From an uncultured Acidobacteriota bacterium (GTDB lineage: Bacteria; Acidobacteriota; Terriglobia; UBA7540), in assembly GCA_963804995.1 (NCBI GenBank), contig CAWDSK010000003.1:800001-864000 (forward strand): a stretch of DNA of 64,000 bases, read 5' to 3'. Below the pieces are notes generated by a model that was not told the origin of the DNA, did no database searches, and saw only the letters and a list, made by a program, of their open reading frames with translations. Shown here in pieces: positions 1 through 64,000 of this stretch. How positions within the stretch are numbered: position 1 is the stretch's first letter; every line of letters starts with the position of its first letter. The position numbers and the translations under genes are program-made.

Positions 1-258
1 AGCCCGGCCCGTGGCAGTTTATCTCCACCCAGACCTATCGCCGCAGCCGGCTATTTACGTATCAGGGCTTCGGCTGGAGCTCAAGCTTCCGATGCTATTG
101 TCTGAGCGACCCGGCGGTCTCTGACCGCCTGCCTCCCCTCGGTCGGAGACCGACACTACAGCAAACCCGCTCCTCCGGCCAAAGAGTCCGAACTTGCCTT
201 TCAATAATAGCTTTGTTATCAGTGATTTATCGGAAATTTTCGCAAGTAACTTGCTTTT

Positions 259-278
259 CTGTAACAATTCCTTAACAA
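259..278 (+). promoter_or_regulatory. Pho-box-like direct repeat upstream of phosphate transport operon
   Basis: CTGTAAC-AATT-CCTTAAC, two half-sites at 11-bp period, 34 bp upstream of the DUF47/PiT operon. Confidence 0.5.
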
Positions 279-311
279 TACGGGGCTCTAAAAAACCGCT
301 GAGGACTAACC

Positions 312-923
312 GTGCAACTGATACCTCGCGACGAGAAGTTTTACGACCTCTTTCGCGAACAAGCTGAAAACATCCACAAGGCTGCGAAGATGCTGGTCGC
401 CCTGTTTGACGACTTCCAGGAAGTCGAAAAACAGATTTCAGAAATCAAATTTCTGGAGCACAAGGGCGATCAGCTCACGCACGCCCTGATGAAGAAACTG
501 AACCGGACGTTCATTACCCCCATCGACCGGGAAGATATCCACGCGCTCTGTTCGGCCCTGGATGACGTGCTCGACCTGGTAGACGCCGCCGCCAGCCGCA
601 TGACTACGTACAAGGTCAAGAAGGTTACGCCCGGGGCGCAGCAACTCGCCAAGGTTATCCTGCATGGAACTGAGATCATCGTGAAGGCGGTGGCGCAACT
701 GAAGCATCCTCAGAACATCCTCGAGTACTGCGAGCAACTCACCTTGCTCGAAGAGGAAGCCGACCGCATCAAGGGCGAATGCGTTGCCCGCTTGTTTGAG
801 GATTCCACGGATCCCATGGAAGTGATCAAGTGGAAGGAAATCTACGAGGTCCTGGAAGCGACAACGGATAGGTGCGAAGACGTGGCGGACGTCCTTGAAT
901 CCGTGGTTCTGAAGGCGGCGTGA
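312..923 (+). CDS. DUF47 (PhoU-like) phosphate transport regulator
   Basis: LEHKGD..., L...FITPIDREDI, LEEEADRI, WKEIYEVLE..TDRCEDVA motifs; directly upstream of PiT transporter; GAGGA RBS before GTG. Confidence 0.92.
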   Translation: MQLIPRDEKFYDLFREQAENIHKAAKMLVALFDDFQEVEKQISEIKFLEHKGDQLTHALMKKLNRTFITPIDREDIHALCSALDDVLDLVDAAASRMTTYKVKKVTPGAQQLAKVILHGTEIIVKAVAQLKHPQNILEYCEQLTLLEEEADRIKGECVARLFEDSTDPMEVIKWKEIYEVLEATTDRCEDVADVLESVVLKAA

Positions 924-1019
924 GGGCAGACCGGCCGCCGGTTTCTCAGGGCTCAGTTACACCCGGGCAAACGTGCAAGCCGAACCTGCCGCGATCCTCC
1001 CCGGTAAGGCGCACAGCGA

Positions 1020-2024
1020 ATGACCCCATCACTGGCCTTTGCACTTCTCCTTGTCGTCGTGGCGCTGGGCTTCGACTTTCTCAACGGCTTTCACGATGCA
1101 GCGAACTCCATTGCCACGGTGGTTTCTACGCGTGTGCTCTCCCCCCGTATGGCGGTGGCCTGGGCGGCTTTCTTCAATTTTGTGGCGGCGTTTACCTTCG
1201 GCACGGCTGTCGCCAGGACCATGGGCCAGGGGATGATCCGCTTGTCGGCCATCAATCTCTACGTGATTCTGGCCGGCCTGCTGGGCGCCATCTTTTGGGA
1301 TATCGTGACCTGGTATTACGGGTTGCCGGTGAGTTCGTCGCACGCACTGATGGGAGGATATGCGGGAGCGGCCATCGCCAAGGCCGGCTGGGGCGTCATC
1401 CTGCCGGAGGGTTGGACCAAAACCCTGGCGTTCATCATTCTCTCACCGGCCATCGGATTCGTTCTGGGCGGTGGCCTGATGCTGGCGGTGTATTGGATCT
1501 TTCGCAATTGGGCCCCGCAGCGACTGGATAAGTACTTTCGCAAGCTGCAACTGCTCTCGGCCGCCGCTTACAGTTTTGGCCACGGCACCAACGACGCGCA
1601 GAAAACCATGGGGATCATCTCGGGGATTTTGTTCACCGCCGGAGTCCTGAAAAGGTTTTATATTCCCTTCTGGGTGGTGTTGATTGCGCACGCTGCCATT
1701 GCCATGGGAACCATGGCGGGCGGCTGGCGCATCGTGAAAACCATGGGCATGAGGATTACCCGGCTGAAACCCGTGGGAGGATTCTGCGCAGAAACCGCTG
1801 CCGCCATCAGCCTGCTGGGCACCGCCCTGGCGGGAATCCCCGTTTCTACCACGCACACCATCGCGGGAGGAATCATGGGCGTGGGCAGCGTGCAGCGCTT
1901 CAGCGCCGTCCGCTGGGGAGTGGCGCGCGGCATCATGTGGGCCTGGGTGCTGACGATCCCCATCTCCGGCGCCGTCTCCTATTTGTGCTTTGTGCTGATC
2001 CACCATTTCTTCTCCGCGGCGTGA
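1020..2024 (+). CDS. pit: inorganic phosphate transporter, PiT family
   Basis: GFHDAANSIAT and HGTNDAQKTMG signature repeats, PVSSSH / PVSTTH motifs, many TM segments. Confidence 0.95.
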   Translation: MTPSLAFALLLVVVALGFDFLNGFHDAANSIATVVSTRVLSPRMAVAWAAFFNFVAAFTFGTAVARTMGQGMIRLSAINLYVILAGLLGAIFWDIVTWYYGLPVSSSHALMGGYAGAAIAKAGWGVILPEGWTKTLAFIILSPAIGFVLGGGLMLAVYWIFRNWAPQRLDKYFRKLQLLSAAAYSFGHGTNDAQKTMGIISGILFTAGVLKRFYIPFWVVLIAHAAIAMGTMAGGWRIVKTMGMRITRLKPVGGFCAETAAAISLLGTALAGIPVSTTHTIAGGIMGVGSVQRFSAVRWGVARGIMWAWVLTIPISGAVSYLCFVLIHHFFSAA

Positions 2025-2071
2025 ACCCCACCGCCATAGCGAATTCCTGGATGATATTCAGGGCAGCCAGG

Positions 2072-3013
2072 TCAGAAGTGAGGCCCCCCCTCCTCGGACG
2101 TTACGTCCCCCAGCGTGTCCCACATGTTGCCCGTAGAGGGGCTACGCGGCCCTTGTCCCACCAAGTTCACCATGGCTTGGAGCAACGTTTGATAAACCGG
2201 GACAAACTCTGGCGCGCTACGTTTCAGGGCGGCAACATGGCGGCGAATAGTTGCCCAATCTCCCCGCACCGCCGGACCCGTCAGTGCGCGACGCGCTCCG
2301 AGCTCTGCGAAGTTCTTGGATGTTTCCGTCACGAACATCCTCAGCATAGGACGCGAGATTCTGGTCGGGACTCCAGCTTTCCTCAACAAGCGCGCGGATT
2401 GCTCCATCAGCGTAACGACCGTTGGGCATACGAGAAACGCGGAAAGGTGATACAGCGTTTTCTCTTTGGGGCTAACACGAAATGCAACTCCCCGCAACAA
2501 CTTCACCCACTGTCTTGCGACCCGGAGCGCGCGGCGGTCGCCCTCGATTCCCCAAAAGCCACCGCGCAAATTTCGCATGCCCGCCTGCGGACTCGGAACG
2601 GTCTGATAGGGGTGAAGCGAGCCCACCGATGCGCCTCGCAATTTGAGCGGCCGCAGTATCGAGCTCGGCAGTGAGCCGCAAGTGTGAAGCACGACTTTAC
2701 CACGCCAAGAATCCTTCCCCCTCGTTTGCTTCGCAAATACTCGTGCAATCTCAACGAGGGCTGAGTCGGAAACCGTAATCAAGAAGACCTGGGCCCGCAG
2801 CAGCCGGGGATCAGTGAGCGCGACAACTTCTCCGCACCCGATGAAGCGCGCTGCGGCACGAGCCCGGGCGGGATTGCGGGCGGCGATGTATGCGATCGGC
2901 ACGTCGGACCGCGCAAGCAGACGCCCCATCGCCTGACCGATGCGGCCCGGACCGATAATGGCTACTCCTGAATACGAATTGTGCTTGCTGACCTTGAGTC
3001 TCACGGGAGACAA
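2072..3013 (-). CDS. Rossmann-like + DUF2520 domain oxidoreductase (PanG-like ketopantoate reductase family)
   Basis: IIGPGRIG dinucleotide motif, [26 protein letters not shown] typical of DUF2520; overlaps uvrB stop; start uncertain. Confidence 0.8.
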
Positions 3014-4998
3014 TCCGGGCTCCTGACACCTTTCTCTTTAAGTCCCTTGACGCGATCCCGCAACTGCGCGGCTTTCTCAAACTCAAATTGTTTTGCCGCC
3101 TCACGCATCCGGGTTTCGAGATTACGGATCAACTCGTCTAGCTGGTCACCGGTCACCGCCTCATCTTCGACCATTTCCAGCGGGACCGTGACGTAATCAG
3201 CCGCCACGATGGAAGCCAGGGCCATATCCACGGGCTTGATGATGGACTCTGGAGTGATGCCGTTCTCCTGGTTGTACTGGACTTGCTTGACGCGGCGGCG
3301 ATTGGTTTCGGCGATAGCATGCTGCATCGAATCGGTATGACGGTCGGCGTAGAGTATCGCTTTGCCGTGCAGATTGCGCGCGGCGCGTCCCATAGTTTGA
3401 ATCAGCGCGCCGGCGGAGCGGAGATAGCCTTCCTTATCGGCATCAAGGATAGCGACCAGCGATACTTCCGGCAGGTCCAAGCCTTCGCGCAGCAGGTTGA
3501 TCCCAATCAGCACATCGAACTCACCGCGCCGCAAATCCCGCAGGATTTTAACGCGCTCGAGGGTCTCAATCTCGGAATGGAGGTAGCGGCAGCGCACGCC
3601 CACTTCCGCGTAGTATTCGGCCAAGTCCTCAGACATGCGCTTGGTCAGAGTGGTGACCAGCACGCGTTCACTGGCCGCGGCCCGCTGGCGGATTTCACCG
3701 AGCAGATCGTCAATCTGGTTCCGCGTGGAGCGAACCTCCACCTCCGGGTCAATCAGCCCCGTGGGGCGGATGATCTGCTCCACCACTTCCCCACCGGTTT
3801 TGGTCAGCTCGTACGGCCCCGGTGTCGCGGAAACATAAATCAATTGGCCGACCCGGTGTTCGAACTCTTCAAAAGATAGCGGGCGATTGTCAAGCGCCGA
3901 CGGCAATCGGAATCCGTAATCCACCAGCGTCTGTTTGCGCGAGCGGTCGCCATGATACATGCCGCGAAGTTGGGGAACCGTCTGGTGGCTTTCGTCAATG
4001 AATAGCACGGCGTCCTGAGGCAGATAATCGAGCAATGTCGGCGGCGGCTCACCCGGCAGGCGCCCGGAAAGGTGCCGCGAGTAATTCTCAATCCCGTGGC
4101 AATAGCCCATTTCCTTGATCATTTCGAGGTCAAACATGGTGCGCTGATGAATGCGCTGCGCCTCCACCAGCTTTCCCTGTTTCTCGAGTTCGCCCCGCCA
4201 CCACTCGAGTTCGCTCTTGATGCGCTCCACGGCATCATCTTTCCGTTCGGCGGGCAGGACGTAATGGGTACGAGGATAAATCGGCAGGCGAGCAAGGGAT
4301 TGTTTTACCTGGCCGAATAGAGGGTCGATTTGCGCCATGGCCTCGACCTGCTCGCCCCACATCTCAATGCGGTAGGCATTGTCCTCGTAGGTCGGATAAA
4401 TCTCGATCACGTCACCACGCACGCGGAAGGTCCCGCGCCGGAAGTCCACATCGTTGCGCTCGTATTGAATCTCCACCAGCCGGCGGAGGATATCCTGCCG
4501 CGAAATTTTCTGGCCTTTTTCGAGCAAAAGCAGCATGCCGTAATAAGCCTCCGGCGAACCCAGGCCGTAGATGCAGGAGACGCTGGCCACGATCAGGCAG
4601 TCGCGCCGTTCAAAGAGCGAGCGGGTGGCGGACATGCGCAGCTTGTCCAGCTCGTCGTTGATAGTCGATTCCTTCTCGATATAAACGTCCGCCGCGGGAA
4701 TGTAAGCTTCCGGCTGGTAATAGTCGTAATAGCTGACGAAGTATTCGACAGCGTTGCGGGGAAAGAAATTGCGGAACTCGTGATAAAGCTGCGCGGCCAG
4801 GGTTTTGTTGTGGGCTAAGACGAGGGTAGGACGGTTGAGGGCCTCCGCCACCTTGGCCACGGTAAAGGTCTTGCCGGAACCTGTAACGCCCAGCAGGACC
4901 TGGTGCTGTTTACCATCCTCCAACCCGCCAACCAGTTCGCGGATGGCAGTCGCCTGGTCGCCACGCGGCTGGTAATCGGAAAAAAGTTTGAAGTCCAT
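3001..4998 (-). CDS. uvrB: excinuclease ABC subunit B
   Basis: GVTGSGKT Walker [14 protein letters not shown] beta-hairpin, [15 protein letters not shown]-terminal UVR domain (FEKAAQLRD). Confidence 0.99.
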
Positions 4999-5161
4999 CG
5001 CCCCTGCTCGTTCTGACTGTCAACGGCCAAAACACCATTATAGCGCGGGACGGGCCAGGCATTTCTGCGGACCTCATGCCAAACGCGGTGCGAGTCTAAG
5101 GAATTATGTTACGATGGTGAGGATGTTCAGGCATGAAATTTACGGAATAAAGGTAGGTTCT

Positions 5162-6163
5162 ATGGATCAATTCGTCCCGCGGCATGCGTCGAGATTTATC
5201 GCGGCCCTCCTCTTGGCAGGGCTGATGACGGGCCTGGCGCACGCCCAAGCACCCACAACCAAGCCCGCAGGCACGCCGCCCGCCACGAGCAAGCCTGAAC
5301 TGCCATCCTTCCAAGTGCCGGAATCGCCCGACGCGGTGGTCTTGAAGGTCAGCGACCAGCAGTTCACCAAGGCAGATATTGATTTCTTGTTCGACAACTT
5401 AAATCCGCAGGCCCAAAAAACCATGGCCACACAGGGACGAAAGCCCCTGGGTGATCAGTTTGCCCTGGTCGTAATGCTCTCCCAACAAGCAAAATCGCAT
5501 CACTTGGACCAGACCCCGGCTTTTCAACACAGACTGACCGTGCAAAAGCAGCAACTTGAGGCGCAGGCTGCCTATGACGAAATCGTCCAGCAAGCCAAGG
5601 TGAATCCGGAAGATATCAGCCAGTATTATTCCGCCCACGCCGCCGACTATGACCAACTAATGGTCAGGCAATTCGTGGTCCGCACCCGCGCCGCAAACGC
5701 TCAAACCGGACCGGGCCTGCCCGTGGAGGAAGCCAAAACCCGCGCTGAGGCGATCCGTAAAGAAGTGGCGGCCGGAACTGACATCAAGAAAGTGATCGAG
5801 GATTTCAAGGCTCCCGGGGATGTGATCATCGAAGCCGAACCCCGCAGCGTCCGCAAGGGAAACTTACGCCCGGAGCTAGAAAAAGCCGCCTTCGCTCTTA
5901 AAGATGGGGAAGTATCGCAAGTTCTTGATGTTACGCAGGCGGAGGCATTTTTCCAGGTTACCGCACACAGCCGCGCCGAGCTTAAGGATGTTTCCGCACA
6001 AATTGAGGAGACCCTACGAAAAGGAAAGATCGACGCCGCGGTGAATGACCTCAAGAAAAAAAATACAGTTTGGATGGACGATCAGTATTTTGCTGCTCCG
6101 GAGGCACCGACACTCGGACCAAGGTTAAGTGAGCCTGCGGGCAAGCCTCCAGCCAAACCCTGA
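5162..6163 (+). CDS. exported parvulin/PpiC-type peptidyl-prolyl isomerase (SurA/PrsA-like)
   Basis: Signal peptide ending AHA, Pro-rich linker, helical chaperone region, EEAKTRAEAI..., PELEKAAFALKDGEVS rotamase motif; catalytic His residues look degenerate. Confidence 0.75.
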   Translation: MDQFVPRHASRFIAALLLAGLMTGLAHAQAPTTKPAGTPPATSKPELPSFQVPESPDAVVLKVSDQQFTKADIDFLFDNLNPQAQKTMATQGRKPLGDQFALVVMLSQQAKSHHLDQTPAFQHRLTVQKQQLEAQAAYDEIVQQAKVNPEDISQYYSAHAADYDQLMVRQFVVRTRAANAQTGPGLPVEEAKTRAEAIRKEVAAGTDIKKVIEDFKAPGDVIIEAEPRSVRKGNLRPELEKAAFALKDGEVSQVLDVTQAEAFFQVTAHSRAELKDVSAQIEETLRKGKIDAAVNDLKKKNTVWMDDQYFAAPEAPTLGPRLSEPAGKPPAKP

Positions 6164-6349
6164 GTCCAGCGTGCCAAAAAGAAAACTTTTGCGTTATCTG
6201 GATTTGAGTGGTTTTTTGACGGTCCGCGGCACTTCGCTTGCAAATTCTTAGAATTCCGGAAACGGGCGGCCGCTTCGCCACTCCCAGCCGCGTAGCGGCG
6301 GCAGAATGTGGCCCATGGCGGGAGAAACTGTGAAAAAATCCCATCAAAC

Positions 6350-6431
6350 CTTTCACCGCGGAGACGCGGAGGCGCAGAGGTTTGAAAACAAAGGGTCATT
6401 TCTCTGCGTCTCAGCGTCTCAGCGGTGAAAG
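6350..6431. repeat. palindromic element (CTTTCACCGC..GCAGAG / CTCTGC..GCGGTGAAAG)
   Basis: ~29-bp imperfect inverted arms around a ~22-bp spacer; supplies the stop codon of the toxin ORF. Confidence 0.85.
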
Positions 6432-6665
6432 CAGAACATCACCTCGAACCTGATAAATGAGCGCGTAGGGATACTTGTTGGTCCGGCAGCGCCGGGTTCT
6501 TTTTGAGATCAGCGACCAGGCTTCGGGGTATTGGAGGATTCTTTCGAGGGTTCGTCTTACTTCCTGGGCAAATCGGGAGCCGAGCCCTGGCTCTTGTAAA
6601 TCATAATAGGCGATGGCCTCCGCCAACTCGGCTCGGGCCGGAGCCAAAAACTCAATGGCCATCAC
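6411..6665 (-). CDS. RelE/ParE-family type II toxin, probably C-terminally truncated
   Basis: F...A..EL.EA..YY....PGLG.RF..., YP..W, R....KYPY.LIY pattern; last residues are encoded by the palindrome. Confidence 0.8.
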   Translation of the reverse strand: MMAIEFLAPARAELAEAIAYYDLQEPGLGSRFAQEVRRTLERILQYPEAWSLISKRTRRCRTNKYPYALIYQVRGDVLLSPLRR

Positions 6666-6892
6666 GGTTTCACGTTCTTGGTGGCACCGAAGACTTCGCG
6701 AGCGGAAACGGTTTTGATCTCACCACGCTCATATGCATCGAGACGCTCTTCCGCTTCCCGCCCCCATAATTCATCGATTCTACGCTCGGGCGAAGAATCA
6801 AGACTTGCCAGGAGACGGTCTATTACTTCTGCCCGCTCCGCAGGCGGAAGGGATAATGCCTCTTCCAGAACCTCTGTACCTTTCTTTGACAT
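6662..6892 (-). CDS. putative addiction-module antitoxin component
   Basis: EALSLP..ERAE....LLASLD......IDELW..EAE.R..AY..G pattern; 4-nt overlap with toxin start. Confidence 0.85.
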   Translation of the reverse strand: MSKKGTEVLEEALSLPPAERAEVIDRLLASLDSSPERRIDELWGREAEERLDAYERGEIKTVSAREVFGATKNVKP

Positions 6893-7030
6893 GTCCGAGA
6901 CACCCCTTATATGCATTGTAGCATGGCCGGGATTCCCACGCTGGAGGGGCATGAACAATCAAACCTGTTTTGGGGGCTGGTTGGCGCAGAGCGAGCCCAG
7001 CTCTGCGATTCGTCCCTGATTGATAACGAA

Positions 7031-7157
7031 GAGCCGCGGACCTAAACAACAGGTCCGCGCTACACGTGCTTGTCTCAACGACAGGGGTCTGCTTTCGGAA
7101 TTGGGTGTGTGAATCTCAGGAAGAACCGCAGACCCCAACGGCGGGGGTCTGCGCTAC
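7031..7157. repeat. two GTAG-type REP-like hairpins (7031-7063, 7124-7157)
   Basis: Reverse strand reads GTAG-CGCGGACC..GGTCCGCG and GTAG-CGCAGACC..GGTCTGCG; related copies at 15700-15732 and 17391-17422. Confidence 0.75.
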
Positions 7158-7234
7158 GATTGCATTGGTTCTGTTCTCTTTCGCACCTACCGCGGCCGAG
7201 TGAACTCGTCGGAGAATATCCGCCCAGGGCTCCC

Positions 7235-8023
7235 TCAATGCGAAATCGTGGCTTTAGTGGCCCCTGTCGATATGCCGCCATCAACCAGCAAGGTTTGCCC
7301 GGTGATGTACTGGCAGGCGTCCGAGGCCAGGAAGACAACTGCGCCATTGAGATCGTCGGGCTGGCCGGGCCGCTTCATGGGAATCCGGTCGGTAAGGTAA
7401 TCGACCCACTCCTGGTTCTGATACAGCACTTCGGTCTGCTTGGTCTTGAACCATCCTGGCGCCAGGCAGTTGACGCTAATCCCGTATGGCCCCCAGTCGT
7501 CGGCCAGACTCATGGTGAGCTGCTTGACGCCGCCGCGGCTGGCGCAGTACGGAGCCAGTCCCGCATAACCAAAGACGCAGGTGACCGAGCCGATGTTCAC
7601 AATCCGCCCGTACCGGCGCGGAACCATGCGCTTGGCCACTGCCTGGGCCACAAAGAAAGTGCCTCGCAGGTTGGTATCAACCACCAGATTCCAGTCATCC
7701 CACGTGACCTCGAGCCCCGGCTTGCGGACATTGCAGCCCGCGTTGTTCACCAGGATATCGATCTTGCCGTAAGCGGCTTCGGCATCCGCCACCATCTTCT
7801 GAATACTGTCGTAATTCCTAACGTCGAGTTCGAGCGGCACCGCGCGCCGGCCCAGACCCTCGATTTCCTTGCGGAAGGGTTCGAGCGATTCCAGCTTGCG
7901 GGCGGTGATGACCAGGTCAGCGCCGGCATGCGCCAGGGCTCGTCCCAGGTACTGGCCAAGCCCGCGGCTGGCTCCGGTAACAATCGCTACCTTACCCGAC
8001 AGATCGAAAACGTTGTTGCTCAT
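7235..8023 (-). CDS. SDR oxidoreductase, gluconate 5-dehydrogenase/KduD-like
   Basis: TGASRGLG, NNAG, NIGS, YCASR (YxxxK variant with Arg), PGWF, VDGG. Confidence 0.85.
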   Translation of the reverse strand: MSNNVFDLSGKVAIVTGASRGLGQYLGRALAHAGADLVITARKLESLEPFRKEIEGLGRRAVPLELDVRNYDSIQKMVADAEAAYGKIDILVNNAGCNVRKPGLEVTWDDWNLVVDTNLRGTFFVAQAVAKRMVPRRYGRIVNIGSVTCVFGYAGLAPYCASRGGVKQLTMSLADDWGPYGISVNCLAPGWFKTKQTEVLYQNQEWVDYLTDRIPMKRPGQPDDLNGAVVFLASDACQYITGQTLLVDGGISTGATKATISH

Positions 8024-8032
8024 ATGAACTCC

Positions 8033-9064
8033 TTAGGGTTGCAAGATGACTTTCATGAGGTTCGGGTCGCGGCCGTACAAACGCTCAAACCATGCCGCGC
8101 CCTCCGCGAGGGGTGCGGTGGCGCTGATCAGCGGGTCAACCCGAATAGCCCGCCGCGCCAGCAGATCAATGCACGCGGGGTACTCTCCCGAAGACGCGCA
8201 CGAGCCCTGAATGCGAATCTGCCGCGTGACGGCGGATTGCAGCGGCAGCTCCACCTGCGGGGAAATATTGCCAATCAGGGTCAGAAATCCTCCTTTGCGG
8301 AGACTCGCGAGCGCGGTCTGTAAAGCCTTGGTGTTCCCCACTACCTCAACAGCCACATCCGCCCCTCGGCCCGAGGTGTGGTCGCGGACTACGCTCGCAA
8401 CGTCACTCCGAGTGGCGTTCAGGCAGATGTCTGCGCCAAGTTCCCCGGCCACGCCGAGGCGCGCATCGTCCACATCAACGGCAATGACCCGGCCCGCGCC
8501 CGCCAGTCGAAGCACCTGAACCACCAGCAGGCCAATCATGCCGCTACCGACCACCACCGCCGTATCATCCAGCTTCACCGGCGTCAATGCCACGCCGTGG
8601 ACCGCCACCGACACGGCTTCGATCATCGCCGCGTGCTCGAAGCTGAGCGCCTCCGGAATCGGGTAAGAGATGTGTTGGGGAACTGCGACGTACTCCGCAA
8701 AAGCTCCGTGGCGCCGGTAATCGCCGGGAGAAACTCCCAACACCTGGCGGTCATCGCAAAGGTTCACTTCGCCGCGCCGGCAGAAGAAGCACTTGCCGCA
8801 GTAGACGGTGGAGTCAAAGGTCACCCGCTCGCCCACCCGGAACCGCGTCACGTTGCTGCCGATTTTGGCGACAACGCCCGCGGCTTCGTGGCCCATCACG
8901 ATGGGTGGAACACGCCGCCCCGTGCTGCCATCGAATCCGTGAATGTCACTGCCACAGATTCCGCAGGCCTTTACCCGCACCAGAAGGTCATCAGGACCAA
9001 CCTGGGGTTCCGGCATGTCCGTCATTTCGAGCTTTTTGTATTCCTTCAACATTAAGGCCTGCAT
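8033..9064 (-). CDS. Zn-dependent polyol/sugar dehydrogenase (MDR; sorbitol/galactitol-1-P dehydrogenase-like)
   Basis: CGICGSD, GHE, CGKCFFC...C structural Zn site, GSGMIG; ATG 9064 with AGGAG RBS. Confidence 0.9.
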   Translation of the reverse strand: MQALMLKEYKKLEMTDMPEPQVGPDDLLVRVKACGICGSDIHGFDGSTGRRVPPIVMGHEAAGVVAKIGSNVTRFRVGERVTFDSTVYCGKCFFCRRGEVNLCDDRQVLGVSPGDYRRHGAFAEYVAVPQHISYPIPEALSFEHAAMIEAVSVAVHGVALTPVKLDDTAVVVGSGMIGLLVVQVLRLAGAGRVIAVDVDDARLGVAGELGADICLNATRSDVASVVRDHTSGRGADVAVEVVGNTKALQTALASLRKGGFLTLIGNISPQVELPLQSAVTRQIRIQGSCASSGEYPACIDLLARRAIRVDPLISATAPLAEGAAWFERLYGRDPNLMKVILQP

Positions 9065-9088
9065 GTTCACTCCTGGATTCTACTGATT

Positions 9089-9728
9089 CTGGTGTCATAT
9101 TACAGAAGTTTGCTCACCAAGTCTCTGACCTGTGCGGGTCATTCCGCAGCCCCGTCAGGGGCGTAAGATCGTAGCCCAGGGCGCAAGCCCGTAAGCGTTA
9201 ACCTAGCCCTCTCCGAGGGGAGAGGGTGGACCGCAGCCGGCGTACTCATCAGCCGGGGCGGGACGGGCCTACGCCCTCCGAAGGGGTACCTGGGAGCAGT
9301 AAACAAGTTCAGCTTCGGCCCGCAGGCGGGTGAGGGGTTACTTCGTCAGCTTCGCATCGCCTAAGGCCAATCCATTCAGCGCCAACCCACTGGAAATTCA
9401 CACCCAGCCCACGCCGGGAACTCGCATGTAATCGTTTTTTTCTGCCGCGTCTTTTCCCATCTGAATCGGCTGTGAGTGGATACTTCTGAATTGCCCACCG
9501 GAAGTAACCCCTCACCCGTCGTGCTCCGGCTGGTGAAAGCGCCGGCAGCCCGCCACCCTCTCCCCTCGGAGAGGGCTATGAATTCGAGTCCCACTCTCCT
9601 CGGAGTAAACTCAAATTAAGTCCCCGTCGGTCACCAGCGGCGGGCCCCCCTCTGTCGCCGCGGCGACAGAGGGGCCGTTGGTGAGGGGGTTCTCTAATAA
9701 TCAGCGAACTTCTGACTCTAGGCACTAG
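9089..9728. mobile_element. composite non-autonomous (MITE-like) element filling the intergenic region
   Basis: Imperfect terminal inverted repeats CTGGTGTC-N6-CAGAAGTTTGCT (9089) / CTAGTGCC-N6-CAGAAGTTCGCT (reverse, 9728); inside are a 78-bp inverted pair (9204-9344, 9501-9578) and nested micro-insertions. Confidence 0.6.
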
Positions 9729-10798
9729 CCATACAGCGGATAATTCCCGTACTCCGCGAGCAATTCCAACACATACTCCGCGGTTTCAACAGAGATATCC
9801 GGCCCCATAGAGTGCGTGCCGAAAACCAATCCGCCGCCGCGCCCTGCTTCGAGCAGGTACCGCACATGATCGCGGATTTCGGCGCGGTCGCCTCGCGGCA
9901 GGATTACACAATTATCCATGCCGCCCGTCAACACCAGACGGTTTCCAAATCGCTCGCGGAGCTTGACCGCGTCCATGCCAATGCGGAACTCCATGGGGTT
10001 TATGGCGTCGATGCCTGCGTCTACCCACATGTCAAGCAGGGGGAGGACATTACCATCGGAGTGATGCATGACCCAGCGGGCGCCCGCTTGCTTAAAGGCC
10101 TGCACCATGCGGCGCAGAGCGGGCAGGAACACGCGCTCGTAATGCTTTGGCCCGACGAACGGCCCCAGGCTCGACGCCACGTCATCGTAAATCGCGATCC
10201 CGGTGTCCTCGAGACCGAAGCGGCGCATCGCTGCAATCGCCACGGTGACGATGTGATCCACCACGCGGTCAACAAAAGCGCGGGTCCACCCGGGGTCCTC
10301 AGCCACGTCGACCCAGAACTGTTCCTCCCCGCGCATGAATGCGGCACGCAGGTAAGGGCCACCACTCTTGCACCAGACGAAGTACTCATCCTTAAGCGCT
10401 GCGGCTTGCTTGCCTGCGGTTTCGAAGCGGCACTCGAGCAGCGGATCGTCGAACTTGAGCTTTTCCGGATCAACGCGATCCTTAACCGCCGGCTCAATCA
10501 ATTGGCCCATGACCTGGGGGGTGAGCTCCGCGAACGGCGTCAACTTGGTTTCGCCCCAACCGCTGCGCACCAGCGCTTGATCCCCACGCCGTCCGAGAAT
10601 CCCCGCCCGCGTCGGCCACGCGGACTCCTCGGGCTCGACCAGGCGCATGTCGTCGCCAAAGTGCTTATAGAGATCAGTGGGGCCGTGAACGCTCTCCCAA
10701 TTCGCTTCAAACTCAGGCCAGAAAGACGAAAAGTAACGTGGGACGCGATCCGGTTCCTCGAAGCTCATCGCGGCCATCACACGCTGCTTGCTGGTCAT
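9725..10798 (-). CDS. uroporphyrinogen decarboxylase (URO-D/CIMS-like) family protein
   Basis: MTSKQRV..A.....PDRVP start, MRGEEQF..D, YDD, HHSDGN, GIDAINP.E, GGMD, THS motifs. Confidence 0.85.
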   Translation of the reverse strand: MTSKQRVMAAMSFEEPDRVPRYFSSFWPEFEANWESVHGPTDLYKHFGDDMRLVEPEESAWPTRAGILGRRGDQALVRSGWGETKLTPFAELTPQVMGQLIEPAVKDRVDPEKLKFDDPLLECRFETAGKQAAALKDEYFVWCKSGGPYLRAAFMRGEEQFWVDVAEDPGWTRAFVDRVVDHIVTVAIAAMRRFGLEDTGIAIYDDVASSLGPFVGPKHYERVFLPALRRMVQAFKQAGARWVMHHSDGNVLPLLDMWVDAGIDAINPMEFRIGMDAVKLRERFGNRLVLTGGMDNCVILPRGDRAEIRDHVRYLLEAGRGGGLVFGTHSMGPDISVETAEYVLELLAEYGNYPLYG

Positions 10799-10964
10799 GC
10801 TTGGAGACACATATGGAAATGCGGAATCTACAAGAAATGGAAAGGCAAATCCGCCGCCATCCCCGTTGCTTTGCGCGCGCCATAGCGCGCGAGGTCCCAC
10901 CAAAACTGCCTCCAGTGGGACAACGCGACGCAGTAAATTCCAAATCTGGTAGAAAGTTTTGGCG

Positions 10965-12203
10965 CTAGACGATGTCTTCGCGCTTCTCGTCCCAACGCAC
11001 CGTCCGACCCTGCCGGTAAGAAGCTATCGCCATCTGGCAGGCGATCGCGGAACGGAACCCGATTTCGAGCGGGCAGTTGGGCTGTTTGCGGCTGCGCACA
11101 CAATCAATGAAGTTCTGCATGTGAGGATTGGTAGCGTCATCCTCACCCACGATGTCTGGAGCTTTGGCCGACGCCAGCGCGGCCCGCGTCCCCATGCCGG
11201 ATTTGGTACCTTGCGGTGCGTAGCGAACGCGCTCCTGATCATCCCGGAAGATCGTTCCCTTATCGCCCAGCACGTAGTCGTCGCCTTCGCCGAACAGGCT
11301 ATTGCCGAACATGGAGTTCCAGGTGAACAGCATCTTATTCGGCAGGTTCATGGAGACATCCATGGTGTCGGGCAACTGCATGTTCGGGGAGAGGTAGTTG
11401 TCGCCGCTCATGGTGACTTTGAGGGGAATCCCGAGATCCATCTGCTTGAACCAGAACCCTACTTGGTGGACCATGTTCTCAAATACGTTCCCGCCGGAGT
11501 AATCCCAATAGAAGCGCCAGTTGATGACGCGATTGGGGTCGAAGGGATACTGCTTGGCCTCTCCCTGGAAAGTCTTCCAATCGACGTGCTGAAGGTCGCA
11601 ATCGGCGGGAATCGGCCGCTTCCAGCCACCATAGGGTGCGTTGCGATAATGGTGCGTGTGAATCTGAGTAATCTTGCCCATGCGCTCGGCCGTAAGGTAT
11701 TCGCGCACTTGCGCGGGAGCCGGGCCGCTGGTGGATTGGATGCCGACCTGAACGATCTTCCCGGTGCCCTCCAAAGCCTTCCGCATGCGCTTGGCGTGAT
11801 CAGGATTGAACGCCATGGTCTTTTCCTGATAAATGTCCTTGCCGGCCTGAATGGCGGGCACAAAATTCAAAGCATGCTGATGCTGCGGAGTGGCAATCAG
11901 TACAGCATCAACGCTCTTGTCGTCGAGCAACTGCTGGAATTCGTGATAGGTTTTGATGTTGGGTACGAAGCCCTTCACCTCGTCCAGGCGTCGCGTGTAA
12001 ACATCTGCTACCGCCACACCTTCTACGTTGGAGCACTTCAACGCGGCTTTGAAAATCTGCTGGCCACGTCCTCCGGCCCCGATCAATCCGATGCGGACGC
12101 GGTCATTGGCTCCCAGCACTCGGCTGGAAGGAAACAATCCATAGGCAGCCACCGCAGCCGAACCACGCAGTGCTTGCCCGATAAAAGTCCTTCGATTTGG
12201 CAT
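10965..12203 (-). CDS. Gfo/Idh/MocA oxidoreductase with Tat signal
   Basis: NRRTFI twin-arginine leader, GANDRVRIGLIGAGGRG, IATPQHQH, EKTM, NWRFYWDYSGG. Confidence 0.92.
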   Translation of the reverse strand: MPNRRTFIGQALRGSAAVAAYGLFPSSRVLGANDRVRIGLIGAGGRGQQIFKAALKCSNVEGVAVADVYTRRLDEVKGFVPNIKTYHEFQQLLDDKSVDAVLIATPQHQHALNFVPAIQAGKDIYQEKTMAFNPDHAKRMRKALEGTGKIVQVGIQSTSGPAPAQVREYLTAERMGKITQIHTHHYRNAPYGGWKRPIPADCDLQHVDWKTFQGEAKQYPFDPNRVINWRFYWDYSGGNVFENMVHQVGFWFKQMDLGIPLKVTMSGDNYLSPNMQLPDTMDVSMNLPNKMLFTWNSMFGNSLFGEGDDYVLGDKGTIFRDDQERVRYAPQGTKSGMGTRAALASAKAPDIVGEDDATNPHMQNFIDCVRSRKQPNCPLEIGFRSAIACQMAIASYRQGRTVRWDEKREDIV

Positions 12204-12612
12204 GCAAAAACTCCTTTCGCAAAAGTTTCATGGCATGAATTTAAATTGGTTGTCTTAACTGGCTTTCGAGGATCAACAACTTCTCTCTCCATATTCGTCG
12301 CGCCTATGATACTCAGCCCCACCCTGGACCGCAATCAGTTGTTATGGAAAGAGGCCTCGCAAAAGGTCAATTTGCCTGAATCGTGTGGCCAGGGGGAGAG
12401 TGCAGGCTTGCCCACAACTCGCCCAGCATGAAATGCGGTGCTCGCCGATGCTACCGGTCTCAGGTAATGACCCGTAACCGCAAGAGGTCAAGAATCATTT
12501 CGGCTCTCCATCACCCTTAAGCAAATTGAAATCGGGTCGATAGGTCTGTATTAGGAGACATTTACGGGTTGCCAATTCAGGAATGAATCGGTCACCCGCG
12601 GAGATTCGTGCC

Positions 12613-12828
12613 ATGACCAAGCTACTCAACGCCAAAGGGCTCTCGTCCACCGAACCACACCTCAAGACATCAGGCATGTCCCTGAACGCCGGCGACATCC
12701 TGGAATGCGTGGCTGACTGCCCCACGTTTGAAGCCGAAATGAAGGAGTGGTGCAAGAACAGCAAGAAAGCCGTGCTGTGGTTCAGGACCGAGGGTAACGG
12801 CGCCACCAGGTGCCAGGTGCAGATCTAA
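12613..12828 (+). CDS. TusA/SirA-like protein
   Basis: LNAKGL...P, GDILE.VADCPTF....KEWC pattern, 71 aa; canonical CPxP reads STEP. Confidence 0.7.
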   Translation: MTKLLNAKGLSSTEPHLKTSGMSLNAGDILECVADCPTFEAEMKEWCKNSKKAVLWFRTEGNGATRCQVQI

Positions 12829-12882
12829 ATCGGACTTGCCAAAATTTCCCCCCATTGTGTGGGCAGCGACCTGCGGCGCTTA

Positions 12883-12990
12883 CTCCCCTCCTGATTTAGG
12901 AGGGGTGGCGCCGAAGGCGACGGGGTGGTTACCTCGCCCACCAAATGGCGAGGTGAACTCGCCGCTACAGGATCAAACTGAACCACCACC
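12883..12990. repeat. cluster of palindromic repeats (CCCCTCC..GGAGGGG hairpin; GTAG REP with TCAAACTG..CACC end)
   Basis: CTCCCCTCCT-GATTT-AGGAGGGG; TGGCGAG-GTGAA-CTCGCCG-CTAC followed by an end similar to 62310-62327. Confidence 0.6.
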
Positions 12991-13132
12991 GAATCCTTCA
13001 ACCCCGTTTCACAATCCCCAGCCGTGGTGTAGACTCTTAACGTCCCGAAAACAAATTGTCGTCCGATTGAGTAGTGGGACACATCCAGACCATCAACTCG
13101 GACAAACCACCATATCAACGAGAGGAGTGGCC

Positions 13133-14056
13133 ATGGCCAGATCACCGGAGGAGTTACGAACGGGGTTGCGAGGAATGTTTGCCTTCCCCGTGACACCCTT
13201 TACCACTGCTAACGAGGTGGATGTCAAGAGATTCAGGGAGCATCTGGCCTATCTGATCGAGGCGCGCCCGGCTGCGCTCTTTGTGTGTGGGGGAACGGGT
13301 GAGTTTGTTTCGCTCGATCTCGAGGAATACCGTGCCCTGGTCAAAGCCGCCGTGGCGGAAGCCGCCGGCCGGGTTCCCGTCATCGCGGGTGCAGGATACG
13401 GCGTCAAAATCGCCATCCAATTTGTGCAGGCTGCCGAGGAAGCGGGAGCGGACGGCGTCCTGGTGTTGCCGCCCTATCTTCTGCAATCCGAGCAGGAAGG
13501 ATTATTCGCTCACTACCTCGCCGTTGCCCAAGCCACCCGCTTGGGAGTAATCGTTTATCAAAGGGACAACGCCATCTTCTCTCCCTCCACGGCGCGCCGC
13601 TTGACGGAGATTCCCAACCTCATCGGCTTCAAGGACGGTCATGGAGATATGGAACGCCTCACCCGCATTCGTCTCGCGGTCGGTGACCGGTTCGCCTTCA
13701 TGAACGGTATGCCCACGGCGGAGCTCTCCGCTCTGGCCTTCTTCGGATTGGGAATTTCGAGCTACTCCTCGGCCGTCTTCAATTTCGTGCCGGAGATATC
13801 GCACGCCTTCTTTCGAGCCCTCAACGCTTCCGATATGAAAGGGGTGGGCCACCTGGTTGAAACCTTTTACCGCCCCCTGGCCGAGCTGCGGGAAAAGAAG
13901 AAGGGTTACGCCATCGCGCTGATCAAAGCCGGAGTGAACATCCTCAAAAAGCCCGTCGGCAAGGTTCGGCCTCCCCTGGTTTACCCTTCCCCGGCTGAAG
14001 AGGCTGAACTGAAGACCATCATTGAGAAGGGACTCGCGGCTCTATCTGCAAAATAG
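13133..14056 (+). CDS. kdgD: 5-dehydro-4-deoxyglucarate dehydratase (DHDPS family)
   Basis: FPVTPF, GGTGEF, LPPYL, IVYQRDN, GFKDGHGD, GMPTAE, YSSAVFNF, GYAIALIKAG, VRPPL. Confidence 0.9.
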   Translation: MARSPEELRTGLRGMFAFPVTPFTTANEVDVKRFREHLAYLIEARPAALFVCGGTGEFVSLDLEEYRALVKAAVAEAAGRVPVIAGAGYGVKIAIQFVQAAEEAGADGVLVLPPYLLQSEQEGLFAHYLAVAQATRLGVIVYQRDNAIFSPSTARRLTEIPNLIGFKDGHGDMERLTRIRLAVGDRFAFMNGMPTAELSALAFFGLGISSYSSAVFNFVPEISHAFFRALNASDMKGVGHLVETFYRPLAELREKKKGYAIALIKAGVNILKKPVGKVRPPLVYPSPAEEAELKTIIEKGLAALSAK

Positions 14057-14060
14057 AAGC

Positions 14061-14201
14061 GTGGGGGCACCCCTTGTGGGTGCCCGGAAGTCGGCCCCGC
14101 CGACGGGGAGGGCAGGCACGACCCGTCGCCCGAAGGCTTTGGCCCTGCCATCCGAAGGCTTTGCGCCGTAGGATGGACCCAAGGGCGAGGCCAGCCCCTA
14201 C
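14061..14201. repeat. GTAGGGGC-type REP pair with nested micro-insertions
   Basis: GTGGGGGCACCC..GGGTGCCC and AGGGCAGGCACGA[insert]CGAGGCCAGCCCCTAC between convergent kdgD and fba. Confidence 0.7.
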
Positions 14202-14248
14202 GTCCTCAAAACCGGGCGTGCCTTGGAATGTTTTACGTGGCGTGCATC

Positions 14249-15274
14249 TCAGGCGGCGCGCTTCTGGGCATACCGTGCTGCCATTTCAGACAAGGGCAGC
14301 GGCGCGTAATCACCGGCATGGCCGGCCTGCCCGAACTGCGTCATGCGCAACGCCACAACCTTCTTCATCGCCTCGCGGGCAGGCTTCAGGTAGCTGCGGG
14401 GATCGAACTCCTCAGGCTTCTCGGCGAAGACCTTGCGGATCGCGCCGGTAATCGCCAGGCGATTGTCCGTATCCACGTTGATCTTGCGCACCCCGTTCTT
14501 GATGCCCAGTTGGATTTCCTCCACCGGAACTCCCCAGGTGGGCTTCAACTTGCCACCGTACTGATTGATGACGTCCTGGAGATCCTTGGGGACGCTGGAC
14601 GAGCCATGCATCACCAGGTGAGTTTTCGGCAGGAGCTTGTGGATCTCGATCAGGCGGTCCATTTTCAGTGTTTCGCCCGTGGGCTTCGAGCTGAACTTGT
14701 AAGCGCCGTGGCTGGTGCCGATGGCGATGGCCAAAGCGTCCAACCCCGTGAGCTTTACAAACTCGGCAGCCTGGGCAGGGTCGGTGAGGTGGCTCAGACC
14801 GTCAAGGCCCGCGCCGTGGCCGTCTTCAATGCCGCCCAGACAACCGATTTCGCCCTCCACCGTGATCCCCTTGGCATGGGCCATCTCCACCACTTCCCGC
14901 GTGACCTTAACGTTATAGTCAAAGGTGGAGGGCATCTTGCCATCAGGCATCAGCGACCCATCCATCATGACGCTGGTGAAGCCCAGGTCGATGGCGGACT
15001 TGCATGTCTCCACGCTGTTGCCGTGGTCCAGGTGCAACACCATGGGGATCTCCGGGTAGAGTTCCGCCGCAGCCAGCATGAGGTGATAGAGGAATTTGTC
15101 CTGGGAGTAGCTGCGCGCGCCACGGCTGGCCTGCACGATGACAGGCGATTTGGTTTCTCGGGCAGCCTCCATGATGGATTGGATCTGCTCCATATTATTC
15201 ACGTTGAAAGCACCGACTCCGTAGCCACCCTTGGCAGCTTCGTCCAGTAACTGACGCATGGAAACAAGAGGCAT
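14249..15274 (-). CDS. fba: class II fructose-bisphosphate aldolase
   Basis: [61 protein letters not shown]. Confidence 0.96.
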
Positions 15275-15970
15275 AAGACTTGATCTCCTTCGATGAATTC
15301 GAATTTAATGTTCGGGTGTTCCCACCCGTTCCTCAGAGCACTACAGTACGATTGCGATAACTACAATAGGATACACGTGTACGCTCGTCTTTGAAAGAAT
15401 AAGGGTGGGTGAAGCTACATAATGTCCTTTTAAGATATCACTTTCCACTTTCTCTCCTGCCTGCCGACGCGTTTGCCAGCCGCGCGGGGCCCGCTCTCCG
15501 GCCCGCCAATCTTAACGGTGGACGGCTTTTCCACAGCGACGCGATTCTGGCGGCGCGGCGCCCCCGCGGCAGATAGGCCGCTACTTGCCGGAAGATTTCA
15601 ATGCCCGCGGGGCGGCTGGGAATAGTTCTCTGCGAACGAGCTGCTCCCCTCGCAGAACATAAATGACTGTCGGCTGTCATCTGTCAGTTGTTGGCAGGCG
15701 TAGCGCGCAACTGTTTTGTATGTCCGCGGCACACGGGGGTGACCGATCCGAAAGTCGCAGAGCTTGAAACCCGGTTCTGCGCCAGCCAGCCCGTTGGGGC
15801 TCAAGGGCACCTTAGGTGGCGTGGCCCAGAGGTAGCACCATTCGTCCTGGGAATTGCGGCCGTCAAAAAGGCCCACGGTTCACAAGAGGTCGCCCACCGT
15901 TAAGATTGGCGGACTTCGAGGCGCGGCACCACCGTGGCAACCCCGCTCGACGCCGTCAGGATGAAGGCAG

Positions 15971-17371
15971 TTAAGCCTTCAGAGCGGCGGCGAGGGCCTG
16001 ACGGATGGTGGCTTCGCACTCCGGGAAGGCGATATAGCTGTAAGGGTCGTTATAGCCGTCCGCAGCATCTTTGGCGGTGGGGATATAACCGGGACCGCTG
16101 TCGCCGTAACCCAACGTCATGACGAAGGAGTCCGGCCGCAGAGCCTGGGCCCACAACTGGTACTGAACAAAACTTTCGGAGGGCATCAGGACGATCTGCG
16201 CGGGACCGAGGTCGATTGCCGGAACGTCAAGGTGGCACCCGGAATCGGAGCGCTGCCGCCAGCTCAGTCCGATCGCCGCAAAGAACCGGTCCGCTGCCGT
16301 CCGTGTGTTGTCCGTAAGGGTGCGACGGAATTCCTCTGGACTGAACCCGGGCGTGCGGCGGGGCTCAAGTTTCATCGGAACGCAGCGGAAACCCATTTTG
16401 TCCAGAGGATACCTCTTGGTTGATTGCCACGCGGCCAGCATGCCTTGATGCAAACGTTCGGCTAGGATCGGCCGGTTCTGGTGACTTCCGTCGTTGAACT
16501 TACCGGCCATGGTATCTCCGCTACAACCGGAGAAGTAGATCTGGGCAACCGAAGGCATCTCCTTACGCCGCTGCGCCCTCGCCACGCCGGGGAAGTCATA
16601 GGAAACCTCTCCCTTTCCCCAGTAGGTCATGGGATGGGTGGAGTAGCAGCTCAGGGCGGCAACCGGCTGCTCACCATTCCAAAAGCTGATGGTTTTCAGC
16701 CAGGGATCAATTAATCCGGTCGGCATATTTCGAACCACCGGATCACGCTCGCCGCTGGTTCGTCCATAAGAGATCTTTCCGTCCGGGGTAACATAGCGGC
16801 GGTTGGACGCAACCATTTCCACTTTCCCTTGCCCGGTTCCGATGTGGGTGATGGGAAGCGGATTGGCCATGGATTTTCGAAGCGCGGAGGCGACGCGCTC
16901 GACCGTCCGCTCATCAAATTCCGGATCACACAGATCCTGAGAAACGTGATTTTCTTTCAACAATTTTTGCGCGACCACGTCACTGTATACGGCGTCGTGC
17001 TGGTGAACGCAACTGACCAGCACCCTTTCCTTGTCAGTTCCGGCCGCTTCAGCCAGTACAGACCGCCAGCGTTCGTAGGACTCGTTGCAAATCTCACACC
17101 AGTCGACCGCAACCAGCACAATGGGCTTACCGGGACCGGATAGAACCAGCCCGTTGGCCTCGAGCCGGTCGACGATGATCGTGGCACGCACGGGGCGCCC
17201 CCCGAACACCGGATTACCCAAGGCAGGTGTGACATCCTCGATGAACGAGCAAAGTTGAAATTTGCCGCCCGCCAGGACATCACCCTGGCTCACAGCAAAT
17301 CCTCCTCCTATGGATCCCGCGATCAACCTCAAAATCTTACGTCGGGATAAATTGTTCTCATGATTGACCAT
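15971..17371 (-). CDS. Tat-signal hypothetical hydrolase, neutral/alkaline ceramidase-like metalloamidase fold
   Basis: SRRKIL leader; DVTP, VDWCEI, HQHDA, YSTHPM, GCSGD, PSESFVQYQL, GYGD.GPGYIPT motifs. Confidence 0.6.
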   Translation of the reverse strand: MVNHENNLSRRKILRLIAGSIGGGFAVSQGDVLAGGKFQLCSFIEDVTPALGNPVFGGRPVRATIIVDRLEANGLVLSGPGKPIVLVAVDWCEICNESYERWRSVLAEAAGTDKERVLVSCVHQHDAVYSDVVAQKLLKENHVSQDLCDPEFDERTVERVASALRKSMANPLPITHIGTGQGKVEMVASNRRYVTPDGKISYGRTSGERDPVVRNMPTGLIDPWLKTISFWNGEQPVAALSCYSTHPMTYWGKGEVSYDFPGVARAQRRKEMPSVAQIYFSGCSGDTMAGKFNDGSHQNRPILAERLHQGMLAAWQSTKRYPLDKMGFRCVPMKLEPRRTPGFSPEEFRRTLTDNTRTAADRFFAAIGLSWRQRSDSGCHLDVPAIDLGPAQIVLMPSESFVQYQLWAQALRPDSFVMTLGYGDSGPGYIPTAKDAADGYNDPYSYIAFPECEATIRQALAAALKA

Positions 17372-17532
17372 TGGAAGCACCTCCACAATCAGCGCAGACC
17401 TACTTTCCAAGGTCCGCAGCTCTTTGGCAGGGCCGCCTGCTCAGCCCCAAGGCGTCAGCCGTGGGCTAGTCGCCGCGGCGCCCCCCCCCGCTACGAGGGC
17501 TGAATTCATCAACGAACTTCTGACTCAGGCCA

Positions 17533-19587
17533 CTAGTGCTCCGGCCGATAGGACTGCAGCGATGGCAGGGTGTCTCCATCGTGGAATCCTTCCCGCACTT
17601 TGTCCATCCAGCGCGTGAATCCGTACCAGTAGAGGAACTCGCGATCAAACTTCCCCAGCGAAGTGCCCAGGCGGTAAGGGGCATACTCCGCCAGCCAGGC
17701 CGGGCGGTAATCTTCGCGCAGTTCGGTTATCCCGTCCATCAGGTCGCCCGCGGGAAAGTGGTCCAGGCAGCAGAGCTCATTCAGAGTGGATGTCACCTGT
17801 TCCTTGCTGGGGTGCGCGCCCAGTTGCTTCCACCGTTCTGCCATATCAGCGGCATAGATGAACTTCATCCCCGTGTAATCGAGCAACCGCGCCCCCAGGT
17901 CCAGGCTGTTCAGGCTTTCGCGATCACCCTGGAGAGCGAAGGCGCGCGACAGGTGTTCCTGCCCCTGCTCCGCCAGCAGACGCACCTGTCGAAAATCCTC
18001 ACGGTGGGGCGCGTACAGCTTGAGACTGTCGGAGCTCAGAGGATCGTCCCACATCCTGATCTGGGTCTCTTCGCCGAAAACCTTTTCCAAACGAGTCTCG
18101 GCGTCGGTCAATTCCCGGAGGGCGGGCGCCACCTCCGCCGCTACCGCGGGGGGATACATGATGCCGGCGTAATCGGAGAAGAAATGTTGGCGCTCGACGG
18201 GACCGGACTGCCACGCCGCCGCCGCACCATAGGCCATCCCTGCCCATGCCATCCTGTACAGGTCTTGATTGTCGTCCGTCCAGAGATTAACCAGTTGACC
18301 GCTGATGCCGTATTTGCGGCCAGTTTCAAGCAGACTGTCAATCAAGGTAAAGCTGAGGTTGAACTCCGGGAAAATCGACAGGCAGTTGTGAATATAAGTT
18401 GAGGCGAATGCCGGGATGTGGTGGGCGGCCCAAGGCGCGAACCACGGGGTGTAATCCTTCTCGATAAAATCATGCCAGGGCACCGCGATTATTCCCGGTG
18501 GAAGGTCAGGAATAATCTCGGGGTACTTTCCGAAAATGTTGACCGTGTCCGCCCAGAACAGCACATGCTTGCCACGTTGTTGAACCACTTTGACGACCCG
18601 ATTTAACTGGTTGAGATACAGTTTGCCGGGAGAGACCTTGGATATTGCGGAAGATTTATCCAGGTCATAGGGTTCGTCAAAGCCTATGTGCATGAAGGGC
18701 GAGGGAAACATGCGCACGAGTTGGTCCACCCAGTCGGTCACCAGGGGCATCACGCGAGGGTCGAGCGCGTTAAAATCCTGCCCGTGCGGGATGACCGCCA
18801 TATCGGCGTAACGTTCGATCCGGAAGAGGTCGTGCAGGTGCCCGTAAAATTCCACACAGGGAACTACATCCACATGGCGCGCACGCGCGAAAGTGATAAT
18901 CCGGCCCACCTGCTCCTGGGTATAGCGAGCCTTGGGGCTTACCAGAGGATAGCCTTGCATCTCAATGCTGGTCTCAGAATAGAAAAAATACTGATTGTTT
19001 TTCCATCGGGATAGGAAATCGATCTGCCGCTTGATCTCTTCTTCGGTCGGCAACGGCCCGTGGCTTAAGTCCACCATCGTTCCCCGGTACGCAAGGGAGG
19101 GCCAATCGCGAATTTCCACTTCCGGAATCGCAGCTTCGGCGCCCGATCCCTCCACGAGTTGCAGCAGGGTTTGAACGCCGTAAAAGATACCCGCCGAGGA
19201 ATTAGCGCGAATTTCGGCACCCTCCGGGGTGACCTTGATCGTGTAAGCCTCGCGCGAATCCGGCCCCGGTTGCTCGCCGGGCTGAGGAAGGTCGGGGCCG
19301 GAGCCGGTCCGTTTGAGCATAATCGTGGGGTGCGCCGCCAGCGTCTCCGCTACTCGGACCTCAACATGGGCACGGGACCCGAGGCCGGATGCCAGCTCGT
19401 CTGCCGCAAACCGATCCTGCGGCGTCTGCTCGCTGCCCAAGCCTATCTGCAAACCGGAGACGGGAAGCCGGCCCGTGCCGTACCGAATCTCCTGCGGCCT
19501 CGGAAGCAAGGGATTATGCCCCTCTCCAAAAAAGAGCGATGGGGTAAAAAGCAAGAACACTAGAAGCATCGTGGATCGCCTAGACAT
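17533..19587 (-). CDS. GH20-like beta-N-acetylhexosaminidase
   Basis: Signal peptide, LLPRPQ GH20b domain, EAY.I, G.FYG.QTL.Q, I.DWP..YRG..D, catalytic HIGFDE. Confidence 0.85.
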   Translation of the reverse strand: MSRRSTMLLVFLLFTPSLFFGEGHNPLLPRPQEIRYGTGRLPVSGLQIGLGSEQTPQDRFAADELASGLGSRAHVEVRVAETLAAHPTIMLKRTGSGPDLPQPGEQPGPDSREAYTIKVTPEGAEIRANSSAGIFYGVQTLLQLVEGSGAEAAIPEVEIRDWPSLAYRGTMVDLSHGPLPTEEEIKRQIDFLSRWKNNQYFFYSETSIEMQGYPLVSPKARYTQEQVGRIITFARARHVDVVPCVEFYGHLHDLFRIERYADMAVIPHGQDFNALDPRVMPLVTDWVDQLVRMFPSPFMHIGFDEPYDLDKSSAISKVSPGKLYLNQLNRVVKVVQQRGKHVLFWADTVNIFGKYPEIIPDLPPGIIAVPWHDFIEKDYTPWFAPWAAHHIPAFASTYIHNCLSIFPEFNLSFTLIDSLLETGRKYGISGQLVNLWTDDNQDLYRMAWAGMAYGAAAAWQSGPVERQHFFSDYAGIMYPPAVAAEVAPALRELTDAETRLEKVFGEETQIRMWDDPLSSDSLKLYAPHREDFRQVRLLAEQGQEHLSRAFALQGDRESLNSLDLGARLLDYTGMKFIYAADMAERWKQLGAHPSKEQVTSTLNELCCLDHFPAGDLMDGITELREDYRPAWLAEYAPYRLGTSLGKFDREFLYWYGFTRWMDKVREGFHDGDTLPSLQSYRPEH

Positions 19588-19766
19588 ACACTTCTCCTCC
19601 CGAGTGATTCACAACTGAAATTCCCTGTGGGCCTTCCGACGCTCGAATGGCAAAAGTGAAGGTGAAAGGCAGCACCTTGAAGCATCCTCGCTAAGAAGAC
19701 GAAAACCGGTGTGATGCAGGGGCGTGCTAAACAAGCGACCAACGCGCTCCGAGGCGGAGTTCGGAT

Positions 19767-20780
19767 TTAGTCGCCGGGCCGCTCACGGTACTTTTGTGCC
19801 AGGGCGCGAATTTCATAACTGAACTTGAGGAAGTTCTTCTCCCAGCGCCGGGCTGACGCCGGTGTGTACTTGTAGAAACCCTTCGCGTTTGCCACGCCAC
19901 GGGCGCCCGACTTCAACACTTCTTGCATCAGTTTGGGAACTTCCTTGTCACAACTGAGGTCCGGGAATAAGTCGCGCATCACGGCGGCATACGCCGGGAT
20001 GCCGGTCAAATCCATGTAACGGAAAAGACCGGCGAAGGTAATCCAATACCCATAGTCATTGCGGCAGGAACGGTCTATGTCGGCCGGAGTGGCGTATCCC
20101 CCTTCAACCAGGTGGAAGGCTTCACGCAGCATGGCATACATCAGCCGGTTGGTAATGAAGCCGCGTACGTCGCGCCGCACCAGGGTCGGCTCCTTTTTCC
20201 ACCGCTCGGCCAGCTTGACAACGCGCTCCGCACACTTGGGGCTGGTTTGATTTCCGCAGATGATCTCCATAAAACGCAAGATATGCGCGGGCTCGCCCCA
20301 ATGGATTCCCATGATGCGCTCCGGATGCATCGCACCACGCTGCAGTTCAGTTATGGGCAGGGCGGAAGTGTTGCTGCCGATCAAAGCGTCGGGAGGAACC
20401 GCAGTTTCTATCTTGCGGAGCACCTCATGCTTCACTTCCAGGTTCTCCAGCACGGACTCAACCACAATGCCGCAGTCGCCGAGGGCGGAGTAGTCTTCCG
20501 AGAGCTGGAAGTTCCTGGCCACCGCGCCGGGATCTGCGGACAACAGTTTTTCGCGCTTCATCTCCCGCAGAAAATTGAGGATCTGGCGGCGGGTGTTGCG
20601 CCGGCGTGACACGCTTCGGGTGATGCCCACCACGCGGTGCCCGGCCGCCAATAGACAGGCTATGATGCTGGTGCCCATCAGGCCGAGTCCAATCACCCCG
20701 GCGGGCGTCGATTTCGGGTCGGGCGCAGAACGGCTGGGTTTTGCGCCTGCTTTGGATTTGACTACGGAGTGTTTAGTCAT
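19767..20780 (-). CDS. 3-hydroxyacyl-CoA dehydrogenase family protein
   Basis: GLGLMG, ESV.ENL.VK, SNTSAL, HWGEP, GFITNRL.YA..REA, KGFY.Y. Confidence 0.85.
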   Translation of the reverse strand: MTKHSVVKSKAGAKPSRSAPDPKSTPAGVIGLGLMGTSIIACLLAAGHRVVGITRSVSRRRNTRRQILNFLREMKREKLLSADPGAVARNFQLSEDYSALGDCGIVVESVLENLEVKHEVLRKIETAVPPDALIGSNTSALPITELQRGAMHPERIMGIHWGEPAHILRFMEIICGNQTSPKCAERVVKLAERWKKEPTLVRRDVRGFITNRLMYAMLREAFHLVEGGYATPADIDRSCRNDYGYWITFAGLFRYMDLTGIPAYAAVMRDLFPDLSCDKEVPKLMQEVLKSGARGVANAKGFYKYTPASARRWEKNFLKFSYEIRALAQKYRERPGD

Positions 20781-20838
20781 CGGTTCAACCTCATTCTGTG
20801 TTGGGGGCGGGCGCATCGATAAGGCCGGCCGCTTATTC

Positions 20839-22188
20839 TCAGGAGATGTTGTTCTTCTTGCGAAGGTCGACTACGGCTTCCGAGAAACCTTCGATGTGGT
20901 TATCAGCCAGCGTAATCTGATCCGCCTCAGGCCCGATCCGAATGCCGATGCGCTGGCCGGGCCCCTGGGTTTCGCGGATTTCATTTTGTGTGATGGTGAG
21001 CGACTTCGTCTGTGCTTGAATATCGATTCCGATGCCGTGATCTTCCGTCAGCCCCAGAATCCGGTTCTTTTCGATAAGGTTGCGATTACCTTGGAACGCC
21101 GGCCCTTCCTCTTTCCGGAACAGGATGCCGACCTGGCCGCTGGCCCGGACGTCGTTGTCGCGAACCACGTTGTCCGTATCGTGATGCCCAATCGAGATAC
21201 CGTAAAGCTTGTTGCCTTCGATAAAGTTCTTCTCAGCCAGTCCCCACCTGACACCCCAACAGAAGAACAGCCCCTGTTCGTTGCCCACCATGCGGTTGCC
21301 GCGGATTATCGAACGCTGGGAGCCGGAGCCGGGATGGAGCCCCAGGCCGGTGTGATCGTGGCTGTGGCAATCCTCCACCTGCACGTCGTGGCAAATCTGC
21401 CAGCTAATACCGTCGCCGTTGTAGTTGCGCGCCGTGACCTTGCGCATCTTGATCCGGATGCAGTCCTGCAGCCAGATACAGCCGGCGTAATTGCCGTCCA
21501 GATTTTCGTTGTTGGCTTTGTTGCCGTCCAGCGCGATGTCCTCGAAGGTGAGGTCCGCAATGTTCTCTCCGCTGAACAGGGGGAACAGGCTTTCGACTTT
21601 AGGTTCACCTTCCAGAAACACGTTTTCCCGCAGGGCGCGGTCCAGCTTGAAACGGTTGCCATTGCGGGCCACCAGCGTGCGCTTAATGACTTTGAGCTCG
21701 CCTTTGTCCGGGTCCTTCACACGGATGCAAATCCCATCACCGATCTGGAAACCCTTGGGGTCCGCGAAGGTGATCTCCTGGTCGAACCAGTCGGAATCGT
21801 CCGCGAGTTTGGCCAGGAACGAGGGTTCCTTGATGATGACCGTATCGGTTCCGCTGCCCAGGATGCGCACGTTGTTTTGCATGTAAACCGCGTTGCGAAA
21901 GCGGTAAGTGCCCGGCAGGATCTTGACCGTTCCGCCTCCGAATCGCGCCACGGAATCGACAGCCGCCTGAATTACTTTTTCGTTTGAGCCCATCAGGTCG
22001 GCCTTCTGTTGGCCCACTGTTAGGGTGAGACGCTCGGCCCAGTTTGGCTCGATGGGGTCGCCTGACGTCGCTCGCGGGTCCTTGTCGGGAACCGGGTGCT
22101 CACTTACCTTTGCGGCAATCCCCCTCAGTGCGGCACTTCCGATCGCAACGCTGCCGAAGGTAGTGGTTACAAATTCACGGCGATTCAT
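20839..22188 (-). CDS. Tat-signal right-handed parallel beta-helix protein (pectin lyase fold)
   Basis: NRREFV leader, IQAAVD....GGGTV.I.PGTY, repeated GI..N/DG PbH1 units; paralogue of 58911-60424. Confidence 0.8.
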   Translation of the reverse strand: MNRREFVTTTFGSVAIGSAALRGIAAKVSEHPVPDKDPRATSGDPIEPNWAERLTLTVGQQKADLMGSNEKVIQAAVDSVARFGGGTVKILPGTYRFRNAVYMQNNVRILGSGTDTVIIKEPSFLAKLADDSDWFDQEITFADPKGFQIGDGICIRVKDPDKGELKVIKRTLVARNGNRFKLDRALRENVFLEGEPKVESLFPLFSGENIADLTFEDIALDGNKANNENLDGNYAGCIWLQDCIRIKMRKVTARNYNGDGISWQICHDVQVEDCHSHDHTGLGLHPGSGSQRSIIRGNRMVGNEQGLFFCWGVRWGLAEKNFIEGNKLYGISIGHHDTDNVVRDNDVRASGQVGILFRKEEGPAFQGNRNLIEKNRILGLTEDHGIGIDIQAQTKSLTITQNEIRETQGPGQRIGIRIGPEADQITLADNHIEGFSEAVVDLRKKNNIS

Positions 22189-22591
22189 GGTCCTGCCTCC
22201 TGGTTTGCATGTCAGTTTACCCGAAGTTTCCGGGTCAGCCCCTTACGGCCCCACAGCATACACCCATTGCGAGGTACCCAGTACAGACCTTGTCAAAAAT
22301 AACAGCGCAACCACTGCCTCGGGACAGGCAAACACGCTGGCTCGTTCGGTAGGGCGCAGAGGCACCCAGCACTGAAAATCCGACGAGACTTTGCATTCTG
22401 AAGCTGTCGGGTGTAGGGTAGCGGTCCACTGAAGTATGGAAGAGTAGATTCCGGGGAATAACCCTGCGCACACAATGCCGCCACACAGTGGTCGCGGCAT
22501 TCGAAGTGGAAGCGTCTGGGGCGGCACATGGCAATCTTCTGAAGGTCAGCGCCTCTCAATAAGCTGACGAATTACTACATCGGAGGTATTT

Positions 22592-24652
22592 ATGGATCGA
22601 AGGTGGTTGGGTACGGGACTTATTCTGATCCTGGTTTCGACTTTCGCGGCATCGGCTGAGCACAATCCCTTGTTGCCACGACCGCAGAAAGTTCAGTACG
22701 GGGCGGGAGAACTTGCTTTGCGGGGTCTGGCCATACGCCTGGCGCCCGAGGCGAGTGCCGAAGATCGCTTCACGGCCCAGGAACTTTCTACGTCACTTGC
22801 GAAGATGGCAGGAACTTCCATTCCAATCACGGACCGTGGCGCCTCCGGGATTGCCATCACCTTGCTGCGCACCGGTGCGCTCGATCCGCTGCCCATACCC
22901 GGAGAGAGCGCAGGCCCCGATTCCCGCGAATCGTTTTCCATTAAAGTGACGCCCACGGGCGCCGAGGTTGAGGGGCGGTCCTCCGCCGGCGTGTACTACG
23001 GCGCCCAGACCTTGCTCCAGCTCGTCGAGGGCACGGGCGCGGAAGCCAGGCTTCCGGAGGTCGAGATTCACGACTGGCCCTCGCTCCCCTATCGTGGAGT
23101 TATGATCGACACCAGCCACGGCCCGTTGCCCACCGAAGCGGAAGTGAAGCAGCACCTCGATTTCCTGGCGCGCTGGAAGAACAATCAATACTACCTGTAT
23201 TCGGAGGCGAGTGTCGCGCTGGAAGGATTTCCCATCCTGCGCCCCGAAGCGCAATTCAGCCCGGACGAGATTCGCCGCCTAGTTGCCTATGCGCGCGAGC
23301 GGCACATCGATGTAGTTCCTTGTATGGAACTGTATGGCCATCTCCACGATCTTTTCCGGGTGGAACGCTATGCGGACCTCGCGATTATCCCCCATGGCAG
23401 CGAGTTCAATCCGCGCAATCCGCAGGTAGCGGCGCTATTGAGCAAGTGGGTGGGGCAGCTCGCAGATCTGTTTCCGAGTCAGTTCTTCCACATCGGATTC
23501 GATGAGGTGGAGGAGGCCCCTCGGGTTGCAGTTTCTGAAAAGGTTACGGCAGCCACATTGTATATGGAGCAGTTTCGACTCGTGTCCGGACTGGTTCGGC
23601 AGCATGGCAAGACCCTGCTGGTCTGGAGCGACATGTTTGCCCGGTACCCCGATCTGATCCCCCAGCTCCCAGCCGGCACGATTGTGGTCCCGTGGGGGTA
23701 CGATCGCACGGTTTATGAACCGTACTGGAAGCCCTTCGAGAATAGTTCCCTCCCTCGAATAATCGCGACGGGCGTGAGTATCTGGGATCAGATAGCGCCC
23801 AACTTCGATCGTTCCTTCGATAACATTGACACCTTTCTCGCCGCGGGACGCCCCCACGGAGTGATCGGGCTGATGAATACTGTGTGGACGGACGACATCG
23901 CGGTCTTGATCAGACCTGCTTTCCCCGGCATGGCGTACGGAGCCATCGCCGCCTGGCAGACCGATCCGGTGGACCGCGCAACGTTCTTTCCTGAGTATGC
24001 GCGGATCATGTATGGGGCATCGGCAGGCGCAGAAGTAGCGCCCGGGCTCGCGGCGTTGAACCGCTCAGAAGTCGAACTGGCCCAGGCGGCGGGCGGAGGG
24101 CGTCCGGAATGGGAAGAAACCTCGCCCTCATTCTGGGATGACCCGCTCACTCCAGCTCATCTGGCGCGGGCCGCAGCGCAACGGGAACATTACCGGCAGA
24201 CCCGCCTGGAGGCCGAAGCTGCCGAAGAACATCTTTCCCACGCCCTGCGCCTGGGTGGAGATGCTTCCACTTTGTCAGACCTTCTCTTGGAAGCCCGACT
24301 GCTCGATTACCAGGGGATGAAGAATCTCTTCGCCGATCAAATCGCAGGTTACTGGCGGGAAATGGGCGCGCATCCGGACCCCGACAAACTTGAATTTTAT
24401 ATAGGGGAGTCCACCTCTCACGACCACAGCCTGATCGAAGACCTGATGGATTCCAGTGGCGATCTACAACAAGCGTACCGTGCGGCATGGCTGGATTCCT
24501 ATACTCCCTATCGCCTGGGCACGGTCATGGGCAAATGGAGTGGCGAATTCCAATACTGGTGGAAACTCCAAAGGCGCTTACGCGACCTCGATAATGGGTA
24601 CCATAAGGGCGACGCGCTACCGCCGCTCGAATCGTTGAGCCCTGGACATTGA
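22592..24652 (+). CDS. GH20-like beta-N-acetylhexosaminidase (paralogue of 17533-19587)
   Basis: Signal peptide, HNPLLPRPQ, DWPSL.YRG..D.SHGPLPT, HIGFDE; GGAGG RBS. Confidence 0.85.
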   Translation: MDRRWLGTGLILILVSTFAASAEHNPLLPRPQKVQYGAGELALRGLAIRLAPEASAEDRFTAQELSTSLAKMAGTSIPITDRGASGIAITLLRTGALDPLPIPGESAGPDSRESFSIKVTPTGAEVEGRSSAGVYYGAQTLLQLVEGTGAEARLPEVEIHDWPSLPYRGVMIDTSHGPLPTEAEVKQHLDFLARWKNNQYYLYSEASVALEGFPILRPEAQFSPDEIRRLVAYARERHIDVVPCMELYGHLHDLFRVERYADLAIIPHGSEFNPRNPQVAALLSKWVGQLADLFPSQFFHIGFDEVEEAPRVAVSEKVTAATLYMEQFRLVSGLVRQHGKTLLVWSDMFARYPDLIPQLPAGTIVVPWGYDRTVYEPYWKPFENSSLPRIIATGVSIWDQIAPNFDRSFDNIDTFLAAGRPHGVIGLMNTVWTDDIAVLIRPAFPGMAYGAIAAWQTDPVDRATFFPEYARIMYGASAGAEVAPGLAALNRSEVELAQAAGGGRPEWEETSPSFWDDPLTPAHLARAAAQREHYRQTRLEAEAAEEHLSHALRLGGDASTLSDLLLEARLLDYQGMKNLFADQIAGYWREMGAHPDPDKLEFYIGESTSHDHSLIEDLMDSSGDLQQAYRAAWLDSYTPYRLGTVMGKWSGEFQYWWKLQRRLRDLDNGYHKGDALPPLESLSPGH

Positions 24653-24823
24653 GATTGCGGCGGCGGGTGAGGAAATGCCACCCGCTGCTTCCACCGACAT
24701 CCAGGCTAGTTGCGCCCTGAGCCTAGCGCGCGCATTGAAGCGCAGCGCGACGGCAGGCCCGAAACTCTCTGTGTCCTCCGTGCCACTCAGGCTTTAACGC
24801 AGCGTGCGCGGGGGGACAGAGTC

Positions 24824-25948
24824 TCATACCCACCGCACAGGTTGCTCCACTGCAAATTGAAAAAGCTCCTCAAAGAGGAGCATTTGCACATCAAGGATTT
24901 GCTCCTGGGTAAGAGGCGGCACGGACGCATACGGTATGCCGGCTGAGGTCTCGTGGACGAAGGACACCGCGCCGCAAGTGTGGTGGAGCGCGCTCGCGAG
25001 ATTGAAACTAGGAGGAGGAAAGGCTACGCCATCCTCCTGGGCTTCGGGGCCAGCTTTACGGGTGGAGACCCCGGCATCCCGGTAGCGGGCATAGAGCCGA
25101 TCGGCAAAAGCCTTGATAGTCTCTTTAACCGTCCGCGGGACGTAGGCCGTAGGTTCGACGGTAGGTTCGACTTCGTGCGAGTGCAGTATGGCGACGAAAT
25201 CGGGGGCTTCCTCCCGAGTCAGGCGCAGGAAAGCACGAGTTTCCTCCGCCATCGGGTTAAACCACTCGTCATGCATTAAGTTGATCCCGTCATCGTTGAA
25301 ATAAGCGCCCAATTTTCCCACCGCAGCACCTCGCATGGGATGGATTTGCTTAACGAGTGGCCATACGTAGCTTGTTCCATCCGGCCGCGTACCCATCCCG
25401 ATACGTTCGTACGTGCTGTCGTCGGTTCCTATCCAGATATCTACAGGGCACCTGGCGCGGCCGTCCGGATTTCCCACGGGAACGATAAGCACGCGGCATC
25501 GGGCCAGGTTGGCCGCGAGGTGGGGCCAACCGCGCCCACGAAAATCCTGGCCCGTCTCGGCTACCGAGAGCAGATTATTCAACCCCACTATCCCTTCAAA
25601 CTCCCCGCCGTGTACGGGGCCCAGCAGGAACACCACAGGCTTTTGTTTGCCGTCCTTCCGGCGATACGAGGCCGGGTCGTTCCCCCCGCAGGCGGAGTTA
25701 TAGTTCGCCGTCGATTGGAGAGAGTCTTTATCACCATAGGTTATGAGGTGAAGATTTCGTCCCCCAGCTGATTTTGCTAATACCCGCACATGACCTTCCT
25801 TCACTTGGCTTACGGTAGAGTCGACATCGGCCAAGCGGCTTTTCCAAAAGGGTGGAAGGACATCAGATGCGTCAGCAAAACTCCCTGTTGAGAATAAGCT
25901 CGCCCCGGCGAGCCCTCCTACTGAGAAAAGAACCTCACGACGAGTCAT
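24824..25948 (-). CDS. Tat-signal M14 zinc carboxypeptidase-like hydrolase
   Basis: TRREVL leader, HGGE (HxxE), NPDG, NDDGINL, LHSH, C-terminal catalytic-type E (HET). Confidence 0.75.
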   Translation of the reverse strand: MTRREVLFSVGGLAGASLFSTGSFADASDVLPPFWKSRLADVDSTVSQVKEGHVRVLAKSAGGRNLHLITYGDKDSLQSTANYNSACGGNDPASYRRKDGKQKPVVFLLGPVHGGEFEGIVGLNNLLSVAETGQDFRGRGWPHLAANLARCRVLIVPVGNPDGRARCPVDIWIGTDDSTYERIGMGTRPDGTSYVWPLVKQIHPMRGAAVGKLGAYFNDDGINLMHDEWFNPMAEETRAFLRLTREEAPDFVAILHSHEVEPTVEPTAYVPRTVKETIKAFADRLYARYRDAGVSTRKAGPEAQEDGVAFPPPSFNLASALHHTCGAVSFVHETSAGIPYASVPPLTQEQILDVQMLLFEELFQFAVEQPVRWV

Positions 25949-26071
25949 AATGGTCCTCCAAGATTTTCCATGGGGAGCAGCGCACTTTAGGCAGGGAGCA
26001 TAGCAACTGCGAGCACCTCGGTCAAGAAGCCAAGTCCATACGTCGTAAGCCACAACGCAAATATCAACGCG

Positions 26072-26340
26072 ATGCTTCGGAAACGGCTTTCTGACGGAAC
26101 GTGGGTTTCCGGTGCGCCTATACCTACGGCTGAACAGTGCAGCAAGGGTCGCACGGAGATGCTCTCTACTTCGTTTCGCGATTTCGAACGCAAGGTCCGC
26201 GAACAATTCACGGAGATGTTTTCGATGTCGGGCTTTGACGCGCGGCGGGATATTGCCGGCATCATCCTCAATCGTTGGGGCCACCATTTCATTGCTCCCC
26301 AGCCGGGATTCATTTATGGCTGGGGGACGAACCCCGGCTA
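26072..26340 (+). pseudogene. C-terminal fragment of a spermidine-dehydrogenase-like flavoprotein
   Basis: EQ...GR..ML.T.F.DFER..R.Q...MF...GFD..RDIAGI..NRWGH motif; no N-terminal FAD-binding part. Confidence 0.6.
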
Positions 26341-27011
26341 TTCCTCCAACCTTTCAGGTGATATGGCAACGCGTGTAGCGGGGCGAATCCGCATGCGAAT
26401 AGTCATAGGAAAATAACGCATGAAAATGTGAAATTTGGTGGGACTACGGTCGCTACGCCCCTCGGAGAGCAACATGTGGGACATGTCCCTGGGGTTTCCC
26501 CATTTTGTATGCGAACTCCCCCCGCGCCAGGCCCCCGATTCCCGCAGGGTGACAGAGGAGCGGTTTGGCGACAATACGACCAAGTGACCAAGGCGATCAT
26601 GCAACTCCCCATTATCCGAGATGGGCGTTTTTCGTTCCAAATCCAACTAAGTCCCCCCGCAGCATGTCTTCCGAGTGCGCCATCGTTCGGCCTGACCTTC
26701 GGATTGCTCCTGCGGATTCGCTGATAAAACTAGACAACGTTTCGTGATGCGAAGCCAGCCATAAAGGTCTATACTCTCCGCCAGCGAAGGGAGACCTTCG
26801 ATTGGATCAACGAACTGACCAGGATGCTTATCCAGGTCTGGACGGTTCACACTCAACGCCCAGGCGAAACAGCGCCACCTCTCGCTCTAAAAACTTGATT
26901 ACAGGGAAACGAAGTGATCCCCATCACTCAGAACAGGAAACTGTCGCCCGTTTTCCCCGAACCCTTCGCTCATTATTAGATTGGCCCTTCCCAGGAAAGG
27001 AGGTAGTCATT

Positions 27012-27485
27012 ATGCATCGCTGGCTGACGGTTCTGTTTGTATTCACCCTGCTTGTTTTGAATGCGGCGATGGCTTTTTCTCAGCCCAAGCCCGCACCGGG
27101 AGGCCAGTATCTGACGGTGCAGGACGTTGAGAAGATCACTGGACTTCAGGGAGTTAAACTCGTCCCCGCGGACCCATCGAAAGGGGCAGGGGGCGACCTG
27201 AATTTTGCCAACAAGGATGGGAAGCTGATCCTGATGTCTAATAGAAGCCTTTCTTCCGATATGTTCTATTCACAAACCAAGAAAATGAACGGGGCGTTCA
27301 AGGAGGACATCCAAGGGGTGGGAGATGCCGCGTTTATCGGGCCGCCGGGCAATTACCCCTACTTTGTCGCCTTTAAGAAAGAAAAAGGCTCCGGTTCGGT
27401 GGCCACCTTTTTGGGTTTCACAGGGACCCTGCTTACCATCGATCAGGTCAAGAAAGTAGCTCAGAAGATTGCTTCTGGGATGTAG
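27012..27485 (+). CDS. exported hypothetical protein (DUF3558-like small domain)
   Basis: AGGAGG RBS, signal peptide, LT..DVE..TG ... GVGDAAF ... KVAQKIA pattern shared with 29840-30364. Confidence 0.7.
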   Translation: MHRWLTVLFVFTLLVLNAAMAFSQPKPAPGGQYLTVQDVEKITGLQGVKLVPADPSKGAGGDLNFANKDGKLILMSNRSLSSDMFYSQTKKMNGAFKEDIQGVGDAAFIGPPGNYPYFVAFKKEKGSGSVATFLGFTGTLLTIDQVKKVAQKIASGM

Positions 27486-27595
27486 TCACCCCCTTGGGGG
27501 GACTTATTCTAAGTTGAAATTCGGGTAAAGATCGGACCGCCCGTCCCTCGCAATTCCTCGCATTGCTCCGTCCGAAGGAAAGGGAGGGTACAGGT

Positions 27596-29473
27596 ATGCT
27601 CACTCGTTGCTTTCTCCAAAGGTTGGCCCCGCATTTGTTTGTCCTTATTCTGTTCAGCTTCTCAGCCTCCGCCCTGGCTGCCGACTCGCTCCAGGGCACC
27701 TGGCAACACGTGAAGGATTCTCCCAGTGGCTGGCACGTGCTGAAGGGCGGCTCGGCCACCCTGACCTTGAGCACCAACGGCCAGGCGTCCCTCTCCGCGA
27801 CGGTGCCCAACCAGAATCCCCTCAATCAGACGGGCACCTGGTCGCAGCAAGGTGGCCGGGTCACCATCAACATTGCCGGTGAAGTTGAGGTCAACAACCA
27901 GTCGTTCCAGCTCCAGGGCGATACGCTGACGCTGCCCACGCAGCTCTCCAGCGACGACCCGGGCACATCGACGTGGACGCGGGTGAAAGCAGGGGGCATC
28001 GACCTCATCTTCGTGGCGTTCAACGGCGGCCTGGAAAAAGGAGAGAGTGCCACCCAGGCGGCGGAGGAGGCAGCGACGGAGGCCCGTAAACAGGAAGCGG
28101 TCGAAGATGTCAAAGTCAATCCCGGCGGCACGGGGCTGGTGCTAACCCTCAAGCCTGAGGCCCCCGCGAAAACCGGGGCCCCGGCGGCAGGGAAAATGCG
28201 GGCTTCCATCTGGTTTGCCAACAAATCCGCTCCCCGCACCCCACCGGTGCAGCGCAAGCCAACGATGTCGCCACTCGCCGCTGACCCCCGCACGCATATC
28301 GATGCCCAGAATCCTCCCGGCGACCCGGACGCGCCGAAAACGAAGACTGCCCTGGTCGTGGCGCCTTTCCAATCCAAGGTGTACTACGCCTACGATCAGG
28401 CCATTTGGCATGAAGGAGGGGGCGGGACAGGGGGCGCGCCCATCGCCAAGACCACCACCTTCAAGGAACTTGGCGATGACCCTGCGGGGATCGCCAAGAA
28501 ACTGGAGAAAGCCGGTTACGACGTCAAGCTGTTGATCGATGGCCAGGCGACCCCCGGTGAAGTGTTCCGCGCCCTCCAGTCCCGGCCGGCGGTGATCTAC
28601 TTCGCTACCCACGGGGGCATAGGATCAACGCCTACGGTGGAGGACGTGAATGCCGTCCTTGTAGCCGGATTTCTTGGGGTGGACACCACGGGCAAGCAGA
28701 AGGGGTTCCTGACTCCCGCCCTCGCCAGCAGCCGCCTTGCGGAACTGCTGGCCAAGGATAACGTCCCGGAAGCCGCCCGATCAAAAGAGGCTGTTACCTG
28801 GGGCTGCATGCAGGAAGGCCAGAATATGTCTTATTGCTTCCCCCTGTTGTTGCCGAAATTTTTCGAACTGGCGCTGGGTGAGCATGGCGCGCCGGATTCT
28901 TTTGCCTTTATCGACGCCTGCTATTCCGGGACATATCCCATCCTGGCCAAAACCATCAACCCGAAAGTGTACATGGGATACACCGATACCATGGAGGGTT
29001 GGGCCAGCGCGCGCTTCGCCCAATACTTTTTTGGCAATCTTGAACATCGCGGCCACTCCGTGGGTGAGGCATGGGACCGGCTCCTGCATTTGACCGAGGG
29101 GGCCGGTGTTCTCTACCTGGAAGATTCCATCCTCAGCCCGGTCGCACAGGGCGGTGTGGACCTGAAGAAGGAAGGGGCTAATGTCCAGTTGTGGGGAATT
29201 GATCACATCCGATATCACCGCATCAACAACGAGGTGTTTTGGCTGATGGGCATGGCCCGCTGGTCAAGCCAGGATGTTAACAATGGAGCCGACACTCTGG
29301 GGCGCTGTTACGATCAGTACTGGAAGCTCAACAAGCGGCCGGGGCTGGCCGATCAGTTCTGCAATTCGGGCATCCTCGGCGACCACACACCTACCGAGGA
29401 GGAAGTGGCGTTGGCTCGGCATCTCGTTTCGGGCAAGCCGACAAAACCCCTAGGACGGTTTGTTCTGCGCTGA
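27596..29473 (+). CDS. exported protein with N-terminal beta-barrel (lipocalin-like) domain and putative clan-CD (caspase/gingipain fold) peptidase domain
   Basis: Signal peptide (ALA), L.GTW...GTW...GD.LTL barrel pattern, IYFATHGG and FAFIDACYSG His/Cys motifs; CDS is secure, function inferred. Confidence 0.6.
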   Translation: MLTRCFLQRLAPHLFVLILFSFSASALAADSLQGTWQHVKDSPSGWHVLKGGSATLTLSTNGQASLSATVPNQNPLNQTGTWSQQGGRVTINIAGEVEVNNQSFQLQGDTLTLPTQLSSDDPGTSTWTRVKAGGIDLIFVAFNGGLEKGESATQAAEEAATEARKQEAVEDVKVNPGGTGLVLTLKPEAPAKTGAPAAGKMRASIWFANKSAPRTPPVQRKPTMSPLAADPRTHIDAQNPPGDPDAPKTKTALVVAPFQSKVYYAYDQAIWHEGGGGTGGAPIAKTTTFKELGDDPAGIAKKLEKAGYDVKLLIDGQATPGEVFRALQSRPAVIYFATHGGIGSTPTVEDVNAVLVAGFLGVDTTGKQKGFLTPALASSRLAELLAKDNVPEAARSKEAVTWGCMQEGQNMSYCFPLLLPKFFELALGEHGAPDSFAFIDACYSGTYPILAKTINPKVYMGYTDTMEGWASARFAQYFFGNLEHRGHSVGEAWDRLLHLTEGAGVLYLEDSILSPVAQGGVDLKKEGANVQLWGIDHIRYHRINNEVFWLMGMARWSSQDVNNGADTLGRCYDQYWKLNKRPGLADQFCNSGILGDHTPTEEEVALARHLVSGKPTKPLGRFVLR

Positions 29474-29839
29474 GCGGCGCGGTGGCGCGCTGCCGGCCGG
29501 TGGTGGTCAGAAACTCGAACATCTACCAGTTGACGAGGTCTTCCACGCGCAACGCACGGTGAAAGAGTACGGGGGACCGTAGAGTATGTCCACTTGAATT
29601 GGGTACACTTGGCCTGTTGAAGCGGCCCGAGGAGTGGAAGGCCTTCAGCACTTCTGAGTATGCGGGCGTGGGCGTTGCCGAGCCGCAGAGCCGGTGCGGG
29701 CGGACAGTCGACTGAGTGCGTTTGCCCGCCGATGAGAACACGAGGATTTGAACGTTTGCGGCTCGTCCCCTATGGGCGACGAAAAGCCGTGGACCTGCCG
29801 GGCGCAGGTCCGCGATGGAAACAGCGAGGCAGAGAAGCG

Positions 29840-30364
29840 TTACAAGCGCGCCGCCACTTGCTCCGCAATGAACTTGGCGACTTCGGCTTTCGGTTTGGGG
29901 CCGGTGTAGGCGTTGGCGGCGACGGTCACTTTCACCTTCCCCTTATGAAAAACGATGCCGTCCATGAGGGTATAGGCGTCTTCTCCAATTCCCGAGACGG
30001 ACTTCTCCTTGGGGTACGTGGCAAATACGTATTTCTTGTCGGCATCCCAGTTTTTGGGATCGATCAACTTAATATCCACCCCGATGAGGCCGTCAGGCAG
30101 GACATCTGCCCCCTCGATCATGCATGATGTATCGCTAAGCCGTTTGATTTGGGCGCCTGCTCCGAAAACCTCCTCAGCATCCTTTGCGGTCAGGAGCGTG
30201 CAGGGGTGGGGCAGGCCGCTGGAGGTGGAGGCCGCGGGCATCGCCGGTGCCGCCGCACTCTTGGCCGTGTTTGGCGATGTGGAAGGCGTGGACTTGGAAC
30301 AGGCGAGAAAACTGCCTGCCCATATGAGAACGAATGCTAGGACCGAAAAACGCAAATAAGTCAT
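29840..30364 (-). CDS. lipoprotein (DUF3558-like)
   Basis: Lipobox FLAC, S/T/A/P linker, PCTLLT..DAE..FG, GIGEDAY, C-terminal helix IAEQVAARL. Confidence 0.75.
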   Translation of the reverse strand: MTYLRFSVLAFVLIWAGSFLACSKSTPSTSPNTAKSAAAPAMPAASTSSGLPHPCTLLTAKDAEEVFGAGAQIKRLSDTSCMIEGADVLPDGLIGVDIKLIDPKNWDADKKYVFATYPKEKSVSGIGEDAYTLMDGIVFHKGKVKVTVAANAYTGPKPKAEVAKFIAEQVAARL

Positions 30365-30452
30365 GGGAATCCTCTCTTTCTGAGAATCTCAAAAACCTCA
30401 GGTGATATTTAGAGCGCCGTTTATGCAGTAATGCTGCAACGTGCAATTTCGT
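30253..30452. repeat. direct repeat copy 1 (lipoprotein 5' end and upstream region)
   Basis: Aligns by eye to 33561-33750 (e.g. GGCGTGGACTTGGAACAGGCGAGA, ACTGCCTGCCCATATGAGAACGAATGC, AACCTCAGGTGATA). Confidence 0.9.
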
Positions 30453-30786
30453 ATTGCTGTCATTAACAGTCGCACCCCCTGCGGCCCTGCCGCAACTCAC
30501 CCTCCACCGGACCAATCGCAATCTTGAGAAGCTCGGGGTTACCCCGCCAAATCTCCGGCGATTTCAACACACCATCGCGGCATGAAGCCGCCGCTACCGA
30601 GCCTGTAAAGCCGCGCCCTTCCATCCTGCGCGTGAGAAGTCCGGGCTCGCTCAACGAAATCACCGCAAATTCCAAAGATCACTTGGCCGCAGTCCGCTTA
30701 CTGATGTCCCGTCAAAACCGCTGTGCCCGTACCGGTGAAACTGTTCTCACCCGAATCCGCGGCCAGCAGCCTGCGCGAGGAGTCTC

Positions 30787-33360
30787 CTACCAGTCCTTGA
30801 CATTGAGCTTGCGAAAACAATCAAACTCGGGCAACCCCACTCCCCGGCAGAATCTCGAATACTGCATGGGGAGGTCGGCATCGGGCCGGAAGAGCGTTTG
30901 CAGAAGAATGAACCGGTGATACGTAGTGTCTGCCGGAATGTACATGGGACAGGCCCTCACGGGGGCGCCACTCAAGCCCGGCGGCGATCCGCTCTGGTGA
31001 TCGCTCAACCCGCAGGCGTGGCCTACCTCGTGGATCGCGATCTGGGTGGTGAACTGGCGAACCAATGCCTCCCGGCTGGCCGGACTCCGCAAATTGTCGT
31101 GGGCGCGTTGCGCCAGCCAGGGAGGGAAACCTGCACCCGCGAGTTCCTGGCCTTGCGGCGACGTGGGCTGTGCCAGAGCGAGTCCGAGCCATTGGTACAA
31201 GTCCTCGATCTTGGCGCGAATTCGCGCCGGAAACACCTTGCAGGACTTGGCATCCTTCGGTGAGCGGCACCCCTCGCAGTAAGTTATACCCATGCTCTGG
31301 TTCTCTCCCTCCGGATCGTCCGGATCGCTGCTGCCGGGCATACTCACCACGCGCACGGCGTACTTCGGGTGGCCGCTGTCCGAGTTAAAATTGACCAAGC
31401 GCGATGCTATCGGGTCCCCCCCGCCCGCGATCAGGCTCTCGTCCAGCAGGTGGGCGATGATGCCGCTCGCTTGCTCCCAGATGGCGCTATCGAAGATTCC
31501 CGCAGGGTCGATCACCAGGAGTTCCTTACGCTTCGGATCGAAGCGGCGGAACACCTTGTCGCCGTTCTCGACGACCACGAAGCCGCGGTATTCGTCAAAG
31601 TAGGTAAGGCCGTCCCCGGTTCGGTCCTGTCCGGATACCTGGTCTTCGTCGGAATCCTGGGTACCGTGAGCGTTCATCTGCTGGTCCCACGCGTCAGCCA
31701 CGTGGTTCCTGTCGTCATCGCGGGGAATCGTCAGAACCGGGGCGTTGGTGGGTTTGTAAATGGCCTCGAGTTGGAGGTCGGGAGCACTGGCCTTCAGCTT
31801 GCCGTAAGCACCCGTGTCGGTCGCCTCAATGATCACGGCGGCCTCGGACACCCCATCGGAAGTGTGGGCTGTGTATTTGCCGTCCACCACGATGCCAGCC
31901 GGTTGCTTGTCGGCGAAGCGCAGATCGTCCTTGGGGCTGGCGTTTTGCGGGTAGTTACCGCACTGACCCCGGTGCTTGCTGACCTCGTCCAGCACGAAGT
32001 TGATGCGGCCTTTACGCGCTTTACCGCCCTCCTTTTTGGGCTGGATCCGGGCAATGACCTGCAGCGGCGCTGCCGGCTCCATCCGCACTCCCGGCATATC
32101 CTCCGCCTTGGGCGCCGGGATCCAGGATTCGTATGAGGAAGACGGCTCGAAGACCATCTCGTCATCGACCGGCTCGGAATCGCCGCCCAGGACCATAGTG
32201 CCGCTGCCGACGCAGTTATTAACACCAAGAGGCGAGCTGATCGACAGCGTTTTCCGGAACGTGGAGAAGTTCCGCAGTTCTTGCTCCGTAAGGTCGATAT
32301 GGTCCGGCAGCCACGGCTGGTCGATGCAAACCCCGATATAGTGCTCCTCGTCTCTATCGGGGCTGGTCAACGCGAAGATATAGCCGAACTTCAGGGTGGC
32401 GCCCGCGGGAGTCCGGATAATCTCCGCCACGGTACTGCCGCTGGTGAGACTGGCCGAATGGGATCCTCCCGGCCACTTGCTGGTTGCCGAAGCGCTCACG
32501 GAGGTACTTGGCAGCATGCACCGTTCGCCAACCTGCATGGAGGTGGTGCAATTCGTCCCGGAAGTGCCGGCGGGCCCGAAGACGATTTCGAAGTGATGCG
32601 TTTCGTTGTGTTGGAGTTCATCATTGCGGATCTTGGCGTCGAACACACTCCGGAATATGAGCGGTTCGCCGCCGATGGTCACCGCGGCTTGTCCCGTGAT
32701 CGCACTCGCCGTACCCTTGGGCCGATGGTGGCCGTACCAGGCGCGAATATCGGCCGGGGCGCGCTGGTCGCTCTCCGTATAATTAACGTGCGCCTTGCCC
32801 TCATCGTCCGTCACAACGACCGGAGGGTCCACATTGCCGTTGGTCGTGCCTTCCAAGCTTCCCAGGGGCTCGTACCTACCCGGCTCAAAATGAATCTCGC
32901 GTTGCTTCAGCGGCACGCCGTCACAATCCAACATTTCCATGCCCACATCCGTGGTTTCGCCCTCGTCCAAGATTCTTTTCGACGGCCGGAGGTTGAGCAT
33001 CCCGTCGGGGTTGCTGTGAGCGAGGCCGGGATCACCGTCGCGCTTCTTCTTCACCCATTGCGTGACGATGGTAGCCATCGGACTGAGCGCTGCCCCAAAC
33101 GCGTCCCCGGCGCCCTCCTGAATGTGCATGTCCCTCGTAATGAGCTTGGGGGAGGATTGACCCTCGGTCATTTTCGCCCGCGCGAGGCGACCTATGCGGA
33201 ACAGCTCCCGATAACGCAGGATGGGGTTGGGATCGGTGGGCCGGGGCACTTTCACATCAAATTCGTACAAGGCAATCGAGCCAAGACCGCAGTCGCAGGT
33301 CCATAGCGCACGGCCCAGCAACAGGGCCAGACTCATCAACAACAGTGTTGGTTTTCTCAC
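30787..33360 (-). CDS. large exported protein with Ig-like/Ca-binding regions and C-terminal zincin motif
   Basis: GTG 33360 with GGAGG RBS and hydrophobic leader; VVTDDEGKA.V.Y Ig-like strand, DDDRNHVADAW, GDGLTYFDEYRGF, HEVGHACGLSDH, downstream CPM Met-turn candidate. Confidence 0.65.
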   Translation of the reverse strand: MRKPTLLLMSLALLLGRALWTCDCGLGSIALYEFDVKVPRPTDPNPILRYRELFRIGRLARAKMTEGQSSPKLITRDMHIQEGAGDAFGAALSPMATIVTQWVKKKRDGDPGLAHSNPDGMLNLRPSKRILDEGETTDVGMEMLDCDGVPLKQREIHFEPGRYEPLGSLEGTTNGNVDPPVVVTDDEGKAHVNYTESDQRAPADIRAWYGHHRPKGTASAITGQAAVTIGGEPLIFRSVFDAKIRNDELQHNETHHFEIVFGPAGTSGTNCTTSMQVGERCMLPSTSVSASATSKWPGGSHSASLTSGSTVAEIIRTPAGATLKFGYIFALTSPDRDEEHYIGVCIDQPWLPDHIDLTEQELRNFSTFRKTLSISSPLGVNNCVGSGTMVLGGDSEPVDDEMVFEPSSSYESWIPAPKAEDMPGVRMEPAAPLQVIARIQPKKEGGKARKGRINFVLDEVSKHRGQCGNYPQNASPKDDLRFADKQPAGIVVDGKYTAHTSDGVSEAAVIIEATDTGAYGKLKASAPDLQLEAIYKPTNAPVLTIPRDDDRNHVADAWDQQMNAHGTQDSDEDQVSGQDRTGDGLTYFDEYRGFVVVENGDKVFRRFDPKRKELLVIDPAGIFDSAIWEQASGIIAHLLDESLIAGGGDPIASRLVNFNSDSGHPKYAVRVVSMPGSSDPDDPEGENQSMGITYCEGCRSPKDAKSCKVFPARIRAKIEDLYQWLGLALAQPTSPQGQELAGAGFPPWLAQRAHDNLRSPASREALVRQFTTQIAIHEVGHACGLSDHQSGSPPGLSGAPVRACPMYIPADTTYHRFILLQTLFRPDADLPMQYSRFCRGVGLPEFDCFRKLNVKDW

Positions 33361-33478
33361 GGTACAAGCTACCTCCGTTCTGGCGCGATGACAGTGTCGC
33401 AAGAATACTTCCCGCCCTGCTCTTAACCGAAGCCCACGATCAAAGAGAGTAATCACCCTCAACGCCTGGCGCCGTGCC

Positions 33479-33559
33479 TCACTGCTTCACCAGTTCGACG
33501 CGGCGGTTCTTGGCGCGGCCGTCCTCGCTGTCGTTGGACGCCGCGGTAGAGTAAGGCCC
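33479..33559 (-). pseudogene. C-terminal remnant of an OmpA-family (peptidoglycan-binding) gene
   Basis: Reads GPYSTAASNDSEDGRAKNRRVELVKQ*, the typical OmpA-domain end (ASN....GRA.NRRVE); not in the ORF track. Confidence 0.85.
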
Positions 33560-33750
33560 GCCGCACTCTTGCCCGTGCCAGGCGATGTTGTTGGCGTGGA
33601 CTTGGAACAGGCGAGATAACTGCCTGCCCATATGAGAACGAATGCCAGGAACGAAACACGCAAACGGATTATGGGAATCCTCCCTTTCTGAGAGTCTTAA
33701 GAACCTCAGGTGATACTCAGAGCGCAGTTTATCCAGGAACGGTGCACCGT
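33560..33750 (-). pseudogene. 5' remnant of a lipoprotein paralogous to 29840-30364 (direct repeat copy 2)
   Basis: From 33672: (ATA)IRLRVSFLAFVLIWAGSYLACSKSTPTTSP..KSAA; start ATG changed to ATA; fused out of frame to the OmpA remnant. Confidence 0.85.
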
Positions 33751-33885
33751 TTGATTAAGCATCGCTGTACTAGATATAATTTGCACAGTCCATCGTACTC
33801 TGAATGACCCCAGAATCTGATGGCCGAGTGGCACACGCGCTCCGGCAGGCCGGGCGGCGGAGCGCGCCGCCCGGCTGCCAAGAGT

Positions 33886-34629
33886 TCATTTGGGAGTTAC
33901 TTCTCCTTCGCGGTGCTCTTCCCAAGCGCCTCTCTCATCGGCTATCGACTCGTCGATATTGAATTTCACGAGCTCGCCGGAGTCCTTGGCGACCCACGCC
34001 GCGACCTTGATTGCCTTACATTGTGAGGGGTTTATGACGTCATATTCAAACTTCTGTGCGGCGGTGACGGTGGACGAGTCAAAGGTGAACTTGTCTGCGG
34101 CAACTCCGCCCACCGTGTCGGAGCCAGCCTCTGTAGCAAACTCAGCCAGCAGGTCGATCATGATTGTAGATCCGGTCACGTTCGCCATCAGGCTTAACTG
34201 CGCTCCCCCCCAACCTAATTCGTCGCTCTTCTTGGCGTTATGATCTTCCTTCTTTCCTCCCCACATGGAGGTGACGATCATCTCGTCGGGAGAGACGTCC
34301 GCCTCCAGAGTCACGGCGCCCACTTGTGGCTTGAGGGTCTTGTTGAAGTCATAGCTCTCGGTCACGTTCTGCTGGCCCTTGTAGGAATAGTGGAACGGCG
34401 TTTTGGGGTGCTCCATCGCAGCCGCCAGGATTTTGATGCTCTTGCGCAGTCTTTCTGGTACCGTGTTGACCGTCGGGCGGGAAGCCCCTTGCGTCGCGGT
34501 CGCTTGCGACTTGGCGGTGGGCGGGGCGCTGCTTTTGCAGCTCGCCAACAATCCTGCCACCACGAGGCAGGCCATCCCGATAATCCAGCCGCGCTCTAAA
34601 AGCGTCGGCAGCTCTTTCGTTTTCAACAT
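33886..34629 (-). CDS. hypothetical lipoprotein
   Basis: GGAGGAGG RBS, lipobox LASC, beta-rich body with G.DTVGG....K..F and WVAKD.G.LVK (LolA/LppX-like pattern). Confidence 0.7.
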   Translation of the reverse strand: MLKTKELPTLLERGWIIGMACLVVAGLLASCKSSAPPTAKSQATATQGASRPTVNTVPERLRKSIKILAAAMEHPKTPFHYSYKGQQNVTESYDFNKTLKPQVGAVTLEADVSPDEMIVTSMWGGKKEDHNAKKSDELGWGGAQLSLMANVTGSTIMIDLLAEFATEAGSDTVGGVAADKFTFDSSTVTAAQKFEYDVINPSQCKAIKVAAWVAKDSGELVKFNIDESIADERGAWEEHREGEVTPK

Positions 34630-34704
34630 GAGTCCTCCTCCGCAAGACCCGCGAGGTGCGCGTTCTTGCAAGTGTGGTTTTTGAACGACCAATTTTAAAA
34701 GGAA

Positions 34705-35026
34705 CAGACACCGAGCGTCCCTCGGGTGCCACGTAAACGATGCGGGTCATTTTGCCTTCCAGATGCTGGCTGTTGGTAAACTTCTCGTCACTCCGCTTGC
34801 CGAGCGGAAGTGTGAAATCATCGAACTTTTTAAAGTTGTCACGGGCTCCTCCTGGAATGATCGATTGAGGTGGAAGCGTGCAGGAGTTCCGGTCGGCGCT
34901 GCGGGACTCATTCCGGGCCGTCGCAGCGGCTTTGGGTGCCGGTGTTTGCAGGGGAAAGGCGGCGCGCAGGCTTACACTCAAGAACAAGAAGAGGAAACAG
35001 GACGGCACAGGAGCGACACTGCGCAT
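34705..35026 (-). pseudogene. N-terminal remnant of a DUF4892/OmpA-family protein
   Basis: GGGAGGA RBS, signal peptide, FDDFTLPLGK...F..SQ.LEGK.TRI.Y.APEGRS; similarity ends abruptly. Confidence 0.6.
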
Positions 35027-35547
35027 GGTTTCCTCCCGCCGAGGGAGATCAGCCGGAATTTCCGATTTCAACCTTACCTTTGCGCAGCATTATGCGTCGG
35101 CCTCCCTGCCAGGTCAAGCTCTTTGCCATTTGAAATCGCAAATACGGCTTAATTCCCTTTTGAGGCCACCGCCTGGTCGGAGGGCCACTCCTACATGCGG
35201 GGAGACGGGTAACATCAAAATACCGTTTTAGCGAATCAAACCAAAAGACCCATCACCGTGGCAGAAGAGACTGCTGACGTGCTGTCCTGCCAGCAACCCT
35301 TCAAGCAATTCTCGCGCAATCAAAGATTCGGACTGAAAAGTCGCCTTCACGTCCAGTGGCCGCCACTTGGTCGTAAAACGGCCGAACCGCGCTTCTGGGG
35401 TGGCCCGTGATGGGGGCCGAGGCGGCGAAATCCACATCCGAAATGTAGAAACTCCAGTGTGTGGGACATGTCCCACCAAGGCCCAGACTTTCCCTAACCG
35501 CGGGATTTCCATCCTTATGATTGGCTCTCCCGTGATGCCTATTCCAC

Positions 35548-35577
35548 TTGACAAGGCTCGGCGCGCCAGCGGAGAAT
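35548..35577 (+). promoter_or_regulatory. sigma70-like promoter of TPR gene
   Basis: TTGACA-N18-GAGAAT; both boxes conserved at 63351-63379 while the spacer diverges. Confidence 0.6.
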
Positions 35578-35698
35578 CGCCCCGGAGAGCGTGGCATGGT
35601 GGGGAATTGATCCGCCCGACGATTTCCGGTCTTGACTGCACGTGGAACGCCTTCAATTGCCGGCAACCCCTTTTGGCTGCCTTGCTCAAGGAAGTAAA

Positions 35699-37376
35699 GT
35701 GCAGCATCCCCGCGATCATTTGCGTCGGTGTGTAGCCTCGGCTACCCTGCTGATTTGCTCCTACCTCCCAGCCGCGTCCGTCCCCACCGCCTGCGCCCAA
35801 GCGCCGGAAAACCAAGCGCGCGAATTCGAACGCAAGGGCGGGTTGGCCCTCGAGCAAAAAAACTACGCCCTCGCGGCACAAGACTTCCAAGCCGCGTTAA
35901 AACTCGACCCCAACTCGGCGAGCGCCCACTCCGGGCTTGGCCTTGCCCTCCGGGAGAGCGGAAAGCTTCGCGAGGCCACTAGCGAATTCCAAACGGCTGC
36001 GAAGCTGGAGCCGAAAGCGTGGGAGCCGCGCTACCTGCTGGGGCAAACTTATATTCTGCGCGGTGACTTCCCAGACGCGGTCGTGGCGCTCCGGCAGGTT
36101 CTCGAAATCCAGCCCGGCTTTCCGGACGCGCTTTACAACCTGGCGATGGCCGAGGGGAAAACCGGAGACCGCCGCGCCGCCATCAAGGACTTTCGAAGCC
36201 TCATCGCCCTTCAGCCGCGAGATCCCAGCGCCCATCTCCAACTGGGCCTCTTGCTGCGGGATACCGGAGACCGTTGGGGCGCCATCACCGAGTTCCAGTC
36301 CGCCTCAGCTCTCCAGCCCGGAAATCTCCCCGCCCGCGCCGACCTTGCCTGGACGCAGGTTGACCTGCAACATTTTGATGACGCCCTGGGGGAATTCCAG
36401 GGGGTGTTGCAGATCGATCCGCGTTACGCGCCTGCGCACTATGGCATCGGAGTGGTGCGCGAGCTGACCGATGCGGATGACAGCGGCGTGTCGGAATTCC
36501 GGGAAGCGATACGCCTGCAACCCGACTTCGAGCCCGCGCATCTTCACTTGGCGCGTGTCCTGGTGGGGCAACGCAGTTTGACGGAGGCGCTGGCGGAGCT
36601 GGAAACCGCGGCTCGAACTCACGCCCAACGATCCGGCCATCCCCTTTGTGAGGGGCCTGTATTTCAAGAGTAAGGGCGACCCCCAAAAGGCCCTCGATGA
36701 ATTCCGCAAATCGGTCCAAGGGGCCCCGCAGAACCCCGAAGCCCACTACGAACTGGGGCTGCTCTTGCGGCAGAAAGGAGAGTTGGAAAGCGCCGCAGGG
36801 GAATTCCGCAAGGCCATTGCTCTGAGTCCGACCGATGGGCCTTCCCTTCTCAATCTCGCTCAAATCCTCAGCCTGCAAGGGAAGAAGGAGGAGTCGCAAG
36901 AAGCGATGCGGAAGTTTGGGGATTTGCGAAGAAGTCGCGACACGGTCAGGACGATGCAACTTTACAACGATACGGGCATCCGGTTGGTGGAACGGGGCGA
37001 CCTGAACGGCGGGATCGGATATTTTCGAGCGGCCGTGGAGCTCAGCCCGGATTCTTCAGAAATGCATCGCAACCTGGCGAAGGCCCTTTTCCAGGCGGGC
37101 CAGTGGGAGGAATCGAGGAAAGAGTATGAAACCGCCGTCCGCCTTAATCCTCGCGACTGGCAGGCGCATGTTGGTCTGGGCGAAGTGCTGGCACAACAAA
37201 ACCACGTGGCGGAGGGCATCAAGGAAGTGGAAACCGGTACGCAACTGAACCCGCGCTCCGCCGCAGCGTACGAATTGCTGGGTCGCCTCTACCGGCGGGT
37301 TAATGACCCGGCGCGAGCGGAGGCGGCGCTGGCCCGGGCCAAGGCGCTTGAGCCGGAAAGCAACATTCGAAAGTAA
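35699..37376 (+). pseudogene. exported tetratricopeptide-repeat protein with a +1 frameshift
   Basis: AAGGAAG RBS + GTG, signal peptide, many TPRs; removing one G at 36610-36611 restores ETALELTPNDPAIPFVRGLYF and joins the two ORFs into 558 aa. Confidence 0.8.
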
Positions 37377-37668
37377 TAGGCAAGTTTGGAGGCAGGCGCA
37401 TAGGCGTTAAAATAGGCGCCGAATTGCTCCCGCGAGATTAAGGTGCATTTTTCGAAAACAAGCCCACGTTGCGGAAACTTCCCTGGGTAGGCAACTGCAC
37501 GTCAAACTGAGCACGCGCATTGTTTCGGGTGCTCTGCCAAGACTAACTTCCTCGAAGGCGACTTCGGGACCGGAATAACTTCCGAATACCCCGTGGCTCG
37601 GGCGGAATCCGAGTTCGAGGGGTTTATTGCAAGGTGGCAGCGTTCCAAGCAGCCGAGGCGTGACCGTC

Positions 37669-37941
37669 CTATCGGAATGCGAGGACCTGGGGAAAATGAA
37701 TGTTCAGCTTAAAGCAAATAAAGAGAACCAGGATCGCGCCCAGTGTTGAAAAAATGAGGCCGGCGGGATGATATCGTTCGTTTGTCGGGCGCCAAATCAC
37801 GTGGGTAACGGCTCCGCCGATGATCGAGCCGATGATGCCGAGCACGATCGTCCAGAAGATCGTCATATGCTCGTGCATCACCGATTTCGCGATAACCCCC
37901 GAGATTAGCCCAATAAGAACATACCAGATTAAGTGAAACAT
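37669..37941 (-). CDS. GlsB/YeaQ/YmgE family stress-response membrane protein
   Basis: IGLISG.IAK, TIVLGIIGSIIGG, S.LGAILVL; GGAGG RBS. Confidence 0.85.
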   Translation of the reverse strand: MFHLIWYVLIGLISGVIAKSVMHEHMTIFWTIVLGIIGSIIGGAVTHVIWRPTNERYHPAGLIFSTLGAILVLFICFKLNIHFPQVLAFR

Positions 37942-38201
37942 ACTTTTTCCTCCATCATTTGTCTTCACAATGTCGCTGAGTATCACCCAGGGCTTGGCAA
38001 TCAACCGGACATTACTATGGCATTGATCGGCTTTCCAATCGGAGATCGTCGCCGACGGAAAGCCCCTGGATCCTCCGTCGGCTCGTCTCCGCACGCAAAG
38101 GATCTCTTTGCAGTATGCGTACATCCGGAATGAATGGTCTGTTCACAATTGACCAATCGGTCAGATTTTTGTTTGGACCGTTGGCGAAGCACTACCGGAC
38201 G

Positions 38202-38282
38202 CTATCCTCGCCAGCGAGAATATCCCCAGCCTCCACCACCTAGCAAAAACAACACCAAGAGAACAATCAATATAGTTTCCAT
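38202..38282 (-). CDS. 26-aa single-pass membrane peptide METILIVLLVLFLLGGGGWGYSRWRG
   Basis: GGAGG RBS 5 nt before ATG; hydrophobic helix plus Gly/aromatic tail (DUF3309-like); below the ORF-track cutoff. Confidence 0.75.
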   Translation of the reverse strand: METILIVLLVLFLLGGGGWGYSRWRG

Positions 38283-38611
38283 GTCTTACCTCCGCTGTAA
38301 GAGGAAGCCGCTGGACTCATCCCAACCGCAGCCCTCTTGTTTCCCACTTGCAACGTCATCATGGGCGCAACGAAGGCGGGTGTCTGCCCGATTGTGACCG
38401 CGTGTTTGTGTCTTTGTGCACACCTCCCTCTGGGTAAGGGGCTCGAAAAGATTACTACGGTGATGACTCATTTTGACCAGGGCAATGAGCAAAGCTGTAC
38501 AGACAGTGGAAAGAAGGACGGACAAAATCCAAGTTTGTAGGGTTCTAACGCCAGAGGGAAATTCGTGAACAAGTTGGATTTGCTGAATATTCTTGATGCA
38601 GCGAGGTTTCG

Positions 38612-39196
38612 ATGAATCTAAATCTGATGGATCCGAAGCTGATTGTGCTCGCCGTCGCGGTGGTTCTGATCATCGCAGTGCTTGCTTGGCTGTACGTGCG
38701 AAAACGCAGGAGTACGACTGCAGGCCTGCGGCAAAGATTTGGGCCCGAGTACGAGCGGGCGCTGCGGGAGCATGGATCAGAACGAAAAGCAGAAGCGAAA
38801 TTAACGGATCGCGAGAAGCGGGTTGAAAAGCTCAACATTCGCGATCTTGATCCCATGGAACGCGAACGTTTTTCGAAACAGTGGGAGTCCGTACAGTCTC
38901 GTTTTGTCGATTCCCCAAAGGGGGCAGTCACAGAAGCCGATGACCTGCTGTCCTCTTTAATGAAAACTCGTGGCTATCCCGTATCCGATTTCGATCAACG
39001 TGCCGCCGACATTTCTGTCGACCATCCCCGAGTGGTGGAGAACTACCGGTCTGCGCATGAGATTGCGATGCGCGTTGGTAAAGACAAAGCAACTACGGAA
39101 GACCTGAGAACAGCGATGATTCATTACCGCTCACTATTTGAGGAACTGGTGCAGGTACCAACGACTGTTAAACAAAGAGAGGTGCCTAATGGCTGA
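38612..39196 (+). CDS. membrane-anchored hypothetical protein
   Basis: N-terminal TM helix, LRQRFGPEYER, W..VQ..FVD.P...V.EAD, TEDLR.A...YRS.F. Confidence 0.85.
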   Translation: MNLNLMDPKLIVLAVAVVLIIAVLAWLYVRKRRSTTAGLRQRFGPEYERALREHGSERKAEAKLTDREKRVEKLNIRDLDPMERERFSKQWESVQSRFVDSPKGAVTEADDLLSSLMKTRGYPVSDFDQRAADISVDHPRVVENYRSAHEIAMRVGKDKATTEDLRTAMIHYRSLFEELVQVPTTVKQREVPNG

Positions 39197-39602
39197 ACTG
39201 AAGAGAAAAGAAGGGGAGCTTACGACGGCTGACCTGGCGAGCTACGGCGGTACGCAAAAGCAGCCCGACGGACCCAAGGTGGTGAAAGCCCAAGAGCCGG
39301 AGACCCCGCATAGATCGGCGGCAGTCTCAGAGCCGATGCCGTTGTTTTCTGAATCGGAGATGACAGATTTCCGATCGCAGTGGAGCAAGGTACAAACTGG
39401 TTTCGTGGACGAGCCGCGCCAAACGGTCGCAGAAGCAGACAAGCTGGTAGCTTCGGTGATGCAGCGACTCGCGGAAGGTTTCGCCAACGAGCGATCGGGC
39501 TTGGAAAAGCAGTGGGACCGCGGCGACAACGTGTCCACTGAGGACCTGCGGATTGCCCTACAGCGCTATCGTTCCTTTTTTGACAGATTGCTGAAGCTGT
39601 AA
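39189..39602 (+). CDS. soluble hypothetical protein, paralogous to the C-terminal domain of the upstream gene
   Basis: QW..VQ..FVD.P...V.EAD.L and TEDLR.A...YRS.F..L; 8-nt overlap with the upstream CDS, GAGG RBS. Confidence 0.85.
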   Translation: MAELKRKEGELTTADLASYGGTQKQPDGPKVVKAQEPETPHRSAAVSEPMPLFSESEMTDFRSQWSKVQTGFVDEPRQTVAEADKLVASVMQRLAEGFANERSGLEKQWDRGDNVSTEDLRIALQRYRSFFDRLLKL

Positions 39603-39642
39603 GGACGAACACGCCTTCGGACTCAGGAAGGAGAGTTACAAC

Positions 39643-39780
39643 ATGTTTGTCATTCTCTTTATCGTTCTATTGGTGGCTTGGCTTTTGGGCTTTCTCGCCT
39701 TCCACGTTGCGGGGAGCTTGATTCACCTACTACTCATTGTGGCCGTCATTTGCTTGATCGTGCATTTCGTGCGGCGCTGA
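39643..39780 (+). CDS. lmo0937/DUF5670-family small membrane protein (45 aa)
   Basis: MFVILFIVLLVAWLLGFLAFHVAGSLIHLLLIVAVICLIVHFVRR; AAGGAG RBS; not in the ORF track. Confidence 0.85.
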   Translation: MFVILFIVLLVAWLLGFLAFHVAGSLIHLLLIVAVICLIVHFVRR

Positions 39781-39945
39781 AGCGCCGCGTAAAACACAAC
39801 GGTGCGTTACCGGCCCGAGGCAATCCCCGACTGACAGGCGGCGACCGGGGGTGAGAAGGAACGCGTTCACCTCCGGTTTTTCCACGCAGCGCTCCGTCGG
39901 GCGCAAGACTGGAGGTTCAATCCTATGTTCCAGCAAAGGAGAAAT

Positions 39946-40491
39946 ATGAAAACCCACAAACTCTGCTTAAGCATGCTCGCTCTGCTCGTAGTCGGGCTCC
40001 TCGTAGGGTGTTCAACGTCCACGAAGTCGCCCGACGTTTCTGACAGCATTCGCAAATCGCTCGATCAGGCTGGCTTCAAAGATGTCACTGTAAGTCAGGA
40101 TCGCGACAAGGGCATAGTAACGCTTGGCGGACACGTCGCGGCAGAGGCGGACAAGGTACAAGCCGAATCTCTCGCAACGTCAATCGCCGCTGGGCAGGTT
40201 GTCGCGAATCAGATTGCCGTGATTCCTCCCGGCGTCGAAAGCGAGGCTAAGACGGTGAACTCTGATCTCAACGCGGGCATCGAGAAAAACTTAGACGCGG
40301 CGCTCATCACCCATAGGCTTCACAGGGATGTGAAATTCAATGTCAAGAATGGGGTCGTCACCCTGACCGGTGAGGTCAACTCCCAGGCCCAGCGCGCGCG
40401 GGCCGAAAAGGTCGCTTCTTCAGTTCTAAATGTGAAGCAGGTGGTGAACGAGTTGGAGATTAAGAACCCGAAGGCCACGTCGTCGAAATAG
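39946..40491 (+). CDS. dual-BON-domain lipoprotein (OsmY-like)
   Basis: Lipobox LVGC, two G.VTL.G.V......AE..A..V.N.. BON repeats. Confidence 0.9.
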   Translation: MKTHKLCLSMLALLVVGLLVGCSTSTKSPDVSDSIRKSLDQAGFKDVTVSQDRDKGIVTLGGHVAAEADKVQAESLATSIAAGQVVANQIAVIPPGVESEAKTVNSDLNAGIEKNLDAALITHRLHRDVKFNVKNGVVTLTGEVNSQAQRARAEKVASSVLNVKQVVNELEIKNPKATSSK

Positions 40492-40765
40492 AGTTACCTG
40501 CTCCAGGGAATCCGGCGCGGCCCTGAGTGTGTCCCGAGATTTGAGGGACCACAAGTCATCGGTTGCTGGCGCGATCGGCTGCCGCGCCCTTACCGTCACA
40601 GCCAGGAGCCATGCTAGCGGCGACGAATGCGGGTGTCTGCTGAATCGTGAACACCTTCCTTCCGTCGTCCCCCCCGATTGTCGGCAAGGATGCCAAAATG
40701 GAATCTCATCCTTGAAGTTTGTGAGGGGCTACGCTGTTATTTTGGCGCATCGGAAAAGTTGGCGC

Positions 40766-40954
40766 TTACTCCTGCAGGACGGCGCTCAGGAGGGAATTGT
40801 TGACTTCAAGGCCGCCGTCATACCTGATGAAGCCACGTTTCCTGAATCCGTTCATGAAACAATTGATCCGGGAGCGTGTTATGCCGATCATTTCCGCCAG
40901 CATCTCCTGCGATACTTTGGGAAGCATTTTCTGAGGTTGGGGTTCCTTGCCATA
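40766..40954 (-). pseudogene. C-terminal HTH remnant of a Crp/Fnr regulator
   Basis: YGKEPQPQKMLPKVSQEMLAEMIGITRSRINCFMNGFRKRGFIRYDGGLEVNNSLLSAVLQE*; no start or cNMP domain. Confidence 0.8.
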
Positions 40955-41518
40955 CCCTGGCAGCGGCGGCCTAACTCCTGGTTGCCGGACAAGCGCCCGT
41001 CAGGATCCAGAGGCGGGGTTGTTGGAAGCGAAAGACGAGCTCCTAGCGCATTGTCGGCCACTCGGAAACTATCCCGAAACGGGGTTCTGGGAATCAGCTC
41101 CTGGGTTGTCGCCCCCGCGTTTACCGATCCACGCAACTCTGGACGGTTGACGGGCTGCTCGAAAACAAATCACCTGGCCGGTAACGGCCTACGAGTAGGG
41201 GTGCGAGGCACCTCCAGTCCGGCTTATTTTAACGCCTATGGGAGGCAGGCGTCCCTCCTGTCCCCTCGGCCGGACCGACTCCGCCGCTCTGAAATTATCA
41301 GCCGAAAAAGATAATTGAAAAGGATTGGCAACTGAAAGGCGAGGGGGCGCGCGACATGACAAGATGTCGCTCGCCTTTAAGTCGGATTGGACTCATTGCG
41401 AATGATGAAATTCTAATTGTAAGAATTACGAACAATGACATTTTGTCGTCTGACATCACTTATTTTTCCAGCCTGCTGGACATCCGCACCCAAAACCTTG
41501 TTCCTAGCTTGACACTCC

Positions 41519-41547
41519 AGGTTGCCGGGCATACCGTACGCTGGTTA
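41519..41547 (+). promoter_or_regulatory. sigma70-like promoter upstream of TonB-dependent receptor
   Basis: TTGACA-N17-TACCGT; homologous TTGACA-N17-TACCCT at 63817-63845. Confidence 0.55.
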
Positions 41548-41713
41548 TAGTGCACGAATTTGTAATATTTCCCTGCGTAATTTAGTGCAGCGATGACCGT
41601 TTCCGGCAGGAATAGATCAAATTACGCCGTGTGCACACGGCCGCGCGACGTGGGGATTGGCAGTGGAGCGGCGGGTCTTGGGTGAAGTTCAAATGCAACA
41701 AGGAGGCCAGGTC

Positions 41714-44700
41714 ATGCGACTTAAGTGTTTCTGGTTCTTATGCTTGGCACTTTTATGGTTAAGCGCAGGCGGCGCACTCTATGGCCAGGAAATCAGGGGA
41801 TCGATTGTGGGGAATGTCACTGATCCTTCTGGCGCAGGGGTCCCCGCTGCTCAAATCACGATCAGGAATGAGGGCACGGGGATCGAAACCAAAGTCACGA
41901 CCGGTGCTGCCGGAACCTATACCGTTCCTGACTTGCTGGCGGGAATCTACTCGGTTACCGCGGTCAAGGAGGGATTTAAGGCCTTCCATGCCACCGGAAT
42001 TCAGCTTCTCTCCGCCCAGACCACACGGCAGGATGTCGTGCTGGAGGTGGGGGCAGTCCAACAAACAGTGGAGATCGTTGCACGAGTGCAACTTGTGCAA
42101 ACGGATTCTCCCACCATCGGGGGCACACTTCAAGTGCGTGAACTGACCGACCTTCCCTTCATTACCACGACCATGGATGGTCTGTTCAACCTGGTGCCAG
42201 GAATGTCCCAGGGGGAGAAGAATGGAAACGCCAACCCCGCCATTGGTGGCGCTCCGTTCCTCGGCTCGAGCAACTTCACCCTGAACGGGATCACCACCAG
42301 CAACCCCGGGCAAGGTGGAGGAGGTAACGTCACCTACATCGGCTCCAACGAAATGATCGCCCAAGCGAACCTGCCTTCGATCGGAACCATGCAGGAGTTC
42401 AAGGTCGATAGCTCGGTGGTAGGCGCCGATGAGCGCTCTCAAACCGCAGTCAGCGTGGTGACGAAGCAAGGAACCAACAAGTTTCACGGCACCGCTTACG
42501 AGTACAACGAGAACAAAGCCACCGCGGCGAACGATTTCGAACTGAACGCCTCTGGCCAAACCCAGAACCCCTTCAACCGGAATCAGTTCGGGGTGAATGT
42601 TGGCGGTCCCATTCTTCGCGATAAGCTCTTCTTCTTCGTGAATTACGATGGGATTCGGGAGATTCATCCTTCGCCCGATGCGGAAAACTTCCCTTCCATG
42701 GCGATGCGCCAGGGGGATTTTTCCGCCATGTGTGATCAGTACAACGGGAGCGGAGTCTGCACCGATTCGAATCCGAACTCTCTCCAAAACGTCCAACTCT
42801 ATAACCCCCTCACGGGTCAGCCCTTCGCCGGGAACATCATTCCCCCGAATATGATCACTTCCCAGGCGAAGATAATGGACGCCTTCATGCCCGCGCTCAC
42901 CGTTCCAACATCTAACCCAAATTCCCTCGGGCTCCCCAATGACCCCGCAAGCAATTGGTACGGCGCCATTCCTCTCCGGTTCGGGACCAACAACGAGCAA
43001 GGCCGAATCGATAGCCAGTTGGGGACGAAAGACTCGGTCGTAGCATTCGCCCAACTGTCACGCGGCCTCCCGTGGTTCTATGGGTACCAAGGTCCGGGGA
43101 ATTACGGTAACTGGGTGAACCATGGTTATAACTGGCTCAACTTCAGTTTGACGGAGACCCACACCTTCGGCTCCGGGATGGTCAATGAATTCCGGGTGGG
43201 GTGGGTGCATGCCTACAGAAATAAGGATGGGCAAAACACAGGTTTTCACCCCTGGGATATTTTCCCCGGAATGCCGCCTTCGGCGAGTCTGAGCGGAGGC
43301 TTGCCCGCCGTCAACCAATCCGGATATCGGGGATTGTACGATGTGGGAGTCGCCACAGGAAGACAAGATACCGTGGACTGGGTTGACAACTTTACGATGG
43401 TGCACGGCCGTCATACCCTCAAGTTCGGGTTCGAGGAAAGCGGGTACAAAGAGTTTGACCAGGGAGGCCTGAGCGGCCAACCGCCTTTGGGCACGATCAA
43501 CTTTTCCGGGCAATGGACCGGCGGCTCAGGATTTCCTGCAGTTGTCGGGACATCCCCCGGAAATGCCTACGCGGATTATCTGCTGGGCTATGCTGACTCC
43601 AGCAGTTACGGAGTCAATACCCAACCTTACCTGACGAGCCGTCAATGGGACGGATACGCACTAGACACCTGGAAGGTTTCGTCGCGCCTTACGGTCAGTG
43701 CCGGTGTGCGGTACATCTATCAAAAGCCCTGGGTATTCCGGGACCATAATGCGACGTTCTTTGATATTGCGAACAACAAGTTGGTCTTGCAGGAAAACTT
43801 GAGTACTGCCACGGCCCCGCCGGGTGCAGATCCCAGAAAATTCGCACTCTATCCCTTCGAAACCACCCAGTCTATCGGGGCTTCGCTCAACTATTTCAAT
43901 GATGACAAGAATAACTGGGCGCCGCGCGTCGGCTTCGCCTTCCGTCCGTCCAGTGACAACCGAACCGTCATCCGCGGCGGGTACGGTGTGTACTACTCCT
44001 TTAACGCGGACTGGGTGGGGTGGAGAGGTCTTCAGTCCATGCCTCCCTGGGGCGCCACCAACTCGTTCTCCAGCAACTTACCCGGGGGGCCAGACCTACC
44101 CGCGGCCGGCTACCAGCCAGACCTCACATTTGCAAATCTCTTTCCCAGCGGCCAGATTGGGGGAATCTCGGCGAACCCCAGCCTCACTGTGCTGGACCAG
44201 AGGCAACTGAATCCTGTCTCGCAGCAGTGGAACTTAACCTTGGAGCGGCAGGTGGGCGAGAACTGGTCATTTCGTGGCACTTATTTGGGTAATTCCACCC
44301 GCCACATGGTGACCGACTTCAATTCCGGGAACAACATCAACGCTCCGGTGGTGCAACAGCCGAATGTGCCGGGCCAAGCCCAGCAGATCTTGCAACCCTG
44401 GAGCAGCATCAACTATTACACGTACTCGGGAATTGACAACTTCAACCAGATGCAATTGGAAATACAAAGGCGCTTCAATCACGGACTGATGTTCCGAACC
44501 GAATATGACTGGACCCGTCAACTGAGCAACGCCAACCCGTATGGGTCTCCGCAAGACCCCCACAATCTGGGCGCCAATTACGGCAATGACCCGCTCGTCT
44601 ATCGGCACAGATTCCTGACCTACTACGTCTACGAGTTGCCGGTGGGCCAGGGTAGAAAGTTCCTGGGCAATATGAACAAGTTCGAGGACGGCGTGCTGGG

Positions 44701-45190
44701 CGGCTGGCGCCTTTCCGGCATCACCACCTATCACAGTGGCGAGCCTGTGACCGCTTTCCTGAGCATCCCCTCAGGCTTCACGGGTTGGTCGGCAACCTGG
44801 CCGGATTGCGTCCCCGGCCAACTTTACTCTCGCGGCTCGGGTCATGACATCATTAACGGAGTTCCTTGGTTTAACCCCGGGGCGTTCGCTCCTCCTCAGC
44901 CTTTTGCTTGGGGGAACGCTCAGCCTATGCAGATGTTTGGTGCGGGCTTCGGGGATTGGGACTTCAGCGTGATGAAGCAGTTTAAACTGCCCAGGAGTGA
45001 GTCGAACAAGTTGGAGTTCAAGGTGGACTTCTTCAACCTTCCCAACCACCTCAATCTGGGTGATCCCAACAATTACATCGCTGACGTACGAGATGGAGGC
45101 CCGGCTTCTCCCAAGACCGGCCAAATACAGAGCGAGGGCAATGGCTATGCGCCACGTCAGATCCAGATAGGCCTTAGGCTGTTCTTCTAA
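41714..45190 (+). CDS. TonB-dependent receptor, Oar-like, with carboxypeptidase-regulatory-like N-domain
   Basis: AGGAGG RBS, signal peptide, G.I.G.VTDPSGA.VP.A, TKQGTNKFHG, NQFG..VGGPI..DKLFFF, APRVGFAF, C-terminal PRQIQIGLRLFF. Confidence 0.95.
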   Translation: MRLKCFWFLCLALLWLSAGGALYGQEIRGSIVGNVTDPSGAGVPAAQITIRNEGTGIETKVTTGAAGTYTVPDLLAGIYSVTAVKEGFKAFHATGIQLLSAQTTRQDVVLEVGAVQQTVEIVARVQLVQTDSPTIGGTLQVRELTDLPFITTTMDGLFNLVPGMSQGEKNGNANPAIGGAPFLGSSNFTLNGITTSNPGQGGGGNVTYIGSNEMIAQANLPSIGTMQEFKVDSSVVGADERSQTAVSVVTKQGTNKFHGTAYEYNENKATAANDFELNASGQTQNPFNRNQFGVNVGGPILRDKLFFFVNYDGIREIHPSPDAENFPSMAMRQGDFSAMCDQYNGSGVCTDSNPNSLQNVQLYNPLTGQPFAGNIIPPNMITSQAKIMDAFMPALTVPTSNPNSLGLPNDPASNWYGAIPLRFGTNNEQGRIDSQLGTKDSVVAFAQLSRGLPWFYGYQGPGNYGNWVNHGYNWLNFSLTETHTFGSGMVNEFRVGWVHAYRNKDGQNTGFHPWDIFPGMPPSASLSGGLPAVNQSGYRGLYDVGVATGRQDTVDWVDNFTMVHGRHTLKFGFEESGYKEFDQGGLSGQPPLGTINFSGQWTGGSGFPAVVGTSPGNAYADYLLGYADSSSYGVNTQPYLTSRQWDGYALDTWKVSSRLTVSAGVRYIYQKPWVFRDHNATFFDIANNKLVLQENLSTATAPPGADPRKFALYPFETTQSIGASLNYFNDDKNNWAPRVGFAFRPSSDNRTVIRGGYGVYYSFNADWVGWRGLQSMPPWGATNSFSSNLPGGPDLPAAGYQPDLTFANLFPSGQIGGISANPSLTVLDQRQLNPVSQQWNLTLERQVGENWSFRGTYLGNSTRHMVTDFNSGNNINAPVVQQPNVPGQAQQILQPWSSINYYTYSGIDNFNQMQLEIQRRFNHGLMFRTEYDWTRQLSNANPYGSPQDPHNLGANYGNDPLVYRHRFLTYYVYELPVGQGRKFLGNMNKFEDGVLGGWRLSGITTYHSGEPVTAFLSIPSGFTGWSATWPDCVPGQLYSRGSGHDIINGVPWFNPGAFAPPQPFAWGNAQPMQMFGAGFGDWDFSVMKQFKLPRSESNKLEFKVDFFNLPNHLNLGDPNNYIADVRDGGPASPKTGQIQSEGNGYAPRQIQIGLRLFF

Positions 45191-45209
45191 TGGTTCGGGG
45201 TAACTGAAG

Positions 45210-45268
45210 GGGAGACACCTGTCTCCCTGTTTTTGAGGGCTACGTTTCGGAAACGGGACGTAGCCCTC
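45210..45268 (+). terminator. intrinsic terminator/hairpins after receptor
   Basis: GGGAGAC-ACCT-GTCTCCC followed by TGTTTTT, then a second stem GAGGGCTACGT..ACGTAGCCCTC. Confidence 0.65.
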
Positions 45269-45550
45269 TGCGTTGGTCCCGGCAACTGGACGCTGCTACC
45301 CTCAGGACCACCGCAATAGACATTGTTTGTTGCGCACCAGCCTCAGGGGGTAAAATCCCGACGTATGGTGGAATTTGCACAGGCAACTGACACGGATTGA
45401 AGTATCCTTAAAGTGACGGAAGAGCAAGCTGAGGATTCGAGGGATTTATCATCAAGTGGAACCCCGCGTGGAGGCCCCCATCTTCACCACTTTTCTGGCG
45501 TACAGCTTAATACCTCTTCCGAACCTAATTGATAATATGGGAGGCGAAAC

Positions 45551-46957
45551 ATGGCAAACCGGAGAGAGTTTCTGACATCAATCGCTGCCGCAGCGTCCGC
45601 GGCTACGGCCCCAGGGGGAGCGCTCCTGGCAGCCCGGATGCCCGCCGGAGCGTCATCCCCTGGCTCATCGGCGGTAGCAGGCAGCCCGGCCGCACTCGCC
45701 ATTAACGGAGGAAAGCCGGTGCGCGAGGCCCCGCTGTTTGGCGGCGGATGTGGCATCGGGACGGAGTATTACGATGTGGAGGAGCGGGCCCGCCTGGTGG
45801 AGGTATGGGAATCGCATAACCCCTTCCGCTGGTACGGGTCCGGCTCCCAAGAGCCCCTGCAATGCGCAACCTTTGAGAAGGAGTTCGCCGAGCGGATGCA
45901 CCGCCGCTACGTGCTGGGGGTTACCTCGGGGACGGCCGCGCTCATTGTCGCGGTGGCGGCTCTTGGCATCGGCCCGGGCGACGAAGTGATTCTCCCGGCG
46001 TGGACGTGGTATTCGTGTTACGACGCCATTGTTCTGGCGGGCGCGCTGCCGGTCTTTGCCGAGGTTGACCGGTCATTGAATATCGACCCTGACGACATTG
46101 AACATCGTATTACACCCCATACTAAAGCCATCATGGCGGTGCATCTGGAAGGCTGTCCCGCCGATATGGACAGGATCCTGCCCATCGCCCGCAAACACGG
46201 AATCAAGGTGCTGGAAGATTGCGCGCAGAGCCTGGGGGCAAGCTACAAGGGCAAGCCGGTGGGTTCGATGGGGGACGTCGGCATCTACAGCTTCCATTAT
46301 TGCAAAACCATCACTTCCGGCGAGGGCGGCGCCGTGGTAACCGACGACCCGATCATCTACGAGCGCGCCTGCCGTTTCCACGATTTGGGGCCGCTGCGGC
46401 CGACCCTTGAAAAGCGGCTGGGAGGGTCGAAGGTCGCTGGTTTTGCCGGGGCGCAATTCCGCATGAGCGAGTTTACCGGAGCGGTTCTGGTCGCTCAGAT
46501 GCGCAAGCTTGACACCATCGTCGCTGCCATGCGCAGGAATGGGCGCCGGGTCTTCGAGGCCCTCCACGATTTGCCCGGCGCTCACTATCGGCATCTGCCC
46601 GACCCCGAGGGTGATCTGGCACAGAGAGTTTATCTGGAATTTCCCAGCCAGCAACTTCGTGACCGGTACGTCCGGGCGATGAAGGCGGAAAATGTTCCGG
46701 CTAACCGTCCCAGCGGCTCGGAACTCCTCCCCCTCGATCCTATCGTCGAGAAAAAGGCTACGGCGCATCCGGCTTGGCCGTCCTTCACATCGCCTCGCGG
46801 GAAAGCCATCCGTTACGGGGCTGAGGCTTGCCCGCGAACCATCGACATCCTCAATCGGTTCGCATCGGTTTGGATCGGTCCCAAGTTCACCGAGCAGGAT
46901 ACTCAAGACATCGCCACGGCCATCAAGAAAGTTTATCCGGCTATTGTGAACTCGTAA
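45551..46957 (+). CDS. DegT/DnrJ/EryC1/StrS PLP aminotransferase with Tat-type leader
   Basis: NRREFL leader, SGTAAL, GPGDEVI.P, EDCAQS.G, SFHYCKTIT.GEGG (PLP lysine), FRMSE. Confidence 0.9.
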   Translation: MANRREFLTSIAAAASAATAPGGALLAARMPAGASSPGSSAVAGSPAALAINGGKPVREAPLFGGGCGIGTEYYDVEERARLVEVWESHNPFRWYGSGSQEPLQCATFEKEFAERMHRRYVLGVTSGTAALIVAVAALGIGPGDEVILPAWTWYSCYDAIVLAGALPVFAEVDRSLNIDPDDIEHRITPHTKAIMAVHLEGCPADMDRILPIARKHGIKVLEDCAQSLGASYKGKPVGSMGDVGIYSFHYCKTITSGEGGAVVTDDPIIYERACRFHDLGPLRPTLEKRLGGSKVAGFAGAQFRMSEFTGAVLVAQMRKLDTIVAAMRRNGRRVFEALHDLPGAHYRHLPDPEGDLAQRVYLEFPSQQLRDRYVRAMKAENVPANRPSGSELLPLDPIVEKKATAHPAWPSFTSPRGKAIRYGAEACPRTIDILNRFASVWIGPKFTEQDTQDIATAIKKVYPAIVNS

Positions 46958-47048
46958 GCGCTTGATGGAGCGCTCCCATCCATCAGCAGGGGCGGCTCGC
47001 CGTCCTCACCAACCAGCGTGGCAGGTTGGGGCATGATGGCTCGCCAGG

Positions 47049-49259
47049 TTGTTTATGGAGGGATTTATCAAAATCCCAATTGCATGGCTAACCGGCGGCC
47101 GGGGTGTCCTTACCCTGCGACTGTGTGGGCGCTCGCGATCACTCCACTTCCCCACCCTTCTGGCGCTGGCGGCAGTTCTCCTGATCTTCCCTCGCGGTCC
47201 TGCCTTGGCCGAAGATTCGAGGCCTGCCTCGGTCATCCTCATTTCCGTTGACACCCTGCGCGCCGATCATCTGGGATGCTACGGCTATCGGGCTCTGCCC
47301 ACCCCACACATCGACGCGATGACGGCCGGCGCCACTTTGTTCTGGAACATCAGCTCCCAGGTTCCGCTGACTCTGCCCTCGCACGTCTCGCTGCTCACCT
47401 CCACCTACCCGTTTTCGAATGGCGTGGAAGACAACGGAGAAGTCCTGGCGCCGGGTGCGGTGACGCTGGCGGGCTTGCTGAGATCTCGCGGGTACCGGAC
47501 AGCGGGGTTTGCAGGGGGGTTCACTCTTGACCGCAGATTTGGGGTAGACCAGGGTTTCGACTTCTACGACAGTCCTTTCGACCTCAACCCCCGGCAAGAC
47601 ATCGACCAGCTTGACCTGAAACGTCCCGCCGAGGAAGTAACCCGGAGTGCGCTGCATTGGTTACAGAACAATTCAGAGCATCCGTTTTTCCTTTTCCTGC
47701 ACCTTTACGACCTCCACAAGCCTTACCGCATCACGCCGGACATCCGCACTCGATTCCAGGGCCGCGAATACGATGGCGAGCTCAGCTATGTCGATGCGAC
47801 TCTGGGGGACTTCTGGGCGTTCCTCACGTCCAAGGGCCTGCTCGATAGGAGCTTGATCATCTTTCTCTCGGACCATGGCGAAAGTTTGGGAGAGCACGGC
47901 GAGCGGACACATGGCTACTTCATCTATGAAAGTACGCTGCGAGTGCCGCTGATCATTCGTTGGCCCCGGGGGAGCGCGCCTTTCCCCTCGCGCGTCAACC
48001 CTGCGGCCAGCTTGCTCGATGTGGCGCCCACCATCCTGCAATTCCTGGGTGTTCCCGCGCCACCTCAATTTCAGGGGCGGAGTCTCCTGGAATTGTTGGA
48101 CCAGAAGATGCCGCCCACTCCTCGCGAGGTATACAGCGAAACCCTGTATGCCCATTATCATTACGAATGCGCCGCAATGCGCAGCTTGAGGGTCGGAGAT
48201 TACAAGTACATCGACGCTCCCCAGCCGGAATTTTACGATCTCGGCGCCGATCCTGGGGAACGGACTAATCTCTCCGCGCGGTCGACCTCCCTTGCCCTTG
48301 CCTACCGCGAGCGCTTGCAACATCTGCGCACCCGATTTGCCTCCACCCATCCGGCGCAGCCCAACGCCGTCAGCCCGGAAGTAGCGCGCGCCTTGAGCTC
48401 GCTTGGCTACGTGGCTGCCACGAGCGGCCATGTCGCCGACGATGATTCGGGGCCTGATCCGAAAACCCGGCTGGACGATTACCTGAAGACGGAGGAGGCA
48501 ACCTCACTGGCCATTTCAGGGCAATTGCAGCAGTCGGTGGAAATGCTGAAAGGCGTCCTCGCTAAAGACCCTGATCTAATCGACACGCGAAACCTTTTGG
48601 GACTGTTCGAACAGAAGCTGGGCAGCGCGGAGGATTCAGCCGAGAGCTTCCGGAAAGTGCTGGAGCGCGAACCGTTCAACCTCATGGCCCATTACAACCT
48701 GGGGATCCAATACTTCCAGCTCCATCGGCTCGATGACGCCGCCAGGGAACTTCAGGCGACCCTGACGATCGGGTCAGCTCGAGGCACGGCCGCCGACAAT
48801 CTCACCCAGCCGGCAGGGGAGCTCCTCGGAAAAATCTGGATGGAGAAAAAGGACTTGGCGCGGGCCCGCGAGCAATTTAACCATCTACTGACGGCGTTCC
48901 CACGGGATTTTGCCGCTCATTACAACTTGGGTTTCCTCGCCGCCGAGGACAGGAATTGGGGAGAAGCGACGCAACAGCTCGGCGCCGCGCTGGAAATTGA
49001 GCCGAACAATCCTCAGGCCCACAATGCGCTGGGCACGGTCTATCTCAACAAGGGGAACTTGACGGAAGCGCGCGCCGAGTTCAGCCTGGCCACCAAGTTG
49101 GAACCCAAGTATGCGCAGGCCCATTACAACCTCGGCTTGGCTTTAAACAAGAGTAAGATGAGGGATGAAGCCGCCCGCGAGTTCAGAAAGGCACTGGAAG
49201 CTGATCCCAAGTTCCTCCCAGCGCGAAAGGCCCTGGACGAAATGACGCACGGCGAGTAG
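47049..49259 (+). CDS. sulfatase-like (alkaline phosphatase superfamily) hydrolase with C-terminal TPRs
   Basis: ISVDTLRADHL, PLTLPSH, HLYDLH, SDHGESLGEHGE..HG, VPLII, TPR repeats; exact start uncertain. Confidence 0.85.
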   Translation: MFMEGFIKIPIAWLTGGRGVLTLRLCGRSRSLHFPTLLALAAVLLIFPRGPALAEDSRPASVILISVDTLRADHLGCYGYRALPTPHIDAMTAGATLFWNISSQVPLTLPSHVSLLTSTYPFSNGVEDNGEVLAPGAVTLAGLLRSRGYRTAGFAGGFTLDRRFGVDQGFDFYDSPFDLNPRQDIDQLDLKRPAEEVTRSALHWLQNNSEHPFFLFLHLYDLHKPYRITPDIRTRFQGREYDGELSYVDATLGDFWAFLTSKGLLDRSLIIFLSDHGESLGEHGERTHGYFIYESTLRVPLIIRWPRGSAPFPSRVNPAASLLDVAPTILQFLGVPAPPQFQGRSLLELLDQKMPPTPREVYSETLYAHYHYECAAMRSLRVGDYKYIDAPQPEFYDLGADPGERTNLSARSTSLALAYRERLQHLRTRFASTHPAQPNAVSPEVARALSSLGYVAATSGHVADDDSGPDPKTRLDDYLKTEEATSLAISGQLQQSVEMLKGVLAKDPDLIDTRNLLGLFEQKLGSAEDSAESFRKVLEREPFNLMAHYNLGIQYFQLHRLDDAARELQATLTIGSARGTAADNLTQPAGELLGKIWMEKKDLARAREQFNHLLTAFPRDFAAHYNLGFLAAEDRNWGEATQQLGAALEIEPNNPQAHNALGTVYLNKGNLTEARAEFSLATKLEPKYAQAHYNLGLALNKSKMRDEAAREFRKALEADPKFLPARKALDEMTHGE

Positions 49260-49439
49260 GGCCGTTAGGGTGGCACGACGGATATCCCACCCACGCGTAT
49301 TCCAAGTACACCCCGAGGGTCACCTTGACGCTCGGCATCTGAGAACAAAGTCGCATGCGCTAATTATCACCCATGCGAATCTGTGGGTAGGTAATAGGTA
49401 ACTGGTGTCCCTACCCCAACTGAATCATAGGAGGTCGTC

Positions 49440-50975
49440 ATGATAAGGAAGACTCGGTTCGGATTTCTCGGCGCGGTCGCGATTCTGACCCTGCAGGTGC
49501 TGTTCGCTACATCCCTGGCCACGGCCACAGTGTGGCACGCCGCCACAGGGGCCAAGGGTTCGGATGCGAATCCGGGCACTGCGGAACGGCCGGTCAGTAC
49601 CGTGGCCAAGGCTGTCTCCCTCGCCAAACCGGGCGACACGGTGGAGTTCTCACCCGGCACTTACCCCTGCTCCCAGGTAACGGTTCCGGATGGCCGCGCG
49701 GACCTGCCCATTCTGCTGCGGCGGGAGGGCAAGGGAAAGGTCATTTTCACCAACAACGGCAGCGGGAACATCCTGGTCGTGGGATCCTACAATACGGTGG
49801 ATGGCATCGAGTTTGAAATGGTCTCGGAGCATCCCCGGGGCGCCGGGATCAAAGTGCTCCGAAAAGAACATGTCATCATTCGTAACTGCCGTTTCTTCGC
49901 CTGCCAAATGGGAGTAAGTACCCGAAGCGCGCACTATCTCAGTATCACCAATTGCGAGATGGCATATTCCGGGGCCTATGGAATTCACATTGACGGCTCA
50001 GGACAGGACGTCCCTGGGCACTTGGATCTGACAGATGAAAACCGCTATGTTGAGGTGCGGAATTGCTACCTCCATGATGCGGGATGGAATACCGATGGCA
50101 CCGAAGGGTACGGATTCACCGCCAACGGCGCGGCGGAATACGTGGTGGTGGAGAACTGCCAGATCGACAACAACTCGGGAGACGGGATCCTGTACGAAGA
50201 CTGGACCGTGCACTCGACCGCGCGTTACAACGTCATCCGGGGGACGGGGATTGCGGCTATCTGGATAGACAACGCTAGCATGTCCATTTTCGACAGCAAT
50301 TACCTGGAGGGAAACAATGTGGGGGTGTGGCTTTCCGGCGAAGAGAGCAGCAACCGGTTCCTGGACGACTTTATTTCCATCCGCAATAACATCATAGTGC
50401 ATAACGACTGGTCTGCGATCGACCCCTCGGTGTATGGGAAAGCGATTTTCCTGATCACTTCAAATACCCGGGACACGTACTTCGACAACAATACCGTGGC
50501 CTTCAATAACTGCGAGCGGGTGGTGGGCGTACGTAAGCCTCCACCGGTAAACGAGTTCCGGAATGTCTGGTTCCGCAACAATATCTTCTGGGGAAACACG
50601 GGGGGCGTCGGCGCGGACCGAGAGGAAGACTTGGGCGGGTTTCGCTTCCTCAACAATCTCTGGGACAAGCCCTACCAGGGGGATGAACAGGCCAAAACCG
50701 GGGACCCACTGTTTGTTGACCCCCAGGCGCATAATCCGGAAGGGTACAAACTCCAGAGCAGTTCCGCGGCGCGGAGCCAGGGAATGCTCCTGTATGAGAA
50801 CCCGCTGGATTTCTGGAACGGCGCGCGGCCGCACCTCTCCAAAACCGAGAAGTACGATGTCGGCGCCCATCAATTCGGCACCACGGGCGCGGCGCACATC
50901 GGGCTTGACCTCACTACTTTCCCGTTCGAGGTGCCGGCCTACCAGCTTCGTTTCAGGGCCAGGCCGAAGCGCTAA
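49440..50975 (+). CDS. exported right-handed beta-helix protein (polysaccharide lyase-like)
   Basis: GGAGG RBS, signal peptide, GSDANPGT..RP..T...A....PGDTV....GTY, PbH1 repeats, DPLFVD, DVGA. Confidence 0.8.
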   Translation: MIRKTRFGFLGAVAILTLQVLFATSLATATVWHAATGAKGSDANPGTAERPVSTVAKAVSLAKPGDTVEFSPGTYPCSQVTVPDGRADLPILLRREGKGKVIFTNNGSGNILVVGSYNTVDGIEFEMVSEHPRGAGIKVLRKEHVIIRNCRFFACQMGVSTRSAHYLSITNCEMAYSGAYGIHIDGSGQDVPGHLDLTDENRYVEVRNCYLHDAGWNTDGTEGYGFTANGAAEYVVVENCQIDNNSGDGILYEDWTVHSTARYNVIRGTGIAAIWIDNASMSIFDSNYLEGNNVGVWLSGEESSNRFLDDFISIRNNIIVHNDWSAIDPSVYGKAIFLITSNTRDTYFDNNTVAFNNCERVVGVRKPPPVNEFRNVWFRNNIFWGNTGGVGADREEDLGGFRFLNNLWDKPYQGDEQAKTGDPLFVDPQAHNPEGYKLQSSSAARSQGMLLYENPLDFWNGARPHLSKTEKYDVGAHQFGTTGAAHIGLDLTTFPFEVPAYQLRFRARPKR

Positions 50976-51041
50976 GCCGGTATCGCCCCGTTCCACGACG
51001 AATCGGCTCGGTCCTCCGTAACATGGATAGGGACAATTGAC

Positions 51042-52949
51042 ATGAAAGAAACAATGAAGAACACCCTGGGGCGTCGAGAATTTATCGACACATTATTGGC
51101 CGGCGGCAGCCTTGCCGGGTTCGGCCTGGGGCGGGACCAGCGGGGCCAGGGCCCGTCGACCGCGGAACATACCTTTGGATGGAAGGGCGAACACTTCCTG
51201 CTGGACGGAAAACCCTTTCAGATAATCTCCGGCGAAATGCACTACGCGCGGGTGCCGCGTGCCTACTGGCGCGACCGCCTGCGCAAGATCAGGGCGATGG
51301 GACTCAACACGGTTTGCACCTATATGTTCTGGAACGTGCATGAGCCGGAGCCGGGCAAATTCAACTTCGAAGGAAACCTGGATGCCGCGACTTTTGTCCG
51401 CACCGCGCAAGAGGAAGGACTCTGGGTCCTGTTAAGGCCTGGTCCCTACTCGTGCGCGGAGTGGGACTTCGGCGGATTTCCGGGCCGCCTGCTTGCGAAT
51501 CCGGACATGAAAGTCAGAAGCCCGGACCCGCGTTTCCTCGAAGCTGCGGCAAGGTACATGCATGAGGTAGGCAAGCAACTGGGGCCACTGCAGATTACGC
51601 GTGGCGGACCCATCCTCATGGTCCAGGTGGAAAATGAGTACGGCTCGTTCGGCAAGGATAAAGTGTATTTGAATGCCGTTCGCCAGATGATTCGCGACGC
51701 CGGCTTCGACGTGACCCTCTACACGTCCGACGGCTCGCAACCCGAGGATCTGAGCGGAGGAACCCTGCCGGAGGCGCTCTCCGCCATCAACTTCGGTGCA
51801 ACCGACAATCCAGCGCCTGAATTCGCCAACTTTGCCAGGTTCCGTCAGAACGTGCCGCGCATGTGCGGCGAGTTCTGGGTCGGTTGGTTTGACCACTGGG
51901 GCGAGCAACATCACGTCATCTCGCCACAGGTTGCGGCCAAGGGACTCGACTGGATGCTCTCCCGTGGCATTTCCGTAAGTCTCTACATGGTGCACGGCGG
52001 CACTTCGTTCGGCTTCATGAGCGGAGCGAACTACAGCCGCGCTTACCAGCCCGACATCTCAAGCTATGATTACGATGCACCTCTCGACGAGGCCGGCCGC
52101 CCCACCAAAAAGTTCTTCGCTTTGGGTGAGGTCATTCGCAAGTACCTGCCGGCCGGAACGAAACTACCTCCTCTCCCCGAGCCTCTGCCCATCATTGCCA
52201 TCCCGCGTTTTGAGCTGAAGGAAAGGTCAGACATAGGTTATCTCCTGGGCCCACCGGTGCAGTCCGAGAGGCCGCGGACGATGGAGGCGCTGGGGCAGTC
52301 CTATGGCTTCATTCTTTACCGCGCGAAGTTGGATAAGGCGATGCGCGGCCGGCTGGTGATCAAGGAGGTAAGAGACTACGCCGTGGTCTACCAAGGAGGC
52401 CGTCGGCTGGGGACTCTGGACCGCCGCCTGCACCAAGCCAGCCTCAACGTGGACTTGGCGACCGGCTACCTGGACATCCTGGTGGAAAACATGGGTCGAA
52501 TTAACTTTGGCCCGCACCTCGTGGACGATCGCAAGGGAATCACCGAACGTGTCACGGTCGATGGCCAGGAACTAACTCCCTGGGAGATGTACCCGCTGCC
52601 GCTCGAAAACCTGTCGTCACTCGCTTTCTCTTCGGTGACTGAAGCGGCGCCGCGGTCCTCCAGCAAAACTCCGACCGGTCCGACATTCTACCGAGGCGCT
52701 TTCGATTTGGATTCGATAGGCGATACTTTTCTCGACATGCGCGGATGGGGCAAAGGATATGTTTGGATGAACGGCCATAACCTCGGGCGCTATTGGCGCG
52801 TCGGCCCGCAGCAGAGCTTGTTTGTTCCCGCCCCGTGGCTGAAGAAGGGCAAGAATGAAGTCATCGTCCTGGATCTTGAGGAAGCCCAAGGGAGGTTGCT
52901 CGAAGGGCGCAAGGAAGCGGTATGGGGAACTCAGGTTAGTGCGGGTTAA
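51042..52949 (+). CDS. GH35 beta-galactosidase
   Basis: ISGEMHYAR, LRPGPY.CAEW..GG, QVENEYG, EFWVGWFDHWG, YMVHGGT.FG, SYDYDAP; GRREFI leader. Confidence 0.95.
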   Translation: MKETMKNTLGRREFIDTLLAGGSLAGFGLGRDQRGQGPSTAEHTFGWKGEHFLLDGKPFQIISGEMHYARVPRAYWRDRLRKIRAMGLNTVCTYMFWNVHEPEPGKFNFEGNLDAATFVRTAQEEGLWVLLRPGPYSCAEWDFGGFPGRLLANPDMKVRSPDPRFLEAAARYMHEVGKQLGPLQITRGGPILMVQVENEYGSFGKDKVYLNAVRQMIRDAGFDVTLYTSDGSQPEDLSGGTLPEALSAINFGATDNPAPEFANFARFRQNVPRMCGEFWVGWFDHWGEQHHVISPQVAAKGLDWMLSRGISVSLYMVHGGTSFGFMSGANYSRAYQPDISSYDYDAPLDEAGRPTKKFFALGEVIRKYLPAGTKLPPLPEPLPIIAIPRFELKERSDIGYLLGPPVQSERPRTMEALGQSYGFILYRAKLDKAMRGRLVIKEVRDYAVVYQGGRRLGTLDRRLHQASLNVDLATGYLDILVENMGRINFGPHLVDDRKGITERVTVDGQELTPWEMYPLPLENLSSLAFSSVTEAAPRSSSKTPTGPTFYRGAFDLDSIGDTFLDMRGWGKGYVWMNGHNLGRYWRVGPQQSLFVPAPWLKKGKNEVIVLDLEEAQGRLLEGRKEAVWGTQVSAG

Positions 52950-53413
52950 AGAGAATCAATCTCCCCGGAGGCGCGGGAAGAATTGGCATGTTAGAGGTGA
53001 ACACTTCCGCCCTCGGTTTTTTCATCTTGTGTCCCACGGGGCCTAAATTTGGTGGGAACTAGCCCGCTATACCCCGCTAATGCGCACTACTGGGACGATG
53101 GAGCCTGCCGCCGGTGGCTGGGTCATCAGACATATTGGCTGAAACCAGCGAGCTTGGGGCACCCACGGCAAGCTGCGGCGCAGGTCCATTTTGGCCGCAT
53201 GACTGAACAAATCTTCCAGCGGAATGGACAAGTGGTGCGTTTTACCCCGCTTTATGTTTGCTGAGTGAACAATACTCGGATACAGTCGGGCGACTTCCTT
53301 CTGGGCGCTTCCACCGGTTGCCGAGCGCCCAGAGGGCACCAGCAGCTATGGCGAGATGTCACCCCCGCGACCTCTCCGCCACGGCGCCAGGAATTCTGTC
53401 GGAGGGCACTGAA

Positions 53414-53707
53414 ATGAAGAAGGCGAAGCGCATTTCTCGACGAGCTTTTCTCGCGGCCGCATCGGCGGTCAGCGGCATGGCAGCCACCTCACACCCGACC
53501 CTGGCATCGAGTTCGACGGACAAGCCCGCGCTGCTGGGAGGCCCGCCCGTCCGCACGGACCCTTTCCCTTCACCCTCGTGGCCGATTTACGGGGCGGAAG
53601 AGGAACAGGCTCTGGTGGACGCAGTGCGCAGCGGGAGTTGGTTCCGCGGGTATAGCGAACCATCGACCGTGAAGCGGTTTGAGGCCGCCGAGTTAGCCAA
53701 AGCCTGA
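53414..53707 (+). pseudogene. N-terminal fragment of a second Tat-signal DegT-family aminotransferase
   Basis: SRRAFL leader, PALLGG.PVR, WP.....E...L...V.SG.W, V.RFE, then premature stop. Confidence 0.75.
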
Positions 53708-53737
53708 TCGCAGGATTATGATAGGGGTGAACATCAA

Positions 53738-55069
53738 ATGGAAAAGTACAAACAATCCGCCGAACTCTTCACGAAAAACCGCAACTTCATTCCGGGAGGC
53801 GTGGTTTCTGTCAATCGCGCCACGCAACCGGAGATCGCGTTCAACAAAGGGCAAGGTGCTTACCTCTGGGATGTCGATGGCAATCGGTACATTGATTACC
53901 ACGCGGCGTTTGCCCCCCATTTCCTGGGGCACAATGATCCTGAGGTTACTGAGGCTGTCATCCGGGTATTGCGCGAGGGGGCAAGCCTTTATGGATCCGG
54001 AACCACGGTCCTGGAGGGCCGGCTGGCCAGGCTGCTTTGCACGCATATTCCCTGGGTTCAAACCGTCCAATTCTTGAACACGGGAAGTGAAGCCACCTAC
54101 CAGGCCATCCGCGTAGCGCGTGCTGCGACGGGAAGGGACAACGTCATCGTCATGCAGGGGGGATACAACGGCTGGCACAACGATGTGGCGTGCAACCTGA
54201 TGACGCCCTTAGAGCGGCTGGGACCGCGCCTTTCGCCCGGTGAATATCCCTTCGTGCCCATCAGCTCCGGAATACCAATCGCCCACCAGAAGCTGATCCA
54301 TCCCATCAACTTCAACGATCTCGCCTCCGTCGAATATGTTTGCGAGAAATATCCCATTGCCGCACTTATAACTGAGCCCATCCTGCAAAACCTGGGAATC
54401 ATTAAGCCCGCTCCGGATTATTTGCAGGGACTGCGACGGTTAGCCGATCATTACGGGTTTGTGTTGATCTTCGACGAAGTCAAAACCGGCTTCCGGCACG
54501 GTGTCCGTGGTTATGCAGGGATCGCGGGCGTCGCCCCCGACCTGGTGGTTTACGGCAAGGCCGTGGCCAACGGTTATCCCATGGCGGTAGTGGGTGGGAA
54601 GAAGGAATTGATGGATTTCTTCGTCCATCCTGACCCTCAAAAACGCGCCCTTCTGGCCGGCACCTACAACGCTCACCCCGTCCCCACCATCGCGGCCATT
54701 GCTACGATCGAGCGCCTGCTGCGGGACGATGGCGCGGTCTATCGGCATGTCGAACTGCTGGGCGGCGAAATGCAACAAGGCCTGGAAGCCATCTTCGCCA
54801 AGCTGGGTTTGACTGCCGTGGTGGCACGCCAGGGCTCCGCTTTCTGTATCTATTTTATGGATCATTGTCCACAGGATTGGCATGACCTGGCCTCCCACCA
54901 TGATTTCACACGCGATGAACGGATGCGGCTGGGGCTGATTGAGCGGGGTGTCTATTTCTTCCCCCTGGCCGTAAAGCAATGCTCCATCTCCTTTGCTCAC
55001 ACTCGGGAGGACGTGCAGTTCACCCTGGAGCAAGTCCAGAAAACCTTGAACTCGACCCTGGAGAAGTAA
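53738..55069 (+). CDS. class III PLP aminotransferase, glutamate-1-semialdehyde aminomutase-like
   Basis: PGGV.S..R, G.GAYLWDVDGN.YIDY, NTGSEAT, LIFDEVKTGFR, YGKAVANGYP, AGTYNAHP; divergent from canonical HemL. Confidence 0.88.
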   Translation: MEKYKQSAELFTKNRNFIPGGVVSVNRATQPEIAFNKGQGAYLWDVDGNRYIDYHAAFAPHFLGHNDPEVTEAVIRVLREGASLYGSGTTVLEGRLARLLCTHIPWVQTVQFLNTGSEATYQAIRVARAATGRDNVIVMQGGYNGWHNDVACNLMTPLERLGPRLSPGEYPFVPISSGIPIAHQKLIHPINFNDLASVEYVCEKYPIAALITEPILQNLGIIKPAPDYLQGLRRLADHYGFVLIFDEVKTGFRHGVRGYAGIAGVAPDLVVYGKAVANGYPMAVVGGKKELMDFFVHPDPQKRALLAGTYNAHPVPTIAAIATIERLLRDDGAVYRHVELLGGEMQQGLEAIFAKLGLTAVVARQGSAFCIYFMDHCPQDWHDLASHHDFTRDERMRLGLIERGVYFFPLAVKQCSISFAHTREDVQFTLEQVQKTLNSTLEK

Positions 55070-55074
55070 ACCCC

Positions 55075-57201
55075 ATGCGTTCCATGAGGCGTGACTTGGG
55101 GAAGTCCTTTTGGCGCGTGCGGCCGCAGCTTGACCCGCCGCGGATGCTCGCGCTCGCACTGTTTGTGGCGCTGGCTGGGTGGGGCGCCGCACCCCTCCGG
55201 GCCGCTGAGGCCTTCCAGCCGCGTGCCGTGCCCCTGGTGACCACCGACCCTTACTTCAGCATCTGGTCGTTTGCGGACCACCTCACGGACGACGTTACCC
55301 GCCACTGGACCGGCACGCCGCAATCCCTTGAAAGCATGGTCAGGATCGATGGCGCCTCCTACCGGATTATGGGCAGGACCCCGCTTGAAGAGGCTCTGCC
55401 ACAAGTGGGGCTGACCGTCTTTCCCACCCGCACGATTTATGAATTCGAAGGAGCGGGAGTCCACGTTACGCTGACCTTCCTCACCCCGCTCCTGCCCCGC
55501 GACCTGGAGGTCTTCTCCCGCCCCGTCACTTATCTGATTTGGGAAGTCCGTGCCGTGGACGGCCGCGAGCACCAGGTTTCCGTTTACTACGCCAACTCCG
55601 CTCAGCTCGTTGTCAACACGGAAGACCAGCCGGTAGTGTGGTCGCGTGAAACCATCGGTGATCTCAGGGTTCTGCGCATGGGATCGAAGGCGCAACCGGT
55701 TCTGGCCAAATCCGGTGATAATCTCCGCATCGACTGGGGCTACCTGTATGCGGCCGCGCCGATCAGCGAGAAGGCTTCGGGCGCCCTCGCGAGTGCTGAT
55801 TCCCAACACCGGGAGTTTGTGGAAAAGGGCAGCCTGCCTAGGGCGGACGTACCTGCCATGCCCCGCCCCGCCCAGGGCGCACCCCTGATGGCTTGGGCGT
55901 TCGATATGGGCCAGGTGGGCGCGGAGCCCGTGGCCCGGCATCTTATCCTGGCTTACGATGATGTCAGTTCCATCGAATACTTTCACCAGCCGCTGCGCGC
56001 GTATTGGCGCCGCAACGGTGCGCAGGCTGCCGATCTCCTCACGACGGCCGAGCGGGATTACAACTCGCTGCGGACCGAAAGCGAGCAGTTCGATCGACAT
56101 CTCATGGAGGACCTTACGCGGGTGGGCGGGGAGAAATACGCGCGTCTCGCGGCGCTAGCTTACCGGCAAGGCCTGGCCGCGCACAAGCTGGTGGCGGCCC
56201 CCGACGGCCAGACCCCTTACTACTTTCCCAAAGAGAATTTCAGTTGCGGTTGTATCGCTACCGTGGACGTCATCTATCCGGCAGCGCCCGTGCTGTTACT
56301 TTTGAATCCGCGCCTCCTGGAGGCATCGCTCGCGCCGGTAATGGACTACGTCAAGTCAGGAAAGTGGCCTCTTCCCTACGCGCCGCACGACCTCGGCATC
56401 TATCCACTCGCCAATGGAGTTGACCCCGCCAAAATCGAAACGATGCCCGTGGAGGAATCCGGCAACATGCTCATCCTCTTCGCCGCCATCGCCAAGGCCG
56501 AGGGAAACACCGCATTCGCTGAAAAGTACGCGTCCATTCTCGAGACATGGGCCGATTACCTTGTCGAGAAAGGGCTTGATCCCGAAAACCAACTTTGCAC
56601 CGATGACTTCGCGGGACACCTGGCGCACAACACGAATCTCTCCATTAAAGCCATCCTCGGCCTGGGCTCCTACGCCGCGATCCTCGAGATGCAGGGGAAA
56701 AGAGAGTCAGCCGGCCGGTACCGTGCCAAAGCGCAGGAATTCGCCAAGCGCTGGGTGGAGATGGCAGGCGACGGCGACCATTACCGCCTGGCCTTTGATA
56801 AGCCCGGCACTTGGAGCCAGAAGTACAATCTGGTGTGGGACAAGATTCTGGGGTTGAATCTCTTTCCTCCGGAAGTCGCTCGCAAGGAAATCGCCTTTTA
56901 CGAAACGCGCCTCAACCGCGACGGCTTGCCCCTCGATAGCCGCAAAAGTTATACGAAACTCGATTGGGAGCTTTGGACCGCCACCCTGGCGGAATCACCC
57001 GCGGATTGGGAAAAACTTGTCGCCCCGGTCTACGATTGGGTCAGCCGATCACCCACCCGGGTTCCCCTCACCGACTGGTATTGGACCCGCGATGGCGCGC
57101 AGGTGGGATTCCAAGCGCGTTCCGTAGTGGGAGGAATCTTCATCAAGATGCTGTCGGATCCCGCTACCTGGAAGTCCTGGTCCGACCGGACGAGCCACTG
57201 A
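55075..57201 (+). CDS. glutaminase A (GtaA)-like DUF4964/DUF5127/DUF4965/DUF1793 protein, (alpha/alpha)6 GH-like
   Basis: AVPLVT.DPYFSIWS, RIDWGY.Y, KENFS.G...TVDV.YP, APHDLG.YP, MPVEESGNM, NQLCTDDFAG, WSQKYNLVWD, YTKLDW, FQARSVVGG. Confidence 0.85.
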   Translation: MRSMRRDLGKSFWRVRPQLDPPRMLALALFVALAGWGAAPLRAAEAFQPRAVPLVTTDPYFSIWSFADHLTDDVTRHWTGTPQSLESMVRIDGASYRIMGRTPLEEALPQVGLTVFPTRTIYEFEGAGVHVTLTFLTPLLPRDLEVFSRPVTYLIWEVRAVDGREHQVSVYYANSAQLVVNTEDQPVVWSRETIGDLRVLRMGSKAQPVLAKSGDNLRIDWGYLYAAAPISEKASGALASADSQHREFVEKGSLPRADVPAMPRPAQGAPLMAWAFDMGQVGAEPVARHLILAYDDVSSIEYFHQPLRAYWRRNGAQAADLLTTAERDYNSLRTESEQFDRHLMEDLTRVGGEKYARLAALAYRQGLAAHKLVAAPDGQTPYYFPKENFSCGCIATVDVIYPAAPVLLLLNPRLLEASLAPVMDYVKSGKWPLPYAPHDLGIYPLANGVDPAKIETMPVEESGNMLILFAAIAKAEGNTAFAEKYASILETWADYLVEKGLDPENQLCTDDFAGHLAHNTNLSIKAILGLGSYAAILEMQGKRESAGRYRAKAQEFAKRWVEMAGDGDHYRLAFDKPGTWSQKYNLVWDKILGLNLFPPEVARKEIAFYETRLNRDGLPLDSRKSYTKLDWELWTATLAESPADWEKLVAPVYDWVSRSPTRVPLTDWYWTRDGAQVGFQARSVVGGIFIKMLSDPATWKSWSDRTSH

Positions 57202-57492
57202 GCTGATACTCCATCGGTATTGGGAGAAAAAGATCAATGAGGCAGCACGGAGCGGGACATCGATTCGGCAGTTTTGTAGGTAGCGCCGGTTGAAAGAGAG
57301 CCAATTCTACTGGTGGCAGCACGCTGGCTTTAGAACAAAAGTACCCCCCGTAGAGCGCCCTTACCAACTCCACGCAGTGAACCCAGCTCCCAGCAGAGCC
57401 ATCAATAACGCACCAACCCCTTGTTTCCCGCGAGGGACAGTTCAACCTCCGCGCCACCCGCGAGACTCCTTACCCGATCGACCAGCAGGGCC

Positions 57493-57987
57493 CTACTTCG
57501 GCAACTCGTATTCGCCCTCGCCTTCCCAAGTTGACGTACCGTCAGCGGCACCTTTGCCTTTGCTGGTCGCCTTGCCCTTAAGCCCTTTGAGTTTCCCGCT
57601 GCCGCCCACGAAGGTCGCTGTGCATTCCCCGTTTTCCGTCGCGCCCTCCTTCAGGACGAAAGAGCATTGGAGACGGCCGTAGAACTTGTCTCCGTTAGTC
57701 ATCGTGCCGATTCCATATCCTTGGACACGCGCGCGATTGCCGCTGACTTCGCTGAATTCCGTATAGACGTCCTCCTTGCTTTGCACTCCCGCGATTTCGA
57801 GGGGTTTGGTCCAAGTACACTTAGTCTGGCTGATCACAAATGAATGGTTGGGGCGATCACCCACATCGATAGCGTGCTGTTGGTCGGGTTTGCCACACTG
57901 CAACGTACCCGAAATCTTGGTCTGCGCCCTGGCGACTGCGGCCAGCGCGAAAACGATGAGAAACGCAAACATGATCTTTGCCTTCAT
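57493..57987 (-). CDS. exported hypothetical beta-barrel protein
   Basis: AAGGAGG RBS, signal peptide (ARA), NGDK.Y and GG.GK..G.KG motifs. Confidence 0.75.
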   Translation of the reverse strand: MKAKIMFAFLIVFALAAVARAQTKISGTLQCGKPDQQHAIDVGDRPNHSFVISQTKCTWTKPLEIAGVQSKEDVYTEFSEVSGNRARVQGYGIGTMTNGDKFYGRLQCSFVLKEGATENGECTATFVGGSGKLKGLKGKATSKGKGAADGTSTWEGEGEYELPK

Positions 57988-58000
57988 ATAACCTCCTTGG

Positions 58001-58474
58001 CTATTTCGTCAATTCGAACTCATCGATGCAGGGTTGGTCGGGTGCTGAGCGGAACTTCAGACGACCGGAAAGCTGTGGGAAGGTTTTCTTCAATTCGGCA
58101 AGCTCTACCGCCACCGACTGGCTGCATGCAGCCTCGATGGTCTGGTCGTCCAACCCTGCGTTCTTGAATCCTTCGTAGAAAGGGCACTGGAAGCATTTCA
58201 CTTTTATTGACGTGGGCGTCTCTTCAAGCTCATAAGTATACCCACATATCTGGTAGAGCCCGGAGCCGACCGAAGCGAGTGTCTTCATGTCGAACTCTTT
58301 GTCGCCCAACCGTTCCTTGACCGCCCTGGCCACCATGGCGCCGACGACTTCACCATGCTTGGCGTACAGCGAAAGGGCCTTTTCCAGGCCGATCTCATTG
58401 GCAACGTCTTTAAAGAATCCACCCAGTAAGGTGGACATGGCCTTAGCCGCATTGAACGCATCTTCTGTCGCCAT
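58001..58474 (-). CDS. ATC-hydrolase/V4R-like small Cys-containing protein
   Basis: GGAGGAG RBS, G.EKA, CFQCPFY...K..G, C...., PC motifs. Confidence 0.65.
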   Translation of the reverse strand: MATEDAFNAAKAMSTLLGGFFKDVANEIGLEKALSLYAKHGEVVGAMVARAVKERLGDKEFDMKTLASVGSGLYQICGYTYELEETPTSIKVKCFQCPFYEGFKNAGLDDQTIEAACSQSVAVELAELKKTFPQLSGRLKFRSAPDQPCIDEFELTK

Positions 58475-58910
58475 AGCTCCTCCTCCTTCTTTCGTCATTT
58501 CCGTTGCTTCCGACCGCCGCTGCGAATCCCGGGACTTCGGACCCGCGCAGAGGACGGGCCACTACGTCATTCGTCATCTATGTTGCCGCTGCGCAGATGT
58601 GGCGGGCCCTACTGACCGCAAGCACCAGGAGACACGGCTGAGGGCGGCGCCGCTGGGATTGCCACCTCAGCCGCGCTGTCGCCAACCAGCTCTGCGAGAA
58701 GGCGGTCATAAGAACGTTCGTTGCCCGCCACATGGCTACTTTCTGCGGCGGCACCTCCATGGTGTCAGTGAGATACGCCGATGCTACGCGCCGTCCAGCG
58801 CTAAGTCAAGCGAGCCTATCGGGGCAGATGGGCTCACCGGACGGTTACGCGCAATTAATGGACGCTACCACCGAGGCAGGACCGCTGGAGCTTCACAGCC
58901 TATTTGCCCC

Positions 58911-60424
58911 CTAATCCAAAACATTATTCTTGCCTTTGGACTCATTCACAATCACCCGGTTGAAATTCCCCTGGATGGTATTCCGCTCACAGGTAGTGTA
59001 ATCGGTCTTCGGCCCCAGGTAGATTGCCACCCGCTCGCCGGCGCGTCCCTTGGCGCGAGTTTCCCGGAGGGTGTTGGATTCCAGCGTGGTGTGTTGTGTG
59101 GTGCCCAGGATTTGGACCCCGAAGCCTGCCTTGCCGGGCGCCCCGTTGTCTTCGAAAACGTTTTCACGAAAGGTATTCCGGCTCCCGGGGTTATTCTCGC
59201 TTTCGTTGCGGATATAGACGCCCGACCTGCCATTCAGGCGCACCACGTTCTTGGTAAAGTTGTTGTCAGTGTCCCGGAATCCGATCGAGATGCCATCCTG
59301 GCCGTTCGACCAGGATTGGTTTTCCTGAAAGACCCCGTGCTGCACGTGCCAGCAGAGATATAAACCATCCATGGCATTGTCGTGAATCTTATTGCGCAGT
59401 ACGGTCGGCCGCAAGGCTACGGTCCCCAGATGGATGCCCAGGCCGGCGTTGCCGTAGGTCTCGCAATCCTGGATCACGGGATCTTCCACAAATTGCGTGC
59501 TGATTCCATCCGATCCGAAGTTGCGCGTCACGATATTCTGAATCGTGAATTTCTTGGAACGGAAAATGTACACGGCGGCGTTGCCACAACCGTTGTTCCA
59601 TCCCGTCTCCTGGTGGTTACCCTCCAAGGTGAGGTCGCTAACACTGAAGCCTTCCACCCCGGTCCCCCAAATCAGCGGGAAGGCAGTCGCAACCTCAGGG
59701 GATTTTTGCACCATGTAGTCCACATCGAGAATCTGATCGAAGAAGAGAGTGGAGCCTTCAATATGGTCGATGGTTTTCACGACGGCGCACCAGCCTCCGC
59801 GGTCGGCCTTGTCAATCAGCGTGACCCCCATGCCGGGTTGAAAGCCCGCCGCGTTTTCCACCGTGGCCTGCGACTGGGTGCTCTCCGCGTCGATGGTGAT
59901 CCGGGTCCTCAGGGCCGGCCCTTTCTTCAGAATGGTTTTATCCTTCCCTTCCCCTTTGAGCGCCACGTGGCTCGCCAGGCGTATCGCATTGGAGAGCGTG
60001 TAAGTCCCGGCCTTGATCAGAACGGTTCCCCCGCCCGCAGCGGCCACGCGGTCCACCGCTTGCTGGATGGCGCGGTTGTCGTCGCCCACCACATCCGCAT
60101 TCTCGTGGCCGACCGTGACGGTCAAGGGCTTCTTCTGCCCACTGCCACCCGGTGAACAGCCCATCCCGCCCAGCAGCAATACCAAAACGGCAAAGCCCAG
60201 CGCGGCGGTGCCGCAACCAAAATCGTGCCATGGCCGTCCCGGCCATGCTCTGAGGCACGGGCGGGACGCCCGTGGCACAAAATCATCGCGGTGCGAAAAG
60301 AAGTTCGGGAATAGTATTCTAGGGAACAGCGGAACGGAGTCCACCTCGGCCGATTCTTAGCCGGCGTCCGATCCACTTTCGAACCATAACCATGATCGTG
60401 CCTTCCAGGAAATGCGGTTCGCAT
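58911..60424 (-). pseudogene. beta-helix lipoprotein (paralogue of 20839-22188) frameshifted by a 122-bp insertion in its signal peptide
   Basis: ATG 60424 has GGGAGG RBS; deleting 60201-60322 joins ...KNRPRWTPFRCS to LGFAVLVLLLGGMGC in frame; body has IQQAVD...GGGTV.I..GTY and PbH1 repeats. Confidence 0.7.
60201..60322. mobile_element. 122-bp MITE/REP-like insertion
   Basis: Bounded by CTAG and CTGG (minus strand); internal paired hairpins GTGCCATGGCCGTCCCGGCCATG / CACGGGCGGGACGCCCGTGGCAC. Confidence 0.7.
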
Positions 60425-60495
60425 GTAAAACCTCCCGGTAGTTCAATCTGCTACCGCTTATCGCATAATTACTAATGTTAACGTGCCGTCCCCGT

Positions 60496-61965
60496 TCACT
60501 TGCCTGCGTGGGCCTTCTGAAGCTGTTCAACCTTGGTGTAATAATCCTTGTCGAATTGCGCCAAGGCGGCTTTCGATACGCCCTGACTCCATTGCTGGCC
60601 TTCCCGCCAGATGAAGACATTATTTTTGAGCGCCGCGTCAATCGCCCCGGCAGTGGGCACCACATCGAAATACTTGCCGGACTTCGGGGTGCTCGAATCA
60701 TAACCTTGTTGCCGGTTCGATCCGTAGTAGCACCAAACGCCCACGGCGTTGCTGATGTTAAAACCACTCACGGTCCAGCGCAGGAAATCGTTCAGCTTCA
60801 GCCCCCACACTCCCGCTTCACCCCGCAAGATGTAGTCCGCGTAGGTGTCGAGGAAGGGACAATAGATGCGTCCATCCTCCAGCGGATCGCTGCTGCAATG
60901 CACATAGAGAATCCGGTCGTCCCCCAGGATTTCCCGGGTTCGCCGCATCACCTCGTAGGACTTGCGGAAGTCCATGGAGATGCCGTCGAAATACAGGCCA
61001 TCCACTTTGTACTCGTCCAGGATCCGCTTCATCTCGGCAAAGATATCCGGGGCCGCGGAGTAATACGGGCTCACATAAACCACCAGCTTCATACCCTGCT
61101 TGTGAACCTCCTCGCGCACACGAATGAATTCCTGCAGGTTGAGCGGCACGTGTTTGGGCGCAAGCCAGGGCTGGGGATGGCCGCGATAGGATTCGGTATG
61201 CTTGATCGGGATGAGTCTCTCTTTGACATCCTCGGGAGCATCCTTCCAGATATAAGCATGCAAGGTATAAACCTTGCAGTGCTGGGCCGCCACTTCAATC
61301 AGATCGTTGCCGGGGTACGCTCCCGCGCCCTCCAGTTCATTCGAGGTATAATCCGCGGGCAGACCGTCGTGCTCAATCGCTTGAAAGGCCCGGCGCCAGT
61401 TATACGGCCGCGGTGGAAAAACCGAAAGCCACGCCTCATCACCCCCGGCAAAATCATAGGCGATGTCCCACGCAGGCTTGGTGAAAACCGGGGCCGACGG
61501 CTGCTTCTTCGCCACGGGGTAGATTCCAAACCCTCCCTCGGCATCCATGAGAATCCATTTGCCCTGTTTTTCGAAGTGATAGGCGGGGTTGAAAAAACCC
61601 TTGAAGCTGGTCTTAGTGTTCTGGTTAGTCTTCAGAATGACCACGCTATCGCCCTGGAAAGTCAGGGTGCCCGCCCGGCAGGAGACCGTGCAGGAAAAGC
61701 CGTCCTGCTTCTGGATGTGGAAAGGTCCCACGGCCGGGGTGAAGCTGATTTCCAGCACGCGTCGCTCGCGAGGAATGCGCTGCCGGCACTGGATGGCGCC
61801 CTGGCTATCGAGCTCGAACTTCGCGCCCGTGGTTACAACTTCAATCTTGCCGCTTTTTTCGGTTGCCGATTCGATCCGCATTCCCAGTGCGGCTCCCGGG
61901 GTTTGCTGAGCGTTAAGGTTTAAGACGCATAGGAGGAAAAATAAAACCGAGCATATCATCCTCAT
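60496..61965 (-). CDS. exported hypothetical protein with glycoside-hydrolase-like TIM-barrel region
   Basis: Signal peptide (LNA-Q), E....V.EVHK.GMKLVVY.SPY, VDGLYFDG, YVHCS, DY.LRGE. Confidence 0.6.
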   Translation of the reverse strand: MRMICSVLFFLLCVLNLNAQQTPGAALGMRIESATEKSGKIEVVTTGAKFELDSQGAIQCRQRIPRERRVLEISFTPAVGPFHIQKQDGFSCTVSCRAGTLTFQGDSVVILKTNQNTKTSFKGFFNPAYHFEKQGKWILMDAEGGFGIYPVAKKQPSAPVFTKPAWDIAYDFAGGDEAWLSVFPPRPYNWRRAFQAIEHDGLPADYTSNELEGAGAYPGNDLIEVAAQHCKVYTLHAYIWKDAPEDVKERLIPIKHTESYRGHPQPWLAPKHVPLNLQEFIRVREEVHKQGMKLVVYVSPYYSAAPDIFAEMKRILDEYKVDGLYFDGISMDFRKSYEVMRRTREILGDDRILYVHCSSDPLEDGRIYCPFLDTYADYILRGEAGVWGLKLNDFLRWTVSGFNISNAVGVWCYYGSNRQQGYDSSTPKSGKYFDVVPTAGAIDAALKNNVFIWREGQQWSQGVSKAALAQFDKDYYTKVEQLQKAHAGK

Positions 61966-62236
61966 CGCCACACTCCTTTTTCCCGCTGTCTCGTTGGCAG
62001 CGCCAGCCACGGTCTCGCGAGCCTTGACCGCCGGCTCTTCTCATGCAGGGCTGGGGGCCGGAGCATCTCCGCTTCGGCCTTCCGGCGCCCGGCATTGTCC
62101 CTCATTTCCATTCTGAATACCATTCAAGACACTTCGGATCGTTTTCACATCCTGCCCACGCTAAGGGCCACCACGATTCCGAACCAGGGCACAGGGCTCC
62201 CTAAAAACCAACCGGCCATCATCGAGAACGGCCTTG

Positions 62237-62327
62237 GTAGTGTCGTCCTAGTTTGAACGTAGCGCCGGCTTCCAGCCGGCATCGAGCCCCGATGCATCGG
62301 GGCGCTACGTTCAAACTAGGACACTAC
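62237..62327. mobile_element. MITE-like palindrome with ~27-bp terminal inverted repeats
   Basis: GTAGTGTC(GTC)CTAGTTTGAACGTAGCGCC ... GGCGCTACGTTCAAACTAGGACACTAC enclosing two small hairpins. Confidence 0.8.
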
Positions 62328-62424
62328 CCCGGTCTTACTAGCGTGCGCGTCAGCAAAGAATTTGTGCTAGTATGGGGCCCTAAGCACAAAGGGCTGAACG
62401 ACTCCGATACGAACGGGTAATCTT

Positions 62425-63237
62425 ATGTCGGATACGAAGGTCACTTCCGTTCCGGCCATAGAGCGTGCGCTCACGGTGCTGGAGTTTCTCGCTCAGTCGA
62501 AATCCGGGTTCTCGACTTCCGAAATAAGCCGCAGACTCGGACTTCCCAAGAGCTCCACCTACCTGATCGTAGGAACCCTGGAACGACTGGGTTTTCTACA
62601 AAAGAACAGTCATACCGGCAGATACTGTTTTGGCCTGAAGCTGATTAACCTCAGCCGCAGCGCGCTCGAGAACCTGGACCTGCGGGAAGAGGCTAAGCCC
62701 TTCTTGCAATCGCTCATGCAAGAGACCCAACTTACGGTCCATATGGCCGTACTGGAGCGCACCGAGGCAGTCATTATTGAGAAGATTCCAGCGCCCGGGG
62801 TGATCCCGTTAGCCTCGTGGGTCGGTCGGAGGCTGGACGTCAACAGCACGGGTGTCGGCAAGGCGCTGCTCGCTTTCCTGAGCGAGGAAGAACTCGACGA
62901 AATCGCGAGACTCAAAGGCTTCCCGAGGCGCAATGACAGTACAATTACTTCCCTCGGCGCCTTGAAGCGGGAACTTGCCCAAGTCAGAGCCCGGGGTTAT
63001 TCCCTGGATGATGAGGAAGACGAAATGGGTCTGCGTTGCATTGGGGCCCCCATTTTTGATTCCAACTCTAAGAGCATTGCCGCAATCAGCGTGGCAGGAA
63101 CGTTAAGTCAGCTCCCATACGAGCGTATTCCAGCTTTGGCGGGCCAGGTAAAGCGGACGGCAGCGCAGATCTCTTCGCGGGTGATTAGCAATTGGAAAGA
63201 ATCTGCGGCTCGAGCCGTTGGGGCTGTGAACTCTTAA
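62425..63237 (+). CDS. IclR-family transcriptional regulator
   Basis: V.AIERAL.VL, LGLPKSS.Y, TGVGKALLA, TIT, GYSLDDEE...G.RCIGAPI, AISVAG. Confidence 0.95.
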   Translation: MSDTKVTSVPAIERALTVLEFLAQSKSGFSTSEISRRLGLPKSSTYLIVGTLERLGFLQKNSHTGRYCFGLKLINLSRSALENLDLREEAKPFLQSLMQETQLTVHMAVLERTEAVIIEKIPAPGVIPLASWVGRRLDVNSTGVGKALLAFLSEEELDEIARLKGFPRRNDSTITSLGALKRELAQVRARGYSLDDEEDEMGLRCIGAPIFDSNSKSIAAISVAGTLSQLPYERIPALAGQVKRTAAQISSRVISNWKESAARAVGAVNS

Positions 63238-63316
63238 AACCCTCGTTAGCCCTCATAGATAACAAGTAAGCGCCGCAGGAGCGATCGAAGACTCCCCATG
63301 ACCGAATGGTTTCGGA

Positions 63317-63850
63317 CCTTATGATGACCCGCCAGTAATCATTATTCTACTTGACAAGGGTCATCCACTGACGGAGAATCCCCCCCGAGAGCACGGCATT
63401 GTGGGGAAGTGATCCGACCGACGATTTCCTGTCCTGACTGCACGTGGAAGACCTTCAATTGCAGTTAACCCGTTTAGCTGCCTTGCTCAAGGAAGTAAAG
63501 TGAAGCGTCCCCGCGACCACTTGCGTGGATGTGTCGTCGCTATTGCCCTCCTGCTTAGTTCCCGCATTCTACCCTTGCCTGTCGCCGCCGCACGAGCCGA
63601 AGCGGCGGGGAACCAAGTGCGCCAATACGAACGAGACGGCTGAAAGGCTTGCGCGTGCGACATGACAAAACGTCGCTAACCCTTAACTCCAATAGGACTC
63701 ATTAGGAATATTGTATCGCTAATGTTTGAAGGAAGAATGAGGAAAGTCATTCATAAGCGTGACAACAGATATTTTCCAACCTATTGGACAGTTGCCCCTG
63801 AGATCTTGTAACTGGCTTGACACTCCAGTCAATGAGGCATACCCTGCGCC
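63317..63850 (+). repeat. fused copy of the TPR-gene promoter/5' end (35512-35840) and receptor upstream region (41333-41550)
   Basis: Shared blocks CTTGACAAGG, GACTGCACGTGGAA, GCTGCCTTGCTCAAGGAAGTAAAGTG, then TGAAAGGC..GCGACATGACAA..GTCGCT..GGACTCATT and CTTGACACTCCAG. Confidence 0.9.
63500..63643 (+). pseudogene. 47-aa N-terminal remnant of a TPR-gene paralogue
   Basis: MKRPRDHLRGCVVAIALLLSSRILPLPVAAARAEAAGNQVRQYERDG* vs MQHPRDHLRRCVASATLLICS...NQAREFERKG. Confidence 0.8.
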
Positions 63851-64000
63851 GATACTGTCGGATGCCGCCCGACATGGGAACGAACCAGTAGGAGGCGGCG
63901 CTGGATCAAAACGATACAACCGCAGCGACTTTTAAATGCCCGGTGGGTGTCTGAGGGTACTTTCCATGAGCAGAAGCCGCTTACTGTTGAGCGCAAATCT

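Follow-up and report, generated by a model that had tools for sequence, protein, structure and literature searches.

Nested micro-hairpins in a REP pair of an uncultured Acidobacteriota genome belong to a family of tailed units linked to a small GIY-YIG nuclease

Introduction

To our knowledge, mobile DNA of less than 40 nt has been recognised since the small dispersed repeats (SDR) of cyanobacteria, but without an enzyme. The repeats SDR1-8 of Nostoc punctiforme, reportedly presented by Elhai and co-workers in 2008, are said to be 21-27 nt long, with the mobiliser unknown.

SDR5 is described as inserting precisely between bases 3 and 4 of HIP1 (PMC4390886). The Ssn site-specific single-stranded DNA nucleases (cd10448) were described together with NTS/SRM hairpins (Chenal et al. 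2025, PMC11893778). According to the main text of that paper, SsnA binds to its repeat and makes its cut a few bases upstream, the activity demonstrated being cutting and not joining, and the authors liken the arrangement of nuclease and hairpin to IS200/IS605 and REPs. A link between CGTC-type repeats and GIY-YIG genes is already published there, and the main text contains no mention of tRNA or of movement of single hairpins (PMC11893778). For IS608, insertion is described as taking place 3' of a guide-paired tetranucleotide that is retained in the left flank (PMC5934647).

Results

The nested insertion and its host repeat

The window analysed is a stretch of 64,000 nt (G000:C3:800001-864000) from genome G000, which comprises 7.55 Mb in 9 contigs; bare coordinates refer to the window, and those elsewhere in the genome are given with the contig. 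The locus lies between two convergent metabolic genes, one of the dihydrodipicolinate synthase (DHDPS) family (12836..14056, plus strand; PF00701, E 3.9e-58) and one for a class II fructose-bisphosphate aldolase (14249..15274, minus strand; PF01116, E 5.9e-97). Neither flanking gene is a mobiliser, in agreement with the sequence-only reading, which had placed no mobilising enzyme in the window, and the locus itself has no adjacent GIY-YIG gene.

The host is a REPIN-like REP pair of the GTAG type, its tag here being GTGG, with the first arm at 14061..14085 on the plus strand, followed by a small spacer hairpin of 6 bp (14090..14104, no strand assigned). The second arm, on the minus strand, is split into a left part (14109..14121), which ends in the target 3-mer CGA within the hairpin loop of the arm, and a right part (14189..14201), which carries the GTAG tag on the minus strand. 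An outer unit on the plus strand separates the two parts and is itself interrupted by an inner unit of the same orientation. The 5' part of the outer unit (14122..14143) contains a CCCG tail, a 5' stem arm that is complementary to CGA over its first three bases, and a loop up to the target TGG, with an extra C at 14143. Its 3' part (14177..14188) closes with the right-hand CGA, which is the 3' arm of the unit's own stem. The inner unit of 33 nt (14144..14176), placed by its fold, by the covariance model R1 introduced below and by a sibling at C6:1912127, consists of an unpaired CCTG tail, a 6-bp stem whose 5' arm starts with CCA and whose 3' arm ends in TGG, and a loop. It folded at -8.3 kcal/mol (z -3.0) with its first four bases unpaired.

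The two copies of CGA (14119-14121 and 14186-14188) and of TGG (14140-14142 and 14174-14176), the inner 31-mer at 14143-14173 and the core shared by both units were all found where the sequence-only reading had put them. That core of 12 nt starts at 14130 and 14152, 22 nt apart; the window contained two exact matches and one with a single mismatch, against a shuffle mean of 0.49, and three matches were reached in 2 of 100 shuffles. The boundaries first drawn were kept in part only: the insert is real, but the units are better drawn as 33 nt including the right-hand 3-mer (14144-14176 for the inner one), which makes the C at 14143 surplus, the sibling outer units being 33 nt long. One contig of public run X6 (depth 2) reads across 14143 without this base, and the single extra C may be a sequencing error.

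Related contigs in three runs leave the window sequence at 14120-14121 and continue as an empty arm, and one contig of 151 nt, identical to 13971-14121, stops at the insertion point, which is not probative. Among the public runs, none spans the whole locus or shares more than 0.10 of its words; the reads contained no joint skipping a unit, and the matches listed included no RNA dataset with the locus. The 3' flank of the aldolase gene was different in 18 of 18 genus genomes examined by eye, with no orthologous empty site there.

Empty, singly filled and nested copies

Counted with short patterns, the host REP arm occurs in G000 in 7 empty and 5 filled copies. In the empty ones, for example C1:189075, C3:506896, C6:1494562, C2:726719 and C6:411354, the left part runs straight into the right part. 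Two copies (C5:799258 and C6:1910901) carry one 33-nt unit at the identical base and are uninterrupted siblings of the outer unit, while three are nested (the window, C6:1912106 and C6:2099500), with the same site and different inner units. This coexistence of empty, singly filled and nested hosts bears out the nested family of hairpins of about 30 nt that had been proposed from the window. The near-identical inner unit on another contig (C6:1912127) differs by a compensatory stem change. The tRNA-end subtype described below is represented by the nested copy at C6:2099485, which links the nested-REP and tRNA-end contexts within one genome.

A scan of G000 for the unit architecture gave 50 matches, nine of them of 40 nt or less, and all nine repeated the terminal 3-mer on the left (six directly, three with one extra base). 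The controls gave 5 matches in the reversed genome and 1, 4 and 3 in three block shuffles, none with a left repeat; the genome-wide pattern search against shuffled sequence, which had been put forward as a check, thus came out in favour of the family. All unit sites of G000 show a full 3-mer match to the target, and 44 of the 96 perfect-stem matches in the genome have a left repeat. At C6:1703314 the 3' arm agrees with the target at 4/4 bases and the pairing of the 5' arm is incomplete, which fits a true duplication. Only about 7 sites in G000 represent independent insertions, since filled hosts went on to multiply: the outer units are all at one site, and so are 40 copies of the long form.

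In addition, a search for insertions in repeated 22-mers produced 951 candidates, mostly tandem heptamer arrays, and the window locus was absent among the listed matches of 24-36 nt; a search with one other repeat pattern gave 0 matches. Many arrays of 7-nt tandem repeats of several sequence types are present in the genome (e.g. C3:962066, C6:1444651 and C9:32697). More nesting was seen at C6:1703293-1703349, C6:1878097, C6:1878198 and C3:223784, where one unit lies inverted within another and units of 35-36 nt have CGC as their target and lie in a different REP. Another family with the CCTG tail, about 24 nt long and with a loop of the form TGAGC...CGAA, occurs at C3:1136886, C6:1708065, C9:47505, C3:1169094 and about 20 more places, and enters other repeats, sharing 0-1 base with them. 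At loci L037, L118, L130 and L138, foreign units of 30 nt sit inside members of this second family.

Anatomy of the unit and its long form

The unit has the form CC(T/C)G - X1X2X3X4 - CC - loop - GG - X4'X3'X2'X1', with a length of 30 to 36 nt, or 63 nt in the long form. Its 5' tail of 4 nt is unpaired and its stem reaches the 3' end, so the two termini do not carry inverted repeats. The unit is tagged with CCTG or CCCG, neither GTAG nor CGTC. For TGG, CGA, CGC and CCG in G000, the apparently duplicated 3-mer has its reverse complement directly behind the tail of the unit. At the gathering score, six loci tested against Rfam matched no family except tRNA.

The long form in the window (9264..9326, minus strand) has a CCTG tail, a 5' arm that complements its target CCG and a variable middle, and lies in an abundant palindromic repeat. 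The resemblance noted earlier between the nested units and an insert at 9268-9326 is therefore one of architecture, on the minus strand. Short patterns found the host repeat filled in 40 copies and empty in 268. The 37 full-length copies, including 9264-9326, are of 36 distinct sequences with fixed ends and a highly variable middle, all at one host site. Taken as a whole, there is little doubt that the unit and its family are real.

Foreign copies and their junctions

To find the 30-nt sister form in other genomes, a pattern of 26 nt was used, in which X1-X4 and both flanks were left free. The sister form was found elsewhere at no fewer than 121 genome loci and at 4 viral loci, and these 125 listed copies were analysed. 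The 80 titles among the listed matches cover about a dozen phyla, including Verrucomicrobiota, Patescibacteria, Bacteroidota, Alphaproteobacteria, Acidobacteriota, Planctomycetota and Nitrospirota. The exact pattern of the 33-nt subtype was confined to G000 among 401 genomes of the phylum, and the 30-nt sister pattern was present in 6 of 61 relatives and in 4 viral contigs.

In 97 of the 125 listed copies, X1-X3 (bases 5-7) complement the last three bases of the unit (permutation mean 32.1, maximum 46), while the last three bases equal the left flank in 15 (mean 4.2, maximum 11). Excision of exactly 30 nt restored a local repeat, a period or a sister unit at 27 loci; with other lengths between 22 and 38 nt, the number was 3-13. 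The background of this looser junction test is about 7 loci for each length, and a strict test with an exact 10-mer retained 1 locus. In the 27 clean insertions, the number of terminal bases common to the left flank was 0 in 6, 1 in 16, 2 in 4 and 4 in 1. Since 26 of these insertions have no more than two terminal bases in common with the left flank, the unit carries its own 3' arm in.

In 102 of the 125 listed copies, X1 pairs (Watson-Crick or G-T) with the last base ahead of the insertion, compared with 82.9 +/- 3.1 expected. In the same copies, pairing at X2 was not above chance (49 vs 46.8), and that at X3 (34 vs 25.4) and X4 (69 vs 57.2) was weak. The targets of the listed copies lean to Y-N-R^W-G. 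They also modestly favour hairpins, a stem of at least 6 bp being present at 13 of 125 targets and at 20 of 785 control positions. The idea that the units insert into other palindromes is upheld by the REP loop and the palindromic repeat hosts of G000, with this modest preference among the foreign copies. An I-TevI-like CNNNG target motif was rejected as evidence (32 of 125, against about 27 from single-base frequencies).

The enrichment of a gene family next to the copies, from which the sequence-only reading had hoped to nominate a mobiliser, did not appear: within 700 nt of the 125 listed dispersed copies, no gene family occurred in more than two loci, and a simple GIY-YIG motif had no match. 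Six of the 125 listed copies adjoin a tRNA as the tRNA-Ser copy of G000 does. At L133, a foreign unit is apparently in frame within a gene, which we take to resemble a polyprenyl synthetase.

The tRNA-CCA home and the linked nuclease

One unit of G000 adjoins tRNA-Ser(CGA), and the end of the unit is the CCA of the tRNA; at tRNAs, CCA is supplied by the unit's own end. No GIY-YIG motif was found behind the unit of this G000 copy. Among 27 genus copies of tRNA-Ser(CGA), 7 have the unit (5 by regular expression, 2 by eye) and 20 are without it. In relative G009 (locus L010), tRNA-Ser, several units and a small GIY-YIG gene (PF01541, E 2.8e-12) stand in succession. Homologues of this gene were collected from 80 metagenome and 12 genus loci (92 in all), and the removal of 8 with less than 150 nt of flank left 84.

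A tRNA end lies within 400 nt upstream in 66 of the 84 L010-type loci. The leader opens with a unit at a tRNA-like CCA in 69 of the 92 loci, followed by another CCA in 62. The unit was present at 58 of the 84 loci and at 1 of 14 loci of a control GIY-YIG group, the homologues of G000 C6:1226286, with a background of 0.004 per locus; (C/T)GTC-type repeats showed the opposite distribution (1 of 84 and 11 of 14), so that the published association with CGTC-type repeats was seen again in the control group. The home of the unit is thus the left end of a tRNA-CCA cassette that encodes a single-domain GIY-YIG nuclease. Most of these GIY-YIG loci are 70-89% identical to the query, and as they are close kin, a single inherited event may account for the linkage between unit and nuclease.

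Head-to-tail arrays of 30-nt units lie between the tRNA end and the GIY-YIG gene at L166, L162 and L156, which suggests repeated insertion at one site or rolling-circle copying, and the arrays of L166 and L162 fix the same unit ends. Covariance model R1 was made from 35 of 38 distinct leader units (those of at most 38 nt), none of them from G000. Its best match in the window was the inner unit, at a modest 18.8 bits (E 0.05). Genome-wide, with 150 candidates scored, it found C6:1912127 (E 0.002), C6:1703314 and C6:1730138, and the window copy was absent.

In the linked nuclease, Y3, Y15, R25 and E61 are near-invariant and are putative catalytic residues, with roles assigned by analogy. The protein is 27% identical to the Ssn-like protein of G000, gave a sub-threshold GIY-YIG match only in NCBIfam, and was separated from the (C/T)GTC-linked group in a tree (93/85, a value on which the bootstrap had not settled). 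G000 contained 0 close homologues of it at E<=1e-8.

Further small GIY-YIG genes were observed. At C6:1992743-1993460 (L140 and L141), two such genes stand in tandem behind tRNA-Val(GAC). Each of them is terminated by a repetition of the tRNA 3' end, and the first contains an early stop codon; this pair is distant and joins the L010-type group on a long branch (97/73), and is a possible distant mover in trans. At C6:1226286-1226591 (L139), a small GIY-YIG gene, probably an Ssn relative, lies amid (C/T)GTC-tagged hairpin repeats. Homologues with about 40% identity in G005 and G020 (L233 and L234) have a different hairpin leader behind a tRNA, which suggests further pairs of nuclease and hairpin. 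About 25 tRNA genes are densely packed at C5:1304904-1309125, an arrangement seen in some phages or islands.

Discussion

Nature of the repeated 3-mer and rival explanations

The sequence-only reading had attributed the flanking 3-mers to target duplication by a staggered cut. This part of it did not hold: the 3-mer is complemented inside the unit, a left repeat accompanies 15 of the 125 listed foreign copies, and 26 of the 27 clean insertions are without one, so that staggered-cut duplication is unlikely. The right-hand 3-mer is probably the unit's own 3' stem arm, and choice of the target by pairing with the foot of the hairpin fits better.

A true duplication of 3-4 nt by a staggered cut, with the 5' arm rewritten later by hairpin (quasi-palindrome) correction, is nevertheless the rival that survives best, though we consider it unlikely. 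It would account for the repetition of the 3-mer in all nine short copies and the long form of G000, for the rare stems without a need for matching donors, and for C6:1703314 and C6:1730138, where the 3' arm equals the left flank at 4/4 bases, better than the pairing of the 5' arm. It does not agree with the 26 clean foreign insertions that carry the whole 3' arm in with 0-2 shared bases, or with the listed foreign copies ending in A, of which 21 of 53 follow G, and it requires a second correction step everywhere plus another mechanism for the sister copies.

Units could also be moved by peel-and-paste by an HUH transposase (Y1, RAYT or IS200/IS605-type) guided by X1-X4; the GIY-YIG cassette would then only carry or exploit the hairpin. 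The geometry would be IS608-like, with the target kept in the left flank, a target-like element end and guide pairing (PMC5934647); unit hosts are REP pairs, and G000 has 14 Y1 matches. The nearest of these, however, is at least 36.6 kb away for the 9 units tested, no unit was seen by eye in the listed Y1 flanks, no Y1 family recurs near the 125 listed foreign copies, and the guide of IS608 is described as lying 5' of the hairpin, not in the stem (PMC5934647). Such a transposase is rather improbable as the mover.

Host recombination, repair or template switching between palindromes, with passive multiplication of units by the REP pair, would need no dedicated enzyme. Most G000 copies do ride in multiplied hosts at about 7 sites, and G000 has no linked nuclease. 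The precise ends of the 30-nt form at unrelated targets in about a dozen phyla, its presence or absence at one tRNA within the genus and its strict linkage to one nuclease group make this explanation quite doubtful. Local slippage, tandem duplication or an assembly artefact, to which the 12-nt core occurring twice 22 nt apart and the lack of a public run across the whole locus might point, can be dismissed as extremely improbable, because the inner unit has only 12 of its 33 bases in common with the outer one and the other 21 recur in the near-identical unit on another contig, with empty, single and nested forms coexisting in the paralogue series and the X6 contig crossing 14143.

Proposed mechanism

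The explanation that we prefer, and to which we give an even chance as a whole, is that of non-autonomous units made of a tail and a hairpin, with mobility linked to the GIY-YIG nuclease and targeting guided by pairing. It starts from the observed unit boundaries, the empty, filled and nested series, the covariation of the hairpin, the location at tRNA ends and the linkage to one GIY-YIG group. The L010-type GIY-YIG protein is slightly favoured as the mobiliser of the units. Like SsnA on its repeat, it would bind the single-stranded form of the tailed hairpin, and it would free or copy the unit. The unit would then be joined 3' of an exposed single-stranded target, such as a hairpin loop, a tRNA end, a tandem repeat or another unit, and the last one to four bases of the target would replace the 3' arm of the unit by pairing with X1-X4. 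Host polymerase and ligase may complete the event, as joining by a hydrolytic GIY-YIG enzyme is assumed to proceed via host ligase or polymerase. A good match would produce a short direct repeat (all G000 sites) and a loose match none (most foreign copies). The history of the window would be the entry of a unit into the REP loop, its carriage along with the REP pair and the insertion of a second unit. Against this mechanism, no unit with one of the rare stems (TCG, GCG and CGG) was seen at other sites as a donor. The zero count of close nuclease homologues in G000, the failure of any gene family to recur beside the listed dispersed copies, the chance-level pairing at X2, the kinship of the GIY-YIG loci and the modest R1 score of the inner unit also speak against it.

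A more specific version is tentative and may well not be correct: a stand-alone GIY-YIG protein of 80 residues would mobilise a DNA transposon of 30 nt with a single hairpin. The foot of the transposon's stem would choose the target by pairing, the native target would be the tRNA CCA end, and three or four base changes could re-aim the element. No description of a GIY-YIG transposase was found in the literature examined. If this version is true, it would represent a new transposition chemistry, would be among the smallest pairs of enzyme and element, and would offer a candidate answer to the question of what moves SDR-like repeats.

Significance

With this analysis, a family of very short mobile units has exact ends, a stem-target rule, a tRNA-CCA home and one linked small nuclease, which turns the question of the mover into a direct oligonucleotide assay. 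A second nuclease group for tailed hairpins, with another tail, would widen the SsnA-type toolbox even if it only cuts, and if the nuclease also inserts, a minimal and possibly re-aimable integration system would be available. The family also contributes to an explanation of the short insertions that occur in genes and repeats of many uncultured phyla. The evidence added here is that the nested REP micro-hairpin and the leader hairpin of the tRNA-end GIY-YIG genes are the same unit, together with the stem-target rule; mobilisation of the units by the linked nuclease we infer, and close analogues are already in print.

Comparison with known systems

In the open-access literature, with coverage of the main text of PMC11893778, whose supplements contain many variants of the hairpin, no paper was found on the CCTG-tailed unit or on the tRNA-CCA GIY-YIG cassette. 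The units had been offered as candidate undescribed elements; this stands narrowly, since both units of such small size (SDR) and pairs of hairpin and GIY-YIG gene (Ssn/SRM) are already published.

The SDR resemble the unit as very short mobile repeats with precise entry into other repeats, empty and filled sites having been seen for the unit. The unit measures 30-36 nt, and 63 nt in the long form, as against the reported 21-27 nt of the SDR, from which it was set apart by their description. Unlike SDR, it has a spread over about a dozen phyla, a stem foot that matches the target, a tRNA-CCA home and a linked GIY-YIG gene.

The Ssn/SRM systems share with the unit cassette a single-domain GIY-YIG protein of about 80-100 aa beside a short oriented hairpin with a conserved 5' tail, as given in the main text of PMC11893778. 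The tail is CC(T/C)G in the unit and HGTC in SRM (PMC11893778). The SRM pattern, which is strict and matched only 3 of 14 Ssn-like loci, was found in 0 of 125 listed units, nowhere in the window and in 0 of 84 linked loci.

The REPs of GTAG and CGTC type (Di Nocera 2013, PMC3733652) and the REPINs and RAYTs (Bertels and Rainey 2011, PMC3116915) are described as palindromes of 20-40 nt with an unpaired tag of 4 nt, and like the unit system they have inverted dimers and adjoin the gene of a dedicated nuclease. The unit differs in a third tag, CCTG, which has 0 occurrences in the text of PMC3733652, and in the insertion of single units alone, also into REPs. The enzyme linked to it is GIY-YIG, compared with the HUH enzyme of REP/RAYT.

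The end of IS608, like that of the unit, resembles the target, which is read by base pairing in IS608 (PMC5934647) and would be so in the unit. The unit has one hairpin, no transposase gene, the guide in the stem, loose pairing and no linked HUH enzyme, in contrast to IS608 as described there. MITEs are likewise non-autonomous, small and structured (Delihas 2011, PMC3184786), but the classical ones are given as about 100 nt or more (MITE-like elements from 67 nt) and bear inverted repeats at their termini and direct repeats in their flanks (PMC3184786). In the unit, the tail is asymmetric and duplication is mostly absent, one of constant length being present only in G000 (9/9). In summary, the unit is like the SDRs in its mobility and like a tagged REP or an Ssn-related motif in its build, and it falls outside each of them where tested.
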